From: Cyanobacteria bacterium auto_48_18
Lineage (GTDB): Bacteria > Cyanobacteriota > Vampirovibrionia > Obscuribacterales > Obscuribacteraceae
Length of the DNA: 64,000 nt
Reading direction: 5' to 3'
Assembly: GCA_036170915.1 (NCBI GenBank)
Contig: JAVHQC010000022.1
Location: forward strand, 1 to 64,000
Shown here: piece after piece, positions 1-64,000 of the stretch
How positions within the stretch are numbered: position 1 is the first letter of the stretch
Layout: each line of letters begins with the position of its first letter
Made by a program: the position numbers and the translations under genes
Notes under the pieces: generated by a model
Databases searched by the model: none
Seen by the model: only the letters and a program-made list of their open reading frames with translations
What the model was told of the DNA's origin: nothing

Positions 1-42
1 TGCAGCAACGGCAAGAACGATGATGATGGTGATCGGTTCCAT
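1..42 (-). CDS. 5' end of a membrane-anchored protein (runs off the window)
   Basis: ATG at 42 preceded by AAGGA; reads MEPITIIIVLAVAA to the window edge; same strand and downstream of the 1061-aa gene. Confidence 0.6.
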   Translation of the reverse strand, partial: MEPITIIIVLAVAA

Positions 43-99
43 AATGTTTTCCTTTGAGTTTGATTGAACAGTTCGAGGAGTAACTAGCCAAAGCAAAGA

Positions 100-146
100 C
101 CACGGCAGGTTTAACGCTCTCTCCTCAAGAGCGCATCCTGCCGTGG
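100..146 (-). terminator. Nested stem-loop, terminator or intercistronic structure
   Basis: CCACGGCAGG (100-109) pairs with CCTGCCGTGG (137-146); inner CGCTCT/AGAGCG; followed by TCTTTGCTTT on the minus strand. Confidence 0.5.
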
Positions 147-181
147 CCTGTTAGAAAAGTGGGGCTGCCAGTGAAGACGAC

Positions 182-3100
182 TTAGAAGTCTCCGCCACCA
201 CGCGAGCCACCACCACCACTGAAACCGCTGCCGCTGGAACCGCCACCGCCACTGAAGGAATCGTTGTTCCTCCGGTCTGCGGCCTCGCGGTCGGCCTGGG
301 CCTGACGGTCGCGTTCACGCTGGCGCTCACGCTCGCGTTCCCGCTCTTCTTCCTCACGCCGACGGCGCTGGCGCTCGAGCTCTTCCCAAGCAGCAACGGC
401 GATACCGATAGCCACAGCCACCTGATGGGCAGCCGCTTCATCGGCAGTCTTGGCCGCAGACTTGGCAGCCTGAGCTGTGCTCTTGGCCGTTTCGTACTGC
501 TGGTTGGACAGCTCGCGATTGGCTTGTGACAGCTTGCTGCGGGCCGACGAGACGTCAGCGCTGACGCCCGAACCGAACGACTTGTAAGAGCCGCCGATAG
601 ACTTGCTCTCGCTGTACGACTTGTTGTCGATGCCATTGATGTAGGCATCGGCATCGGCGATGGCCGAGCTGGCCTGCTGGAAGGCAGCAGCGTCACCCTG
701 AGCCAGTTTGACAGCGTCGTCCACGATGGCCTTAGCGGCTTCCGCGGCGCGAACGATGGCATTCCAGTCAGACTTGGCTACACCAACGCTGGTCACAACC
801 TTGCTCTGGGCGCTGATAGCGCTTTCGAGCTTGTCGCGGGACGGCTGGCGAGTGGTCTTGGCCGACACAGTGCCGCGCGCCGAAACCAGAGCCGAAGCCA
901 GGGTCTCGATACGCGTCGTCGCAAGCGCGTGCGCCTGCTTCTCGGTATCGATGCTCTTGTCCACCGACTGCAGGTCTGCCAGCAGCTTGTCGGCTGCAGC
1001 AGCGGCTTCCGGCCAGTCAGTGATTTCCATGGCCACCGACGTCTGCTGGGCCAGGAGAACCGGCTTGAGGCGCGCGTAGGTGCTGTCGGTTGCTGCCGAA
1101 GTGGTGAACTTGTTGGTGTTGAGCTTAACCGACAGAGCGCCAGTCAGCTGGGTCGCCGTTTGCACGGTTTCCTTCGCATGCTTGCGGTTCTCGATCAGCT
1201 GGTTGAGACGCGTGTGGATTTCCACAAGGCCGTTGCGCGCATTCTGGATGTCGCCGCCGGTCTTTTCGAGAGCGGCACGGGCAGCCACATAGCGCTGTTC
1301 GAAGAAGGCCCTGCGGATCTTCTCGAGTTCAGCTTCGGTCTTGCTGTTGACGTTGTTGGCCGTCTCGAGCTTCTTCGGTTCGCCGGCGAAGTTCTTGGCC
1401 AGGAAACCTGCGTTGAGCGCCGCCACATCGTCAGTCGATGCCGGAATTTCGGCACCGAGGCTGTTCAGAAGACCGCGCACCACCGGTACCTGCTTCTGCA
1501 CGAAGGCGCGAGCAGCGAGGATGGTGTCCACCAGAGAACTGGCTGCAGCAGCCGACTTCTCCGCTTCCGCCTTCTTGGCGTTGGCGTCGTCGATTCTGCC
1601 GGCCACCAGTGCATTCAAGCTGGCTGCCAGTTGTTCCTTGGCGTCGGTCAGCTCGTTGTCGGGGTTTGCGCCCTCCTCATTGAGCTTGGTCAAACCGCCA
1701 GCCACCATCTCTGGTGTCTTGGGCTTTTCCGGATAGTTGATGTCCATGGGCTGACTGCGCGCCAGGGCGATCTTCGCCTGAGCCGCTTCGATCAGCTTGG
1801 TGGTGCCGGCGAGGCTGTTCTTCAGGCTGATGGCCGAGTCGAGTATGGCCTTCAGCTTCTCGACGCCGCGCTCTACTGCTTCCGACTTCTCGAAAGCCTT
1901 GAGCGGGTTCGACAGCATCAGAGTGAGGAACTCGTCACGCGCTGCCGACAGCTGAGTGAAGCTGATTTCGTAGGGCGAGAAATTCAGGCCCTTCTCCTCC
2001 AGCGCACCACGGGTGGTGGTGACCGAAGCAATCAGAGCTTCGATGTCCTGCCTGTTCTGCTCGGCGCCGTCCATGGAGTCTTTGATCGACTTGCATTCCG
2101 TGGTAGCGGTCTTGAAGAGCGCTTCCATGTTTGCCAGCAGTTCGCCCGGCGCGTAAGTGGCTTCCGCCACGATCGAACCGAACATGCTGCGCTGCTCGAT
2201 AGGCAGAGTCTCGCCGGTGATCGTGATCGGAGTCACGGTCAGACGAGCAGCCGCAGCCTTGAGCTTGCCGATGCTGAAGATGTTGGCCGACTTGATGTCA
2301 GCTTCCGACTGGTTCATCATGCCGAGCGCAGCGTTGACACGCACGGAAAGGTCGGCGTAGGCCTGAGCCGCCGACTTGAAGGTGACCAGTGTTTCGTCCT
2401 TGAAGCGGTTCGACCACTGCGCACCCATGTCTTTGAGGAAGCCCCAGTAGGCCTTCTCGAGAGACAGGTAGTTGATGTTGCCGGGCTCGAACTTCTTCTT
2501 CCATTCATCCAGAGCCTTGACCGCCACCTTCTTCGCATTCGAGAAGAGTACGAAGAGCACGAGCAGGGTGAGCAGAATCAGGGTGGGAATGCCATAGATG
2601 GCCAGGTTCATCGGCAGCCGTTCCATGAACTCAGCGTGTTCGCGAGCTTCCTGTTCGGCGCGGATCTTGTCCTGACGGGCTTGTTCAGCAGCGGCAATCT
2701 TGGCCAGACGGTCACGCTCGGCTTGGGCCGCACGATCGATCTCAGCCTGCTTGACTGCGGCCGCATGCTGCACCACCTTGTAGTTGGCTTCCTGCGCAAT
2801 CTTCAGACCGAAGGCCTTGGGCATGCGCGGGAGCAGTGCAGAGGGGTTGCCGCCGTTGGGGTTCTTACCGTACTGGTCGAGCACCGGCGCCATGTTGTCG
2901 CTGGTGATTCCCAGAGCGGTGAGTGCCGGTGAGGTGTTGATGGCGTAAGAACTCTTGGTCCAATCCGACGCCAGACGAACCACGAGAATGACCACAGCCT
3001 TATCGGACGGGAAGCTCTTCTGGCCACCCCAGTTTCCGATCAGGTCGTCGAGACGCTCTGTGGCAAATGGCACGTTCGGATTTCTCGGTTCGTCGCCCGT

Positions 3101-3367
3101 GAGGGTCATAACGAAGAAATATTCGACACCATGTTTTGCGCCCTCAGCTTTGAGCTGAGCTTCCAGGCCATCGAGATTGACAGGGTTGCTGCCAGATTCG
3201 AGGGCGGGGTCGAGGTACACGTGTTGGCCGGGACGGAACTGACTGCCCTTGGGCAACCAGGTTGGTCCGGCGGCGTAAGAAGCTGAAGTGAATCCCACCA
3301 GTAGCACCAAGGCCAGGATGGGACCGATCAGCTTTAGGATGCGGTTGAGCATAGTTAAAGCCTCCAT
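182..3367 (-). CDS. Large membrane protein: signal peptide, TPM-like domain, TM helix, long coiled coil, Gly/Ser tail
   Basis: 1061-aa ORF with strong codon bias; hydrophobic N-terminus; TPM-like segment; TM near residue 260; Ala/Glu/Lys-rich helices; tail SGGGGSRGGGDF typical of TPM proteins. Confidence 0.8.
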   Translation of the reverse strand: MEALTMLNRILKLIGPILALVLLVGFTSASYAAGPTWLPKGSQFRPGQHVYLDPALESGSNPVNLDGLEAQLKAEGAKHGVEYFFVMTLTGDEPRNPNVPFATERLDDLIGNWGGQKSFPSDKAVVILVVRLASDWTKSSYAINTSPALTALGITSDNMAPVLDQYGKNPNGGNPSALLPRMPKAFGLKIAQEANYKVVQHAAAVKQAEIDRAAQAERDRLAKIAAAEQARQDKIRAEQEAREHAEFMERLPMNLAIYGIPTLILLTLLVLFVLFSNAKKVAVKALDEWKKKFEPGNINYLSLEKAYWGFLKDMGAQWSNRFKDETLVTFKSAAQAYADLSVRVNAALGMMNQSEADIKSANIFSIGKLKAAAARLTVTPITITGETLPIEQRSMFGSIVAEATYAPGELLANMEALFKTATTECKSIKDSMDGAEQNRQDIEALIASVTTTRGALEEKGLNFSPYEISFTQLSAARDEFLTLMLSNPLKAFEKSEAVERGVEKLKAILDSAISLKNSLAGTTKLIEAAQAKIALARSQPMDINYPEKPKTPEMVAGGLTKLNEEGANPDNELTDAKEQLAASLNALVAGRIDDANAKKAEAEKSAAAASSLVDTILAARAFVQKQVPVVRGLLNSLGAEIPASTDDVAALNAGFLAKNFAGEPKKLETANNVNSKTEAELEKIRRAFFEQRYVAARAALEKTGGDIQNARNGLVEIHTRLNQLIENRKHAKETVQTATQLTGALSVKLNTNKFTTSAATDSTYARLKPVLLAQQTSVAMEITDWPEAAAAADKLLADLQSVDKSIDTEKQAHALATTRIETLASALVSARGTVSAKTTRQPSRDKLESAISAQSKVVTSVGVAKSDWNAIVRAAEAAKAIVDDAVKLAQGDAAAFQQASSAIADADAYINGIDNKSYSESKSIGGSYKSFGSGVSADVSSARSKLSQANRELSNQQYETAKSTAQAAKSAAKTADEAAAHQVAVAIGIAVAAWEELERQRRRREEEERERERERQRERDRQAQADREAADRRNNDSFSGGGGSSGSGFSGGGGSRGGGDF

Positions 3368-4609
3368 AAAGATTTGAGAGAGCTCAGGCAGTTCACGCAG
3401 GCAAGATGCCGACGGCGTTTGTGGCTGAGCGGTGGACGTTTAGGAACGCAGACGAAGAACGAGTTTTGCCTACAGGTCTAACCCGGGGGTGGAAAGAAGC
3501 GGAAAGTGCGTTGTTGCTGTTTTTTTGTTGACCGGGTTTTTTTGTTGAGAGGAGTGTAGGTAAATTGAACCTACAGACTTGGGCCCTATGGCTCCAAAAA
3601 GTTATTACTCATCTGTTACCTCTCAATCGTATATACGACTGCTTGCGTCGACCTCGTTGAGCGCTAACTTTTCCTGACCGGCGCAGCGATTCAAGCAACA
3701 AAAATGAATCCGGCCACTATAAGGAACAGCGCCTTGACAACTAAGCTGCAGCTAATATTGGTGAGGCTTAATCAGCACTTGGCTAGTTCGGCTCTGAGAG
3801 GTCTGCGTAACATTTGTAATGTTTTTCAGGGTAAATGGCCGAAACTGCCCCACATTCATAGTTTGAACATTCTGTGCAAACAACAAACGGGGCGCATATA
3901 TAAACGCTATAAAAAATACGTGAAAAGAGCATTGTTAAGTAACTAAGCCTTTCACTTCACAGTCTTGATATACAGCCGTTTGTCTTAACAATTTCTTTCG
4001 AAGACCTAGCGCTACCCGTGGTGCCAAATTTTTTTAGCATCAAAGCATTTCAATGTTGCAAAAAATTGAGCAAAAACGCGAGTCGCGCTAGATATCAAGG
4101 CTTGTTAAGTGGTGCCCTGGTAGCTGTTAATGATCGTCTGAAAACGCTGATGGAGACTAGACTTTCAGAGCTAGTCGATTTAATGCGATGTTACTATTCG
4201 GCGAATCGTTTCTACGTCAGTGGCTAAAGCCGCACCCGGCGATGATCTTTAGGGCTCATTAATAGCTTCTTTCTTGAGTACTTACCGTTAACAGCACTAG
4301 ATTCAGGTTCTCTTCTCTTCATCCCAAATATTCATCGCAGTAATTCTTCCGAACAAACCAGCCTCGTCATTGCCAAATCTTCTGCCTCCACTTCGTGGTG
4401 TGTAGGACGACGCATGTGGCTTGGTAACAAGTTTTGGAGAGTACATAGTGAAAGTGCCGATGATGATTCGAAGAAGTATTTACCGAAATTACTGCAACGT
4501 AACCGTGAGAGTGGATCCGCCCTCTTGTGGTTTGTTGTAGTTCGGTTTTCAACTGAGTTTTTGTTGCGAGCAGCGGATCTACCCGTAACACAAACATCGA
4601 GGATGTGCC

Positions 4610-5176
4610 ATGAAGCTTAAGATTTCACTAGCGAATTCAATCAAGACGCACGACTCATTGGGGTTAGGAGACACTCCAATGTTGCTCGTGTGCAAACTGA
4701 ACGGCCATGGGCTGGGCAGTCACATTCAGGCTTTCGACCAAACTGTGGGTGGTGTCATCGCCAGCCAGATCGAGCAGGAGAACTTCCAGGGCAACCGTGG
4801 TGAGCACTTCGTTCTCGAACTGGACCAAGATGGTGCCCCGGAACACGTCATGGTCGTTGGTCTCGGTTCTCCCGACAAAGTCGACTGTCATGCAATCGCG
4901 CAGCTCGTCGACCTGGCAGTCGAGAACGCCATCTCCAGGGGCTGTTCGAAGCTGTCGATTCCCATTCTGCCCAACCGGCAGTCACAAGCAATCAACCTCC
5001 GTGGACAAGCCCACTTGATCAAAGTGGCCGCGGAAAAGAAAGTTGCCACCTACGGCAACAAGCGCGGTGAACTGGAAATCGAACTGATTTGCGCTCCGCA
5101 GGCAAGGCAGCATCTGGCCAAAGGTCTCTCATGCAAACGCATGGCGCCCAATGGTACCTGCTGCGACGACAAGTAA
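4610..5176 (+). CDS. Stand-alone leucyl aminopeptidase (M17) N-terminal-like domain protein
   Basis: FDQTVGGVIASQIEQENFQGNRGE...HVMVVGLG resembles the PepA N-terminal domain; no catalytic domain; GAGGA RBS. Confidence 0.7.
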   Translation: MKLKISLANSIKTHDSLGLGDTPMLLVCKLNGHGLGSHIQAFDQTVGGVIASQIEQENFQGNRGEHFVLELDQDGAPEHVMVVGLGSPDKVDCHAIAQLVDLAVENAISRGCSKLSIPILPNRQSQAINLRGQAHLIKVAAEKKVATYGNKRGELEIELICAPQARQHLAKGLSCKRMAPNGTCCDDK

Positions 5177-5358
5177 TCAGAAAGTAAGGCTGCACGGCTA
5201 AGCTTTCGTTCAACGCCATCAATAAATCGGCACAGGGTCTGGCCTTGGGAAGCTCTATGCAAGTTGCATAAAGCTTTTCCAGGGCCAGGCTTTTGTGTCT
5301 TTTCTCACTCTGCTGGTCGAGAGGCAGCCCTTCCTCTCATTTTGATAACGAGGGCGTT

Positions 5359-5877
5359 ATGAAATTACAGTTCGACAAAATCGTCTTTGGTGGCCGCTTT
5401 CTGCTGCTGCCGATGTATCTCGCCTTGAGCGTCACTCTGGCGGTATACACTCTGCGTTTCTCTCTGCAGACATTCGAGTTGCTGTATCACGCAGTGAGCT
5501 ACTCGGATACGCAGATACTGGTGGCTGTCTTGCATCTGCTGGACATCATCATGGTCAGCCATCTGATCGTCATGATCATGATTGGCGGCTATGTGCTTTT
5601 CATCAGGAGCGCATTTGAAGACGAATTGCCGCAGGCATCGCGTGTGCCCAGGCTCAAATGGCTTGGCCACATCGACCCCGGCACACTCAAGGTCAAGATG
5701 AGCATGTCGATTTTGGGTGTCTCAAGCATTCACTTGCTCGAGGCCTTCGTCAACGCTGCCAACCAAAGTACAGATACCCTGGTCAAGCTTGTGGTTGTGC
5801 ACCTGGTTTTTGTGGTGTCAACCGTGGCAATTGCATGGGTGAACAAATTTGCCTTCCAGCACGAAGATGGCAAATAG
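5359..5877 (+). CDS. YqhA/UPF0114-family membrane protein
   Basis: RFLLLPMYL, LHLLDIIMVSHLIVMIMIGGY, LKVKMSMSILGVSSIHLLEAF motifs; ATG 5359 after GAGGG preferred over 5293. Confidence 0.85.
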   Translation: MKLQFDKIVFGGRFLLLPMYLALSVTLAVYTLRFSLQTFELLYHAVSYSDTQILVAVLHLLDIIMVSHLIVMIMIGGYVLFIRSAFEDELPQASRVPRLKWLGHIDPGTLKVKMSMSILGVSSIHLLEAFVNAANQSTDTLVKLVVVHLVFVVSTVAIAWVNKFAFQHEDGK

Positions 5878-5896
5878 CAGCTGATTTAGCTTGATT

Positions 5897-5930
5897 GTGA
5901 GGAGAGCCGCAAGCTCTTCTCACTTTTTTT
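5897..5930 (+). terminator. Rho-independent terminator
   Basis: GTGAGGAGAGC-CGCAA-GCTCTTCTCAC followed by a T run, just after the YqhA-like gene. Confidence 0.85.
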
Positions 5931-6015
5931 CATCCTATTTTTAAGGCACCAATAATACTGTCTTCTATAGTTGTAACGGTTTTTTTTGGTAAAAAATGAA
6001 CAGAAAAACAGCAGA

Positions 6016-6049
6016 AAAAACAGTCAGGCTGGGAGGCCTGACTGTTTTT
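6016..6049. terminator. Bidirectional terminator
   Basis: AAAAACAGTCAGGC-TGGGAG-GCCTGACTGTTTTT between convergent genes. Confidence 0.8.
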
Positions 6050-6091
6050 GTGTAGCAAACTTAGCGCGCTGGCTAAATGTTGTTTGAGCGC

Positions 6092-6331
6092 TTAGTGGGC
6101 GCAGCCGCAGCCGGCCTTTTTCACAACAGCGCTGGTGGTGTCCGGCACGGTCGCAGTCACAGTTTGAACCGGAGCAGTGTTCTTGCTCTGGTCAACTGGA
6201 TCTGCAGGTGCCGGATTGGTCGAAGCGGGGGTCGAAGCCGGAGCAATTTTCTTGGTACCGCAGGTGCAGTCTTTCTTGGCTTTGCCGCACTTGCCGCCGC
6301 ATTTGCAGCCGCCGGTTTTTGGGGAGGTCAT
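6092..6331 (-). CDS. Small Cys-rich metallothionein-like peptide
   Basis: 79 aa; CKCGGKC..CTC at the N-terminus, CGCAH at the C-terminus, Pro/Ala/Thr spacer; terminator directly downstream. Confidence 0.65.
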   Translation of the reverse strand: MTSPKTGGCKCGGKCGKAKKDCTCGTKKIAPASTPASTNPAPADPVDQSKNTAPVQTVTATVPDTTSAVVKKAGCGCAH

Positions 6332-6380
6332 GGGAGTCTTTCAGGATGTTACTGAGTTGGTCTGGCAATTAGCAGTAATG

Positions 6381-6431
6381 GAATACTAGCGAGAGAATAC
6401 TAGCGAGAGAATACTAGCGAGAGAATACTAG
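6381..6431. repeat. 14-bp tandem repeat GAATACTAGCGAGA x3.6
   Basis: Exact copies start at 6381, 6395 and 6409, partial copy at 6423. Confidence 0.95.
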
Positions 6432-6451
6432 AAAGTAGACGAGCAGATGGC

Positions 6452-6952
6452 TCAGGGAGCGATTGCCGGCCACTTAGCAATACGGGCTTGAGCAAACTGG
6501 AGTTGTAAGCGCGAGGCACTGAAAGGCCATTTGGTGGCTTCCAGAGTGGCCCTGGAGCGTTCTTCGAAAAGATGACGCTTGATCTCGTCATGTGACGAGC
6601 CGGCGATGCGAATCTGTTCGAGAATGATGCGCTTTTCTTTCGCCAGTTCGCTGTAGTCGCCACCGCTGCCGGTATCAAGCGCGAGAGCTGTTGCCTTTGC
6701 TTTGGCAATGGTTTCGCCCAGGTGGAAATGCTCGATGGTTAGTGCAAGCCAATCAGCACCGATCTGTTCTCTTTCGCTGAGAGCAGGCACAGGAGCGGGC
6801 AGAGGAGCAGGCACAGGAGCAGGTAGAGCAACGGGTAGAGCAACGGGAAGAGCAACAGGCTTTGCAGCGGGCTGGACGCTCACAGGCTTGCGGCGTGGGC
6901 GGAAAAGCATAAACAAGATCGCTGCAAAAACCAGGATGGGAATTACATACAT
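6452..6952 (-). CDS. Hypothetical single-TM protein with Pro/Ala repeat linker
   Basis: 166 aa; N-terminal TM; VALP/PAPV 12-bp repeats at about 6781-6860; AAGGA upstream. Confidence 0.7.
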   Translation of the reverse strand: MYVIPILVFAAILFMLFRPRRKPVSVQPAAKPVALPVALPVALPAPVPAPLPAPVPALSEREQIGADWLALTIEHFHLGETIAKAKATALALDTGSGGDYSELAKEKRIILEQIRIAGSSHDEIKRHLFEERSRATLEATKWPFSASRLQLQFAQARIAKWPAIAP

Positions 6953-7018
6953 AAATTTTCCTTTTTTGATTGAGAGAATTGAGAGATGAAATCAGGCACT
7001 GACTGAAAAGGCGCTTGC

Positions 7019-7444
7019 CTAATCGTCGTCTTCGTCGTCGTTGGCCTGGTTCAAACTAGCGATGACTCGAGCCTTCTGCACCTGACGGCGCGCTTCAGCA
7101 ATGCCAATGGCAAAACCGTCCACTTGAGCGTCGGTGGTGGCATTGTCGATGGCAGCTTCAATCTGAGTCTTGAGAGCAACAGCTTTGTCGAGTTCCACTT
7201 GTGCTTCTGAGCGAACGCTTTCGACATTTTGCACATCAGGCTTGAGGGCGACGATGTAGCGTTGCACTTGCTTGATGCCCAGGTCGAGGTCATGCAATTC
7301 GGTGCGCAGGGTGTTTTTCTTGGCCTCGACCAAACCTGACTGCTGGGCTGCATCAGCATTGCGATTGTGTCGACGAACAAGTATCAGTCCGAAGACCAGT
7401 ACCAGCGTGGCAGCTGTGCCGCCGATGATGATGGGGGTAACCAT
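7019..7444 (-). CDS. Hypothetical membrane-anchored coiled-coil protein
   Basis: 141 aa; N-terminal TM, heptad-rich body, acidic tail; AGGAG RBS. Confidence 0.8.
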   Translation of the reverse strand: MVTPIIIGGTAATLVLVFGLILVRRHNRNADAAQQSGLVEAKKNTLRTELHDLDLGIKQVQRYIVALKPDVQNVESVRSEAQVELDKAVALKTQIEAAIDNATTDAQVDGFAIGIAEARRQVQKARVIASLNQANDDEDDD

Positions 7445-7930
7445 AGTTTCTCCTGCAAAAGCGTTATGGCGCTCCTGCTTAAGGTGATTGATGGGAGTTA
7501 TGTGTTTTAAGTGAGAAAAGTGCCGAAAAAAAGTAGTGGGAGGAGATCTCTAATGCGCTAGCAGAGACTGCAGGCTCAGTGCAAGGGCGAGAGTATCTGT
7601 AGACTAAGAGGGCGACAAATGCCTGACTTTTCAAAGCGCTGTGGACAGGCGCTTTCGAGATGTTCTGGCCAAATAGCGCATACTGGCAACCGATGACAAG
7701 GCCGTTTCGTTCTTGATAAGTGCTTAAAGAAGCAGGTTTACAAGATGGCGCGGCTGTGCGTAACTCCTTTCGTATATGTTGCCAACGCTGGTGGCCTTAG
7801 TGCCGATGCACCGCATTTGGTGCCACAGCAGCATTGCGTGGGTTGCTCAAACAGTCCAAACAAAACATCATTTTCAACAATTAAAATAGACCGGTCTACT
7901 CTAGATCTGGTGAAAAAAATCACTGATAAA

Positions 7931-7954
7931 TGAAGGCGCCATTTGGCGTCTTCA
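7931..7954. terminator. Terminator-like hairpin
   Basis: TGAAGGCGCC-ATTT-GGCGTCTTCA downstream of the NAD kinase-radical SAM operon. Confidence 0.55.
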
Positions 7955-7992
7955 CTTGTTTTTGAAGAGCTTATTGCTCTGGGGCCAACGAC

Positions 7993-8310
7993 TTACGAAG
8001 CGTTAGACAGAATGTGGCTAATCGCTGCTTGGCGACGGTGGCCGGGGTCGTAGTTCGGATTGGGCACTGAAATGTAACCCAGATAACCCAGGGGAGCCAC
8101 AGCGCTGACGCCGTAGTAGCAGGCTTTCGGACGGTATCCACGCTCTTCAAGCAGGGCGTAGATAGAGGCGGTTTCGCCAAAAAGCTCGATGCCCTTCATT
8201 TCACCGAAGGGTATTTTCAGTAGTGTGAGATATTGCGCATCGGGCTCAGCGGAGGCGATCTGAGCAGTAAGGGCTTCGATGGTCTGGGCGGTATTAGCTT
8301 GCGCGGTCAT
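7993..8310 (-). CDS. Hypothetical protein
   Basis: ATG 8310 (MTAQANT) after AGGA; last gene of the minus-strand operon. Confidence 0.7.
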   Translation of the reverse strand: MTAQANTAQTIEALTAQIASAEPDAQYLTLLKIPFGEMKGIELFGETASIYALLEERGYRPKACYYGVSAVAPLGYLGYISVPNPNYDPGHRRQAAISHILSNAS

Positions 8311-8421
8311 GTTGCTTTCCTGTTTTTGCGTGGATCTTGGAAGAAACAAACCTGGGGCGGAAGATGTCTCAAAGAGAGCACCTTCCGCCCAGGCATTGTT
8401 ACTTTATCGTTGTCGCTTTCG

Positions 8422-9291
8422 TTAGAAGAGACGAGCACCGGCGAACTGCCAGGCGTAACGCGTGGCACCATCCGGATAGAAAATAATCTGCCTCATTTCT
8501 TCCGACCGTGGCTGGACGGTGAGGCAGTTGGTGATGCAGACGTTCTGGCCGCCGATGTCGTAGACAGTGGCGCCATGAGCCAGCTCGAGAATTTCGGAGC
8601 CGTTTTCACTGAGATATGCGTTGCAGTCGACAACCAGCTGCTCGTCGACGGCATGCTCGGTGGTCCACTTGTAGATGCTCTCGTTCTCGCTCTTGTCTGG
8701 CTTGGTGACGGGGCGGAAGGTGAGCTGGTCGACACCATTGGTGGTGGCGAAGGCGATCATCTTCTTCACTTCGTCCACGCTATCGAGGTAACCTTTGACC
8801 ATGACAGTTGCCAGACGTACAGTGAATTTCATCGCCTTGAGCTTGGCGATCAAAGCCGGCAAGTCCTGATACTCGCGGTGAGGCGTGTAAATAGACTTGT
8901 TCTTGGCGCGGTCGTAGTGCACCACAGAGATGGCAATGGTGGTCAGGCCGAGGTCATACCACTTCTGCAGAACAGCGTCGCTGACGCGGCCGTCGGCGAT
9001 GAGCAAACCATTGGTCTGCAGCTCGATGATGGGAAAGTTGAAAGGCTGAAGCTCTTCGAGAAACTTGGTCACCTGGCCGGGAAAGATCGTGGGTTCACCT
9101 TTGGAGGTGATCATGGCTGTGGAGCAGCCGCCATCTCGAGCCAATTGAGAGGCCTTGCGGAAATTGCGCCAGTTCACTTCCGGCTCTTTGGTGCCGATGC
9201 CGTTGGCAGGTGTCATGGGCGCCACACAGAATGGGCACCGGGCGTTGCATGCCAGCGAGCCGGCGACGATGCTGAAGGTCAATACTTTCAT
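8422..9291 (-). CDS. Radical SAM enzyme of unknown function
   Basis: CNARCPFC (CxxxCxxC), ITSKGEPT and ELQTNG motifs; 289 aa; no SPASM domain. Confidence 0.9.
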   Translation of the reverse strand: MKVLTFSIVAGSLACNARCPFCVAPMTPANGIGTKEPEVNWRNFRKASQLARDGGCSTAMITSKGEPTIFPGQVTKFLEELQPFNFPIIELQTNGLLIADGRVSDAVLQKWYDLGLTTIAISVVHYDRAKNKSIYTPHREYQDLPALIAKLKAMKFTVRLATVMVKGYLDSVDEVKKMIAFATTNGVDQLTFRPVTKPDKSENESIYKWTTEHAVDEQLVVDCNAYLSENGSEILELAHGATVYDIGGQNVCITNCLTVQPRSEEMRQIIFYPDGATRYAWQFAGARLF

Positions 9292-9317
9292 AGATTTTTT
9301 CCGTTTGGTTGTTGTTG

Positions 9318-10316
9318 TCAGGAAATTTTCAGCAAACGCTTCACCCAGCCTTTGAAGGCCGAGTTAGCGGGCTGCTTTTGTGATTGCTCATCGATGTAGG
9401 GCTGGTGGCAAGCAGCGTCAACGAAGGCGTTGATACTGCTCTCAGCTGCTTCGATGGTGAGCACCGAGCCGCGAGGAAAAGCGTGCTGGATGTGATCGCC
9501 GTCGATGTAGATGCGTCCGTCTTGCATTTGCGAGACGATTTCGAGTTTTTCGCCGCGCTGCATCAGGCCGCTGCGAAATTGATGCTCCTCGCCGAAACGC
9601 AAGAATGGAGCGCGTTCCAGGTACGCAAACCTCGTGTCGTCGATGGGCAGCACAGGGCCACCTTCCGAGCGCAAGAAGCCTGTGGAGCCGGCGGGAGTAG
9701 AAACGAGCAAACCGGAACACTTGTGAATCTCAGTCTGACCGTGCGCCGTGATGTGGTATCGACTGGTGCCGGCAGGCTGCTCATGGGCGACCAGCACTTC
9801 GTTGAGAACGAGCTCACTGAGAGCTTTGCCGTCGATGGCGAGTTTCAAGCGCAGCAACTGCACGGGTTGGCGCCGATTCTCGATGATGCTTACGAAAACA
9901 GCCAGAAACGTGTTGCGGTCGCAAACACAGTAATGGCCGAAGCTGGTAATTGGCGCCGAATTGACACCGAGAACGGGCGTGCCGTCTTTGATGTCGTGCG
10001 ACGCTGTGAGGAAAGTGCCGTCTCCACCGAGGGTGATGACGAGATTGGCCTGGGCCAGCTTTTCTTGCAAGGCGATGTCACGACGATTGACCACCGAAAA
10101 GCTGATGCCGAACTGCTGCAGCACCGAGGTGACATGGTTCAAGGTGGCGGTGTGCTGTGCATGCGACTCGGCAACAGACTCAAGACCTGGTGACTTTTTG
10201 GCGATTTCCAGCAGCTGGTGCTGATCGTTTGCCGCTTGTACGAGTTCCAGGTACGTCTCTTTGACGATTACCAGAACGCGAAGCGAGCTTTTTTGAAATG
10301 GTTTGTTTTGATTCAT
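9318..10316 (-). CDS. NAD(H) kinase
   Basis: GGDGTFL, LNE and SGLLVSTPAGSTG motifs; SG in place of the usual DG resembles the NADK3/NADK2-like subgroup. Confidence 0.9.
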   Translation of the reverse strand: MNQNKPFQKSSLRVLVIVKETYLELVQAANDQHQLLEIAKKSPGLESVAESHAQHTATLNHVTSVLQQFGISFSVVNRRDIALQEKLAQANLVITLGGDGTFLTASHDIKDGTPVLGVNSAPITSFGHYCVCDRNTFLAVFVSIIENRRQPVQLLRLKLAIDGKALSELVLNEVLVAHEQPAGTSRYHITAHGQTEIHKCSGLLVSTPAGSTGFLRSEGGPVLPIDDTRFAYLERAPFLRFGEEHQFRSGLMQRGEKLEIVSQMQDGRIYIDGDHIQHAFPRGSVLTIEAAESSINAFVDAACHQPYIDEQSQKQPANSAFKGWVKRLLKIS

Positions 10317-10717
10317 GGGACCTGCTCTCTTGAGGTTTGTTGAATGTTTAAGACCAATTCGTCAAAGCAAATGCCAAGCCAGCCGATAGTCATAAGCAGA
10401 CAGAGCCGGCACCGGTTGCGGAACTCAAAAGATCCGGGACGCGGTGCAGACAGGGCTGATTACTTCTAAAGGGTTTTTTCTGGCTTGAATTTGAATTGAG
10501 ATTGAGTAGAACTCAAACTTATAAGTTTTCAAGAGCGCCAGGCAAGGAGATTAGGCCAATTGCTTTTAATAAATTGCTTTTGATCAGTTCGTATAGCTTA
10601 ATAACTCGGGCGCGCTGCCCGTATATAAGCGTTGACGCGCTTAGTCAGCTGGCGCAGCCAATTCGATTAGAGGGCTGTAAGCTGGCGCGGCTAGCGCTTG
10701 TACTAGCTGCAGCTGGT

Positions 10718-10975
10718 CTATTCAGGCAGGAAGTGCGTTCCGGAGGGGGCAAGTTGTTGTGCTTCTAAAAATTGGACAGCTTTGTCCCGCTTTGCCGACA
10801 CCAAAAGTTCTATGGCCATACCGCAAATCGATTGCGACAGGCCGGGAGGTGTTGGTGTCGGACGACAGCGCAATTCATCGTCGCCGCTGTCACGCAATGC
10901 TCGTTCTGCAGCAAGCACCTGGTGCAAGGTAGAAAAAGTAAGAATCAATCGGCCGCTGGCGGAGTTCTGGGTCAT
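10718..10975 (-). CDS. DUF3343-family small protein (putative S/Se carrier-like)
   Basis: TFSTLHQVLAAERAL...PTP..LS.SICGMAI pattern. Confidence 0.8.
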   Translation of the reverse strand: MTQNSASGRLILTFSTLHQVLAAERALRDSGDDELRCRPTPTPPGLSQSICGMAIELLVSAKRDKAVQFLEAQQLAPSGTHFLPE

Positions 10976-11244
10976 ATTGCGGCGATTTTACCTCGCTTTG
11001 GCTGGCTTGCTTCATGCTTTCGTTATGCCTTGTTACAAGGCACTTCCTAATTTCTCCAAGCGCCTTGTAGCTATTCGTATATGACTGCGACTTGAATTTG
11101 CGATTTATATGCCGGTTTAAGCACAGACATCAGGGGGAAAGTAAGGAGCAGGTAAAATATTGGGGAAAGTCTTCCCAGCCGCCCAAAACGGGCACCCGCG
11201 CTGCATTCCCTGTGTTATAGTGGAGAGAGTAAAGAGAGGGATCT

Positions 11245-11463
11245 ATGCAATATTTCCTTTGTCCGCGTTGTCAATTTAAAGTGCAAGCGAACAAACATAT
11301 CTGTCAAACTTGTGGCAATAAGTTTGCTCCTGCGGCCCCTGCCAGTGGTGGCACGGGTGGTGCGGCGCCGCGTGCAATCGTCAATCCATTCGCCAAACTG
11401 CTTAAGTTAGACAATCAGTCAAAGCAGAAAGAAGCTGCTCAAGAGAAGCCTGCGCTCGGATAA
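11245..11463 (+). CDS. Small zinc-ribbon protein
   Basis: CPRC...CQTC; GAGGG RBS; terminator follows. Confidence 0.75.
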   Translation: MQYFLCPRCQFKVQANKHICQTCGNKFAPAAPASGGTGGAAPRAIVNPFAKLLKLDNQSKQKEAAQEKPALG

Positions 11464-11484
11464 CTGTGCAGCCGAAAAAAGTTT

Positions 11485-11515
11485 AGAAGGCGGTCTCAAT
11501 GGCCGTCTTTTTTTT
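11485..11515 (+). terminator. Rho-independent terminator
   Basis: AGAAGGCGGTC-TCAAT-GGCCGTCTTTT plus a T run. Confidence 0.75.
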
Positions 11516-11695
11516 GTTTAAAAACGCTTGCCACAAGTTTTTAGATTTGGCGCACCGCCTGTGGTAGCAGTATTGCAATCTGCAAGTTTTGAGCGGTGAA
11601 GTGTCACAGATAGCCTTTACGAATAAATTCTAACGGTGGCCGGCAGCCTGGCGTTGCAAAGAGCATAATAGACTTACGGGTAAGAGTTCAGAATA

Positions 11696-12286
11696 ATGAA
11701 AATGGAAGAAAAACCGCAGCCGCAACTTGACCCAAAGGGCAGTTCTTCACTGTGGTTTTACGGGCGTATGTTTCTCTTGCTTTTGATCATACCGATCGTG
11801 CCTTTTCTCATCCGCATTTTTCTGGAGGCGGCGATTTGGCGCTATGTTTTTTCTGGGGTAACAGGCATCGTTTTTGTGGGTGATTTGCGCGAAGCCCTGG
11901 CAATATCTCTTACTCTGCAAGTACTAATCATATTTATGAATCTAGTTCTGAAGGTAGCAGCTCAGGCTTTTGCCATGTTGAGTGGAAAAACAAAAGCTCC
12001 GGATGTACAGACTAAAACATTAGCCACAGAAGAGAGCCTGGCAGCGCTTGCTAAAGGTGATCCGCGTTCCACTGTGCGCATTTTGACCTGGCGCTTTTTG
12101 TGCACCGCGTCGGTGTTGGCCGCGCTTTGTCGCGTCTTGCCCACCCATCTTGCTTTTGCCTCGCCGCTTTACTTACTAGGCGCAGCGGGGCTTTTGACTG
12201 TAGTTTATTATTTGCAGCTTGCATTCTTGCGCGAAACAATGGTGCTTCTGTTTGGAAAAATCAAGGAGTATAAATTGACTAGATGA
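11696..12286 (+). CDS. Hypothetical multi-pass membrane protein
   Basis: 196 aa with several hydrophobic segments. Confidence 0.65.
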   Translation: MKMEEKPQPQLDPKGSSSLWFYGRMFLLLLIIPIVPFLIRIFLEAAIWRYVFSGVTGIVFVGDLREALAISLTLQVLIIFMNLVLKVAAQAFAMLSGKTKAPDVQTKTLATEESLAALAKGDPRSTVRILTWRFLCTASVLAALCRVLPTHLAFASPLYLLGAAGLLTVVYYLQLAFLRETMVLLFGKIKEYKLTR

Positions 12287-12833
12287 GCGGCTTTAGCTGG
12301 CGCATCAAAACGTAATTAGTACGGGCGAGCAAATAATCCACATTAGGGTCAGCAATCTGAATTTGTGATTGGAAGAGGCTTGGGTCTGAAGGCAAATAGC
12401 GCCAGATGATCTTTGTGCCCTCGCCAACTTTAGTGACGTCTGCTCTTACCGTCATCATCAATTTAGTTTCTTTGCCTTGATCGCCGGTGAAATTGCTCTT
12501 AATTGTCGATTTACGGCTTAATTCAATCTCGGTCACCCCTTCAACGCGAATGGATGGCTCAATGGGATCGGTGATGGTGATCACTTTAATGTTGTATTTA
12601 AAGTTGCGGTGGTGCAATGTCAGCGCTCGTTGCACTGAAGCGGAAGCAATATGCAGGGGTTGTTTGCTCTGGATGGCCGCGGGAGTATAGGCCACTTTTC
12701 CTAACCTGGCCTCGGTGACCGTGCGCAGCCAGTTAAGCTCAATCAGTGCCCAGATTCGCGGTACGACAAAAATCAAGACCACCAGCAGGCAGGCTATGTT
12801 GATCAGTGTCTCGAGGTGTAAAGGTCCTAACAA
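12279..12833 (-). CDS. Hypothetical single-TM protein
   Basis: 184 aa; N-terminal TM; follows the lytic transglycosylase on the same strand. Confidence 0.65.
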   Translation of the reverse strand: MLGPLHLETLINIACLLVVLIFVVPRIWALIELNWLRTVTEARLGKVAYTPAAIQSKQPLHIASASVQRALTLHHRNFKYNIKVITITDPIEPSIRVEGVTEIELSRKSTIKSNFTGDQGKETKLMMTVRADVTKVGEGTKIIWRYLPSDPSLFQSQIQIADPNVDYLLARTNYVLMRQLKPLI

Positions 12834-12910
12834 AGAACGTTCCTACAAACTAGCAGCCAATTTGATTTTATCTTCAGAGCTTATCTCTAGAGCTTACCGT
12901 ACTTATACCC

Positions 12911-15280
12911 TTAGTAGAGATTTTCGTATACAAAATAGCTGCCGAAAACCTTGCGAACGTAGTCTCTGGTCTCGCGATAAGGAATTTCTTCCACGAAATA
13001 ATCCCAGTCGCTGCCACCGGCTGCGTGGAAGCGATCTACCCAACTTTTGACTGCGTTTGGACCGCCGTTGTAACTGGCTACAGCCAGCATGGCGTTGCCA
13101 TTGAAGCGTTTCAAAGTGTATTCGAGGTAGGCGGTGCCAAGTTTGATATTGTTGTCAGGAATAAAAATATCGTTTTTCTCGACGATTGGTACATTGATGC
13201 GTTTGGCGACACCAATGGCGGTGGCAGGGAGTAACTGCATTAAGCCCATTGCCTGAGAGCGACTTAGCGCTCTGGGGAAATAACGCGACTCTTCACGAAT
13301 CAAAGCATGAATCAAATAAGGGTCAACTTTGCGCAGCTGGCCTTGTTCTTTTATGCGAGCGGCATACGCCCATGGATAATCTATTTGCCACAATGGCGAG
13401 CGGTTCGGCTTGCCGTCCAGATCTTTGCCAGCGGCGCGAATGCCTTCCATAATCAAACCCTGGTTGAGTAAAAGCCAGGCGCGGAAACCGGCCAGGTCTT
13501 CGCGCAAGCTGGGATTTTCTTTTCCGGAAGCGGCACCGAGAGCTTGCTGACATTCGTCCATCTGGCGAGCGGCGGCCAGCAGTGCCACCTCTGGTCCGGC
13601 AAAGCGAGCAATTTTCTCTATGTCAAACAGTGCCGGCGGCTCAGGCCAACTCCAGTTGACGGTGCTATCAGGACGATCGGCTCTGGTCGACCAGCCTCTG
13701 TCACGGCGCTTTTCTGGAGGAGCACTTAAATATGCTAAACGAGCTTGCGCGCGGTGGCCGTAATAGTTAGCTGGATAACGAGCGAAGGCTTGCTGATAAA
13801 GACCTTTTGCCCGGGCATGGTCGCCGAGATGTTCATGGATTTTTCCGGCCCAAAACAGAAAACGAGCAGCTGACCTGTGCGTGTGATAAATCTTGGCTGT
13901 GTTTTCTGCCGAGTTGGCAAGCTCAATTGCCATGGCCTTATTTTTCACTATGCCGCTCGGATAGATGTTTTTCAGGCTATGCCAGAACATCCACCACATT
14001 GCTTCTGGAGCGTGCTCAGAAGTGGGATACTGTTCGACTAGACGTCGAAACAGAGGCCTGGCCTCTTGATCTGTGGAGCGGATGGCGATGTTCCACAAAG
14101 CGTGATCGAGCTTAACGGGTTTTAGAGCGAGAATTTGTTTCCAGACTTGTGCGGTTTCGGCACGTGTGAGCGGGCCAGTAACAACGTCAGCAAAATCATC
14201 ATAATAGGTAGATTCTGGTGATTGTTTAATGGCTAGCAGCAAGGCGGCGATTGCTTCTGCTTTGCGGTGCAATTTTGCCTGGCACTGGGCCTTGCGAAAC
14301 TGATTATTGGTGGTGCCGGATTTTTCAAATGCAGCTAAGGCCTTGGCGTAATCGCCTTTGCGGTAATAGACAAGGCCAATGCGATCCAGATCTACTGGCG
14401 TGAGAATGGCGCCCTTAGAACTCATGGCCAGTAGTTTATCGGCAACCTCAGCTGAAAACCGCCCGCTCAAGCTATCTTTCAAATAGTCGCTAAAGTAAGC
14501 TTGCGCCTGGGTGGAATTAGCACCAGAATCAATACTAGAAGCAGCACTAGCACTGGTATCTGTTAAAGCCATCTGGCCAAGATAATAATTGGCGGCGGTG
14601 GCGTATTCGGTGCCTAAATGTTTTGTGCGCAATGTCAAAAACAGTTCTTTTGCATGTGCAGTGTCTTGCTCGCGCATAAATGACTGCGCCAGTTCGTAAA
14701 GAGCGCGTGCCTGGGCATCAGGCTTTGCCGCTGGATCGCGTAAAATGCGCTCCACGAATTCACGAATTTTCTTTTCATCGCCTTGCACGGTCAACACTTC
14801 GGCAGTGTGCCACATTGATGGAATATGCAGCAGCGGCAGATTTTGTGACTGGCTAAACATCACCATTGCTTCGTTTTGGTCGGCACCGAATTGACCGCGG
14901 GCAAGCAGCCGGCCAAGTGCGTAAGAGGCCGCCAATTTTTCAGTTCTATTGCCACCATCACCCTGTACAAAACTGCGCAGTTTGTTTATTGACGCGTCTT
15001 TTGCTTCCAGCCCCAACCTGCCTATGGCACCCGTGTAAGCGGGTGATGGATTTTGCCATAAGAGCATAATTTCTCTGGGAATTTGATGCGCAACGGGTGC
15101 AGATTCGCCTGTACTTGAGCTGTGTTTCATTGTCACCGGCCCTGCCAGCGATTTTGGCGGCGCAGCCAGACAGGGCGCCCAATTTGAAATGTTCAACGAA
15201 AATGCATAGAGGCCAGAAAGCAGGCCACATGTGCCGGCTGAAATGGCAATCGCCTCAGCTAATCTCTTTTTCTTGATCAT
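12911..15280 (-). CDS. slt: Soluble lytic murein transglycosylase with TPR repeats
   Basis: ALIREES, AMGLMQLLPATA, ASYNGGP and ETRDYVRKV SLT motifs; start 15280 or 15298. Confidence 0.9.
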   Translation of the reverse strand: MIKKKRLAEAIAISAGTCGLLSGLYAFSLNISNWAPCLAAPPKSLAGPVTMKHSSSTGESAPVAHQIPREIMLLWQNPSPAYTGAIGRLGLEAKDASINKLRSFVQGDGGNRTEKLAASYALGRLLARGQFGADQNEAMVMFSQSQNLPLLHIPSMWHTAEVLTVQGDEKKIREFVERILRDPAAKPDAQARALYELAQSFMREQDTAHAKELFLTLRTKHLGTEYATAANYYLGQMALTDTSASAASSIDSGANSTQAQAYFSDYLKDSLSGRFSAEVADKLLAMSSKGAILTPVDLDRIGLVYYRKGDYAKALAAFEKSGTTNNQFRKAQCQAKLHRKAEAIAALLLAIKQSPESTYYDDFADVVTGPLTRAETAQVWKQILALKPVKLDHALWNIAIRSTDQEARPLFRRLVEQYPTSEHAPEAMWWMFWHSLKNIYPSGIVKNKAMAIELANSAENTAKIYHTHRSAARFLFWAGKIHEHLGDHARAKGLYQQAFARYPANYYGHRAQARLAYLSAPPEKRRDRGWSTRADRPDSTVNWSWPEPPALFDIEKIARFAGPEVALLAAARQMDECQQALGAASGKENPSLREDLAGFRAWLLLNQGLIMEGIRAAGKDLDGKPNRSPLWQIDYPWAYAARIKEQGQLRKVDPYLIHALIREESRYFPRALSRSQAMGLMQLLPATAIGVAKRINVPIVEKNDIFIPDNNIKLGTAYLEYTLKRFNGNAMLAVASYNGGPNAVKSWVDRFHAAGGSDWDYFVEEIPYRETRDYVRKVFGSYFVYENLY

Positions 15281-15335
15281 TTCTATTTCTAAAACCAATG
15301 CTTGCCTTCAGCAAGGCAAACTCCCCGACAGGAAA

Positions 15336-16622
15336 ATGCTAGCATCTCTTACGGTCTTGCGCCTTTATTCAGGTTTCCTCTTGAGTCCATACTTTGACAA
15401 CGCTGCTACGTCTCATCCTAAGCCTGAGCAGGTTTATCAGGCCAGCAGCGAAGCGTTGCGTAAAGGCGGCAGCCCCGGGCGAGGTGCACATAGAGTGGCG
15501 CTTGACGCCGGACGGCTGCAGTTTGACGGCAGAAGTAACATCGCTAAATATCTCGGCATTAAGGACAGCAGTCGCTTGATATTTACCAGCGGCTGCACGG
15601 CGGCCATCAATCTGGTCTTGAACGGTCTGGTAGCGGCTGGGCGTCTGCAAGCGGGAACCACTGTTTTGGTCAGCTCTTTCGAGCACAATGCAGTGATGCG
15701 TCCGCTTACAGCTATTGCTCTGCAACTGAATCTCAATATAGTGACTGTGCCTCCGTTGCCGTCTGGACTTTTACCTGGGCAATCAGGCGCCATGGTTGAC
15801 CTTAAATTACTGGCCGAGCTACTTGATTTACATAAGCCTGCTTTGTGTGTTTTTACCAGAGCAAGCAATGTCACCGGAGAAGTCCTCGATCTCGAATCAA
15901 TTAGCTCGTTTCTAGCCGATCGGGGCATTCCGCTTTTAGTAGATGCAGCGCAAAGCGCCGGTTACGTTCTTGAATCGCTTTCGTCTAATTCTGCAGTTTC
16001 TTTTTGGGTGACATCGGGCCACAAAGGACTGCTCGGCCCATCAGGCATTGGACTTCTCTATTTGAAAGAGGGAGAAGAGCTGGGTCTGACGAACTATGGC
16101 GGCACTGGCTCTAATTCGAATTCTTTTGATATGCCAGATGCCTTACCCGATAGGTTTGAACCAGGAACGGCCGCACCGCATCTAGTGTCAGGTCTGACCG
16201 CCGGTGTCAATTTTGCTGCCGCGCAAGCCGGAGCATTGCATCAAAATCAAGAGAGTCTAACGCTAAAACTTTTGCAGCGATTGGCAGATTTGGATAAGAA
16301 AAAAGGCCTTGGCTCCATTGAGCTTCCTGGTCGCCCTACCTGGCTCTTCAAAGCTTCTGAAGGTGAGCGCTTAAAGAGTTGCAAGCACTTTTTGCCTGTG
16401 TTTTCGCTGTCTTTTGCCAAGCTTGGAATAACTCCCGACCGGGTGGCGCAAAAACTAGACCACGATTTTGACATTGCCACGCGTCCAGGTTTGCACTGTG
16501 CACTTCTGGCGCATCAAACGTTAGGAACTACTGAACAAGGGCTTCTGCGTGTTAGTTTTGGCGCGTTTACTACTGCCGGTGAAGTTGATTCGTTGATTGA
16601 TGGCTTGACGAGGATTTTATAA
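15336..16622 (+). CDS. Class V PLP enzyme, cysteine desulfurase/selenocysteine lyase-like
   Basis: YFDNAATSHPKP, SPGRGAH, DAAQSAG, SGHKGLLGP, RPGLHCA, RVSFG; start at ATG 15336 or TTG 15381. Confidence 0.9.
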   Translation: MLASLTVLRLYSGFLLSPYFDNAATSHPKPEQVYQASSEALRKGGSPGRGAHRVALDAGRLQFDGRSNIAKYLGIKDSSRLIFTSGCTAAINLVLNGLVAAGRLQAGTTVLVSSFEHNAVMRPLTAIALQLNLNIVTVPPLPSGLLPGQSGAMVDLKLLAELLDLHKPALCVFTRASNVTGEVLDLESISSFLADRGIPLLVDAAQSAGYVLESLSSNSAVSFWVTSGHKGLLGPSGIGLLYLKEGEELGLTNYGGTGSNSNSFDMPDALPDRFEPGTAAPHLVSGLTAGVNFAAAQAGALHQNQESLTLKLLQRLADLDKKKGLGSIELPGRPTWLFKASEGERLKSCKHFLPVFSLSFAKLGITPDRVAQKLDHDFDIATRPGLHCALLAHQTLGTTEQGLLRVSFGAFTTAGEVDSLIDGLTRIL

Positions 16623-16624
16623 AG

Positions 16625-17224
16625 GTGGGTTATTACGTTCGAGTTTTAAGTACTTCTGCCGAATGTGTTTCGCTAGAGAAACTGAAGATGGCCGTTCAAT
16701 CTGTTGGCACTGGCGCGCGAATCGAGGGTGAAGTTAACGCTGCTGGCGTCTGGAGACAATTAATATTGTACGGTGCTGATAGTATTGAAATTTGCAATCT
16801 GGAGCGCTCGCTCATCGACGAGGAAGATTCTCTCGGTGCCGAAGAATTGGACGAGTACGGTGATCAAATTTCTGACTGTAAACCAGAGTCAGCGGTCGCT
16901 TACCTAACCGAATATTTTGATAAAGTTCGCTGCGTATATTCTTTTCAAGTTTTAAAAGGTGCCTGGATCGCTGATGGTTGGGATATTCTTGACAAAATTC
17001 GAGAGGTTGTTTTTGAACATGCTCCGTCAATAATGCAGGCCGACGATGAAGGTTTTACGAATGAGCAAGGTTTTCATATTCTTTGGCAATTTCATGATGA
17101 CGTTGAAGGGCCTTTGGAAGCGGCAGTTTTGCTTGAAGGACATTGGCATACCTTCGAAATGGATTTAGGCAATGCAGAACATCGCGAAGCTTTTTGCCGT
17201 GGCGAAATTGTTGTCAAAAATTAG
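16625..17224 (+). CDS. Acidic hypothetical protein
   Basis: 199-aa ORF starting 2 nt after the desulfurase stop. Confidence 0.75.
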   Translation: MGYYVRVLSTSAECVSLEKLKMAVQSVGTGARIEGEVNAAGVWRQLILYGADSIEICNLERSLIDEEDSLGAEELDEYGDQISDCKPESAVAYLTEYFDKVRCVYSFQVLKGAWIADGWDILDKIREVVFEHAPSIMQADDEGFTNEQGFHILWQFHDDVEGPLEAAVLLEGHWHTFEMDLGNAEHREAFCRGEIVVKN

Positions 17225-17271
17225 CGCATTTGGCACTCAAAGACACACTCTATCTATAGCGAGACCAAATT

Positions 17272-18042
17272 ATGCAATCTCCAATAATCCTCGACAGACT
17301 TAAAAGTTTAAATATTGATGCATCAAACTTAAAAGCTAACGAGGTCAGTGGCGGCGCCATTTATTCCATTGCGATTGATGCGCAAAACCTAACGAGCACC
17401 TGGCAGTCACTGCGCGCAGTCGCAGATGAAGCAAAATATTGGCCGGTTTTTGTTAAAGACGAGGATATGCTAGAACAGCTCATTGCCTCATTGGAACAGT
17501 CCTTGGCAGAGGGTAAAAGTGTCGCGCAGTCAATTGAAAAAAGCCGTGAAATTGACTTTAGAAGCTGGGTTGAGTCCAGGAAATTAGAATGTGAACTCGA
17601 CGAATATATGGGCGATGGGCCTGAAGACAGCGAGCCCTTGAACGATCTCACCCAGATACGCGAGTTTACGTTAGACAAAGATTCTATGCCTGTATTTACC
17701 GCGTTAGATAGAGTTCTTCTTTTGCTTGTACCCATCGAAAATTCATGGCATTTGCCAGCATTTTTTCAATATGGTGGTTGGAACTTCCATCCGGATGCAG
17801 CAACCCATACAGCTGCTTTCAAGCACTGGCATGAAAAGTATGGCGCTGAGCCCGTTTTTATTGCTGATGACACGCTCGAATTTTTTGTTTCCAATCCACC
17901 TAGAAGTCAGGGCGATGCTATGACGTTGGCAATTGAACATTTCATGTATTGTGAAGACCGCGTCACTCAAGGAGAGGCCACAGTTTCTAGGCTTGCAGGA
18001 GCGTTAATGGATGCCACAGTTTGGTATTTTTGGTTTGACTGA
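17272..18042 (+). CDS. DUF4253-domain protein
   Basis: GGWN..P, HWHEKYGAEP, DTLEF, EHFMYC and C-terminal WYFWFD. Confidence 0.85.
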   Translation: MQSPIILDRLKSLNIDASNLKANEVSGGAIYSIAIDAQNLTSTWQSLRAVADEAKYWPVFVKDEDMLEQLIASLEQSLAEGKSVAQSIEKSREIDFRSWVESRKLECELDEYMGDGPEDSEPLNDLTQIREFTLDKDSMPVFTALDRVLLLLVPIENSWHLPAFFQYGGWNFHPDAATHTAAFKHWHEKYGAEPVFIADDTLEFFVSNPPRSQGDAMTLAIEHFMYCEDRVTQGEATVSRLAGALMDATVWYFWFD

Positions 18043-18060
18043 ATAGATTTTTATCGAACT

Positions 18061-19275
18061 CTATTTTGCTGGTATTCCCACAACAGTAACACCTGTAGGC
18101 CCATCAACTGTGCGTTTCAGATCAATATCAAATACAACTTGTTTGACTTTAGAATCAGGAAAATCAGGAATTTCAAAGTAACCGGTGCGGTTCACTGTTT
18201 TAACGGAAGTCTCTCTGAATGTGGTTTCCTTCGGAATATTTCTCGCCATTCCCTCAGCGGCAACAAAATCAATCACGCGGCCAGATATTTCGTGATCGGC
18301 TTTAACTGTCACTTCCAGCTTCGCTGTTCCGGGGCAAACATCAGCCGTTTGCCAGCCGCTGTAGATTGACCTCGCCACTGCGCGATACCATTCAGGCCAA
18401 CTGGCACAAGTGCGGTTTGCTTGCAACTGAGTGAGCAAACCAGCGTGAGCGATTTCACCTGCCGGTTCGATTCTCGTAAATATGCGCTGTGATTGTAGAG
18501 TGCCAGGCACTGCGCTCAGGCTCAAGGGAAGCCCGTTGGTAAGCCCCTTAGTCGACCAGCGACCACCCAATGTTTCTTTGCTCAATCCAGGTGGAGTAAT
18601 GCTTACTTCATAGCCGGCCGCTGTAGTCACTCCGCGCCTGGTTATGTAACCCGCGTCACTTGCTGGCACAGTAGTTTTGATATTACCTGTGGTGTTAACG
18701 CCAGGGGCGATCATTTGAATCTGGACCATCTGTCCTACTGTCCCGGAGGCAAATTTACCTGGTCCAAGCAGGGCCGGCATCATGTTCGGCATGGCCGAGA
18801 CCGCTAGTTCTGGGGCGAGCACTGTTACTCCACGACCAACAGTTTTGTAGTGTTCAGGAGCCGTTAAAAATGATCCAGGAACGTAATTGATTACACCACC
18901 AGCGGGAGTGCGGTTGTAAGAAGAGATCGGTAAAATAATTCCTTGCATGCCGCCCGAGGCGCCGCGAATACTTCCACCTAAAAGTTCTGTCGGGCTATTA
19001 TTGGTCTGGGCAGCTGCTGCAAGCGGAGCTCCGATGCGTACGTTGCCTTTGTATTGCACGGGTCCGTCTGATGCATTTGGAGTGATTGGCCGCAAACCAT
19101 AGTCTGCGGTGCCCCGAAAACCAGGAGTGAGCTGCAGCGAAGGATTTATGTGTGACTCGTTTTTAACGCCACCCTGCAAAACATCACCTGCTCCGGCAAG
19201 ACAAGCATTGACGCTGAGTGATTGCCAGAGCGGCATTAAAAGCAGAGATACAATCAGACGGTTTTTGATAACCAT
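18061..19275 (-). CDS. Exported hypothetical protein, possible TonB-C-like C-terminal domain
   Basis: Signal peptide; Gly/Pro/Thr-rich body; WYRAVARSIYSGW...IPDFP C-terminal region. Confidence 0.7.
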   Translation of the reverse strand: MVIKNRLIVSLLLMPLWQSLSVNACLAGAGDVLQGGVKNESHINPSLQLTPGFRGTADYGLRPITPNASDGPVQYKGNVRIGAPLAAAAQTNNSPTELLGGSIRGASGGMQGIILPISSYNRTPAGGVINYVPGSFLTAPEHYKTVGRGVTVLAPELAVSAMPNMMPALLGPGKFASGTVGQMVQIQMIAPGVNTTGNIKTTVPASDAGYITRRGVTTAAGYEVSITPPGLSKETLGGRWSTKGLTNGLPLSLSAVPGTLQSQRIFTRIEPAGEIAHAGLLTQLQANRTCASWPEWYRAVARSIYSGWQTADVCPGTAKLEVTVKADHEISGRVIDFVAAEGMARNIPKETTFRETSVKTVNRTGYFEIPDFPDSKVKQVVFDIDLKRTVDGPTGVTVVGIPAK

Positions 19276-19330
19276 GAAGCAACTCAGTAAGTAGCTAATA
19301 GAGATCTACCCATTTTGCTCAGGGTGAGTC

Positions 19331-20644
19331 TTAGCTTGTGATTTCTGGCTCGAGTTTTTTCTGTGAAAGCAAATACTTGACCACAGCAATAAGCGCCAGG
19401 ACGTAAAAGACAGTCATAGCTGCCACCAGGATTAGTGGCTTAGCTAGAGCCGCATTGGTGACCATGCAAATACAATAGATTGTGATGCAGACCCAGTAAA
19501 CTGCAAATATTTTTTTCAGCTGCACCGCTAAATTACCAAGCGCCTTCATGCTTTCGCTTCGTGATGCAAACAACAAATAAAATGAGGGAGCAATCACGCA
19601 AAGGTCATACAAAAATAAATGCGGCACAACCAGCGGTAGCGCCAGGCAAGCTAGAATCAGCGACAAATTGGCTTTTGCCAGCGGGTCCTTAATCGGCGAG
19701 CTTTTATGCGACAGCATCACCACAACCCCAAGGCCTACAGTCATGAAGAGCAGTGCTAAGCCGTAAACAATGGGTTTAAGCGTGGAGTGAGCTTCCACCG
19801 GCTGACTGAGTAAAACGGCTCGCGGCAGACTGGTGGCCAGGTGCACCGCTACTCCATTGGCGGGGTCAGAGAAGATTTTGTCAGAGAGCCTGAGGCAATT
19901 AAGCCAGGCCTGAAATATTTGTGGTCCTAAAATTGTGGCATTGGCCTGAGCTAAGGCCATTACTCCTAAAGTCATGCCAATCAGAGCTTGCGCTCTTTTT
20001 TGAGCCAGCTCGCAGACGATTAGAAATACCGCCAACACAAGCATTTGCGGCTTGAGGAAGAGCAGGGCGAAGACTAGACCAGCTGGCAAGGGCATTCTGC
20101 GCAATAGATAGTATCCGAACGCTAGAGGTAAAAGGCCGAAGACCAAGCCCACCTGGCCAATCCAAAGGGTGAGGGTGGCGGGTAAAAATGAAAGAGTCGC
20201 TGCTGTCGTCAGAAAAACTCGAGTTTTTCTGATAGCAGGATTTTCGTCGCAAAGAACACAATAGGCAGCTGCCCCGATGGCCAGTAGTGAGGTAATTTGC
20301 CAGCTAAATAGCGAAAATTCTGGTTTCAAGGTGCTATATGGCGCAAAAATAAAGGCGCTGAGAGGCATATACATATATTCAGATACTGACCAGGCTGGCA
20401 TTCTAGTCAGCAACTGGTGCGAAATCTGGTCAAAAGGAGCGCCGTGAAAAGTCGTGGCATCAAGAGCAGGGTAGAGATATTGCCACTTGCCATGAGCGGC
20501 AATATATCCTGCCGTGTGGAATGTCATCAGATAGTCTGAAATGGCCATGGAATCAGGCAACTTGAAATCGATGGTGTACATAATAATCAGGGTAAGCAGC
20601 GCCCAGAAAATAATCGTTTGAGCCAATAACTTATTCAAGGTCAC
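19331..20644 (-). CDS. GT87-like (GT-C) membrane glycosyltransferase
   Basis: Multi-TM; YMYMP, LWIGQ, LKPQ and LFLYD motifs. Confidence 0.8.
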
Positions 20645-20773
20645 GAAAAAACTTTCCCCTTCAAATATTTGGATGTCAAACTACTTCACGCGCCGCCACG
20701 ATCTATAAAGATTGCTCCAACTCAAGAGATAATAGACGTCTGTACGGCTCAGGGCAAACATAAGGGGAATACG

Positions 20774-22381
20774 ATGACATCCAGCCAGATGGCGCAATCT
20801 AAAGGCACCGCGCCCGACAATGCGTTGGCCGATTCTATAGCAATTCTCGATTTTGGTTCTCAGTATTCACAATTGATTGCCCGCCGCATTCGCGAGCTCA
20901 ACGTTTATTCAGAACTTTTGCCCCACTCAATTTCAGCAGAAGAACTCAAGAGGCTCAATCCAAAAGGAATAGTATTGTCCGGCGGCCCCTCCAGTTGCTA
21001 CGACGAATTTGCCCCACAGTTAGATCAGAATATTTGGAAACTTGGCGTGCCCGTGCTTGGTGTTTGCTACGGCATGCAACTGATGTCACGAGACTTAGGC
21101 GGCCACGTGGAGCCATCCAGCGTGCGCGAGTACGGCCGAGCATTGCTGACAATTGTGCATCACGACAAACTTTTTGAAGGGCTCGACCCTGCCATCGAAA
21201 GCTGGATGAGCCATGGTGACAGCGTCACCACCTTGCCCGAAGGGTTCGCCACAGTGGCTCGCACCGCCGATACGCCAGTGGCTGCCATTGCTGATGAAAC
21301 TCGAAAGCTTTACGGAGTGCAGTTCCACCCAGAAGTTGTGCACACAGTGGGTGGCAAACAGATTATTTCCAATTTTGTTTTAAATGTTTGCGAATGCACC
21401 AAGAGCTGGACTATGAGCCGCTATATAGAAGAAGCCATTCGCGAAGTCAAAGAACGTGTGGGCGATCGCCGCGTTTTGCTGGCTCTGTCAGGTGGCGTAG
21501 ACAGCTCTACTCTGGCGTTTCTATTGCACAAAGCCATCGGTGACAAACTCACCTGTATGTTTATCGACCAGGGTTTCATGCGCAAAAACGAGCCAGAGTG
21601 GCTGGTTGAAACCTTCGAACGCGACTTCAATATACATGTGCATTTTGTCAAAGCACGCGACAGATTTATAGGGAAAATAGCAGGGGTGACCGACCCTGAA
21701 GATAAGCGTAAAGCCATCGGTGCAGAGTTTATTCGCGTATTTGAAGAAGAATCGAAGCGCCTGGGACCATTTGATTTTCTCGCTCAAGGCACACTGTATC
21801 CTGATGTGATTGAATCAGCCGGCACTAAAATTGATTCTAAAACCGGTAAAAAAGTAGCGGTTAAAATTAAGTCGCACCATAATGTTGGTGGTCTGCCTGA
21901 AGACTTACAGTTTGAATTAATCGAACCATTCTGCAAGTTGTTTAAAGACGAAGTGCGTGTCCTCGGTCGTGAAATCGGCGTGCCGCCTGGCATTATCGAA
22001 CGACATCCTTTCCCGGGCCCTGGCCTCGCTATTCGCGTACTTGGCGAAGTGACAAAAGAAAGATTGAAAACATTGCGCGAAGCCGACTGGATCATTCGCG
22101 AAGAAATCAAAAGCCATGGCCTCTATCGCCAGGTCTGGCAAGTCTTTGGCGTATTGCTGCCAACACTGTCGGTAGGTGTTATGGGTGACCAGCGCACGTA
22201 CCAAAATCAAATAGTAATTCGTGCCGTTACTTCTGAAGATGGCATGACTGCTGATTGGGCACGCTTGCCTTACGATTTGCTATCAGTAATTTCGTCGCGT
22301 ATCGTCAATGAAGTGCCTGGTATCAACCGTGTTGTTTACGACGTCACTTCGAAGCCTCCAGCCACGATTGAATGGGAGTAA
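20774..22381 (+). CDS. guaA: GMP synthase (glutamine-hydrolysing)
   Basis: [51 protein letters not shown] 20774 after AAGGGG. Confidence 0.97.
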
Positions 22382-22384
22382 ATT

Positions 22385-24466
22385 TTGGACGAGTTCGAGG
22401 ATTTGTATCATGACGAACCTCAAGAGCCCAAGAAGCCTGCTCCCCCACGCGAAAAAATAATACTCACTCTGCAGGAAATTTGGGCCGGAGCGCTTTCGCG
22501 AATTGTTTTAGGGCTTTTGCTCTTTACTGCTTTTGTTGCTGGTGCCTGGGTGGCCGGCGCAGCATTGCACGACCCGGACACCTGCTGGTTGCTGGGCCTT
22601 GGTCGCTGGATGGTGGAGCATAAGGCGATACCTGATATCGATCCATTCTCGTGGACCTTTGCTACAGAAGAAGCAAAAGGTCGTCATTTCATTCTCTATC
22701 AGTGGCTCTCTGAGCTAATCTTCTATCTCTCGACCCTTTCGGGTGGATTGCTCACTCTGCTTATGCTCACCGCTGTCACGGTGGTAACCGCTTTTATTTC
22801 TTTGCCAATCGGATACGTGGTCAAACGCGAAGCCCCTTTCCTGGCTGGAATCGCCGTGGTCTTCATCGGTTTGATGGCCGGATCATTTCACTTTCTCTGC
22901 CGCCCTGAGATTTTTTCTTATCTCTTTACCGCAATCTTTTTGCAAGTGCTTCACTACGCAAGAGTGGCTGCTGCTATGGAAAATCAAAGGATTTTCCGTA
23001 TTGCTTTCATTCTCACTCCTCTGATGATTTTGTGGGCAAATATGCACACCGGATTCGTCACGGGAATTTCAATCATAGGCGCATGCCTTCTGGGAGCCAT
23101 TCTTGGCCATCTGTTTTTGCGCGAGAATGGCAAGCCTCTGGCTAACAAACCGCTAATTGTTGAACTTGCTCTGGCATTGCTTGGCACCATTTTAGCGACT
23201 TTAGTGACCCCATATGGGCTCAGGCTCTGGGCTTACATTCCCGATTTATTTGGTTCTCCAATCAATAAGTATATCGTCGAACTACGCCCACTTTCATGGG
23301 CGGCTATGAAAGAGGTCACCTATTGGCCTTACTTAGCATTGTGTATGGGTGTGATAGTTCTGGTGCTGCGGGAGCTTGTCGCAGTATCAAAATTGAATGG
23401 CAACGCTAAAGCCGCCAGCTTGGCTCTACAGGGTCAGCCATCGGCTGTAGAGATTTTGCCGTCGTCTTCGTCAGGTTCGCACTCGTTAGATACAGACCTG
23501 ATCGTTTTGCCGCCTGTACCAGCCATTTCTACCCTGTTCATGAAAAGCGAGATACTTACCGCTGCTGTCACTGGCACCATCGCCATAATTTGCGGCTTCA
23601 GTGGTCGACGCTTGATTGTCTTTACCGCCTTAATAATTGTGGGCGAAATTGTCGCCATGCTTGGTTTGCGTAGATTAGGTTCTCTCGAGCGTGCGGCGGC
23701 AGAAGTGGCTGCTGCAGGCAGGGCCTCTGCTAAATCTATGTCTGAAGTAATTGCCGTTGCCGAAGCTATCGACGCAGGCAAGTTGCCTGCTGAAGCCACT
23801 CTCGACATAGACATTACAAAGAATACTCCGGAAAGTTTTACTACTAATGCTAACGCGGCTATATCTCCAGGCCCGGGCCAGCCTCAAACATCAGCATCCG
23901 ACAGCGCGCCCGGAGCTCGCAAAGACGCCAGCAAGCGCACTTTCTGGCAAGACGTAGATATCCATTCCCTCGATGTCTGGCTTACTGGTGGCACCTTTGA
24001 ACTCGCCATCGTTTCTTTTTGCGCAATCGCTGGAGTTTGTTTGATCGCGACCAGAGTTTCTCCACCAGAATTGCCGGCTTCCAGCATCGCCTTTAAAGCG
24101 CCATTTAAGGCCATTGCCTACATCGAAGAACACAGAGCCCAACTGCCTGCACGTTTGTTCAATGACCCACAGTATGGTGACATGATCATCTGGCAATTGC
24201 GCGGTGATCCCAAAGTATTTGTCGACACCCGCTTCGATATGTATGGTGCCAGAATCGTTGGCGACTACCGCACCATCAATGAATGTTTAGAAAACTGGCG
24301 TCCACTTTTCGATTCATATAATATCGGCTGGGTTTTTGTTAATGCAAAATCTAATATCGCCAAAGCCCTTAAGGCTGACTCAGCCTGGGAAACACGTTAT
24401 GAAGACGACGCGGCGGTTATTCTTGTGCGCAAAGCAGCACCACCACCGGCAGTGTCGCAAGAATAA
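22385..24466 (+). CDS. Polytopic membrane protein, GT-C-like
   Basis: DPDTCWLLGLGRW..DPFSWT, RPEIFS, WANMH and FVDTRFDMY motifs; many TMs. Confidence 0.8.
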   Translation: MDEFEDLYHDEPQEPKKPAPPREKIILTLQEIWAGALSRIVLGLLLFTAFVAGAWVAGAALHDPDTCWLLGLGRWMVEHKAIPDIDPFSWTFATEEAKGRHFILYQWLSELIFYLSTLSGGLLTLLMLTAVTVVTAFISLPIGYVVKREAPFLAGIAVVFIGLMAGSFHFLCRPEIFSYLFTAIFLQVLHYARVAAAMENQRIFRIAFILTPLMILWANMHTGFVTGISIIGACLLGAILGHLFLRENGKPLANKPLIVELALALLGTILATLVTPYGLRLWAYIPDLFGSPINKYIVELRPLSWAAMKEVTYWPYLALCMGVIVLVLRELVAVSKLNGNAKAASLALQGQPSAVEILPSSSSGSHSLDTDLIVLPPVPAISTLFMKSEILTAAVTGTIAIICGFSGRRLIVFTALIIVGEIVAMLGLRRLGSLERAAAEVAAAGRASAKSMSEVIAVAEAIDAGKLPAEATLDIDITKNTPESFTTNANAAISPGPGQPQTSASDSAPGARKDASKRTFWQDVDIHSLDVWLTGGTFELAIVSFCAIAGVCLIATRVSPPELPASSIAFKAPFKAIAYIEEHRAQLPARLFNDPQYGDMIIWQLRGDPKVFVDTRFDMYGARIVGDYRTINECLENWRPLFDSYNIGWVFVNAKSNIAKALKADSAWETRYEDDAAVILVRKAAPPPAVSQE

Positions 24467-24472
24467 ATTAGT

Positions 24473-25447
24473 ATGACTATTTATCTTGCACCTACTTCAA
24501 ATGGTCTTGGCTCTTTAATCTCCAATCTGCCGGCCATTGACGCCCTGGTAAAAAATGGCCAGGCGCCCATATTAGTTTTGCGTTCGCAAGCGCAAGAGGC
24601 AGTAGCTAAGCTGGTTAACGGCATCGGTGGCACAGTTTTGGAAAGCGCCTTTAGTGCAGTCAAAATGGCTCCAGGCGATCAATTTGTCAATCTGCGCGAT
24701 CACCCTTTGCAAACAGATTATATCTGGGGAAGTGACGAATTTTTTGCCACTTTCCCCAACACTTATTTTGAAGATCTATTCAAAACTATTTGTCTTGATA
24801 AAGGTATTGAGATTAGCTACGATTGCCTAGAGCCGCTTCAACACAGGCTTTGCGATGCAGCTGTGGGCAAGATAATTCTTGTACCTGGGTCTAATGGTAG
24901 ACAAAAATGCTGGCCGACTTCACATTTTATTGAATTGATTCAAAGATTGCAGGCCTTAGGACATAACTGCGCCGTTGTCGGTGAGCCGGAGCGCTCTGAA
25001 TTTGTCAAAAGCTTGCTGGATGCTGATGTACAGTGGATTAAAACCACTGCCTTTGGTGATGCCGTTGATGCAATTTCATCGGCTCGTGCAGTAGTTAGTG
25101 TCGATACAGGCCTGATGCATGTGGCTATTCATCAAGGAGTATCGACAGTAGGTCTTTTTCGTTTCGCCAATATGATCTTGAAAGAACGACCGCATACTCG
25201 CTACCTGAAAGCTCCAAGGTGCGCGCAGGCCTGCTTGGACGCCCAGTTTGCCCACGTCACTAATAAGAAAGTAAAGTTTGATTCAAGTGCTGGTTTGAGC
25301 GCTGATCAATATTATTGGCTGCGTTGGGATTGCGCCGAGGCCGAAGAGAAACGTTGTATGGCCGCGATTTCAGTTGACGAAGTGCTGGCTGCGTTGTTGT
25401 CTCTTTTGAATAATGCCAACTCTGTATTGAAGCAGCAGGACGAGTAG
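24473..25447 (+). CDS. Glycosyltransferase family 9 (heptosyltransferase-like)
   Basis: PGS...KCWP and VSVDTGLMHVA motifs; C-terminal CMAAISVDEV. Confidence 0.85.
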   Translation: MTIYLAPTSNGLGSLISNLPAIDALVKNGQAPILVLRSQAQEAVAKLVNGIGGTVLESAFSAVKMAPGDQFVNLRDHPLQTDYIWGSDEFFATFPNTYFEDLFKTICLDKGIEISYDCLEPLQHRLCDAAVGKIILVPGSNGRQKCWPTSHFIELIQRLQALGHNCAVVGEPERSEFVKSLLDADVQWIKTTAFGDAVDAISSARAVVSVDTGLMHVAIHQGVSTVGLFRFANMILKERPHTRYLKAPRCAQACLDAQFAHVTNKKVKFDSSAGLSADQYYWLRWDCAEAEEKRCMAAISVDEVLAALLSLLNNANSVLKQQDE

Positions 25448-27016
25448 ATGACTAATGATGAAACCGTAAACGCAGTTTGTCATCGCTTGAGCCATGGTGC
25501 AACTGCCGCCGATGTAGCCTATGCGCGGGCATGGCTAGAGAACAATCGTGACAGTGAACATGTTCCGATAGTTATCTTGAAGCTTGATCGCTATAGTACA
25601 GCGGCAAGTGATGTAACCTGGTGTTCGAACTGGTTGCAAGCGCATCGGCCGTCTTTGCAAAACCATCCCATCCTCTGGCACACGCACACAGTTATTGCGT
25701 TAAAGCATCAAGCACTTTTGGCTTGCTATGGAGATGGTTCCGGTGAGTCAGTTTATGAGTTGCTAACATTGGTGCGGAATGAAGCAGCTATCGACCTGGG
25801 TCAGCGCTGGTTTGATCAGTATGCTCATGTTCCTCAATCTTTCGCTGTTCTACAAAACTTACTCAGGTCGGCACCAACACCAGAGAATTGTGTCAGAGCC
25901 CGCGACTTCATGAATCAAACAAGTGATAAATACGAAATCGCATGGCACCTGGCCAGGCTGATTCAGCATGACGGGGATGCGGAGCTAGTAAATTTAGCTT
26001 TAAAAATTTTGAGACGCTCAACTGATGAGAGTGGTTTCTTGGCGGATGCAGTCTACTCCTATTCAGGCGATGAAGAGGCAAAGGAAGAGGCTTTGCAGTG
26101 GTGGAAGAGTGCACTGCAATCGGCTGATTCGCGATCCGCGGTGCAAGATGCACATACAATGTTGGCAAATTGCGAGATTTCTGAGCTTGTGATTGATTGG
26201 TTGAACCGGAACCCTCAGGATGGTTTTAATTCTATTACCTGGGTGAAACTCATTATCAAAAATCCTAGCGATTCCACTGCTCTCGCGTGTTGGTCCTGGT
26301 TAATGGAGAATCGGCACTATGAGCGGTGGGATGATATTTACTATTATCTACTGTTTAAGTCGGCACCAGACTCATTCGCTGTACCTCGTGGTGCCCTTGA
26401 AAAAGCCTGGGAAATTTTTAAAAGTGGTTCTTTCGGTATTGGCGGAACGCTGGCAAGGCTTGACAGGAGCGATGGCACCGTCGCGCAGATGTTTTCTCTA
26501 GTCGAGAAGTTGGTCGAGACGGAGGTCGCAGAATCAGAAAAGGCCGGCCAGATTGAAGATCTCATTTCTGGTTTGATTGCTGTGGATAAATCAGAGCGAA
26601 TTATTGAGTTGTCCAAGCGATGGCTACTAGGCAATCAGGATAACGTTATGAAGGTTCGGCAGACCCTGGAAGCGCTTCTGCCGGTGGCACCAAGCGAAGT
26701 TCCGCACCGAATGATCAGTCAATTATTGAATGAAATTGTTAATGACCTGGATTATTTGCATGTGCTTTCGTTGGTGGTGAAATGCACCCGCTATGAAAAA
26801 TTCTTGGTAGAAGCCCAGAATTTTCTTGTCCTGGAGTTCCAGCTAGGTTTTCGCAATATACTTGCCAGTTACTGCGGACAGCTTTTGCTTGTGCTCTTTG
26901 AAATCGATGAAGTAACTGAAGCGGTCGCAGAATGCGCAAAAAAATGGGTGGAGTTTTTCGCTCATGACCATTCGGAAGTCGCCTCAAAACTTCGGACAGC
27001 TATTGGTTCTCGCTAG
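25448..27016 (+). CDS. Hypothetical alpha-helical repeat protein
   Basis: 522 aa; recurring W-L helices. Confidence 0.7.
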   Translation: MTNDETVNAVCHRLSHGATAADVAYARAWLENNRDSEHVPIVILKLDRYSTAASDVTWCSNWLQAHRPSLQNHPILWHTHTVIALKHQALLACYGDGSGESVYELLTLVRNEAAIDLGQRWFDQYAHVPQSFAVLQNLLRSAPTPENCVRARDFMNQTSDKYEIAWHLARLIQHDGDAELVNLALKILRRSTDESGFLADAVYSYSGDEEAKEEALQWWKSALQSADSRSAVQDAHTMLANCEISELVIDWLNRNPQDGFNSITWVKLIIKNPSDSTALACWSWLMENRHYERWDDIYYYLLFKSAPDSFAVPRGALEKAWEIFKSGSFGIGGTLARLDRSDGTVAQMFSLVEKLVETEVAESEKAGQIEDLISGLIAVDKSERIIELSKRWLLGNQDNVMKVRQTLEALLPVAPSEVPHRMISQLLNEIVNDLDYLHVLSLVVKCTRYEKFLVEAQNFLVLEFQLGFRNILASYCGQLLLVLFEIDEVTEAVAECAKKWVEFFAHDHSEVASKLRTAIGSR

Positions 27017-28739
27017 CTTGAGCCGCGCTGCCAACTGCACTGCGCTGATCTATCCAGCTGCACAGTGAATCGAGCACCATCGGATTTTGATTATCAGTTT
27101 CGAAAATCAAATGCTCGGCATTGCCGACAATGAGCATTGTTTTGTCTTCTGATTTAACGGCTTCGAAAAGATCGTAGGTGCCCTGCGCTTTGACCAGCTT
27201 GTCTTTTAGACCTTGCACCATAAGCACAGGGGTGGTTTTAATGTCGCGACAATGTCCTTCTGTGCGCCGCATAAACACTGCAAATTTCATCAAATCTTTT
27301 GGTGACAATTCGTTTTTTGCCTTGAGATTTACTTCCCAGGCCTTGCGCATTTCCGGCCGGGCTGTAGCTTGAGCTGCAATTTGTTCGCCTACGTTAAAAG
27401 GTTTGTTTGGCCCTTTTAAAAAATGCATGGCCACAGTCAGGCCCATTCTCCTGGCCTCTAAGCGCTCTGCTGAGGGCACCGAGGCAATCACACCATTAAT
27501 TTGCTCGGGAAAGCGTGATGCTGTGTTGAGCGCGATGGCACCACCCATAGATTCACCAAGCAGAAAAACAGGGGCCGTGGGATCGCCGGCTTTAACCAGT
27601 TGTACAAGATTATTGATGTCGCCGAAACTATCTTTGTATTCGATTTTTTCGTTGCCGCTGACAGCCATCCATGACCCGAAGCCGCGCACGTCAATGGCAA
27701 AGACTGCATAGCCCCGTCGTTTCATCTCACGGGCAAAAGGCGTAAAGGCGCGGTTGTCGAGCCCCATGCCGTGCACTGCCACAATTATTGCTTTGCTTTT
27801 GACATTAAGATCAGGATTTCTCCAGGCGATAACTGGCAGAGTTTTCAGTTTATAGGTCGTGGCCAGCCAGAGATATTCTCCCAAAGATTGCGGCTGCGTC
27901 TCATTCATATAATCTTTGAGGAATTCACTTCGCACCGCTCGTAGTGGCACGTTGCCGGCGCTTGCTTCAACTTCGTTGCGCTGCATCATTAAATTTTTCA
28001 ACAAACCCGCAGCGGTGGCCGCATATAGGCCGTGTTTCTGCTTATTGCCGAGCCCCTTGTATACTTCGGCCAGATATACATTGGCCCAGAAAAAAGGGCA
28101 CAATCCAGAGAGTTCATTGGTATTGCCTTGCATTAATTGTGCCAATCGCAGGGCATGGGCTTCGGCTTCCTGATAACGCTTTTCTGCCAAATAACAGCCC
28201 ACCAGACCTTCTTCTAACTCGCCGCGCAGCGCGGTACCAATATCGTTGCCGCCAGCGCACATGAGCGCAAGATTGAAATGTTTGAGTGCTTCTGAAGTAT
28301 TTTGGTCGCGGTAATAACACTCGGCGATCAAGCGCTGCAAAATCACTTGATCTTTGAGCGGAAGATTCTTTTCACCTGGCAGTTCTTGAATCTCTTTCAA
28401 GATGCTCGCTGCGTGGCTGTAGCTCTCATCTTTGAATTGTGCAAAGGCAGCAAGAAATAAAATAGGAGCATCTAAATTTTTGCTGTGACGGGCCTGATTG
28501 TAGGCTTCTTCAATTTTTGCGTCTGCTTCGTCAATTTGGCCAGCTTGCAAAAGTGCGTAAATTTCCGTCTCCATATCGCTTAGCTTTTTCTGCGCTGCAC
28601 TGTTAACTGGAGCGGTAGTTATGGGCTGCAATGACCCTGGCTGGCCTTGAGCCCTGGCCGAGAGAGAAAATTGCAGAGGCAATATTTGAAATGCTGTGAG
28701 AATAAGAGCTGATAACGCAAATGCCGGTTGCTGACGCAA
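27000..28739 (-). CDS. Exported TPR plus alpha/beta-hydrolase (lysophospholipase-like)
   Basis: Signal peptide; VHGMG, DVRGFG, GESMGG nucleophile elbow; late Asp and His. Confidence 0.85.
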   Translation of the reverse strand: MRQQPAFALSALILTAFQILPLQFSLSARAQGQPGSLQPITTAPVNSAAQKKLSDMETEIYALLQAGQIDEADAKIEEAYNQARHSKNLDAPILFLAAFAQFKDESYSHAASILKEIQELPGEKNLPLKDQVILQRLIAECYYRDQNTSEALKHFNLALMCAGGNDIGTALRGELEEGLVGCYLAEKRYQEAEAHALRLAQLMQGNTNELSGLCPFFWANVYLAEVYKGLGNKQKHGLYAATAAGLLKNLMMQRNEVEASAGNVPLRAVRSEFLKDYMNETQPQSLGEYLWLATTYKLKTLPVIAWRNPDLNVKSKAIIVAVHGMGLDNRAFTPFAREMKRRGYAVFAIDVRGFGSWMAVSGNEKIEYKDSFGDINNLVQLVKAGDPTAPVFLLGESMGGAIALNTASRFPEQINGVIASVPSAERLEARRMGLTVAMHFLKGPNKPFNVGEQIAAQATARPEMRKAWEVNLKAKNELSPKDLMKFAVFMRRTEGHCRDIKTTPVLMVQGLKDKLVKAQGTYDLFEAVKSEDKTMLIVGNAEHLIFETDNQNPMVLDSLCSWIDQRSAVGSAAQASENQ

Positions 28740-28834
28740 TGAAAACCTGCCCTTTTTGAATTGATGCTATTTTAGCTCATGTTTAAGCAAGTGGCCCCCG
28801 TGGATATATTTAGATAACCGTATTGGCTTACTGA

Positions 28835-29842
28835 TTGACTGATTGGCGATTTAAGATGCTTTCTCGAAAGAATATTTTGGTGACAGGTTGTGCGGGTTTC
28901 CTCGGCCCGTGGGTTTGCGAGCTCTTGCTAGAACTCGGAGCCAACGTAGTTGGCCTCGACCGTGAGTATCCAAAGGCCTCTAGAATTCATGCCTTGAAAG
29001 ATCGTGTCAAGCTTATAAACGTTGATATTGAGCATTGGGAGCCCACCCTGGCAGCACTTGCCGACAACAACATCAATATCGTTTTTCATCTGGCGGCTCA
29101 AGCGATTGTGGGAGTGGCAAATAGCAATCCGATGCCTACTTTCGCCTCGAACATTCAGGGCACATGGCATGTGATGGAGGCTGCAAGGCGCCTGCGAGAC
29201 GGCGGACAGAATATTGAAGCCCTGGTTGTGGCTTCGTCTGATAAAGCATATGGCGATCAGGAGAATCTTCCCTATCTTGAGGATGCGCCAATGCAGGGTC
29301 GCTTTCCTTACGATGTCTCTAAAAGTTGTGCTGACCTGATTACCCGCTCTTATTTCCAGTCATTTGCAATGCCAGTTTGCGTCACACGTTGCGGCAATCT
29401 ATATGGCGGAGGTGACCTCAACGCCAGCCGCATCGTGCCAGGCACCATATTGAGTGTGCTTTCAGGCGACAATCCAATTATTCGCTCTGACGGTTCACCG
29501 GTACGTGATTATATTTATGTGCAAGACGCAGCCAGAGCCAATATAGCCATCGCTACTCGCATGTTAAGTGATACCAGTATTCACGGTCAGGCTTTTAACA
29601 TCAGCAACGATGCGCCGGTCTCAGTCTTAACCATGGTGGAAAAAATCTTGAATCTCATGGGTCGCGGTGACCTTGCTCCGGTAATTGAAGGCAGGGCTAG
29701 CTGCGAGATTCAGGCACAGTATCTGAGTTCAGATAAAATGCGCACAACCCTTGGTTGGGCACCAGAGTTCGAACTCGAAGACGGACTAGCCAGAGCGATC
29801 GCATGGTATAGAGCGCAAGCAGTTGTTAGTAGCGCACCTTGA
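28835..29842 (+). CDS. NDP-sugar dehydratase/epimerase (CDP-glucose 4,6-dehydratase-like)
   Basis: TGCAGFLG, HLAAQ, ASSDKAYG, YDVSK, RCGNLYGGGD. Confidence 0.9.
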   Translation: MTDWRFKMLSRKNILVTGCAGFLGPWVCELLLELGANVVGLDREYPKASRIHALKDRVKLINVDIEHWEPTLAALADNNINIVFHLAAQAIVGVANSNPMPTFASNIQGTWHVMEAARRLRDGGQNIEALVVASSDKAYGDQENLPYLEDAPMQGRFPYDVSKSCADLITRSYFQSFAMPVCVTRCGNLYGGGDLNASRIVPGTILSVLSGDNPIIRSDGSPVRDYIYVQDAARANIAIATRMLSDTSIHGQAFNISNDAPVSVLTMVEKILNLMGRGDLAPVIEGRASCEIQAQYLSSDKMRTTLGWAPEFELEDGLARAIAWYRAQAVVSSAP

Positions 29843-30398
29843 ACTGTACTGCGCAAACGGCCGAAATATCTTTCATTTTCGGCAGGCACATTATGTTAAC
29901 GCCAAGGTTTCTGCCTTCAATTGAAGCCATTGGCAATGCCATGGGTACAGGGCGTCCGTTGTTCAAATGGTAGCCATCAACAAAGCCTGCCATTACACCG
30001 ATATCAACAGGTCCTACGTGTAGCGGTTTCCATTGATAAACAGCATAGTTACTCGTCCGACGAATGCTATTGCGATACTGTCCTATGGCAATGGATGAGT
30101 CGTTGCCGATGGCAAAAGGATTGTCTTTGCTGAGTTTGTGTTCGATGCCAATGCCCCAGTTCTGCTCATTGAAATTACGGCTGCGATCAAGGTGATGCGA
30201 GATTCCACCTAGTTGAAGCCAGGTTGATGATGGCTCGTTGCTGACAGTTTGTTTGCGCTCGTTGCTGGCCCGGGCAGCTGTGTCCCAGGCTTGATTGGAG
30301 AGATTGGCGGCGTCAGTTAAGCTGCCGCTATCTAGGCGATTTTGTTCTGCAGATGCTTCGCGCAAATTGAACTGAGGTGAGGCGGAATCAGATGGCAT
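29826..30398 (-). CDS. Small beta-barrel-like protein (PagP-like) with polar N-terminal extension
   Basis: SHH..FNEQNWGIG, YRNS, AGFVDGY, alternating strands, terminal aromatic FKVRY. Confidence 0.65.
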   Translation of the reverse strand: MPSDSASPQFNLREASAEQNRLDSGSLTDAANLSNQAWDTAARASNERKQTVSNEPSSTWLQLGGISHHLDRSRNFNEQNWGIGIEHKLSKDNPFAIGNDSSIAIGQYRNSIRRTSNYAVYQWKPLHVGPVDIGVMAGFVDGYHLNNGRPVPMALPMASIEGRNLGVNIMCLPKMKDISAVCAVQFKVRY

Positions 30399-30498
30399 GG
30401 ATTTTGATTGCTACATTGGGGTGAATGTAGCTACCTTAGCGATTTTTTGTGGCATTTTATTGGCGTTTGCGAAACTTTTCGCGGTGCCGCAAAATTCG

Positions 30499-31146
30499 TT
30501 AGTCACTGACCGGGGAAGCCGTCATGTGGTTTCGGGGCGTAAACTTAAATCTCTTGCCGTAGACAGCCACAAATATATCGGAGAGCCACAGCGGCATCCA
30601 TGCGCAAGAATCCATTATTAAACGGCAGTCTTCGCGCTTAAGCATGCTGGTGGCCTGAATAAAGATTTCTCGAGTAATCTCGACTTTTAAGCCTACATGC
30701 CAAAGGCCTCTCACTACGGTTCCTGCTTTTGTCTTAGCCAGGTGCATTTTCTTTTCACAAGCCGTGCGCAATTGGATTGGAATCCAACCTTTGACCAAAT
30801 GGAATTTACTGGTGCAGCCATTTACAAGATAAGTTTTTTGTTTGTTCTTTTCTGCTTTCAGGCCTATGCGCTCGGCAGCATCAGCACAGTGCTCAAGGAT
30901 TTTCTTGCCAAACGAACTTGCTTTCAATGCAGCAATTTCATCGATTGAATAAGAAGGTCTGGCCGTTTCCGCGTAGACGAACATACCCCTGACCACACGT
31001 ATCAGCATGCCTTCATCCACAAGACGACTCAACGTTTTATCGACGTTATGCCTCAACCCAGTGCCAAGGCAATCACGAGTTGTGAAAAGGGTTCCCGGCG
31101 GCAAAGAGAGAAAATATCGAACTATTTCGGCGCGACAGTTATCCAT
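30499..31146 (-). CDS. DUF6088/AbiEi-like winged-HTH protein (type IV antitoxin-like)
   Basis: FTTRD...VDKTLSRLVDEGMLIRVVRGMF; AAGGAG RBS. Confidence 0.8.
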   Translation of the reverse strand: MDNCRAEIVRYFLSLPPGTLFTTRDCLGTGLRHNVDKTLSRLVDEGMLIRVVRGMFVYAETARPSYSIDEIAALKASSFGKKILEHCADAAERIGLKAEKNKQKTYLVNGCTSKFHLVKGWIPIQLRTACEKKMHLAKTKAGTVVRGLWHVGLKVEITREIFIQATSMLKREDCRLIMDSCAWMPLWLSDIFVAVYGKRFKFTPRNHMTASPVSD

Positions 31147-31264
31147 GTGGAAGCTCCTTTGATTTGAGTAGCAAAGTAAGTGCTTCTAGGTAAAACGTTT
31201 TTTTGCGGTGGATAGTTCAATGGTTTTGAAAATCAAAAAAAAACACTTCGGGGGATTCTTCGAT

Positions 31265-31311
31265 GTTTTTCGGACATTTTAAAATTGCTTTTTTTAAATT
31301 GTCCGAAAAAC
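31265..31311. promoter_or_regulatory. 20-bp inverted repeat, putative operator
   Basis: GTTTTTCGGACATTTTAAAA-N7-TTTTAAATTGTCCGAAAAAC, 19/20 match, about 120 bp upstream of the AbiEi-like gene. Confidence 0.7.
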
Positions 31312-31429
31312 TCTCAATAATCAAAATACGTGGGAGATTCTCAATCCAAGCCACTCCCCACCACTCCACCAACCTGGCAAAACCTTTATACTACTTCAAG
31401 TAGCAATGCGGTCACAAAGAAAATAGCGA

Positions 31430-31457
31430 AAGAAACACCCTGACTTGGGTGTTTCTT
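31430..31457 (-). terminator. Rho-independent terminator
   Basis: AAGAAACACCC-TGACTT-GGGTGTTTCTT; T-rich tail on the minus strand. Confidence 0.7.
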
Positions 31458-31497
31458 CCACGTATTTTTAAATCGCGCAGGCCACTTTTTAAGTATA

Positions 31498-31818
31498 TTA
31501 GTCCACGCTTTTCTGCAAAAAGATGCGCACTGTAGCGCCGTCCTTCACTGGCACTTTTGCTGATAAGTGTCCCAAGTGCAAACCAGGATTAGGCAGTTTG
31601 ATTGTTCCTTGAATAAGCAGACCTTCCAGGTGAAGCGGCATAATTGTTTGCGACGGTGTGATGGTTACAGCTATTGGACATTCTGTCGTAATTGAGCCAG
31701 ATATCAATTCAATGGCGCATCCTTTTTCAAGGCAAACTCCATCAACGATGGTCAGCTTTTCGCCAGAGCAGGTCTCAATTTTGCCGCTGTGAATCCAAAC
31801 CGGATGATTTTTTGTCAT
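31498..31818 (-). CDS. Hypothetical protein
   Basis: 106 aa; A-rich leader; terminator downstream. Confidence 0.55.
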   Translation of the reverse strand: MTKNHPVWIHSGKIETCSGEKLTIVDGVCLEKGCAIELISGSITTECPIAVTITPSQTIMPLHLEGLLIQGTIKLPNPGLHLGHLSAKVPVKDGATVRIFLQKSVD

Positions 31819-31878
31819 ATGACATTTTTTTTGAGTGAAAGAATGGTGTTGACGTGTTCGTCTGACCGCGAATGCCGA

Positions 31879-32259
31879 CTAATAGAGCACAATTTTCTGC
31901 GGCGGCACCGGTATGTATTCCATGGTCAGGTTCGCACGCAGTGGGTCGATGAGATAAATGGCACCATCTCTCTGCAGGGTCCACATAGGCGCTCCGTCTG
32001 CACTTTTGGCCATACCATGCAGCCATTTTTGCATAGTCAGATAGGTTTGCACTTCGGTGCTGAAACTGAGATGCAAAATAGCGAACGGTTCAGCAGGCAG
32101 TTTTGCCAGAGTTTCTTTGATTGCGTCTTCGCGGTTGGCATAGCCTGTGAGAATCTTTCCTGCGGCATTGAGCAAGCCGTTTTTGAAAGAGCCTTCGCGA
32201 TCGCAAAAAATCGATTTAGCGGTTGAGCCGATGGTCGGCACATAAATTACGGTTTTCAT
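31879..32259 (-). CDS. Hypothetical protein
   Basis: 126 aa; A-rich leader. Confidence 0.6.
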   Translation of the reverse strand: MKTVIYVPTIGSTAKSIFCDREGSFKNGLLNAAGKILTGYANREDAIKETLAKLPAEPFAILHLSFSTEVQTYLTMQKWLHGMAKSADGAPMWTLQRDGAIYLIDPLRANLTMEYIPVPPQKIVLY

Positions 32260-32323
32260 GATTTGCTTTTTTTGTTTGAGAATTGTTTTGACTTTCGAGC
32301 CGAGATTGAAGAGCGATCAGAAT

Positions 32324-32503
32324 TCAGGGCTGCATGTACGGCCGGTAGAGGCGCCTTAGCACACAGAAGCCAGCCAGGTAGAAGACCACTCCCAGAAGGG
32401 GGCCCAACGTGCCCAGTGTGCAGAGCCAGATCGAGATGAAGACCACAATAACAACGCCAAGTATGGCGCCGAGCATCAATGCGATGTACTTGAGATAGAG
32501 CAT
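32324..32503 (-). CDS. Small two-TM membrane protein
   Basis: ATG 32503 (MLYLKYIALM); two hydrophobic helices. Confidence 0.6.
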   Translation of the reverse strand: MLYLKYIALMLGAILGVVIVVFISIWLCTLGTLGPLLGVVFYLAGFCVLRRLYRPYMQP

Positions 32504-32724
32504 GTCTATTTTTTTAGTGAATGAAACAGGCGTGCACCGGTTTCTCAAAAACTAAGAGAAAAAGCGAAGAGATTGGAGCTAATACTTACTTTGCTTGCTG
32601 AGAAAGAGGCTTAGACCTGGTATTTCTTTAATTGGAGAATATGCTTTCACCCTACGTACAATGGCGGCTGGCTACAAGGCAATATTGCCGCTAATGCAGC
32701 ATTTAAGAGCAATTCCTTACTGCT

Positions 32725-32750
32725 CAACTGAGTTACTTAACAATAGCGCC
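32725..32750. repeat. 26-bp element, inverted copy at 39386-39411
   Basis: CAACTGAGTTACTTAACAATAGCGCC; 25/26 identical to the reverse complement of 39386-39411. Confidence 0.9.
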
Positions 32751-32756
32751 TTGCAG

Positions 32757-34028
32757 TTAGTCGGGTTGCGCCTCGCGCGCCTTGGCTAAATCTGCTTCGG
32801 CATGTTTTTCATCTTTCATCAGACGATAGAGATGAGCGCGACCTTGATAGGCTTCTTTGGCGGCGTTAGGAGAGCGATTGATTGCTGCGGTGTAGTCGGC
32901 CATGGCTTTGTCATATTGCTTGAGGGCTTCGTATGACTGAGCGCGCCCGATGCGGCTTGGTTCAGAATCTGGATTGGCTTTTAGGGCGTGGGTAAATTCT
33001 GCGATTGCTTTAGGATACTGTTTGCCCATAGCCTGATAAATGGCGCCGCGTGTCTCGTAGGCGACGTTTAAATCTGGATTTTCGGCAATAACTAAATTGG
33101 CATCAGCCATGGCTTGTGCCAATTTTTTTGTTTTCCGGTAGCAATCCGCTCGCAACAGCAGGGCCACGGCGCGATCGTTTTTGGCGATGGTCTTCGTGGA
33201 GCTAACTGATTCTGCTTTCTTGCATTGCTCGATTACCGAGCCGGCATCTTTGATGGCGGCAACATAGTTTTTCTGTTTGTAGTAACTGATGGCTCGCTTT
33301 AACTCGGCTCTGCGTCCCAGTGTTTGATCCGAATCTGTTTTTCCTAACTTGATGGCTTGGTTGAAGTGCTCGATTGCTTTTTTCTGATCGGCTGATTTTT
33401 GTAAAAGGTTACCGATATGTAGATGCAGCGCTGCACTGGGTGTAGCAGCCACCTGTGCGGTGAGATAATCTATAGCACCTTTGATATTTCCTTCTCTTTC
33501 GAGATCATTGGCTTTGGTGTCGATCACATCAGTCAGCAGTTTTTGCTGACGGGCTGGGCGCAACTTGATGTATTGCTGCATGTCGGCATTGGCTTCTTTG
33601 AATTTGCCTTGTTTCCGATAAGCAATGGCTCTGTTGTGATAAGGCATGGGCGATTTAGGATTGAGCTTTATCGCCGTTGTGTAATCAGCTACAGCTTTGT
33701 CCATTTGATCGCTCATGGCATAACAAAATGCACGCCTGTCGTATGCGTCAGAAAGTTTGGCATCAAGGCGAATCGCTTCGTTAGCATCTTTCATTGCCAG
33801 GTCGTATTGATCAAGATCAACGTATTCAGCTGCCCGTTCAGCGAAAAATCCAGCATTGCCGGCCGCTTGTTTCTCAACAGACTTGAGAATCTGCATGGCA
33901 CTTGCCACTTTTTTTTCTTTTCGCAGCTTGTAGGCTTCGATGACGGCTTTGTCAACAATACGGTCTGCAAAGGCAGCTTGATTTGAAAATAGCAACGCTG
34001 CACAAACTAGGGCTACTTTGTTTCTCAA
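32757..34028 (-). CDS. Exported TPR-repeat protein
   Basis: Signal peptide; many AxADYTxAIxLNP-type TPRs. Confidence 0.9.
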   Translation of the reverse strand: MRNKVALVCAALLFSNQAAFADRIVDKAVIEAYKLRKEKKVASAMQILKSVEKQAAGNAGFFAERAAEYVDLDQYDLAMKDANEAIRLDAKLSDAYDRRAFCYAMSDQMDKAVADYTTAIKLNPKSPMPYHNRAIAYRKQGKFKEANADMQQYIKLRPARQQKLLTDVIDTKANDLEREGNIKGAIDYLTAQVAATPSAALHLHIGNLLQKSADQKKAIEHFNQAIKLGKTDSDQTLGRRAELKRAISYYKQKNYVAAIKDAGSVIEQCKKAESVSSTKTIAKNDRAVALLLRADCYRKTKKLAQAMADANLVIAENPDLNVAYETRGAIYQAMGKQYPKAIAEFTHALKANPDSEPSRIGRAQSYEALKQYDKAMADYTAAINRSPNAAKEAYQGRAHLYRLMKDEKHAEADLAKAREAQPD

Positions 34029-34152
34029 TTTTTCTCCAGGGCGATGCGGCTATTATTTTAGCGCATAAGCCAAAATTGCAACGGAGACCGGCTAGTCAAA
34101 GGCATCCATACTACTATGCGGATGCGTAGATGATGGCTTTTTAAAAGATAAA

Positions 34153-34191
34153 AGTAAAAAAGAGGTTGATTGGTTCAACCTCTTTTTTACT
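34153..34191. terminator. Bidirectional terminator
   Basis: 17-bp stem AGTAAAAAAGAGGTTGA-TTGGT-TCAACCTCTTTTTTACT. Confidence 0.85.
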
Positions 34192-34198
34192 GAATACA

Positions 34199-34468
34199 TC
34201 AATCTTTGTCGCGAATGTATTCAACCACCAGGACGATGATGAAAGGCAGTAAGAATCGCCATTGCATACCAAAGATGGCAAAGGCAATTAGTGCCAGGGC
34301 GTTGTAGACAAAAGATGTTATAGCCGCTCTTGCAACCTTTTTAGCATTGGCCTGCTTAATCCAATCGAGCGGGATGATTGGACGCACAAAGCGCAGGACG
34401 GGCTTACTGACAAAGTAAACGATAACCAGCGCAAGGATAGCCAGAACGAGTGATGCGATTGAGTTCAT
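34199..34468 (-). CDS. Small membrane protein
   Basis: ATG 34468 (MNSIASLV); three hydrophobic segments. Confidence 0.7.
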   Translation of the reverse strand: MNSIASLVLAILALVIVYFVSKPVLRFVRPIIPLDWIKQANAKKVARAAITSFVYNALALIAFAIFGMQWRFLLPFIIVLVVEYIRDKD

Positions 34469-34549
34469 GTTTTTGATTTGTTTTTTTTGTGAATTAAAAG
34501 AGGAGTTGAACATCGGTTCAACTCCCGGTTCTCTAATAACGTAGTAGCG

Positions 34550-35347
34550 CTAATTCAAATTAACGGTTAGCCAGGGCAAGTTTTTCTGCACGAGCTCGCT
34601 GATGAGCCCGCTAACTACAGCTGCAGCTGTCATTCTGGCGGTTTTGTACTCATTGCTTTTCTGCAGTCCGTTGAGGTCTGGTGTATTCATCCCGGTCCTC
34701 AACATCTGGCCGGTTCGCCAGCTCAATGATACTAACTGACCGGCTGTAACCAGGTCACAGGCGCAGGAGCAGATTGAAGCGATTGTCAATGCCTCGTTGT
34801 CGTCGCGCCTGATGGCGTCTTTCTGAAAAGTAGCGGCGAAACGGTCTGCCAGGAGCCACGCTGCTCTCAAGCGTGCACGTTGGCTTCTGTCGGCTTCTTC
34901 GGCAATGACATGCAGATAGTCCTGTTTGCCTCTTGAGTGAACAGGCAGACAGAGTAATTTGTCGTCGGTCATTTCCAGCAATGCTGCGTTATGCAGTGCG
35001 GTTTGCCGTTGCGCCATGATTTTGCCCAAAAGTGCATTAACGGCGTTCAGTCCTTCAGCCACTCCTAGTGAGCGAGCAATGCGATACTCCCACTGTTCAC
35101 TGTCGGGCAGCTCTTCCATTTTCTTCAGCTCGCGAAAGGCAACGTCAAGTTCAGTGTCGATGCATGTGGACAAGTCGTTTGCCATGTCGGTCAGGCAGAG
35201 GCCGATGAAGAAATAGATACGCGCCTTCTTGTCGGCGGGAATTTCTGCTTTAGCAAAGACGTTCTTGAATTCGCGAATATGCATCCGCTGGTGGTCGTTT
35301 TGAACCCGTACCAGGAAAAGCTGGCGGTGAGCGATTCTTTCGTTCAT
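34550..35347 (-). CDS. Hypothetical alpha-helical protein
   Basis: 265-aa ORF; no recognised motif. Confidence 0.7.
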   Translation of the reverse strand: MNERIAHRQLFLVRVQNDHQRMHIREFKNVFAKAEIPADKKARIYFFIGLCLTDMANDLSTCIDTELDVAFRELKKMEELPDSEQWEYRIARSLGVAEGLNAVNALLGKIMAQRQTALHNAALLEMTDDKLLCLPVHSRGKQDYLHVIAEEADRSQRARLRAAWLLADRFAATFQKDAIRRDDNEALTIASICSCACDLVTAGQLVSLSWRTGQMLRTGMNTPDLNGLQKSNEYKTARMTAAAVVSGLISELVQKNLPWLTVNLN

Positions 35348-35397
35348 GTTTGTGCATTTTTAAAGTGTTAAACAATCAAGTAACTGCTGAATGCACG

Positions 35398-35652
35398 TTA
35401 CGAAACAGGCTGAATCAGGTAATAATTCCCGTCGCTGTGGTCAGGTACTAGGTCATATTTCCAGCCTTGGCTTTCAATTTCAGCCAGTAGTTTTGCTTCC
35501 GTTTTTTTCGTTTTGAAAGCGCTTTGACTGAAGGTAAAAGCCTTTCCACCTTTTTGCAGAGCAATAGCAATAAGGATGCGCCTGATATAGGTGGTATTGG
35601 TCTCTTTTTTGTGCGCAGCCCGAGCCTCGGCTGGTGTTGGAAATGTGTTCAT
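35398..35652 (-). CDS. Hypothetical protein
   Basis: ATG 35652 (MNTFPTPAEAR) avoids overlap with the upstream ORF. Confidence 0.6.
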   Translation of the reverse strand: MNTFPTPAEARAAHKKETNTTYIRRILIAIALQKGGKAFTFSQSAFKTKKTEAKLLAEIESQGWKYDLVPDHSDGNYYLIQPVS

Positions 35653-35737
35653 AATACAAATTACATTTGTGATGCTGGAAGCATAGTTTGCTCCCAGCAT
35701 CATTTGAAAAATGTTGTTACTAAATCGGAGGCTAATC

Positions 35738-36634
35738 TCAATTGTTGCGAGGGCCAGCGGGGCCTGGTTGCGGACTATCTGACGACGGTGCACGATGACC
35801 TTGCTTCTCCACTTCGGTAATTGAGCCGTAAGCCATAAATGCATCGCGTACCATAGAGTTGCATGCACCAGCTACGGTGGCGGCGGTCATGGCATAGGCT
35901 AGCAGCCACTGCTTGCGAACGCCGGCGTCTTTGGGTGACAAATCGCCAATCATAGCTATGGTGTTGATAGAGACATCAGCAAGGCTCACGGCCTGAGCAA
36001 TTACCTTTTTGCCAAAGTCGATAATTTCGCGCAAAGTTTGCACTTGCACTCGACCTTCAAATGATTGGTCTTCAGGCACGAAATAATTGGCGCTGACCTC
36101 GTTTGAGCAAATGGAAAGCTCTCCGACGATTGAATCGACCACGTTCCGCAGCATCTTCAGTTGTGCATTGACTGCACCATCGTGCGGTCCCATAGCTTCA
36201 TTTGAAACCTTCTCCTCTCCGCGGCTGAGGTTACCTACAATAAAGGTGCTTGCATGCAGCATAAATCCATTTACCCGGCTCAAAAGTTCGTTACCGATGA
36301 TTTGCGCGTGAGCCAACACCTTGATTTTAACCAGCGCTTCAATAATGAGCCGTTCTTTCTCAGTGTCGTCATTGGTGGCATAAACTTGCCCACTTAATGA
36401 CGTTACTTGTTGGCTCAAATCGCCGCATTGTATTTGCAACCAATCGCGCTGGTCCAGTACTTTCAAGCCAGCGTTAATCAGCACAGCCGTGCGGTGGTCA
36501 TGCTGTTCCGCTTGGAAGCCTTTGAGTATTTGCCTCAGCGCACTGCCCTGCGAATCAAGCTCTATGTGTGAAGAGCCGCGGTGCGAGAGCGAGAGCACCA
36601 TCATTAAGTCTGTTATTTTTTCTTTGCTAAACAT
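35738..36634 (-). CDS. Hypothetical alpha-helical protein
   Basis: 298-aa ORF; no recognised motif. Confidence 0.7.
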   Translation of the reverse strand: MFSKEKITDLMMVLSLSHRGSSHIELDSQGSALRQILKGFQAEQHDHRTAVLINAGLKVLDQRDWLQIQCGDLSQQVTSLSGQVYATNDDTEKERLIIEALVKIKVLAHAQIIGNELLSRVNGFMLHASTFIVGNLSRGEEKVSNEAMGPHDGAVNAQLKMLRNVVDSIVGELSICSNEVSANYFVPEDQSFEGRVQVQTLREIIDFGKKVIAQAVSLADVSINTIAMIGDLSPKDAGVRKQWLLAYAMTAATVAGACNSMVRDAFMAYGSITEVEKQGHRAPSSDSPQPGPAGPRNN

Positions 36635-36690
36635 CTGCTTTAAGCTTTAAATGGTGAATAAATAAAAGAGATTGCCGGCGGTGTTCCGCG

Positions 36691-37164
36691 TTACGCTTCA
36701 GCATCACCGAACAGAAGCTGCAACTGAGAAAGCAGCATTTGTTCAGAAATGACCGATTCTTCAAACAGCGCATGCGAAGGGTTACCGAGCACCGGGGTGT
36801 CATAACCAATCATAATGCCCGAAAGAAGACCGGAACTGAGGAAGTTTTCGACCTGCTGGCCCTGCACCACTGGTACTTGTTCTGCCGTAATCATCGAGCG
36901 CAAGATGGCGGTTTGCACCAGATCTGACTGAGGGACCTCTGCTGTAAGACTGTCGTAGTCAGCTTCAGACAAGGCACTGAAAGTCAGCACCGCGGCCAAT
37001 ACCATTGAGCGGCTGCATTCGCGAGCAAGCCTCTGGCTCTGGTAATCAGTTAAGAAGCAATTAGCGGCTGCGACCAGTTGTTCGTTGTTGTACTTTGCGA
37101 GTTGAGCAATCATGATTGTAAGTTTTGTGCACAATGAGTCATCGTCATCGTGCTGGTTAAACAA
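36691..37164 (-). CDS. Hypothetical protein
   Basis: 157 aa; TTG start is uncertain. Confidence 0.6.
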   Translation of the reverse strand: MFNQHDDDDSLCTKLTIMIAQLAKYNNEQLVAAANCFLTDYQSQRLARECSRSMVLAAVLTFSALSEADYDSLTAEVPQSDLVQTAILRSMITAEQVPVVQGQQVENFLSSGLLSGIMIGYDTPVLGNPSHALFEESVISEQMLLSQLQLLFGDAEA

Positions 37165-37275
37165 ATTTTTTAAAAGCTTTTCCCTTCTTAGGAATTAAAA
37201 TTGGAGGCTAACCAATGAACCAGATTTGCGGCTAACTGCCCAAGTCTGATCCATTGGTTATTCCCCAAAGGCAAT

Positions 37276-38484
37276 TTACTTCTTCAGATAATCTGCCATT
37301 TGCCTGCGACCCAGAGCAATACGTGAGCCATCAGCTTCCATGCTCAGAATCACCACTTCTGTCTGCTGGCCAGGCTGGAAAGTTTCTTTCTTGCCACCAG
37401 CAGTGTTACCCAGGTCGCTTACGTGCAACAGCCCTTCAACACCGTCTCCAATGTGAACAAAGTAACCGTAGACTTTCGCTCTAAGAATTTGCGCTGCAAC
37501 AACCATGCCGGGTTCCAGCATTTTTAGTGTGCGTTTCTTGCCAAGCGATTTCATCGAGAACGAGATGCGCTGTAATTCCGGCTGTACTTTGGTTACTTCC
37601 ATTTCGATGGTTTCACCGATTTTCAGCACTTCGTTGGCTTTGTTGCGTGGATAGCCTGCTACTTCGGTGCGGTAAATAAGACCGGTGATGCCGTTGCCGA
37701 TAGTCACCAGAACACTCATGTCGATGTCGTTCTTCGCGGCTTTGATGAACTTAATTACGGTGCCGGTTACTGCATCTCCAGGGCTGTAGCTGGCGATTTC
37801 TTTGCTCAAATTTTCTTTGGCAGCATCTCTCTGGCTTAAAACCAGGTAGCCGAATTCACCGCCTTTATGCGGATCAACGCCCTGAATCTTGGCGGTTATC
37901 ACCGTGTCCACCATGGCCTCGGCGTCAGTGCCAGGGTTCAGTTCACTGTTAGGAATAAATCCACGCACACCTTTCAGCCCGTCCGATTCAAAGACAACTC
38001 TTAAACCGGCCGCCCTCCTCGTGCGCCTGTCGGTTGCCAGAGCGAATACTCTTACGCTTACTTGCTCGCCGGCTTCGTTGATTTCTTTCAACTTTTCCCA
38101 TGCTTTGGCCTGCACATGTGATGCGGTAACGATGCCTTCGTCATTCTTGTCTGAGGTGACAAAGAAGGTTTCGTTGTCTCCGATTTCCAGGTTGCCGGCT
38201 TCTGCAGCAGGAATGAACGCATCGTACTTAAGGCCGATGTTGATGAAGATACCCTTCTTGTTCTTGATGGTCACTTCACCTTGAATGAAATCTTTGCGGC
38301 CAGGATTGGCTGCAATGTTTCTGCCTTCAAGAAGTGCCGTCATCTGCTCATGCTGCAGGGCTGCGGTTTCCAGTTCACCAGGTTCAAGGAATGCAGGGTC
38401 GATTGTTTTCAGGCGATCGTAACCGAACAGTTTTCTGTTTGCATTTTTGGTTTTCTTTGCTGTTTTTGCATTTGCGTTTGCCAT
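37276..38484 (-). CDS. Multi-S1-domain RNA-binding protein (divergent ribosomal protein bS1 paralog)
   Basis: Four S1-like repeats: GIFINIGLKYDAFIP, GVRGFIPNSEL, GITGLIYRTEV...RISFSMK, YGYFVHIGDGVEGLLHVSDL. Confidence 0.85.
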   Translation of the reverse strand: MANANAKTAKKTKNANRKLFGYDRLKTIDPAFLEPGELETAALQHEQMTALLEGRNIAANPGRKDFIQGEVTIKNKKGIFINIGLKYDAFIPAAEAGNLEIGDNETFFVTSDKNDEGIVTASHVQAKAWEKLKEINEAGEQVSVRVFALATDRRTRRAAGLRVVFESDGLKGVRGFIPNSELNPGTDAEAMVDTVITAKIQGVDPHKGGEFGYLVLSQRDAAKENLSKEIASYSPGDAVTGTVIKFIKAAKNDIDMSVLVTIGNGITGLIYRTEVAGYPRNKANEVLKIGETIEMEVTKVQPELQRISFSMKSLGKKRTLKMLEPGMVVAAQILRAKVYGYFVHIGDGVEGLLHVSDLGNTAGGKKETFQPGQQTEVVILSMEADGSRIALGRRQMADYLKK

Positions 38485-38665
38485 GTTGTTTAAAATTAGT
38501 GCTCGTCAGAGCGTTTAAAAATAAAGCCCCTGTGCATCGTTAATTGCTTAACGCCGCAGTTTTACGCCATTTGCACCTCGAGTTACGAGTTACAGAGTCG
38601 TCTTCAGGTGGGGATAACTGAATGTTTTCAATAAAAGAAAATTGTGTGTTTAGAGACCGAACCGA

Positions 38666-38953
38666 CTAATTGCTGTGCTTATCGACAATCAGTTTTTGCA
38701 GTTGACGTTTTGCCCGTGCAGGTAAATGCTTGCCGAAGCTAAGACCACTATTCAGCAGTTTGCCGAATTTGGTGTCTTCATTTGTAAGCTGTGAAGCGTG
38801 AGCAAAAATCTCCTTAGCGCTAACCGGGTATTTGACGGCAAAGAGCACTTCTTCTTTTTGCTGTTTGCGTTTGCGATTTACGTAGGTAGCGTGACCAACA
38901 ATTAAGGCGGTGGCGGCGAAGGCCAGAAGGGCGATGAAATTACTACTTTTCAT
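38666..38953 (-). CDS. Hypothetical single-TM protein
   Basis: 95 aa; N-terminal TM; first gene of the cluster. Confidence 0.65.
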   Translation of the reverse strand: MKSSNFIALLAFAATALIVGHATYVNRKRKQQKEEVLFAVKYPVSAKEIFAHASQLTNEDTKFGKLLNSGLSFGKHLPARAKRQLQKLIVDKHSN

Positions 38954-39385
38954 GACTGAAATTTTTGAGGTGAATAAATGTTTGAAATCTGTTTGAAAAT
39001 TGCTGACACTTTCCCATCTCCTCAGACGGAAGATTCGGATATGCGGTGGTGGCAGTGACTTGGGTTTTGAAGGTTTTTTTTGAATCTTGCGGAGAGGTGG
39101 TGATTGAGTTATGTCACTACCCTAATGCTGCAGCGCTGTAGATCAAAGGAATTTTGGGCCGTTACTCGCTCAGACCGAAGGCAAGCAAAAAAGGCACAGG
39201 CGCCTCAATGCCGCTGCGGGGCCAGTTTTACCTCTTTAATAGAAGAATATCTGTGGGCATCTTCCCATGGCCTTTTGCCTTTGTAAACTGACTTGGATGC
39301 TGCTAAACAGCAGGCTGGCGGAGACTTGACCCGCTGACTAAAGTGCGCGAAATTCCACCGTCTGGGCGTTTCCTTTGTGTGATAT

Positions 39386-39411
39386 GGCGCTAATGTTAAG
39401 TAACTCAGTTG
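39386..39411. repeat. 26-bp element, inverted copy at 32725-32750
   Basis: GGCGCTAATGTTAAGTAACTCAGTTG. Confidence 0.9.
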
Positions 39412-39515
39412 CGGGAGGCGCTCAACAGTTGTTGGCAGGGCCTTTTAAGATCTTTCGAGGGGCTCGGTGAGGGCCAGATCGTCGCGGGTTATAATGAAGG
39501 CTCCCGGGTTTATTC

Positions 39516-41369
39516 ATGCGATTTCCACAGCTCAAACTTTCGCACAAAGGCATATTGATGGTGGCGCTTCCTCTGGCTATTCAGGGTGGGGTGTACCTTA
39601 AGCTGAAAAGCGATCTGGCTCATCTTGAGCGAGAAACACGTGAGCTTGACGTGCGGCGTGACATCGTCAATCGCGTAAACCAAACTCTGCTTTATACCTT
39701 TTATGGCTTTCAATCGTTGATGCAGTTCAAGCTTTACGGCAAGAAAAGCAGTCGTGTTTATTTTGAGACGTATACAAAAAATCTGATCAAAGAAAATGAC
39801 GAACTGGCCGACATCATCGACAAAACTGAAGGTGATAAAACTAAAGGTGCCAGGCTGAGATTTCTTTCCCGTGACTACATTGTCGCCTTGAAAGAGTCTC
39901 AGTTTAATCCTGACGAGCAAAATCAGTTCGCTTCTATCACTGATGATTTGCTGCGTAATATTCACTTTCGTGACGTTTCGCGTGAGATGTTCACCGCCCT
40001 CAAAGACTTAGGTTTGGCAGAACAAGCCCGAGTTACTTATGCATCAGGCCGTGAAGAAGCTTATCGAAAGAAAGTACAGCAAGCCACTGATATGACAGTG
40101 CTTTTTAACGCTATCGTGGCACTTCTGCTGGCGATTGTTTTTGTGCGCGGCACGGTGGCAAAGCTTAACGTGCTAAAAGAGAATACAAGACGATTTGCCG
40201 GCAGCAAACCCTTGCTGGAGCGCCTTAACTCCACCGATGAGATTGGCGAGCTGGATAGCTTTTTCCATACCATGGCCGAAGCTCTCAATGAAGCGCGCTT
40301 GAAAGAAAAGTATATGAATGCGCTTCTGCAAGACAGCAAAGAACGCCTGGAAAATTTGATCAACAATATTCCAGCGGCCCTTGTGGTAACTGACGAACAA
40401 GGCCGCATTCAGTCTCTTAACCCCACCGCGGAAAAGCTTTTTGGTTATACCAATGACCAATTGATTCAGCAGCCTGTGGAAAAACTTTTTGCCAGACTGA
40501 GTAAAGGTGAGTCTCTATTCGAAAAGCTCAATAGTGGCTCTGGGGGGCATCCTGTTGCACTGGAAGGCCTGTCGTCTGATCAGGAAATCATCGCGGTGGA
40601 AGTAACGGCCACTCATTTTGCTGGACCAGATGGAAAAAGTATTCTTGCTACTATTATTGATGTCACCGAGCGTTATCGCCTCGAGGCGCTTAAACACGAG
40701 TTCTATGCTATGGTCAGTCATGATATTCGTACTCCTCTTACCACCATCAGCGGTATCTTGCAGTTGGCCCGCATGGGCCGCTATGGCGAAGTCAACCGCG
40801 AGCTGGCTGCGCGTTTTCAGGTGGCAGAAGATAACACGCATCGCTTGCTAGAGATGGTCAACAAACTGCTTGATCTGGACAAACTAGAAGAAGGCACAGT
40901 CGAGCTGCTACTCGAGCATGTGCCGGTAAAGTTTGTGGCCGGTGCAGCAATTGGCTCTACGCTGGCTCAGGCTGAGGCTAAGCAAGTGACTATTTCATGC
41001 ATTGATCGCAATTTGTCAGTTATGTGTGATGCTCACTATTTGACTCAAGTGATGACCAATTTGCTCGCTAATGCCATCGGTTATTCTCCTGCCTGTGGCG
41101 CCATTTTAATTGAGGCCCAAGAGCAGGCTGGAGGCCGCTTTGTTTGTATCAGTGTTAGCGACCAGGGCCCGGGCGTGCCTGAGGCGGCCAGAGCAACGGT
41201 TTTCGAACGCTTCAAGCAAAGCGATGTGCGGCGCGATCGCAAAAGTGGTTTTGGCCTTGGCCTCTCAATATGCAAAACCATAATTGATTTGCACGGTGGG
41301 CAAATCGGCGTTGATACCGCATCTGGTGGCAGCGGTGCCAGATTCTGGTTCAGGCTGGCAAAAGGCTAA
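39516..41369 (+). CDS. Membrane sensor histidine kinase (HAMP, PAS, HisKA, HATPase)
   Basis: Two TMs; DEIGEL; SHDIRTPL; NLLANA; DQGPG; GFGLGL; TATAAT at 39490. Confidence 0.95.
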   Translation: MRFPQLKLSHKGILMVALPLAIQGGVYLKLKSDLAHLERETRELDVRRDIVNRVNQTLLYTFYGFQSLMQFKLYGKKSSRVYFETYTKNLIKENDELADIIDKTEGDKTKGARLRFLSRDYIVALKESQFNPDEQNQFASITDDLLRNIHFRDVSREMFTALKDLGLAEQARVTYASGREEAYRKKVQQATDMTVLFNAIVALLLAIVFVRGTVAKLNVLKENTRRFAGSKPLLERLNSTDEIGELDSFFHTMAEALNEARLKEKYMNALLQDSKERLENLINNIPAALVVTDEQGRIQSLNPTAEKLFGYTNDQLIQQPVEKLFARLSKGESLFEKLNSGSGGHPVALEGLSSDQEIIAVEVTATHFAGPDGKSILATIIDVTERYRLEALKHEFYAMVSHDIRTPLTTISGILQLARMGRYGEVNRELAARFQVAEDNTHRLLEMVNKLLDLDKLEEGTVELLLEHVPVKFVAGAAIGSTLAQAEAKQVTISCIDRNLSVMCDAHYLTQVMTNLLANAIGYSPACGAILIEAQEQAGGRFVCISVSDQGPGVPEAARATVFERFKQSDVRRDRKSGFGLGLSICKTIIDLHGGQIGVDTASGGSGARFWFRLAKG

Positions 41370-41528
41370 GTTCGAAGTTTGCGCAAGACCTCGACATTTT
41401 TTTGTGTTGTCATGAACAGGCTGGGGTCATGAGGGGCTTACCTTAGCCCCGGCTAATACATTCGCCATTGAAACTCATCAATATGCTTATATAATCCAGC
41501 AGCATCTTTAGTAAAATTAGGAGTTTTC

Positions 41529-42467
41529 ATGTTTGCGCCGAAATTCAAATGCACATTGACCACTGCAATTTCTCTGGCCGCGTTGGTGGCACTACCAGCG
41601 GTGGCAGCGTCTGCCGATCCGGCGCAATTTGTCATGGAATACTACGCCGCCAAAGCTAAAGTCAAATTTCCGCTAGAGCTGCATGGCTTTTACTCTAAAC
41701 GGCTAGAAGTGAAACAAGCTGAGTTTGAAAAAATGCGCAAGGAAAATTCGCCTGAATATCGCATGATGATGGAGATGTTTAAACTGATAGGCGGTCAGGA
41801 ACCAACAGCAATCAAAATTGTCGGCACAAATACTGGTACTGCGGTGCGTCCGGTTTACAACATTGCTCCCGTAGTAATTCCTGAGCACTATAAGAAGCAG
41901 ATGACACCTGGTGCGAAGACATCATTGAAAGGCACTGTCGGTCTCGTTAAAGAGGCAGGAGCCTGGAAAGTAGATAAAGATTTCTGGAAATTTGAAGTGG
42001 TCAGCAAAGACGGCAAGTTCTCAGAGACTACTGGTTTTAACGACGAGAAGAGCGATGCTGGTGCTCGTGACTCTGATGCGCTTGTTAGCAGTCGCGGCAT
42101 CGATGGCGGCGATTCGCTCAGCAAGCTGATGGATGCTTTCAAAAATGAGTCTGCAACCATGACCGAGAAAACAGGTAAAAGCATTTATGCAGTGGTAAAA
42201 GTTGACGCCGACGGTTTAATCACCGATGTAAAAGTGGGTGGCGAGAAAACACCGCAACCCGCAGCTGAAGCTCAGGTTCGCGATATCTTGCTCAAGACCC
42301 AACCATTTAAACCATTGCCAAAAAAGTATGCTGGGCAGACTAATGCCTGGATGATGTTTGACTGGTCCGACAAAGGTACCGCCATCTCTGGACCGTATTT
42401 CAGCGAAGGCGAAGTCTCTGAAGATATTCGCAGCAAAGTACATACGGTGGAGCCGGCAGCAAAGTAA
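41529..42467 (+). CDS. Exported hypothetical protein, possible TonB-C-like domain
   Basis: Signal peptide; AGGAG RBS; VKVDADG...PFKPLP. Confidence 0.75.
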   Translation: MFAPKFKCTLTTAISLAALVALPAVAASADPAQFVMEYYAAKAKVKFPLELHGFYSKRLEVKQAEFEKMRKENSPEYRMMMEMFKLIGGQEPTAIKIVGTNTGTAVRPVYNIAPVVIPEHYKKQMTPGAKTSLKGTVGLVKEAGAWKVDKDFWKFEVVSKDGKFSETTGFNDEKSDAGARDSDALVSSRGIDGGDSLSKLMDAFKNESATMTEKTGKSIYAVVKVDADGLITDVKVGGEKTPQPAAEAQVRDILLKTQPFKPLPKKYAGQTNAWMMFDWSDKGTAISGPYFSEGEVSEDIRSKVHTVEPAAK

Positions 42468-42484
42468 AATTGCGAAATAACTCG

Positions 42485-43234
42485 CTAAACTTCAATGGCG
42501 AGCAACTGCATCAAATTGATCAGAGCTGGTGTTGGGCTGTGTCGATTGGCGCAGCGCCACTTAAGATGAAAAGGCAATTTGTGCATGTAGTGACCAGAGA
42601 GCATCTCAACAATAGCTGCTTGTTCTGCGGTGGTGGCACGTTCAAAAGCTTCGATCAGCGGTTCAATTGCTTTTTCGTGTTTGAGCCAACCCAGCAAATA
42701 AATTGCTGCCATGCGGCGCGAGCTGCACTCTTGCTTTAACTCGCCTACCAGATTAACGAAGTTGGTGCGTTTAGCAATATCTTTTAAGACTTGCTTAGCC
42801 CGATTGACGCTTAAATGACCGCTGCCCGTGCTGACATTGTCGGCCATCATTTGCACGATAATTGCACGCCATTCGGCACTTTTTCCCGCAAATTCGAGTG
42901 CCAAATTGAGAATTGGTGTTTCGCAAGTTTTCAACTTTGAGGCAGTGGGCATTGTGCTAGAAATTGAGGCATTGAGCATGGAGCGCATTGTGCGTAAAGC
43001 AAGGGCAAAAGCAGTTTCCATCACCTGGGAATTATTTGACCTGGCGGCAATTGAGATGTACATGTCTAGTCTGGCTTGAACACTTAGTTCTTCCTCATCG
43101 ATAATCAGCGGTAGGGCGTGGCCAGTGGCACGGGCCTCAATATAATTAGAGAGGGCCGACAAGCTGGCCACCGCTGCTTCTGGCGCATGGGCGTGGGGAA
43201 GAGGTGAAAGATTTTGGCTGTCGTTAGTCTGCAT
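42485..43234 (-). CDS. HEAT-repeat-like protein
   Basis: RRMAAIYLLGWLKHEKAIEPLI. Confidence 0.65.
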   Translation of the reverse strand: MQTNDSQNLSPLPHAHAPEAAVASLSALSNYIEARATGHALPLIIDEEELSVQARLDMYISIAARSNNSQVMETAFALALRTMRSMLNASISSTMPTASKLKTCETPILNLALEFAGKSAEWRAIIVQMMADNVSTGSGHLSVNRAKQVLKDIAKRTNFVNLVGELKQECSSRRMAAIYLLGWLKHEKAIEPLIEAFERATTAEQAAIVEMLSGHYMHKLPFHLKWRCANRHSPTPALINLMQLLAIEV

Positions 43235-43375
43235 TTTACTTCCCTGAACTCGCGGAACTTGATGAGCCGGGACTAATTCCCTGCTTACCGAATGTAAGCG
43301 GGCAAAATGACATTGACGTTACAGTTTTCTATTTCTATGTGACTATAATCTTGGTGTTGTTGAAGAGGGGCGGGC

Positions 43376-44047
43376 TTGTCAAAGGTTTTAATAGTTGAAG
43401 ACGACGTGTCTATCGCTCAGGTAGTCAAAGACGCTTTGACCGACGCGAAATACATGGTCGACATGGTGCACAACGGCGGCGACGCTCGTGAGTATCTGAA
43501 AAGCGTCACTTACGATTTGATTGTGATGGATTGGCAATTGCCTGACACCACCGGAATTGACCTGACTACAGAGTTTCGCGCAGCTGGGGGCACTTCGCCT
43601 GTTTTGTTTTTAACAGGTCGAAACACTGTACCTGACCGCATTACTGGTCTTGATTCAGGCGGCGATGATTATCTCACCAAACCTTTTGACATCCGCGAAC
43701 TTCTGTCTCGCGCTCGCGCACTGCTGCGCCGGCCGGCCCCGGTTACATATAAGTCGTTGAAAATACGCGAACTCGAACTTGACCCAGTGCAGCACGTAGT
43801 CAGTTTAAATGGTGCGCAAATCAAGCTCTACCCAAAAGAGTTTTCTTTGCTGGAGCTATTCATGCGCAGTCCGCAAAGAGTATTTTCCGGCGATGATTTA
43901 CTAAATAAAGTTTGGCCCACAGATTCAGATGCATCAATAGAAACTGTGCGCACCACAATTTTGCGATTGCGCCAGAAAATAGAGACAGACCCGGACAATC
44001 CTTTTATCAGGACCATCCGGGGTGTCGGTTATCGATTGGAGCCTTAG
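43376..44047 (+). CDS. OmpR/PhoB-family response regulator
   Basis: VEDD, DWQLP, DDYLTKPF, IRTIRGVGY. Confidence 0.95.
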   Translation: MSKVLIVEDDVSIAQVVKDALTDAKYMVDMVHNGGDAREYLKSVTYDLIVMDWQLPDTTGIDLTTEFRAAGGTSPVLFLTGRNTVPDRITGLDSGGDDYLTKPFDIRELLSRARALLRRPAPVTYKSLKIRELELDPVQHVVSLNGAQIKLYPKEFSLLELFMRSPQRVFSGDDLLNKVWPTDSDASIETVRTTILRLRQKIETDPDNPFIRTIRGVGYRLEP

Positions 44048-44050
44048 AGC

Positions 44051-45295
44051 TTAATAGTCGTTCTCTGGGGTGCTAGAGTCGCCGCGCATGGCATCCATTC
44101 TTGCTTTTAATGTAGGATTGATCGATTCCAGTTTTTCCAGGTTGTTGGAAACCGGCACGATGAAGCCTTTGTAGAGGCGGTGAGTGTTGTGACCAGTGGT
44201 GATGTTTTTCAGTTGAGTGGCCAGGGTGTCCATTTCTCTTTTTTGTTCGGCAGTGTAGTGGCCGTCAATTTTGATATCGAGCAAGCGGCAGGCAACATGG
44301 CTGTAACCTTCATTAGGTCTCAGTGTGGCCATGGCATCAATCTGGTTTTTCAGATCACTATCGCAATTATCTTTTGGTTTAGAGTTGGCCTTATCAGCTG
44401 CTTCACGCTCTTCCTTTTCTCTCAGAGCATCTTCAACAAGTTGGTCTTCGTATTTTTGTTCAGATTTTGAAATGCCGTCTTCAGGAACATCTACGTGGGG
44501 TGAGAAATCATCTACAGGAGCCAGGCCAGTTCTGCGATCGAGTTTATCGATGTTGATGCCGCGGCCGATGCCGAATGGTCCCATATGTTTGATTAAGGGC
44601 TGATCGCCGTTAAGCAGTGTTCTGACAAAGCTGGCGTTTCTTTCGTTGTAGACTTCGTCTTCTTCACCATTGGCGGCCTTTTCTTTGTAGTCTTTCAAGA
44701 AGGCTTTGTAGTCGCTCTTGCTGAGGCGTCCATTTTCTTTGTGAGAAGCGTCAAGGGCGTGCAGCAAAGCGCCGTTATTTTCGTACAGTGGAGATGCGGC
44801 ATCAAACGCTTGATCAGCTCTTAGCTCGCGTTTCAGAACACGGTTATTTTGTCTGCCCCAGCGATTGAGATCCGCATCTTCAATAGCGTTTGGATCGAAT
44901 TCAAATTGCTTGGTTGTGTGAGCCAGTTGGTCGTAGAAGGTTTTGTTCATTTTGGGCGAAGCTGAGGTGCTCTTCAGTTCGTCTGCGAAAATTGAAGCGA
45001 AGCCTCCTTGTTGAGAAATTGCGTTAACTTCAGGCTTGCTTATAACATTGTCGTTGTTCTGATCGAATTGGCCTTTATTTCTGCTCAGGTAAGCTACTGT
45101 CATGTTGGGCAGGTGTCCGGTCTCTGATAGCTCGGCAGCTACGTTCTTCCAATATTCCTTGTGTTGCGATTCAGACTTGAAGTCTCCGCGAGAATTTTCG
45201 TATTCTCTTTGCATATTTTGCACGGCAGAGTCGGCGCCGCCAGCAAGATAGCTATGGGAAAGTCTCTCAGCGTTTTTTACTGGATCGTCTGACAT
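44051..45295 (-). CDS. Hypothetical protein with EF-hand-like loops and possible degenerate LysM-like C-terminus
   Basis: DQNNDNVISKPE; TLRPNEGYSHVACRLL...LYKG; ATG 45295 after GGAGG. Confidence 0.75.
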   Translation of the reverse strand: MSDDPVKNAERLSHSYLAGGADSAVQNMQREYENSRGDFKSESQHKEYWKNVAAELSETGHLPNMTVAYLSRNKGQFDQNNDNVISKPEVNAISQQGGFASIFADELKSTSASPKMNKTFYDQLAHTTKQFEFDPNAIEDADLNRWGRQNNRVLKRELRADQAFDAASPLYENNGALLHALDASHKENGRLSKSDYKAFLKDYKEKAANGEEDEVYNERNASFVRTLLNGDQPLIKHMGPFGIGRGINIDKLDRRTGLAPVDDFSPHVDVPEDGISKSEQKYEDQLVEDALREKEEREAADKANSKPKDNCDSDLKNQIDAMATLRPNEGYSHVACRLLDIKIDGHYTAEQKREMDTLATQLKNITTGHNTHRLYKGFIVPVSNNLEKLESINPTLKARMDAMRGDSSTPENDY

Positions 45296-45642
45296 GTAAG
45301 ATTCCTCCAAAAGGAACGAAGTCGGGGGGTGGAGGCAACTCGCCTCTCAGTGATGTCAATGTAGTGGCCGAATATAACAACCACATTGCATAGATTGAAA
45401 ATTTGCGAAGAATCAAAAAAACTTGGCGACTCCTTATATAAGGAATGCGCGGGGCAAAATTTGTTTTTTGTGTTACGTCAATGTTATGTAGCGAAGGCAT
45501 TATTACATCGTGAGTCGAAGCACCACCGGCAGAACCAGGGTGCGACGCATCGACAACTAAAGTTTCATCGGGGGATGGAAGTGGGGGAGGCAGGTTTTAC
45601 CTGTCTCTCTCTCATTTTAAGGCCCATTTGCCGTGAATCCAG

Positions 45643-46782
45643 TCAGGCTTGCATGAAGTCTCTAATCAAATTATGAAATTGAAAGACGCCGTTCTCCCAC
45701 TGAGGTGAATAGCGGCCGGTATCATAAAAGCGAGAACGGATGCCTTTTTGCACCAGCTCGACCACTGCTTCGTCTTCCATCTCGGTTTGATGAATATCCT
45801 TAACCGAATAATTGCCAAACCGCTCTTCGCGCCAGACATAAGTAAGGAAGCGGATTCTAGTAGTGTTGTGGCTTTGGGGCATGATCACATTGACAGACAA
45901 ACCCCAGGGATAAAAATTGAACATCATATTGGGGAAGAGCCAGTAGTAGTAGGCGGCAATCAGCTGGCCGAAATCTGGTGATGTGGGCGGCAGCTCAAAA
46001 GCATCTTCTTCGCGTGCGGCCACACCAATTTGAACATTGCAAAATGCATGAAAGTCAGTGTGATAGGCCTTTGTGTCAAGCAGCGAAACTAGCGATGGAT
46101 GGATGAAAGGCACATGCAGACCTTCCAGATAGTTCTCTATATAAAGCGCCCAATTAGCATTGATGAAATAGTCGCGAGAGAGCTCTGGTGCAAACTTGAA
46201 CTGATCTAAAGGAAGAAAGGACAAACGCTCTTTCATGGCACCGATGATTTGATCGAGTTCCAGAGTGGGTTCAACTGCGGCAAACAATAAATTTCCCCAA
46301 GTACCCATGGCTGCGTGCGGCAAATTGTCTTGTGCGTTGGGGAAATCTTCTGCTCCTTCAAACCCAGGCGCTGATTGATATTTTCCATCTAAAGCAAAGC
46401 GCCTGCCGTGATATCGACAACGAATCGAACTGTGTTCGCAGTTTTTTTCAATTAAAAGACTGCCGCGATGAGTGCAAACATTCGACAAGCAATTGAGCTT
46501 TTTTTCTTCTTGAGTGAGCAGCAAAGGCTCATTTAGACTGCCCTCTAACAACGTAAAAGGAGCCATAGCTCCGGTTTTTACCTGGCCGTTCTCAGTTAAC
46601 TCGGCAAAGATAGTTGGTGTGTCGCCTACAAATTGCCAGGTGCGCGCGAAAATTTTCTCAAGACTCAAATCATACTGCGCCGCGTCCAGATAAAAGCTGG
46701 CAGGCATGGTTCTGGCCTTCTCAACAGGCAGTGCATCTTGCGAATTTTGTTGTTTTATGGGGCGCGGTTTTTGACTGGTCAT
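45643..46782 (-). CDS. Rieske ring-hydroxylating oxygenase alpha subunit (choline monooxygenase-like)
   Basis: CTHRG...CRYHG Rieske motif; ENYLEGLHVPFIH; ED..E.VQKG. Confidence 0.9.
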   Translation of the reverse strand: MTSQKPRPIKQQNSQDALPVEKARTMPASFYLDAAQYDLSLEKIFARTWQFVGDTPTIFAELTENGQVKTGAMAPFTLLEGSLNEPLLLTQEEKKLNCLSNVCTHRGSLLIEKNCEHSSIRCRYHGRRFALDGKYQSAPGFEGAEDFPNAQDNLPHAAMGTWGNLLFAAVEPTLELDQIIGAMKERLSFLPLDQFKFAPELSRDYFINANWALYIENYLEGLHVPFIHPSLVSLLDTKAYHTDFHAFCNVQIGVAAREEDAFELPPTSPDFGQLIAAYYYWLFPNMMFNFYPWGLSVNVIMPQSHNTTRIRFLTYVWREERFGNYSVKDIHQTEMEDEAVVELVQKGIRSRFYDTGRYSPQWENGVFQFHNLIRDFMQA

Positions 46783-46973
46783 GGGCCTACCTGCTGCTAT
46801 AACGGCAGTCTAAGGATACTGCAAAATCGAAATGCCATCTACCGCGTGTCATGTTTAGACTACATCAAAGCTCGGCTATGCAGCTCTAGAGCCAGTTTCG
46901 GGAGTTTCTGGAGGAACTTAGAGCGTCATTATTCGTCAAGGCGAAGGCAAGAAATGATGCTAAGGAGGCTTAT

Positions 46974-47372
46974 ATGAAGCTCAATAGAAGAAGCCGAGCT
47001 AACAAGCTTAGCGGCAGTGCACCCATTCCTCTCACGATTGTTCAGCCCGACGACGAGGCCGAGACTTATCGAGATGAAACAGACGGGGCATTTTTCAGAG
47101 AAGATAGCGGTGAGCTGTACGCTCGCGATTATTTTGCTGATGAAGAAGAAAGGCTGGGCAATCTTGAGACCCCCCACATGGCCAATAAAGATATTCGTGA
47201 GTGGTCAGATGGTTTGAGAGACGAAGAAAATCTCCAGGATGATCAGAATGAAGACGAGGAACTATCGCCCGAGTCAATGCTTCAATACGTAGACCTGGCT
47301 CTGGAAGCCGGTGACGTTGATAGCTTTGAAGTGTCTTTGCGACCAGCGGCAATAGATATTGCTGCGGCCTGA
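46974..47372 (+). CDS. Acidic hypothetical protein
   Basis: 132 aa; AGGAGG RBS. Confidence 0.7.
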   Translation: MKLNRRSRANKLSGSAPIPLTIVQPDDEAETYRDETDGAFFREDSGELYARDYFADEEERLGNLETPHMANKDIREWSDGLRDEENLQDDQNEDEELSPESMLQYVDLALEAGDVDSFEVSLRPAAIDIAAA

Positions 47373-47395
47373 GCCGCCTGAGTTATACTTAGGCA

Positions 47396-47986
47396 ATGGT
47401 CGAAGAAAGTCAAAATTTGCCCAAGCTTGCGCCACCTGGTGCTGGTTTGCCAGCTTTAGAAATGTTTTTGCAAAAGAATATTGTGTTTCCGATTTTTTGC
47501 AAGATCACGTTTGACAGTGCTATCAGGCTGTTTGAGAAAGAATCAAAGTTGCTTCTGCGAGAAGTGACTTTGATTCCTGAGCCATTGCGCGATAAAAAAA
47601 TACTTGTGCCCAGACTTCCGGCCATAGAAGACAGTTCACGTTTCTGGTCGGCGGCAATGGTGCTCGAACATCTGATTATTGTGGGCAACAGCATTAAGAT
47701 TGTGGCACAGCATCTTGCTGCGGGAGAGAAGCCGCCAGGTGAGGCGAACATCGCGCAGGTGAAGCCTCCAGGCAATTTGTCGGGGGCCGTTTGTATCGAA
47801 CAATATCGCACTTATAGCGATGATTTTTTGAAAGCTGTACGCGGCATGCGTGGCGATCAATGGGCCACAGGTACTTTTAATCATCCCTGGTTTGGTCCGC
47901 TTACTTTGCACAAATGGATTTGTCTAGCTGCTATACACCAGCGTGTTCATCGCCGTCAGGTGGAAGCCATCATTAGTAGGCTTTAG
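47396..47986 (+). CDS. DinB-family protein
   Basis: WSAAMVLEHL, HPWFGPL, HQRVH. Confidence 0.85.
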   Translation: MVEESQNLPKLAPPGAGLPALEMFLQKNIVFPIFCKITFDSAIRLFEKESKLLLREVTLIPEPLRDKKILVPRLPAIEDSSRFWSAAMVLEHLIIVGNSIKIVAQHLAAGEKPPGEANIAQVKPPGNLSGAVCIEQYRTYSDDFLKAVRGMRGDQWATGTFNHPWFGPLTLHKWICLAAIHQRVHRRQVEAIISRL

Positions 47987-47994
47987 TTGGTTGG

Positions 47995-48017
47995 AAAAAA
48001 ACCTGCGCAGGTTTTTT
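47995..48017. terminator. Bidirectional terminator
   Basis: AAAAAACCTGCGCAGGTTTTTT. Confidence 0.65.
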
Positions 48018-48022
48018 GCAGC

Positions 48023-48071
48023 TTGACGCACACGCCCGATTCATGATAGATTGCGTACCAACTAGTCGGTA
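48023..48071 (+). promoter_or_regulatory. Sigma70-type promoter plus palindromic TetR operator
   Basis: TTGACG-N18-TAGATT with extended TG; TACCAACTAGTCGGTA palindrome just upstream of the tetR ATG. Confidence 0.7.
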
Positions 48072-48079
48072 TGTAATAA

Positions 48080-48709
48080 ATGGCGCGAACGAGAGATAAG
48101 GTCGCAACTAGAATAAAGCTGCTTGAAGCCGCTCGCGACACTATTCGCTTGAAAGGCTATGCCGGCACGACCGTAGACGACGTCTGTGCGGCGGCAGGCA
48201 GCACTAAAGGGAGTTTCTTTCATCATTTTGACAGCAAAGAGCAGCTCGGCATTGCTGCTGCTGAAAACTTCGGTGCTATGGCCCAGAATATTTTCAGTAC
48301 TGCACCCTATCATGCTCATCAAGATCCAGTAGATAGGCTTTTAGGTTACGTAGATTTTCGCATTGCCATGTTGGACGGCGACATTTCGCTTTACACCTGC
48401 TTGCTTGGCACCATGGTGCAAGAGGTTTATGCCACTCATCCCCAGTTGCGCGAAGTTTGCAATCAACAAATGGCAGACCATATAGCCGAACTGGAAATTG
48501 ACATCGAAGCTGCCAAAAAGCTCTATGCGCCTGACGCAACCTGGACCGTCAAAAGCGTGGGCTATTTCATTCAAGTTGTAATTCAAGGCGCGTTTGTTTA
48601 TGCCAAAGCCCAGCAAAATCCACAAGTAGCCATAGATAGCCTTATGCATCTTCGTTCTTATCTTCAGTCTATATTTCCAAACCGCACAAAAAAGGAAAGA
48701 GCAAATTGA
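48080..48709 (+). CDS. TetR/AcrR-family regulator (NemR-like)
   Basis: GYAGTTVDDVC...KGSFFHHFDSKEQL; CLLGTMVQE. Confidence 0.92.
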   Translation: MARTRDKVATRIKLLEAARDTIRLKGYAGTTVDDVCAAAGSTKGSFFHHFDSKEQLGIAAAENFGAMAQNIFSTAPYHAHQDPVDRLLGYVDFRIAMLDGDISLYTCLLGTMVQEVYATHPQLREVCNQQMADHIAELEIDIEAAKKLYAPDATWTVKSVGYFIQVVIQGAFVYAKAQQNPQVAIDSLMHLRSYLQSIFPNRTKKERAN

Positions 48710-49206
48710 GCACCACAGCCAGCACTACCGCTAATACCACCGCGCCTGGGCGCGAATTAAGATTAACGCGCCTGATTGACGCTCCACGTGAGCTTGTATA
48801 TCGCGCCTGGACCGATCCGGAGTTGTTGGTGCAATGGTTTACACCGGCACCATATACGACTCCAAGCGCTATTTTAGATGTGCGGCCGGGAGGCTCAAAC
48901 GTGATTATTATGCGCGACCCTGACGGCAATGAATTTCCCAATAAAGGCATCTATTTAGATGTGATACCAAATGAAAAACTTGTACTCACCGACGCATATA
49001 CAAGTGCCTGGGAGCCGTCAGAAAAACCCTTCATGACCACCACGCTTACCTTTGAGAATGAAGGCGGCAAGACTAGATATACGGCCCGAGTCTGTCACTG
49101 GAGCGAAGCCGATCGCGAGGCACACGAAAAAATGGGCTTCCATGACGGCTGGTCTAAAGCCACAGATCAGTTGGAAGAGTTGATGGCGAAGCTACAAAAT
49201 AAGTAA
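48706..49206 (+). CDS. SRPBCC (AHSA1-like) protein
   Basis: TRLIDAPRELVYRAWTDP, DVRPGG, MGFHDGW. Confidence 0.9.
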   Translation: MSTTASTTANTTAPGRELRLTRLIDAPRELVYRAWTDPELLVQWFTPAPYTTPSAILDVRPGGSNVIIMRDPDGNEFPNKGIYLDVIPNEKLVLTDAYTSAWEPSEKPFMTTTLTFENEGGKTRYTARVCHWSEADREAHEKMGFHDGWSKATDQLEELMAKLQNK

Positions 49207-49226
49207 TAAGAGGAACTGAAAATAAA

Positions 49227-49781
49227 ATGTTGAAGAAGATTGCAATAATCATAGCCGGTGTTTTAGTGGTAGCTGTGGGAGCCGTTCTAGCCATTGCTGC
49301 CGGTAAACCGGATGTGCTGCATGTTGAGCGATCAGCTCTGATTTCGGCTCCTCCGGCGACGATTTTTCCTATCGTCAACGATCTGCACCGGTGGACAGAA
49401 TGGTCACCTTATGAAGAGAAAGATCCAAAAATGAAGCGCACATTCAGTGGTGCTGATAAAGGCAAAGGTGCCGTCTACACCTGGGATGGCAACGACGAAG
49501 TTGGTAGCGGACGCATGGAAATTGCTGAAGTAACCGAACCATCAAAAATTAGTATCAATTTGCACTTCATCAAACCTTTTGAAGGTGACAACCTGTCTGA
49601 ATTTACATTCGTTCCTGAAGGTGATGCCACCAAAGTTACGTGGTCTATGACCGGCGAAAGCAAATTCCTTTGCAAAGTGATGCAGGTATTTATGAACATG
49701 GATGATATGTGCGGTAATGATTTTGCCAAAGGGCTGGCTAAATTGAAAACTGTGGCGGAAGGTGCTAAACCGGCTGCTTAG
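49227..49781 (+). CDS. SRPBCC/polyketide cyclase-like protein with N-terminal anchor
   Basis: VERS..ISAPP, WSPY...DP, GLAKLK. Confidence 0.88.
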   Translation: MLKKIAIIIAGVLVVAVGAVLAIAAGKPDVLHVERSALISAPPATIFPIVNDLHRWTEWSPYEEKDPKMKRTFSGADKGKGAVYTWDGNDEVGSGRMEIAEVTEPSKISINLHFIKPFEGDNLSEFTFVPEGDATKVTWSMTGESKFLCKVMQVFMNMDDMCGNDFAKGLAKLKTVAEGAKPAA

Positions 49782-49782
49782 G

Positions 49783-50610
49783 TTACTCTAAAAAGAAATC
49801 GCGCATCAACGCAGATTTTGAATCTGGATTGACTAGATATTGATCGAGATTATCTACACCAGCTGTTTTAAGCACGTCTACATCAATAAAGAAATTTCCG
49901 GTGCAATCGGTTGCCGGTTGATTGAAAATAAAGTAAGCGGCGTCGGCTACTATTTCGGGTTTGCGACTGCATTGCATGGCTTTTTCACCGCCAAGCAAAT
50001 TCTTCACTGCAGCGGTAGCAATTGCTGTTTCTGGCCAGAGTGAGTTGACTGCGATTTTCTTAGATTTCAGTTCTGCAGCCATTCCTAGAGTGCACATACT
50101 CATGCCGTATTTTGCCATGGTGTAAGCGACGTGCGGAGCAAACCAGCGCTTTGACATATTGAGTGGCGGAGAAAGGTTGAGAATGTGCGCGTTAGCAGCT
50201 TTCTCTAAATGTGGAATAGCTAGTTTGGAACATAAAAACGTACCGCGGGCGTTGACTTGATTCATCAAATCGTAGCGTTTCATTTCGGTCTCTAATGTGC
50301 CTGTCAGGCTAATGGCGCTGGCATTGTTGACGAGAATATCTATGCCGCCAAAGTGCGACACTGTTTGAGCGATGGCAGCTTTTATTTGTTCTTCATCACG
50401 CACATCACATTTGAGTGCCAAAGCTTTTCCGCCTGCCGCCTCAATTTCAGCCGCCGCCGAATAAATTGTGCCTGGCAATTTTTCGTGCTCTTCTACGGTT
50501 TTTGCCGCAATGGAAATACTGGCACCGTCTTGCGCAGCACGCAGAGCAATTGCCAGACCAATACCCCGGGAGGCACCGGTGATAAAAAGTACTTTTCCCT
50601 GAAGGCTCAT
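49783..50610 (-). CDS. Short-chain dehydrogenase (HSDL2-like)
   Basis: TGASRGIG, NNASAI, YTMAK, NSLWP. Confidence 0.92.
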   Translation of the reverse strand: MSLQGKVLFITGASRGIGLAIALRAAQDGASISIAAKTVEEHEKLPGTIYSAAAEIEAAGGKALALKCDVRDEEQIKAAIAQTVSHFGGIDILVNNASAISLTGTLETEMKRYDLMNQVNARGTFLCSKLAIPHLEKAANAHILNLSPPLNMSKRWFAPHVAYTMAKYGMSMCTLGMAAELKSKKIAVNSLWPETAIATAAVKNLLGGEKAMQCSRKPEIVADAAYFIFNQPATDCTGNFFIDVDVLKTAGVDNLDQYLVNPDSKSALMRDFFLE

Positions 50611-50628
50611 TTTTATTCCTAACTAATT

Positions 50629-52380
50629 TTAGTCGTCTAGATTATGCAGGCCGATTAAACTGGGCATTGACGGTCTGCCGCGCAGTATGCGCGAAACGCG
50701 CTGCACCAATTGATAAGTGGTGGGCTCAGCGTCGCCTTTGGGAAGCCTACCATTTTTTGCCAGCCAGGTGGCTCGACCCACGGCACCCTCAACCTGTTGG
50801 GGAGTCATGCCCAAGCCCTGCAGTTCAAGCTTTCCGGCAGGATTGTTGTAGGTGGTGACAAAGTCATTTAATTTGGTCACTGTTTCTACGGGCAACGGTT
50901 TTTTTGCGGCTGCTTCATAGAGATATTGACTGAGATTTTCATAACCGCGCCTGAGCCCTGCGCGAGGAATCAAATCGAGTTGACTGGTCGCTGGTCGCAA
51001 ACCATCACCAAGGTCGATATTCTTTACTGCCACTTTCCCTGGGGTTTTGTCAGCAATAAAATTGAGGGCATGGTTGTCCCATTCGCCCATAACTAAACGC
51101 TTAGCCCAGGCTTCTTGATAGCTTTCAAAAAGTGGTTTATTTTGCACAAACTCGTCAATTACTTTTTTCGGCGGCGGTTTGAAGAGTGAGCGTTGCCCGC
51201 CAGGATTCACAACTTCAAGCAAATTCTTGCCTTGCAATTCTTGTACGTAACCATGAACAGGTTTTCCGTTAACTTCAACGGTACGCGCCACTGAAACAGG
51301 CATTGAATTTTCAAGTTTGATTTTTCCGGCCAGGCCGTAGCCGGCTATTTCAGATTGCATACGTACGGCAAATGGTTCGGTGCCTGTATGCGGGCGGAAA
51401 AGCACAGGAATTTCGCCTTCAGCTGTTTTGATGGTGCCTTTTAATGTGGGGGTTTGCAAGTTGGCTACTTCGCGACCGGGTGTAAACTCGCCATCGCGCA
51501 AAGCTGCCTGCCGTGCGTCGGCAATTTTACCTAATTGAAATGGAGTGCTGCGGGCTTCAGCAACGGCATCAGGACCGTCTTTAACGTTCAGTCGCATGTG
51601 GCGCTCTGACTGCAGACCGCCCACTCGACCCGCAGCTGTAGTCACTATTCCGGAAGCGAGACCACGTTGTAAAATTAGCGGCAGATTGAATTGCTCGTCT
51701 GATTGCCACTGGCGCACAAATTCATTGCCGGTACCAGATGCGGTGCCCATGGTGCCGGCTGCGAGAGTGTGCTTGAGGGGTGTGTCAAAACGAATCGCAC
51801 CGCGGCTCTTCATGTAAGCACGACCCCAGAGGACGTCGGCGGCACCAAAAGTTAAAGCGTCTACAGCAAGATTGCCAGGATTGAAAGCAGTCTTGAGTGT
51901 AGTCGAGAGGCCATTAGTCAGGCTGTATTCACCGGTTTTAGTGACGTAATTTTCGCGGGTCAGGCCTGCTTCGGCAGTGCGACCGATTATGCCCAGCTGC
52001 ACACCGCTCATTGCCGGCGACAGGGCTCGTTTTTCCATCAGAGCAAAACTGCCTTTCAGAGCTGCGGCTTTGCCCAAGCCGAGCGTGGCATCGGTGAGCT
52101 GGTGGGCTGCAGTGTCGCCCACTTTGGCTTGATCGGCTGCGTAAGATAGAGCCAGCCCGCCCAGTGCCAGTTTGCCTTTCATAAACAGCGGAGCAGTTTT
52201 GATGAATGCCCTGCTGTAAGTGCTGATTTCGTCTTCGATGCCCGCGGCTTTGTCGCCAGAAGTGAACGTGCGCACCGTTGGCTCTATTGCCGCGCGCACT
52301 GCTACATCAAGATATGACCGCTCTAGAGCCGTGGGCTCGGCGGCTTTCGCTTGATTTTCGCTATGTTCGAATTTAGGCAT
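50629..52380 (-). CDS. Protein with Ala/Gly-rich helical N-terminal half and PI3/PI4-kinase/HipA-like C-terminal domain
   Basis: EIAGYGL, MPVSVAR, GYVQE, MGEWDNHALNF, NIDLG. Confidence 0.7.
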   Translation of the reverse strand: MPKFEHSENQAKAAEPTALERSYLDVAVRAAIEPTVRTFTSGDKAAGIEDEISTYSRAFIKTAPLFMKGKLALGGLALSYAADQAKVGDTAAHQLTDATLGLGKAAALKGSFALMEKRALSPAMSGVQLGIIGRTAEAGLTRENYVTKTGEYSLTNGLSTTLKTAFNPGNLAVDALTFGAADVLWGRAYMKSRGAIRFDTPLKHTLAAGTMGTASGTGNEFVRQWQSDEQFNLPLILQRGLASGIVTTAAGRVGGLQSERHMRLNVKDGPDAVAEARSTPFQLGKIADARQAALRDGEFTPGREVANLQTPTLKGTIKTAEGEIPVLFRPHTGTEPFAVRMQSEIAGYGLAGKIKLENSMPVSVARTVEVNGKPVHGYVQELQGKNLLEVVNPGGQRSLFKPPPKKVIDEFVQNKPLFESYQEAWAKRLVMGEWDNHALNFIADKTPGKVAVKNIDLGDGLRPATSQLDLIPRAGLRRGYENLSQYLYEAAAKKPLPVETVTKLNDFVTTYNNPAGKLELQGLGMTPQQVEGAVGRATWLAKNGRLPKGDAEPTTYQLVQRVSRILRGRPSMPSLIGLHNLDD

Positions 52381-52522
52381 GCGGGGGCTATACCAGAGCT
52401 AAAAGCTACGCCAGTATTATGCCCTCGAAAACCCAAAAACCAAACGTATGACAGCCTTCGAGAGTGCTTCAGCGAATTTCAGGCTGACACTAACGATGTC
52501 TCTCTGCAAAGCCTAAGAAATT

Positions 52523-52569
52523 TTACAACTCATAAGTTGTAATTTTTTACAACCTTTCGGTTGTAAAAA
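52523..52569. promoter_or_regulatory. Two tandem palindromes TTACAAC-N6-GTTGTAA
   Basis: Copies start at 52523 and 52547. Confidence 0.6.
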
Positions 52570-52598
52570 TCCCTAGGGTGAAGATAAGACACTCTCAG

Positions 52599-53492
52599 TC
52601 AAAGAGCGCCGCCATTTGATTCACGCACTGCTTTGTAAAACTGACTACGCCTCAGCTGATTGACAAAACTTTTGCGTAGTTCCGTCGCACTCTCATCTTG
52701 CGCGTGAAAGCGCTCCATTAACTGCCTGGCTTTATCTGCACGACCACTGAAATAAAGCTGCACTAGAGTGTGATAGAGAGGCTCCCAAGTTTTTTCACTA
52801 CTTTTTACTTTCAATTCGTCTATTAATTGGTCATCTAGTTTGACTGCATTGAGCTTCTTTATAGCCGAGAGATCGACCACAAATTTATTGCGGCGCCAAA
52901 CCATTGGCACTTTTGGAAATTCATAAACTCCAGATCGCCAGTAGCGAAAAATTGCGTCTTCGAATATCAGAATTGGTTGTGATGGCCGGTTTGAGCGCAT
53001 GGTGAGCATGTGGCCGTCACCTAAAGCAAAGTGACCAATGTGGCTGAACTTGTGATTGAGTGAGTAAATATCATAGGTGTAGCAGCAGTGCGCGCCACCA
53101 GTCCACTGGCGAACAATCAATTCGTTGATGCCGTCACCAGTTAGATCAAACAATTTGATTTTTCCATGGCCTGCAAAACCCAGATTTGGATGCTCGCTGG
53201 AAGGATCCACAAGGGCAAAGTCATGCGCGCTCTGGTCGAGCAATACGCGACCGGCACGCGTCACCACCAGCCTTTTGTGAAAGTCGTCACCTGTTCTTTC
53301 TTTGATTTGAATTGTAAATTCGTCATGGCGGCCCAAGTGAAAGGTTTGATTATTGTCGGCTGCAGCCATGGCGGCCAGCGGCGCGATTATGGCTGTAAAT
53401 GATACGGCTGTGAATAGTGTAGCTGTGAACACAGCCGCCGCGAACAAACCCACGAGTGATGCGCTTTTTGGCTGATGGTGGCCTGAGGTCAT
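52599..53492 (-). CDS. Exported hypothetical protein (WTGGAHCC motif)
   Basis: Signal-like N-terminus; DLTGDGINEL; ATGA overlap with the upstream gene. Confidence 0.75.
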   Translation of the reverse strand: MTSGHHQPKSASLVGLFAAAVFTATLFTAVSFTAIIAPLAAMAAADNNQTFHLGRHDEFTIQIKERTGDDFHKRLVVTRAGRVLLDQSAHDFALVDPSSEHPNLGFAGHGKIKLFDLTGDGINELIVRQWTGGAHCCYTYDIYSLNHKFSHIGHFALGDGHMLTMRSNRPSQPILIFEDAIFRYWRSGVYEFPKVPMVWRRNKFVVDLSAIKKLNAVKLDDQLIDELKVKSSEKTWEPLYHTLVQLYFSGRADKARQLMERFHAQDESATELRKSFVNQLRRSQFYKAVRESNGGAL

Positions 53493-54802
53493 GTTTCCGC
53501 CAGGGGCGCGTATTCTTCTTCACTTAAACCAAATGTCCAGGCCACGGCTTGTCTTGCCCGCATCATATTTGGTGGCACACGTAGAAAGTATTCTTTAATC
53601 GTTCCGTCAGGTTCTGGTGTAGAGTTTTGCACTCTCACCACAAGAATAGGCTCATCGCTGGCCAGGTTCATGCGGTATAAAATGCCGCATTGATCCTGGT
53701 GAATTTTAATAACTCGGCCTTCGCGCAAGTAATTGTCCAGGCCATATCGTTCGATCAGTACGCGGCGAATCTCAGCATTTGGTTCAGACTCGATTAAGTC
53801 AAAAGTAAGGGGTTCAGGCAACAGCACAACGTAGGCGGGCACGAGCACTCCGTGCCAGGCATAGATGCCCCAGCCATCGCGAAATTTCATGGCCATGTCG
53901 GTTTCGTTATGCAGACGACTGCGATTATCGCGGTGCAATGTCTCTGGCTTTTCGGTCAATATGCAAACATTTTCAAATGGCCACCACCAGCTGCTGGTCT
54001 TGGCTAATTCAATCAAACCGTGCAATGGTGCAGTACCTTCCACCCCAATTTGGCTGACAAAGTCATAGTAGGCGAGCCAACCGCTATCATGCTGACCAAA
54101 GCCGCCGTCCCACTTTTGCAAACCGGCAAGTACACCGGCCATGCCGGGCACCACCTGTCTGAGCGGTTCGGCAACGTAACTCCACACCTGTTGGTGCAGT
54201 GGTTTAACCAGTTCGTGATAGATTTGATCAGCAACCGCAGGCGAAAGTCTGCTGTCGATTTTTGCTTTGACCTCGCCTTCGGCCACTGCGCGAATCTGCT
54301 TGTAGACTGAGCTTCCGGCCAGTTGCCTGAGATACTTCCAGACATAAATGCCAAGATTTTCTGCGAAAAGATCCTTTACTTGTTTTTCAATGGCAATGCC
54401 ATGTTTTTCTGCAATCTTTTTTGTAGCAGCCTGGCGAATATTGCGGCGCACCGCCTGCCAGGTTTCGGGGCCAACCATTTCGCCCACAGTCTTGAGCGAT
54501 TGTTGCCAGACTTTATCCCAGACATCGACCTGTCCGGTGTTGAGCTGAGCAGGCCAATCGACGTCGCTGTAGATAAGCTTCATGGCCGTATTTCCGGCCC
54601 AGGGTGATTGCAACCAGATAAAAAGTCGCGGCGGCGCGAGACCAGCTGCGCGGTAGGCTTCTGTGGCGGCGGCTTCAGCTTGCGCGCGGTCGCTCGGGCT
54701 GGTGGAAAAACCAATTCCGCGCCACTTGATGAGGTTTTCTTCTAAAAGATGTTGATCAGCAGGAGGAAGCCAGGTGACGGGCCCACTGTCAGTCGATGAC
54801 AT
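53489..54802 (-). CDS. DUF6745-domain protein
   Basis: GQHD..WL, WWWPFENVC, RLH...GWGIYAWHGV, EPNAEIRR, NSTPEPDG..YFLRVPP...AVAWTFG; start MSSTDSG at 54802. Confidence 0.85.
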   Translation of the reverse strand: MSSTDSGPVTWLPPADQHLLEENLIKWRGIGFSTSPSDRAQAEAAATEAYRAAGLAPPRLFIWLQSPWAGNTAMKLIYSDVDWPAQLNTGQVDVWDKVWQQSLKTVGEMVGPETWQAVRRNIRQAATKKIAEKHGIAIEKQVKDLFAENLGIYVWKYLRQLAGSSVYKQIRAVAEGEVKAKIDSRLSPAVADQIYHELVKPLHQQVWSYVAEPLRQVVPGMAGVLAGLQKWDGGFGQHDSGWLAYYDFVSQIGVEGTAPLHGLIELAKTSSWWWPFENVCILTEKPETLHRDNRSRLHNETDMAMKFRDGWGIYAWHGVLVPAYVVLLPEPLTFDLIESEPNAEIRRVLIERYGLDNYLREGRVIKIHQDQCGILYRMNLASDEPILVVRVQNSTPEPDGTIKEYFLRVPPNMMRARQAVAWTFGLSEEEYAPLAET

Positions 54803-55142
54803 CTCGAGGAGGCGCCTCCGGTACATATTCTCTTTGTTGCACAACGCGATAAACGCCTTCGGGCAAGAATATTGTGCCGTGCTCTTCGTGCACCAGGTTT
54901 GCACCGCCGGGTTTTGTCACTACGTACCGTTCGCCTTTGGCGGTGAAGAATGAGGCGGTGTCAGTGCTGATGGCGTGGGCGTGTCCTGTCACTTCACCAA
55001 ATTGCAAGATGATGCGCTTCTCGCATTCTACCTCTCGCGCTTCAGCCGGCAGCCTATCAATTTTTTGTACGAGCACATCACCCTGTCTGTAAGTTTGAAA
55101 CTTGATGGTTGGGCGGTCGCCTGTGCGGGTTTTTAAAAGCAT
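54789..55142 (-). CDS. Small His-motif protein, habitual partner of DUF6745
   Basis: YRQGDV, GEVTGHAH, HEEH, YRVVQQREY. Confidence 0.85.
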   Translation of the reverse strand: MLLKTRTGDRPTIKFQTYRQGDVLVQKIDRLPAEAREVECEKRIILQFGEVTGHAHAISTDTASFFTAKGERYVVTKPGGANLVHEEHGTIFLPEGVYRVVQQREYVPEAPPRDVID

Positions 55143-55260
55143 ATGATTTCTCGACTTTAAAAATATTCGGATAAGTGAAAGTCCATTACTTTATCTGCCC
55201 AGTCAGCTTCATGCTGAAACTGTGCAATGAATCAAACGGTTAACAATTTATCGTATCAAT

Positions 55261-56313
55261 TCAACGCATTAATGCGCGAATGCCATAACGCATGGCGTGA
55301 TTGACCGTGGTGCGAGCCACTCGCGCGCCTGTACGCTTGGCTTGGGTTTTGATTGGGTGCGCTTTTGGCGTGTTTCCAATCATGGGCTGACTGGCAAGAT
55401 CTGCACCAGGTGCGATTTTGCCTGAGGCGTCGAGATATTGCTCGTGTTTGTCATAAGTTGGCTTGCCATAGTCTGAATAATGCGCCACGTCAAAGCGCTC
55501 GTAGGGCTCAAAGGGGTGAGTCGCCATGCGTTCGTGCATGACTATGTCTACTGTTTTGACATTGCGAGGCGGAGTTTCGCCGGTGGCCGGGTTTACCGCC
55601 CTTACGTTGTAGAAGAAATCGGAGGCAGGTTTTTTGGCTTCATATTTTAAATCGAAACCTTGCATGTGACTGCGTTTGCTCATGCCCGGGTCGTGTGTGG
55701 CAATATGGGCCGTTTGCAGTTTGGCAAATTGGGCTTTTTTGTCAGCCAGGCTTAATTCTGGATTGACCCAGATAGCATTGAGCTCTTTGGCCAGACCAAA
55801 TTCGTGCGCTAAATCTTCAGCGTGCCAGTAACCGGGCAAGCAGGTCAAAATTGTGCCGTCAGCGGCCAATACAAAAATCTGCAAATTATGCGGCCCGGCG
55901 CCGTTGGTTGTATCAACCGCGGTCTCATCCGGCTTATGTTTGCCTGAAGCCCCGGCATATTTCTGATTTTCGATGTTTCTGTAGCCCACGACAAAATCGT
56001 CTTTGAGCATTGAAAAAACTGGTTCTGTTGAGAGCGACACGGCCCTCAGGCTATTGCCGGCACTTCACGTACTGCCGTCAATTTTGCCCAGCATATGCAC
56101 CCAGACAATTAATTTGCCTGACCGTGACGCCTCGATTTGAGCTTTATTGAGCGATTTGTACCACTCAACCTCGCTTACGAGCTGGTGCACTCTGGCCGAA
56201 CAAACTTCGCCACTCAGCACCTGCTTAGCGGCCTGGGCTGGAGTTGCCAGCAGGGTAAGCATGGCAAGAGCTAATGTTTGGGAACTAATTTGCCGAAAAC
56301 GCTTCTGTAGCAT
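55261..56313 (-). CDS. Putative exported SelN-like thioredoxin-fold selenoprotein (Sec at codon 83, TGA 56065-56067), 350 aa
   Basis: Two ORFs in one frame separated by one TGA; context GKIDGST-U-SAGNSLR resembles SELENON [16 protein letters not shown]; SECIS-like hairpin follows. Confidence 0.8.
56031..56064 (-). promoter_or_regulatory. Candidate bacterial SECIS element
   Basis: AGUG C CGGCA AUA GCC UGAG GGC CG UGUCG CUCU immediately 3' of the UGA. Confidence 0.6.
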
Positions 56314-56566
56314 GACAGTTCTCTTGCCGGTGACTTGGAGGCTTTCACATTTTGAGTACGTGATGTGTAGACAATATCTTCTTTTAAGAGTATTGCAAAG
56401 TGAAAAAAATTGCTTTGACCGGGCGTAGTTTATCGGCTACGAACGTTTGCTGAACGGGCAAGATGATAAAGTCGAAACTATGTACCTGGGTCAAAGCGCT
56501 AAGCGCTTGCTGGACAACCTGCATGAATCATAAAATTAGTCATGCCAAAGTGAGGATCGGAGTAGT

Positions 56567-58891
56567 ATGCGTGTACTTCTAGTAGAAGACAGCTTGGTGC
56601 AAGCTGACGTCGCTCGAAGCAAGCTAGAACAAAGAGGGGTAACCGTTGAGTGTGCAAAGACACTCATGGAGGCTATCGACTTTTTGCAAAATTCTGATTT
56701 TGACGTGATTCTGTTAGACCTTTCGTTGCCTGACAGTCAAGGCGTTGAGACTTTCTACCGAGTGCGCGCCGCTGCGCCTGATATTCCAACGGTTGTTTTA
56801 ACTGGAATTGACGATCAAGACGTGGCGCTCACAGCTTTGAAAAAAGGGGCGCAAGATTATCTCGTCAAAGGCCAGGCCAGTGATGACTCTGTTTATCGCT
56901 GCCTCGGTTATGCCATCGAGCGCAACAACGTAGAACTGGCGTTAATTCGCAGTGAAAAACGTTTGCGCATCATCGTCGAAAATACTTACGACGCATTTAT
57001 TTCAATGGATTCGCACTGGCGCATTACTGATTGGAACGCGCAGGCTGAGCGCACTTTCGGATATAAAAGACAGGAGGCACTGGGGCGTCCGTTATCAATG
57101 ATTGTGCCGCAGCATTTGCGCCGCCAATACACGCGAGAAGTGGCAACCTTCTTCAAAAGTGATGAAGAAGATGATTTTTCGCGCATGCATAGCGAGCTGA
57201 TGTGCACTCACAAAGACGGTCATGAATTTCCCATTGAGATGGGAATTTTTAGAGTGAGAGTGGATAACGGTTGCGTTTACTGCGCATTTGGCCGTGACAT
57301 TACCGAACGCAGACAATTGAACGAAGAACTTGAGCGCCGCGTACAGCTGCGCACCACTGAACTGACGCGCTCAAACGAAGAACTAAAGCAATTCGCTAAA
57401 ATTGCTTCACACGATTTGCAAGAGCCACTGCGGGCGGTGCAAGGATTTGTTAATTTGCTTTCTGAGAGCACAAAGGGCCAGCTCAACAAAGACTGCGAAG
57501 AGTTCATGGAATATATTCTGGATGGCACTCATCGCATGCAGCAATTAATTCAATCTGTATTGCTGCACTCAAGCATTACCAATCATGACAATGACTTCTC
57601 GGCGGCGCCGTCGACTGATGTTGATGGAGTTATCGACGAAGTTCTTGCCAACCTCGATGCTTCGATCAAGGAAAATCATGCTACTCTCGAAGTCGATAAC
57701 TTGCCTGAGGTAGCCGTTGATCGCTCGCAGCTAATTCAGCTATTTCAGAATCTGATTAGTAACGCTATCAAATATCGTGGTGATCAACCGCCGCAAATAT
57801 TCATTACAGCCGAGCGAACTGTTGATGAATGGCTGTTTTCTGTAAGAGATAACGGCATCGGCATTGATTCAAAATATGCAGATCGAATATTTGATATGTT
57901 TGCCCGTCTGCATGGCAAGACAAAGTACAAGGGCACAGGCATGGGCCTGGCCATCTGTAAAAAGATCGTCGCATTGCACGGCGGCAGAATTTGGGTGGAG
58001 TCGGAATTAGGACAGGGGTGCATATTCCTATTTACTCTACCAGCAGCAAGAAGACCCCCGAGGAGAGCGGCCATGGATACTAATATAGAAATACTTTTGT
58101 TTGAAGATACACCTTCAGATGTGCGCCTGACGCAGGAAGCGTTGAAGCGTTCTGATCTGAAATATACGCTCCAAGTTGTTAACGACGGCGTTGAAGGGAT
58201 GGATTATCTCAATGAAGTGAAGCGGTCTGAGACCAAACGCTTGCCTGATTTGATTCTTTTAGACTTGAACATGCCACGTAAAAATGGCCACGAAGTGCTG
58301 GAAGAAATCAAAAGCGATAATCATTTGAAGGGAATTCCAGTGGTGCTTCTCACTGTGTCGCAGCGCGACGAAGACGTAATGGAAGCTTTGAAGACCAAGA
58401 TGAACTACTATCTGGCTAAGCCAATTACTTCTGCCAAGCTTTCAGTGCTTGTGAGAGCCATTTGTGAATTGCAGGCTGAAAATGCCGGCGGTGAACGTCA
58501 TCCGGTAGAAGAAGAAACGCATGTGCGGCTGGTGCTGGCAGGAAATCCACACACATCACCCACAATTTTGGCCAAGCTGGCCACTGATGCCAATGCTCGT
58601 GTACGTGCTCGAGTTGGTGAGAATCCAGAAACTCCAGAGCATTTGCTGACCAAGTTGGCTGATGATGAAGATTCTGATGTACGCCTGGGCGTTTCTGAGA
58701 ACCCAAATATTCCTGCTGCACTGCTCGAGAAATTGGCTAAAGATGCCAATGAAGATGTGCGGTTGTCCATTGCCGGAAATCACAAAGTGCCTAATACGAT
58801 TCTATCGGCCCTGGCCGAAGACCAGAACACCTTTGTGGCCGCTGGTGCAACTAAAACACTAGCTGAACTGGCAAGCGGTTCGCGGTCTTAG
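56567..58891 (+). CDS. Hybrid histidine kinase: REC-PAS-HisKA-HATPase-REC-LRV/HEAT repeats
   Basis: LLDLSLPD, ASHDLQEPLR, NLISNA, DNGIG, GMGLA, LLDLNMP, repeated LA.D...VR..V..NP.TP. Confidence 0.92.
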   Translation: MRVLLVEDSLVQADVARSKLEQRGVTVECAKTLMEAIDFLQNSDFDVILLDLSLPDSQGVETFYRVRAAAPDIPTVVLTGIDDQDVALTALKKGAQDYLVKGQASDDSVYRCLGYAIERNNVELALIRSEKRLRIIVENTYDAFISMDSHWRITDWNAQAERTFGYKRQEALGRPLSMIVPQHLRRQYTREVATFFKSDEEDDFSRMHSELMCTHKDGHEFPIEMGIFRVRVDNGCVYCAFGRDITERRQLNEELERRVQLRTTELTRSNEELKQFAKIASHDLQEPLRAVQGFVNLLSESTKGQLNKDCEEFMEYILDGTHRMQQLIQSVLLHSSITNHDNDFSAAPSTDVDGVIDEVLANLDASIKENHATLEVDNLPEVAVDRSQLIQLFQNLISNAIKYRGDQPPQIFITAERTVDEWLFSVRDNGIGIDSKYADRIFDMFARLHGKTKYKGTGMGLAICKKIVALHGGRIWVESELGQGCIFLFTLPAARRPPRRAAMDTNIEILLFEDTPSDVRLTQEALKRSDLKYTLQVVNDGVEGMDYLNEVKRSETKRLPDLILLDLNMPRKNGHEVLEEIKSDNHLKGIPVVLLTVSQRDEDVMEALKTKMNYYLAKPITSAKLSVLVRAICELQAENAGGERHPVEEETHVRLVLAGNPHTSPTILAKLATDANARVRARVGENPETPEHLLTKLADDEDSDVRLGVSENPNIPAALLEKLAKDANEDVRLSIAGNHKVPNTILSALAEDQNTFVAAGATKTLAELASGSRS

Positions 58892-58930
58892 ATTCAGGAC
58901 AAAAACTGAAACAGGTGGGTTTAATCTTTG

Positions 58931-58959
58931 AAAACTGAAGCGTGCACGTTTCAGTTTTT
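58931..58959 (+). terminator. Terminator-like hairpin
   Basis: AAAACTGAAGCG-TGCA-CGTTTCAGTTTT. Confidence 0.65.
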
Positions 58960-59260
58960 CAGAGTGCTTCCTGCAGTTGCTGCTGAAATTGTTTTCTCGT
59001 CATAAAGGCAAATTTATATTTGTCAGCTTCGCGTGAGCTGAGTAAGAAAACGAAGCGTCAAAGATTGATGCTTATATTCAAAGAGCTTCAATAAGCAAAT
59101 TATTCTTGCTAGTTTGAGGCATATCTATTTCTCTATTCACCCGAACAAAACAAACAGCAAGAAAGCCATTCAAGCCCAGCCAAGCACTATTAAGCCAAAC
59201 CAGCGGTTCGGTGGTCTTGTCTTACTTTCTAAGCCTAGTAGCAAATTAGCAAAACCAGCT

Positions 59261-59698
59261 ATGAACGAACAACCTAAGAACTCTGGTGGCATGGCCGTCG
59301 CTACAGTTCAAAATCAAACTGGCTCGTTGACCGCAGCGAGTCGTTTCATCCTCAAACTTTTGGCAGGTGTTTGGTCACTGGCGCAATTGAACAGAGAAAA
59401 ACAAAGCGCCTTACAAAATTGGCATCGTGCCTGCGCGCTTACTGATGTGGCCCTTGCTAACAGATGCCGTGCGCAGTGGAAGCTTGAGCAATTCGACCTC
59501 AGGTTAAAAGCGTTAGAACCTACCTATCGCAGTCGGTACCAATTGCCTCTCCACTCGCGTCGCCGCAAACTCGAAAATGCCTATAACCTGGCCAGGCATA
59601 ATTTCGACGGTCTTAACCGCCAGGAAGAGCGCTTTATCAAGCGACTAATTACTCTGGAGCGACTGAAGTCAGCTCTTGCAATGAACAAAACCAAATAA
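59261..59698 (+). CDS. Hypothetical basic coiled-coil protein
   Basis: ATG 59261 (MNEQPKN); start uncertain. Confidence 0.55.
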   Translation: MNEQPKNSGGMAVATVQNQTGSLTAASRFILKLLAGVWSLAQLNREKQSALQNWHRACALTDVALANRCRAQWKLEQFDLRLKALEPTYRSRYQLPLHSRRRKLENAYNLARHNFDGLNRQEERFIKRLITLERLKSALAMNKTK

Positions 59699-59708
59699 TC
59701 CTGACAGT

Positions 59709-59915
59709 ATGCATCACCACAGAACACTTGCTTTGTATGGAATCGAGCACGATTTAAATGAGCTGAACGACGAGCCCGATCACAACGACAATCTGAAATC
59801 AGATGAAGAAGATGATCGCGGACCAATCGATGAAAGCAGGTCTTCTAGAAAGGCGTTGTCTCTTCCCAGGGGGAATAGCGGCGACGATGAAGGATTCTGG
59901 TTTCCTCGCAGATAA
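59709..59915 (+). CDS. Small acidic hypothetical protein
   Basis: 68 aa; followed by a terminator. Confidence 0.45.
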   Translation: MHHHRTLALYGIEHDLNELNDEPDHNDNLKSDEEDDRGPIDESRSSRKALSLPRGNSGDDEGFWFPRR

Positions 59916-59918
59916 ATA

Positions 59919-59955
59919 AGAAAAGGGGGCACCAATAAAGGTGCTCTCTTTTTCT
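59919..59955. terminator. Rho-independent terminator
   Basis: AGAAAAGGGGGCACC-AATAAA-GGTGCTCTCTTTTTCT. Confidence 0.75.
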
Positions 59956-60099
59956 GCTACTTCCTTTGCGCACTCAAATATTTCTCAAAAAAAATCTTAT
60001 AACTATAAAGTGTAATACACCTGTTAACAACTTCAAAACATCTTGGGCAACCGCTGGCATTACAGTGACTGAGAAGCCTCCGACGATCAGGTTGAAAAC

Positions 60100-61659
60100 A
60101 TGAATGTGCTGATTAATATTGACGCCGGTCTGGCAAAACCTATTTACAGACAAATTGTCGACGAACTGAAGAGCGCCATTCTCGAAGGTTATCTCCAGCC
60201 AGGCGAGAAATTGCCTTCAACTAGAGATCTGGGTAAGACCCTGGGAATATCCCGTTTTACGGTCATGCGCAGCTACGAAGATCTGGCGAGCGCAGGCTAC
60301 GTCACCATCGCCACCGGTAGCGGTGCCTTTGTTCATTCAGACCTGCATTTCGCTCGACAAAAGCAAGGCTCCAGCGAAAGCGAAAGAGAAGTTGAAGTTA
60401 AACTTGATGGCTTTGAGAAGACCGCCGCCACTTCACGTTTTGCCCGCCAGATAATCAGGGCCGCGCAAATCGAGGCTTCAACCGGCCCCTGCTATGAACG
60501 GCTAAAAGTTGGTGTGCCAGACTCAGAGCTTTTGCCCGTTGGCCGATGGAAAGAAGTGCTCTACAGCTCCATACGCGAGGTGCAAACCACATCACCGCAA
60601 GAATACTATGACGGTTGCGGGCGATTTGAATTGCGCGAAGCAATTGTTGATTATCTCCGTCGCACCCGCCGTGTGCGCTGTGGGCCAGAGAGGCTGTTGA
60701 TATTTTCTGGTCATCAGAGTGCATTCGATTTTGTCTTGCGTCTGCTCGTTGATGCCGGTGACCAGTGCGCCATTGAGAGCCCAGGAGCGCCTGATTTCTA
60801 CCGAGCTATGCTGGCCGCCGGGGCTACTGTGCATCCTGTGGCTGTTGATGCCAGCGGCCTTAGTGTCGACCGCTTAAGCGACATCGCCGCCGATTTGAAG
60901 TTGATTTTCGTCAGCCCATCGCATCAAGAGCCGACTGGTATCACCATGACGGCCTCAAGGCGCCAGGAGCTACTGGCCGCCGCTGAGAGCCGCAATGCTT
61001 ATGTTATTGAAAACGACCTTGGTCACGAATTTCGTTATGGCATCAAAGCGCAATCATCGCTGCAAGGGTTAGACAACCACGACCGGGTAGTCTATATCGG
61101 ATCAGTTGCTCAGGTCTTGAACCCCCTTTCGCAACTGGCTTATGTGGTGCTGCCGCAGCATCTCGTTGAGGTGGGCTTGCAATTGAAGACGTTGCTCGAG
61201 CCGTCTTATTCTCCACTCGAACAAATAGCTCTAGCGAGATTTATGCAAGCGGGGCATTTTGAAAGACACATCAAACGCAGCACTGAAGTTTATGCTGAGC
61301 GAAGAGCCTGCCTGGTGCATGCCTTAACTGCTGGCTTGGGCCCAAAAATCAGTCGCATTGTCTCTACCAGCGGCAGTACCTTGAACGTCACTTTCCATCA
61401 AGCAATCAATAGCCAGAAAATTATGGAAGCCGCGCAAAATCATGGTGTGCCCATGATTTGTATGGCCGATTACCATTTGGCCTCTCACTGCGAGAACCAA
61501 TTTATTATGACTTTTGGCAATCTTGCCCCGCAGCAGATTGTTGATACCGTCAGTGCAATGGCCCGGCAGATTAATGCCGATTTCATGGTCAAAATGCCAG
61601 AACCTGTCGCCACACCGGCTTTGCACTCTCTGTCGCAAACCAGAGCGTTATCGTTTTAG
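60100..61659 (+). CDS. GntR/MocR-family regulator (wHTH plus aminotransferase-like domain)
   Basis: PIYRQI, LPSTRDL, YEDLASAGY, VSPSHQEPTG, GHFERHI. Confidence 0.92.
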   Translation: MNVLINIDAGLAKPIYRQIVDELKSAILEGYLQPGEKLPSTRDLGKTLGISRFTVMRSYEDLASAGYVTIATGSGAFVHSDLHFARQKQGSSESEREVEVKLDGFEKTAATSRFARQIIRAAQIEASTGPCYERLKVGVPDSELLPVGRWKEVLYSSIREVQTTSPQEYYDGCGRFELREAIVDYLRRTRRVRCGPERLLIFSGHQSAFDFVLRLLVDAGDQCAIESPGAPDFYRAMLAAGATVHPVAVDASGLSVDRLSDIAADLKLIFVSPSHQEPTGITMTASRRQELLAAAESRNAYVIENDLGHEFRYGIKAQSSLQGLDNHDRVVYIGSVAQVLNPLSQLAYVVLPQHLVEVGLQLKTLLEPSYSPLEQIALARFMQAGHFERHIKRSTEVYAERRACLVHALTAGLGPKISRIVSTSGSTLNVTFHQAINSQKIMEAAQNHGVPMICMADYHLASHCENQFIMTFGNLAPQQIVDTVSAMARQINADFMVKMPEPVATPALHSLSQTRALSF

Positions 61660-61766
61660 TTTTCTAGACGACACCCCTTCCATCTAATGTTTCTACTTTT
61701 GCTCTAGCTGAACAATGTGATATACAAAGATCATGGCTCAGATTTTGCATACTAGGAAACACTTAA

Positions 61767-63107
61767 ATGAAACGAGAATCAGTGGACACCCTGGTGAAAT
61801 TTCTCAAACTCCAGGAGAACTTGCACGGCGCTGAAAGTACTCAAGTTGGCAAAGTACTGGCCCGGCTTGCGGCAGTGCATGTAGAGAACCAAAACTACGC
61901 TGACGCTGAGCCGCTCTTGCAGCGAGCTCTGCGTATTGAAGAAAAGAGCGCCTCGCCAGACCCTGCTTTTCTTAGCGATATTGCTAAACAAATCAATCGC
62001 CTTGATTTTGAGCAAGAGAACCATGTGGGCGAAACTCTAGAAAGCCTCAAGGTCAGTACCGATCGCATTCCTGCTTTTTCGCCAATGTTTGAGCCCTTAA
62101 CAGGTCACGAACGTACTGAGCTGAATGAAAACACACTGCCGGGAGTTACTCATGGTCGTGTTGATCCGCTAGAGAATGCCATTAAAGACTGGCAGCTGCA
62201 GATTCGCCGCATTAAGCAAAACAGCGGCAACGAAAGCACCGCCGTAGCTGACGCTTTGACCAAGCTGGCAGATTTATACTGCCGTCGCGAGCAGTTAAAT
62301 GAAATGGAGCCACTCTTGATTGAGGCCCTGCGCATTCGCGAAAGTATTTGCGGTATCACCCATCTTTCTGTTTCTACAGACCTAAAAAATCTGGGCCGAC
62401 TCTATTATTTCAAGCAACGATTTGATCTGGCCGAGCCTTTGCTCAAAAGAGCCATGAGTATTCGAGAAGCGGCGCTTGGACCTTATCATTCTTATGTTGC
62501 CGACGTGGCCGAATGGTATTCACGGCTATTGAAGAAAACCAATCGACTCGATGAAGCAGCAGCTATGGACGCTCTGGTTGCCGAAAGCCGCACCAAATAT
62601 GGTAGCGACTGGGAGAAGTTCAGAGCTGCTGGTACTAAAGCCGTTGAAGCTGGTAATTTGCTCGAAGCTCAGGCCATGTGGCTGGCAGCTTTAGATGAAA
62701 GCGCTGATTTCAGATTTGACGACCCGCGACTTAGCACAACATTAGAATGTCTGGCAGAAATTTACTGGACGCGCGGAAAATATGACAAAGCCGAGCCACT
62801 GTGCAAACAGATTTTGCAAATTTCAGAGACGTTGCTAGGCTCAGAACATACTGACGTGGCGCTGGCTGCAAATAATTTGGCTTTGCTTTGTGAGCGTCAG
62901 GGTAAACATGCTGAAGCGGCAATTTTGTATCAACAAGCTCTCGCAATTGGCGAGAAATTTTTAGGCCGCGATCATCCAGACGTGGTCAATATACGCGAAA
63001 GTCATAGTAAAGCGCGGCATATGGCACAGAAACAAATCGAGCAGAAGCTTCAAGGTCGGTGGAATCGATCTGGCTGGTGGAAGGCCTATCAGAGCGAAGA
63101 GCGATAA
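61767..63107 (+). CDS. TPR protein (kinesin light chain-type repeats)
   Basis: Repeated AEPLLxRALxIxE..LG..H. Confidence 0.9.
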   Translation: MKRESVDTLVKFLKLQENLHGAESTQVGKVLARLAAVHVENQNYADAEPLLQRALRIEEKSASPDPAFLSDIAKQINRLDFEQENHVGETLESLKVSTDRIPAFSPMFEPLTGHERTELNENTLPGVTHGRVDPLENAIKDWQLQIRRIKQNSGNESTAVADALTKLADLYCRREQLNEMEPLLIEALRIRESICGITHLSVSTDLKNLGRLYYFKQRFDLAEPLLKRAMSIREAALGPYHSYVADVAEWYSRLLKKTNRLDEAAAMDALVAESRTKYGSDWEKFRAAGTKAVEAGNLLEAQAMWLAALDESADFRFDDPRLSTTLECLAEIYWTRGKYDKAEPLCKQILQISETLLGSEHTDVALAANNLALLCERQGKHAEAAILYQQALAIGEKFLGRDHPDVVNIRESHSKARHMAQKQIEQKLQGRWNRSGWWKAYQSEER

Positions 63108-63128
63108 CAAAAATAAGCAGGTACGATC

Positions 63129-64000
63129 ATGGCCAATTTGAGTGCAGTTCAAATTAAGGGCGGGATACTTTGTCCCACACAGCAAGACGCTTTCAATAGC
63201 TTGTTAGAGGCGTTGCCTGTCGGTAATGTGTTTGTAGTCTGGTCTGGCGCAGGCATGGGAAGGACCACCATGCTTCAAGAACTGCATCGCGTTAAGGGCG
63301 GTGAATTTCTTCAAATGCGAGACTATATCGATGAGCTAAGACTACAAAATCCCCTTTCAATGGAAGAAGCTCTTGATCAGATTGTAATGCGATCATTGCA
63401 GCGCAACGATCTCGTGATCATGGACGATCTTGATCTGGTCTATGACGTAATTTGTGGATGCGGTTACAACTCTGTTTATCCACGCTCCAAATACGTGGAA
63501 GCAATTTTGACCAATATAGCCGACCACGTTATTGCTCAAGGCAAGAAGATTGTTTTCGGCAATAAAGGCACGGCCGCTAATCCAATCTCTAACCGCTGTT
63601 TCTATGCTGGTTTTCAGCGTTTTGAAGTTGCAGATTATGAGTTCATTTGTCAGTCTTATTTGGAAGAAAAGGCTAAGCAGCTAGATTTCAAAAAGATATT
63701 CCGGTTTGCGCCGAAATTGCATGCTCATCAGTTAAAGAGCGCCAGTGTCTGGTTGCGCCATGATGAAGGCTTAGATACTGAAAAATTTATTGAGTATTTG
63801 CGCAAACGCAAAATGGCCAGCAATGTAGATTTAGAAGAAGTGGAAGCTGTAGAACTACATTCATTGAAAGGACTCGATGCCCTGATTGAAAGTTTAGAAG
63901 CAAACATAATTGTGCCACTTGAGCGCGACGATCTGGCAGGCGAATTTGATATCCAACCAAAGCGCGGTGTGCTGCTAGCCGGGCCTCCTGGTACAGGCAA
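63129..64000 (+). CDS. AAA+ ATPase, 5' part (runs off the window)
   Basis: Frame from ATG 63129 appears open to the edge; degenerate GAGMGRT and VIMDD first module; ends PKRGVLLAGPPGTG (Walker A). Confidence 0.85.
   Translation, partial: MANLSAVQIKGGILCPTQQDAFNSLLEALPVGNVFVVWSGAGMGRTTMLQELHRVKGGEFLQMRDYIDELRLQNPLSMEEALDQIVMRSLQRNDLVIMDDLDLVYDVICGCGYNSVYPRSKYVEAILTNIADHVIAQGKKIVFGNKGTAANPISNRCFYAGFQRFEVADYEFICQSYLEEKAKQLDFKKIFRFAPKLHAHQLKSASVWLRHDEGLDTEKFIEYLRKRKMASNVDLEEVEAVELHSLKGLDALIESLEANIIVPLERDDLAGEFDIQPKRGVLLAGPPGTG

Follow-up and report, generated by a model that had tools for sequence, protein, structure and literature searches.

Several described systems lie close to the gene presented here. 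Eukaryotic selenoprotein N (SELENON), as characterised in the accessible part of PMC12839072, is a 590-aa protein with an SCUG motif, an EF-hand and a type II membrane anchor. Bacterial recoding of UGA (SelA/B/C/D) relies on a SECIS hairpin, for which the available portion of PMC13188914 gives a model: a 3–9 nt loop, a 4–16 bp stem, 16–37 nt spacing, G in the first two loop positions and an MFE of at most –7.5. Among thioredoxin-like proteins, the closest are the VPGUxxT family of bacterial selenoproteins (NF041382, NF041383) and the Thioredoxin_7/DsbH/AGR2–AGR3/UAS-type group (PF13899, PF03190; structures 3f9u, 2lst, 3ph9, 3ira). A 2022 review, in the part of it that is accessible (PMC9312934), lists Cyanobacteria among lineages that apparently lack Sec use, on the basis of early genome sets.

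The window analysed here, a stretch of 64,000 nt, carries a gene of this kind in a non-photosynthetic member of the cyanobacterial phylum. With a probability of about 0.97 we infer that it encodes a selenoprotein, Sec being inserted at codon 83. The locus resembles known bacterial recoding systems in its in-frame UGA, in a hairpin within the coding region at 23-nt spacing, in G-U at the first loop positions and in the presence of tRNA-Sec, selB and selD. It differs from them in its host, in a selA that is unassembled and in that no molybdopterin oxidoreductase was found.

Reading frame and SECIS-like hairpin

Two predicted ORFs, 56065–56313 (82 aa, ATG) and 55261–56040 (259 aa, GTG), share a frame on the – strand. 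The first-pass annotation had claimed as much, with a single TGA as the sole interruption, and translation confirms it: when TGA is read as U the two join into one 350-aa product whose only internal TGA is codon 83, and the peptide quoted across that codon matches the translation exactly. The N-terminus also fits the signal peptide that had been proposed for the read-through product, showing a basic start, a hydrophobic stretch and A-Q-A at 26–28 (judged by eye). The 350-aa frame is closed by a TGA where close orthologs have TAA, so TGA also functions as a stop in this organism. A sequence search around the locus revealed neither a promoter-like site nor a terminator on the gene's own strand, and Rfam has no family within 54500–57000. 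The nearest named relatives are Candidatus Obscuribacter and Obscuribacterales (69–94% identity), which makes this non-photosynthetic order the most likely source of the window.

Table 1. Features of the putative selenoprotein gene, in window coordinates
Feature	Position	Strand	Evidence
Complete 350-aa reading frame including Sec83, closed by TGA 55261–55263	55261–56313	–	Translation
Predicted cleavable signal peptide, residues 1–28	56230–56313	–	Inspection by eye; similar N-termini of homologs
In-frame TGA, inferred Sec83, motif T-U-S-A-G	56065–56067	–	Translation, paralogs, genome and metagenome loci
SECIS-like hairpin within the coding region	56029–56048	–	Folding, fixed synonymous codons, pair counts
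Predicted thioredoxin-fold domain, residues about 40–183, with a conserved His/Asp/Asn-rich insertion (114–142)	55765–56196	–	Model, structural matches, homologs
Conserved helical C-terminal domain, residues 183–300	55414–55767	–	Separate model, conserved alignment columns
Variable C-terminal tail, residues 301–350; low model confidence	55264–55413	–	Homologs, model

The hairpin has a 7-bp stem and a 6-nt loop, CGUGUC (56036–56041), with G-U at its first positions, and it agrees on all four counts with the bacterial SECIS model as set out in the accessible text of PMC13188914. The 48 nt counted from the UGA fold at –13.8 kcal/mol, a stability that is unexceptional (z –0.89; 38 of 200 shuffles fold as well). 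The codons are more telling. Across 66 distinct TGA copies, Ala91 is GCC in 66/66, and Val92 GTG, Ser93 TCG and Leu94 CTC are fixed in 65/66 each, with free variation in the codons that flank this stretch; all six core stem pairs form in 64 of the 66. The four copies that encode Cys or Ser at position 83 keep the residues R-A-V-S-L and spell them with different codons, and the set of 46 genome loci shows the same pattern of fixed codons. In a sister clade the hairpin recurs in the same register with one pair changed from G-C to A-U on both sides (87/90 cells paired), so that the covariation amounts to one change between two clades. We regard this codon constraint as stronger SECIS evidence than fold stability.

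The start codon picked by gene callers for the downstream ORF, GTG 56038–56040, is the apical loop of the same hairpin. That a GTG is present had been noted correctly; the statement that it has no clear RBS needs correction, as GAGG lies just upstream, only 2–3 nt away and inside the hairpin stem. A scan of the genome for the hairpin motif gave 109 raw matches, 12 of them with open frames of at least 25 codons on both sides, and only the three paralogs looked real; the scan missed a further gene on contig C36 (see below) and is not a full selenoproteome.

Some neighbours tend to accompany the gene. A divergent hybrid sensor kinase gene (56567–58891, +) lies beside it in 12 of 16 genus-level loci, and two downstream genes (53489–55142, –), one of 117 aa and the other a DUF6745 gene, do so in 11 of 16. 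By eye, the kinase comprises a receiver, PAS, a histidine kinase, a second receiver and C-terminal repeats.

Conservation of the TGA and the selenocysteine machinery

The split made by gene callers and the existence of the downstream GTG start would both fit a TGA that is a genuine stop, leaving two separate proteins or a pseudogene. We consider this very improbable. Such a stop would cut the thioredoxin domain after its first strand, homologs exist in which the frame is uninterrupted and has Cys, and every stop-bearing copy among the genome and metagenome loci read has TGA, with TAA or TAG in none. The first-pass annotation had pointed to homologs with Cys or TGA aligned at position 83, and to conservation of the TGA across relatives, as evidence for recoding; both kinds of homologs turned up, and the TGA is widely kept. 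It occurs in 3/3 close paralogs of this genome, window gene included: the other two (C22:442163, –, and C16:91224, +; 44% and 47% identity) have it at the identical site, followed by 36 nt near-identical to those of the window gene. It is present in 46/46 genome loci (31 distinct 90-nt windows; the two source collections overlap) and, among 80 metagenome loci, in 75 of the 79 that cover the site, the other four having Cys (3) or Ser (1); the remaining locus begins downstream of it. We found the family in 92 of 107 Obscuribacterales genomes, mostly in 2–4 copies each, and 147 of the 150 matches listed across these genomes contain a TGA (103 further matches lie beyond those listed). Outside the order, none of 118 genomes in a class-wide sample of other orders matched. 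The recurrence of TGA at the same site in two paralogs and in relatives from two collections argues, on sequence grounds, that it is neither chance nor a sequencing error.

Database records carry the trace of the split that had been expected of standard annotation. Among the 120 homologs listed, 114 start after the site, and 15 of 15 N-terminal fragments checked stop exactly one residue before it. Three database proteins (P0099, P0122, P0133) have W at this position, which might suggest that the organism reads TGA as Trp (genetic code 4). We give this reading next to no weight. Genome loci with matching or near-matching peptides (L093, L094) have TGA, and split forms of 237 aa share a cluster with P0122, so the W is most likely a gene-calling choice or artefact; moreover, TGA terminates many ordinary genes in this genome, and tRNA-Sec is the only tRNA with a UCA anticodon.

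Uninterrupted homologs with Cys aligned at 83 comprise P0007, P0020, P0023, P0125, P0163, P0173, P0248, P0261, L075 and L135–L143, of which P0163 and P0173 belong to clusters that bear the name Planctomycetota. Ser takes the position in P0016, P0017 and L171, and two distant Planctomycetota-like rows (P0194, P0201) are without a redox residue there. In photosynthetic cyanobacteria the more distant homologs have Cys at the site in 9/9 loci read, and selA was found in 0/5 genomes tested; these proteins (L135–L143) are exported homologs of 390–525 aa in which one Cys occupies the Sec position. A Cys/Ser clade (L075, L171, L177, L178, L213; P0016, P0017, P0020, P0023) has lost the SECIS codon constraint and is found in genomes where selA and Sec copies are present too (G090), a pattern that suggests decay from Sec to Cys to Ser after duplication. 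A quick tree with weak support places these Cys/Ser copies among the Sec copies. The natural occurrence of Ser at this position implies that not every copy depends on a redox residue.

The call for the selA/B/C/D genes was answered in part. tRNA-Sec is present (C16:70007–70101, 75.8 bits versus a cut-off of 47), and selB on contig C1 and a Cys-type selD on contig C6 score over their cut-offs; selA was not found in the assembly of this genome, which is 86% complete, nor was SepSecS found in the genome. The missing selA would again fit a genuine stop. It is countered by contig C27, which starts (1–100, L092) inside a gene of tandem peptide repeats that relatives have next to selA, and by the presence of selA in 13 of 14 same-genus genomes; selA thus probably sits in an assembly gap at the start of C27. 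Over the 107 genomes, 81 have the family and selA, 10 have neither, 5 have selA only and 11 the family only (10 of these <90% complete), counts that are descriptive, kin not being independent. The claim of a single UGA-recoded gene is supported by TGA conservation, Cys homologs, SECIS-type constraint and the Sec machinery. No molybdopterin oxidoreductase (PF00384) was found in the same 86% complete assembly, so formate dehydrogenase, the commonest bacterial selenoprotein, seems to be absent from it. Another feature of the tRNA complement is a pair of dense arrays of 9 genes each (C33:15652–16458 and 164122–165603), duplicating tRNAs found elsewhere in the genome.

Predicted fold and possible chemistry

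That the product has a thioredoxin fold, as had been proposed, is supported by the predicted model and its structural matches. The AlphaFold2 model has a mean pLDDT of 67.7, falling below 50 at 119–141 and at 81–86, the active site itself. It shows thioredoxin topology with residue 83 between the first core strand (68–74) and helix 85–94, where it would start the active-site helix, in the low-confidence segment. The best structural matches, over residues about 40–190, are all thioredoxin folds, led by 3f9u at Z 9.9 (109 residues superposed with rmsd 2.7) and followed by 2lst (Z 8.6) and AGR3 (Z 8.2), with Z-scores near the level that the comparison tool calls common. A second structural comparison puts the same families on top, and a profile of the wider family matches AGR2 and 3ira at E 0.004–0.006, placing the Sec column opposite the Cys of CPHS in AGR2 and opposite the first Cys of CHWC in 3ira.

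The protein shares with the Thioredoxin_7/AGR2 group the fold, an N-terminal helix, a Trp motif and the alignment of Sec with the first active-site Cys, and AGR2 is likewise without a second Cys. It differs in its low identity (9–15%), in scores below the Pfam cut-offs, in an extra conserved insertion, in the C-terminal helical domain and in having Sec for Cys. Modelled alone, residues 183–300 form a separate helical domain with a mean pLDDT of 92.6 and invariant Arg, Asp, Glu and His residues in the alignment. This domain has no match with Z of at least 5 among 48,161 chains (best 3.4), which is not proof of a new fold, and no Foldseek match under E 2.

There is no CxxC or UxxC pair. The motif is U-S-A-G, with Gly at the resolving position and hence no resolving Cys. 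Elsewhere in the protein, Cys158 is kept in 102 of the 120 listed homologs, and Cys38, present in each of the 24 rows of alignment A2, is absent from both paralogs of this genome. The three histidines His126 (119/120), His142 (118/120) and His260 (120/120) are nearly universal among the listed homologs. A Pro just before the third strand is kept in 115/120; it occupies what we take to be the position of the substrate-binding cis-Pro of thioredoxins.

The role that we favour, with some reserve, is that of a periplasmic single-selenol reductase or isomerase. SelB, bound to the hairpin that follows UGA83 at a spacing of 23 nt, would deliver Sec-tRNA, yielding the 350-aa protein, which the signal peptide would export to the periplasm. 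In the mature protein of 322 aa the helical domain would come after a Thioredoxin_7/DsbH/AGR2-type thioredoxin fold, with Sec83 at the start of the active-site helix, in the first Cys position of CxxC. From there Sec83 might attack disulfides or oxidised cysteines of envelope proteins, after which an outside thiol, or perhaps Cys158, would resolve the mixed Se–S bond so formed. Fold and Sec position are predicted by the model; export, catalytic role and substrates we infer. Gene neighbours give no clue to the substrate.

Another function is conceivable for the same selenoprotein: Sec83 and the conserved histidines might bind a metal or metalloid or reduce peroxides, with no exchange of protein disulfides. 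The greater conservation of His126, His142 and His260 relative to Cys158, the UxxG motif without a resolving Cys and the invariant polar residues of the helical domain all speak in its favour. It is nonetheless the less probable option, as the top structural matches all belong to the thioredoxin family, most being thiol-disulfide enzymes or protein-binding folds, the annotated neighbours include no metal-handling or peroxide genes, and the Pro before the third strand is well kept.

The family and its relation to selenoprotein N

Neither the protein nor its relatives match Pfam or NCBIfam (June 2026) above cut-off, a PDB sequence search with alignment A2 gave 0 matches at E up to 10, and ESM Atlas returned nothing beyond bacterial clusters without names and weak leads to Thioredoxin_7. 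The VPGUxxT models do not match the window protein at E up to 1. Distant relatives of the family match them weakly (best E 1.4e–5, 24.9 bits), far below the cut-offs of 275 and 350 bits, and the Sec motif differs, there being no VPGU. Among the 119 prokaryotic selenoprotein families that PMC13188914 tabulates, the accessible part shows no SELENON-like family and no matching motif, names and motifs being compared, not sequences. Nor is the family mentioned in the available portions of PMC13326102, PMC5029168, PMC12013277, PMC7539508 and PMC13578239. Our literature search, which did not extend to Haft and Tolstoy 2025 and the BSepDB supplement, both possibly bearing on novelty, found nothing on this family among the papers listed, and nothing that links Obscuribacterales with selenoproteins. 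We judge this to be a real selenoprotein family, uncatalogued as far as the family models and the names and motifs of the catalogued families go.

The family has wider kin. A sister clade found in many Obscuribacterales genomes (L095–L124) bears a Cys-Sec dyad, C followed by TGA in 26/26 distinct loci read, with a single Cys-Cys copy (L088). It is homologous to the window protein (27% over 120 aa, pairwise E 2e–11; E 1e–8 in the genome search). A fourth gene of the superfamily in this genome (L125; C36:94034–94963, +) is likewise split by UGA, at TGA C36:94430, and has a Cys-Sec dyad and a signal peptide; by eye, it may also form a SECIS-like hairpin whose loop reads GGUCU. Other genomes of the phylum (G231:C169, G324:C290, G405:C15) match the wider profile weakly, each match having one TGA.

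How the window protein relates to SELENON is more difficult to say. The sequence flanking its Sec presumably resembles the redox region of human SELENON, with the TGA at the Sec position. Both proteins would have Sec in a thioredoxin-like domain within an oxidising compartment (ER lumen versus inferred periplasm), and the Cys-Sec dyad, which the window protein lacks, is present in homologous bacterial sister clades. Against SELENON as described in the accessible part of PMC12839072, the window protein has S-T-U-S (Thr-Sec-Ser) in place of SCUG, a signal peptide in place of a type II membrane anchor, 350 aa versus 590, and a SECIS in the coding region versus the 3′ UTR. Its thioredoxin domain begins directly after the signal peptide, and no Pfam EF-hand was matched in it or in 24 aligned members. 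A search aimed at SELENON found nothing among the proteins of 654–2000 aa that were scored, a range outside which SELENON's 590 aa fall. We do not file the window protein as SELENON; by analogy, it may work like it. Given the Cys-Sec dyad in the sister clade and in the fourth paralog of this genome, shared ancestry with SELENON is plausible, with chances somewhat better than even. Taking the parts jointly, we lean towards a broader picture, in which the window gene is a branch of a large uncatalogued bacterial superfamily directly homologous to the SELENON redox domain. Obscuribacterales would have expanded it into Thr-Sec and Cys-Sec paralogs (four genes here), which may be the main reason why the Sec machinery was kept, and photosynthetic cyanobacteria would have kept only Cys versions.

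These results add a multi-copy selenoprotein family whose genes are cut in two by gene callers across a whole bacterial order, and they place Sec use inside the cyanobacterial phylum, which the accessible part of PMC9312934 reports as apparently lacking it. For constraint on the SECIS, the Cys and Ser copies are a clean control supplied by nature. If the homology with SELENON is true, the chemistry of SELENON could be tested directly on small soluble homologs with Cys or Sec, and the soluble bacterial Sec, Cys-Sec, Cys-Cys and Cys forms would serve as a simple model of a human protein that is linked to myopathy and has a poorly defined catalytic mechanism.
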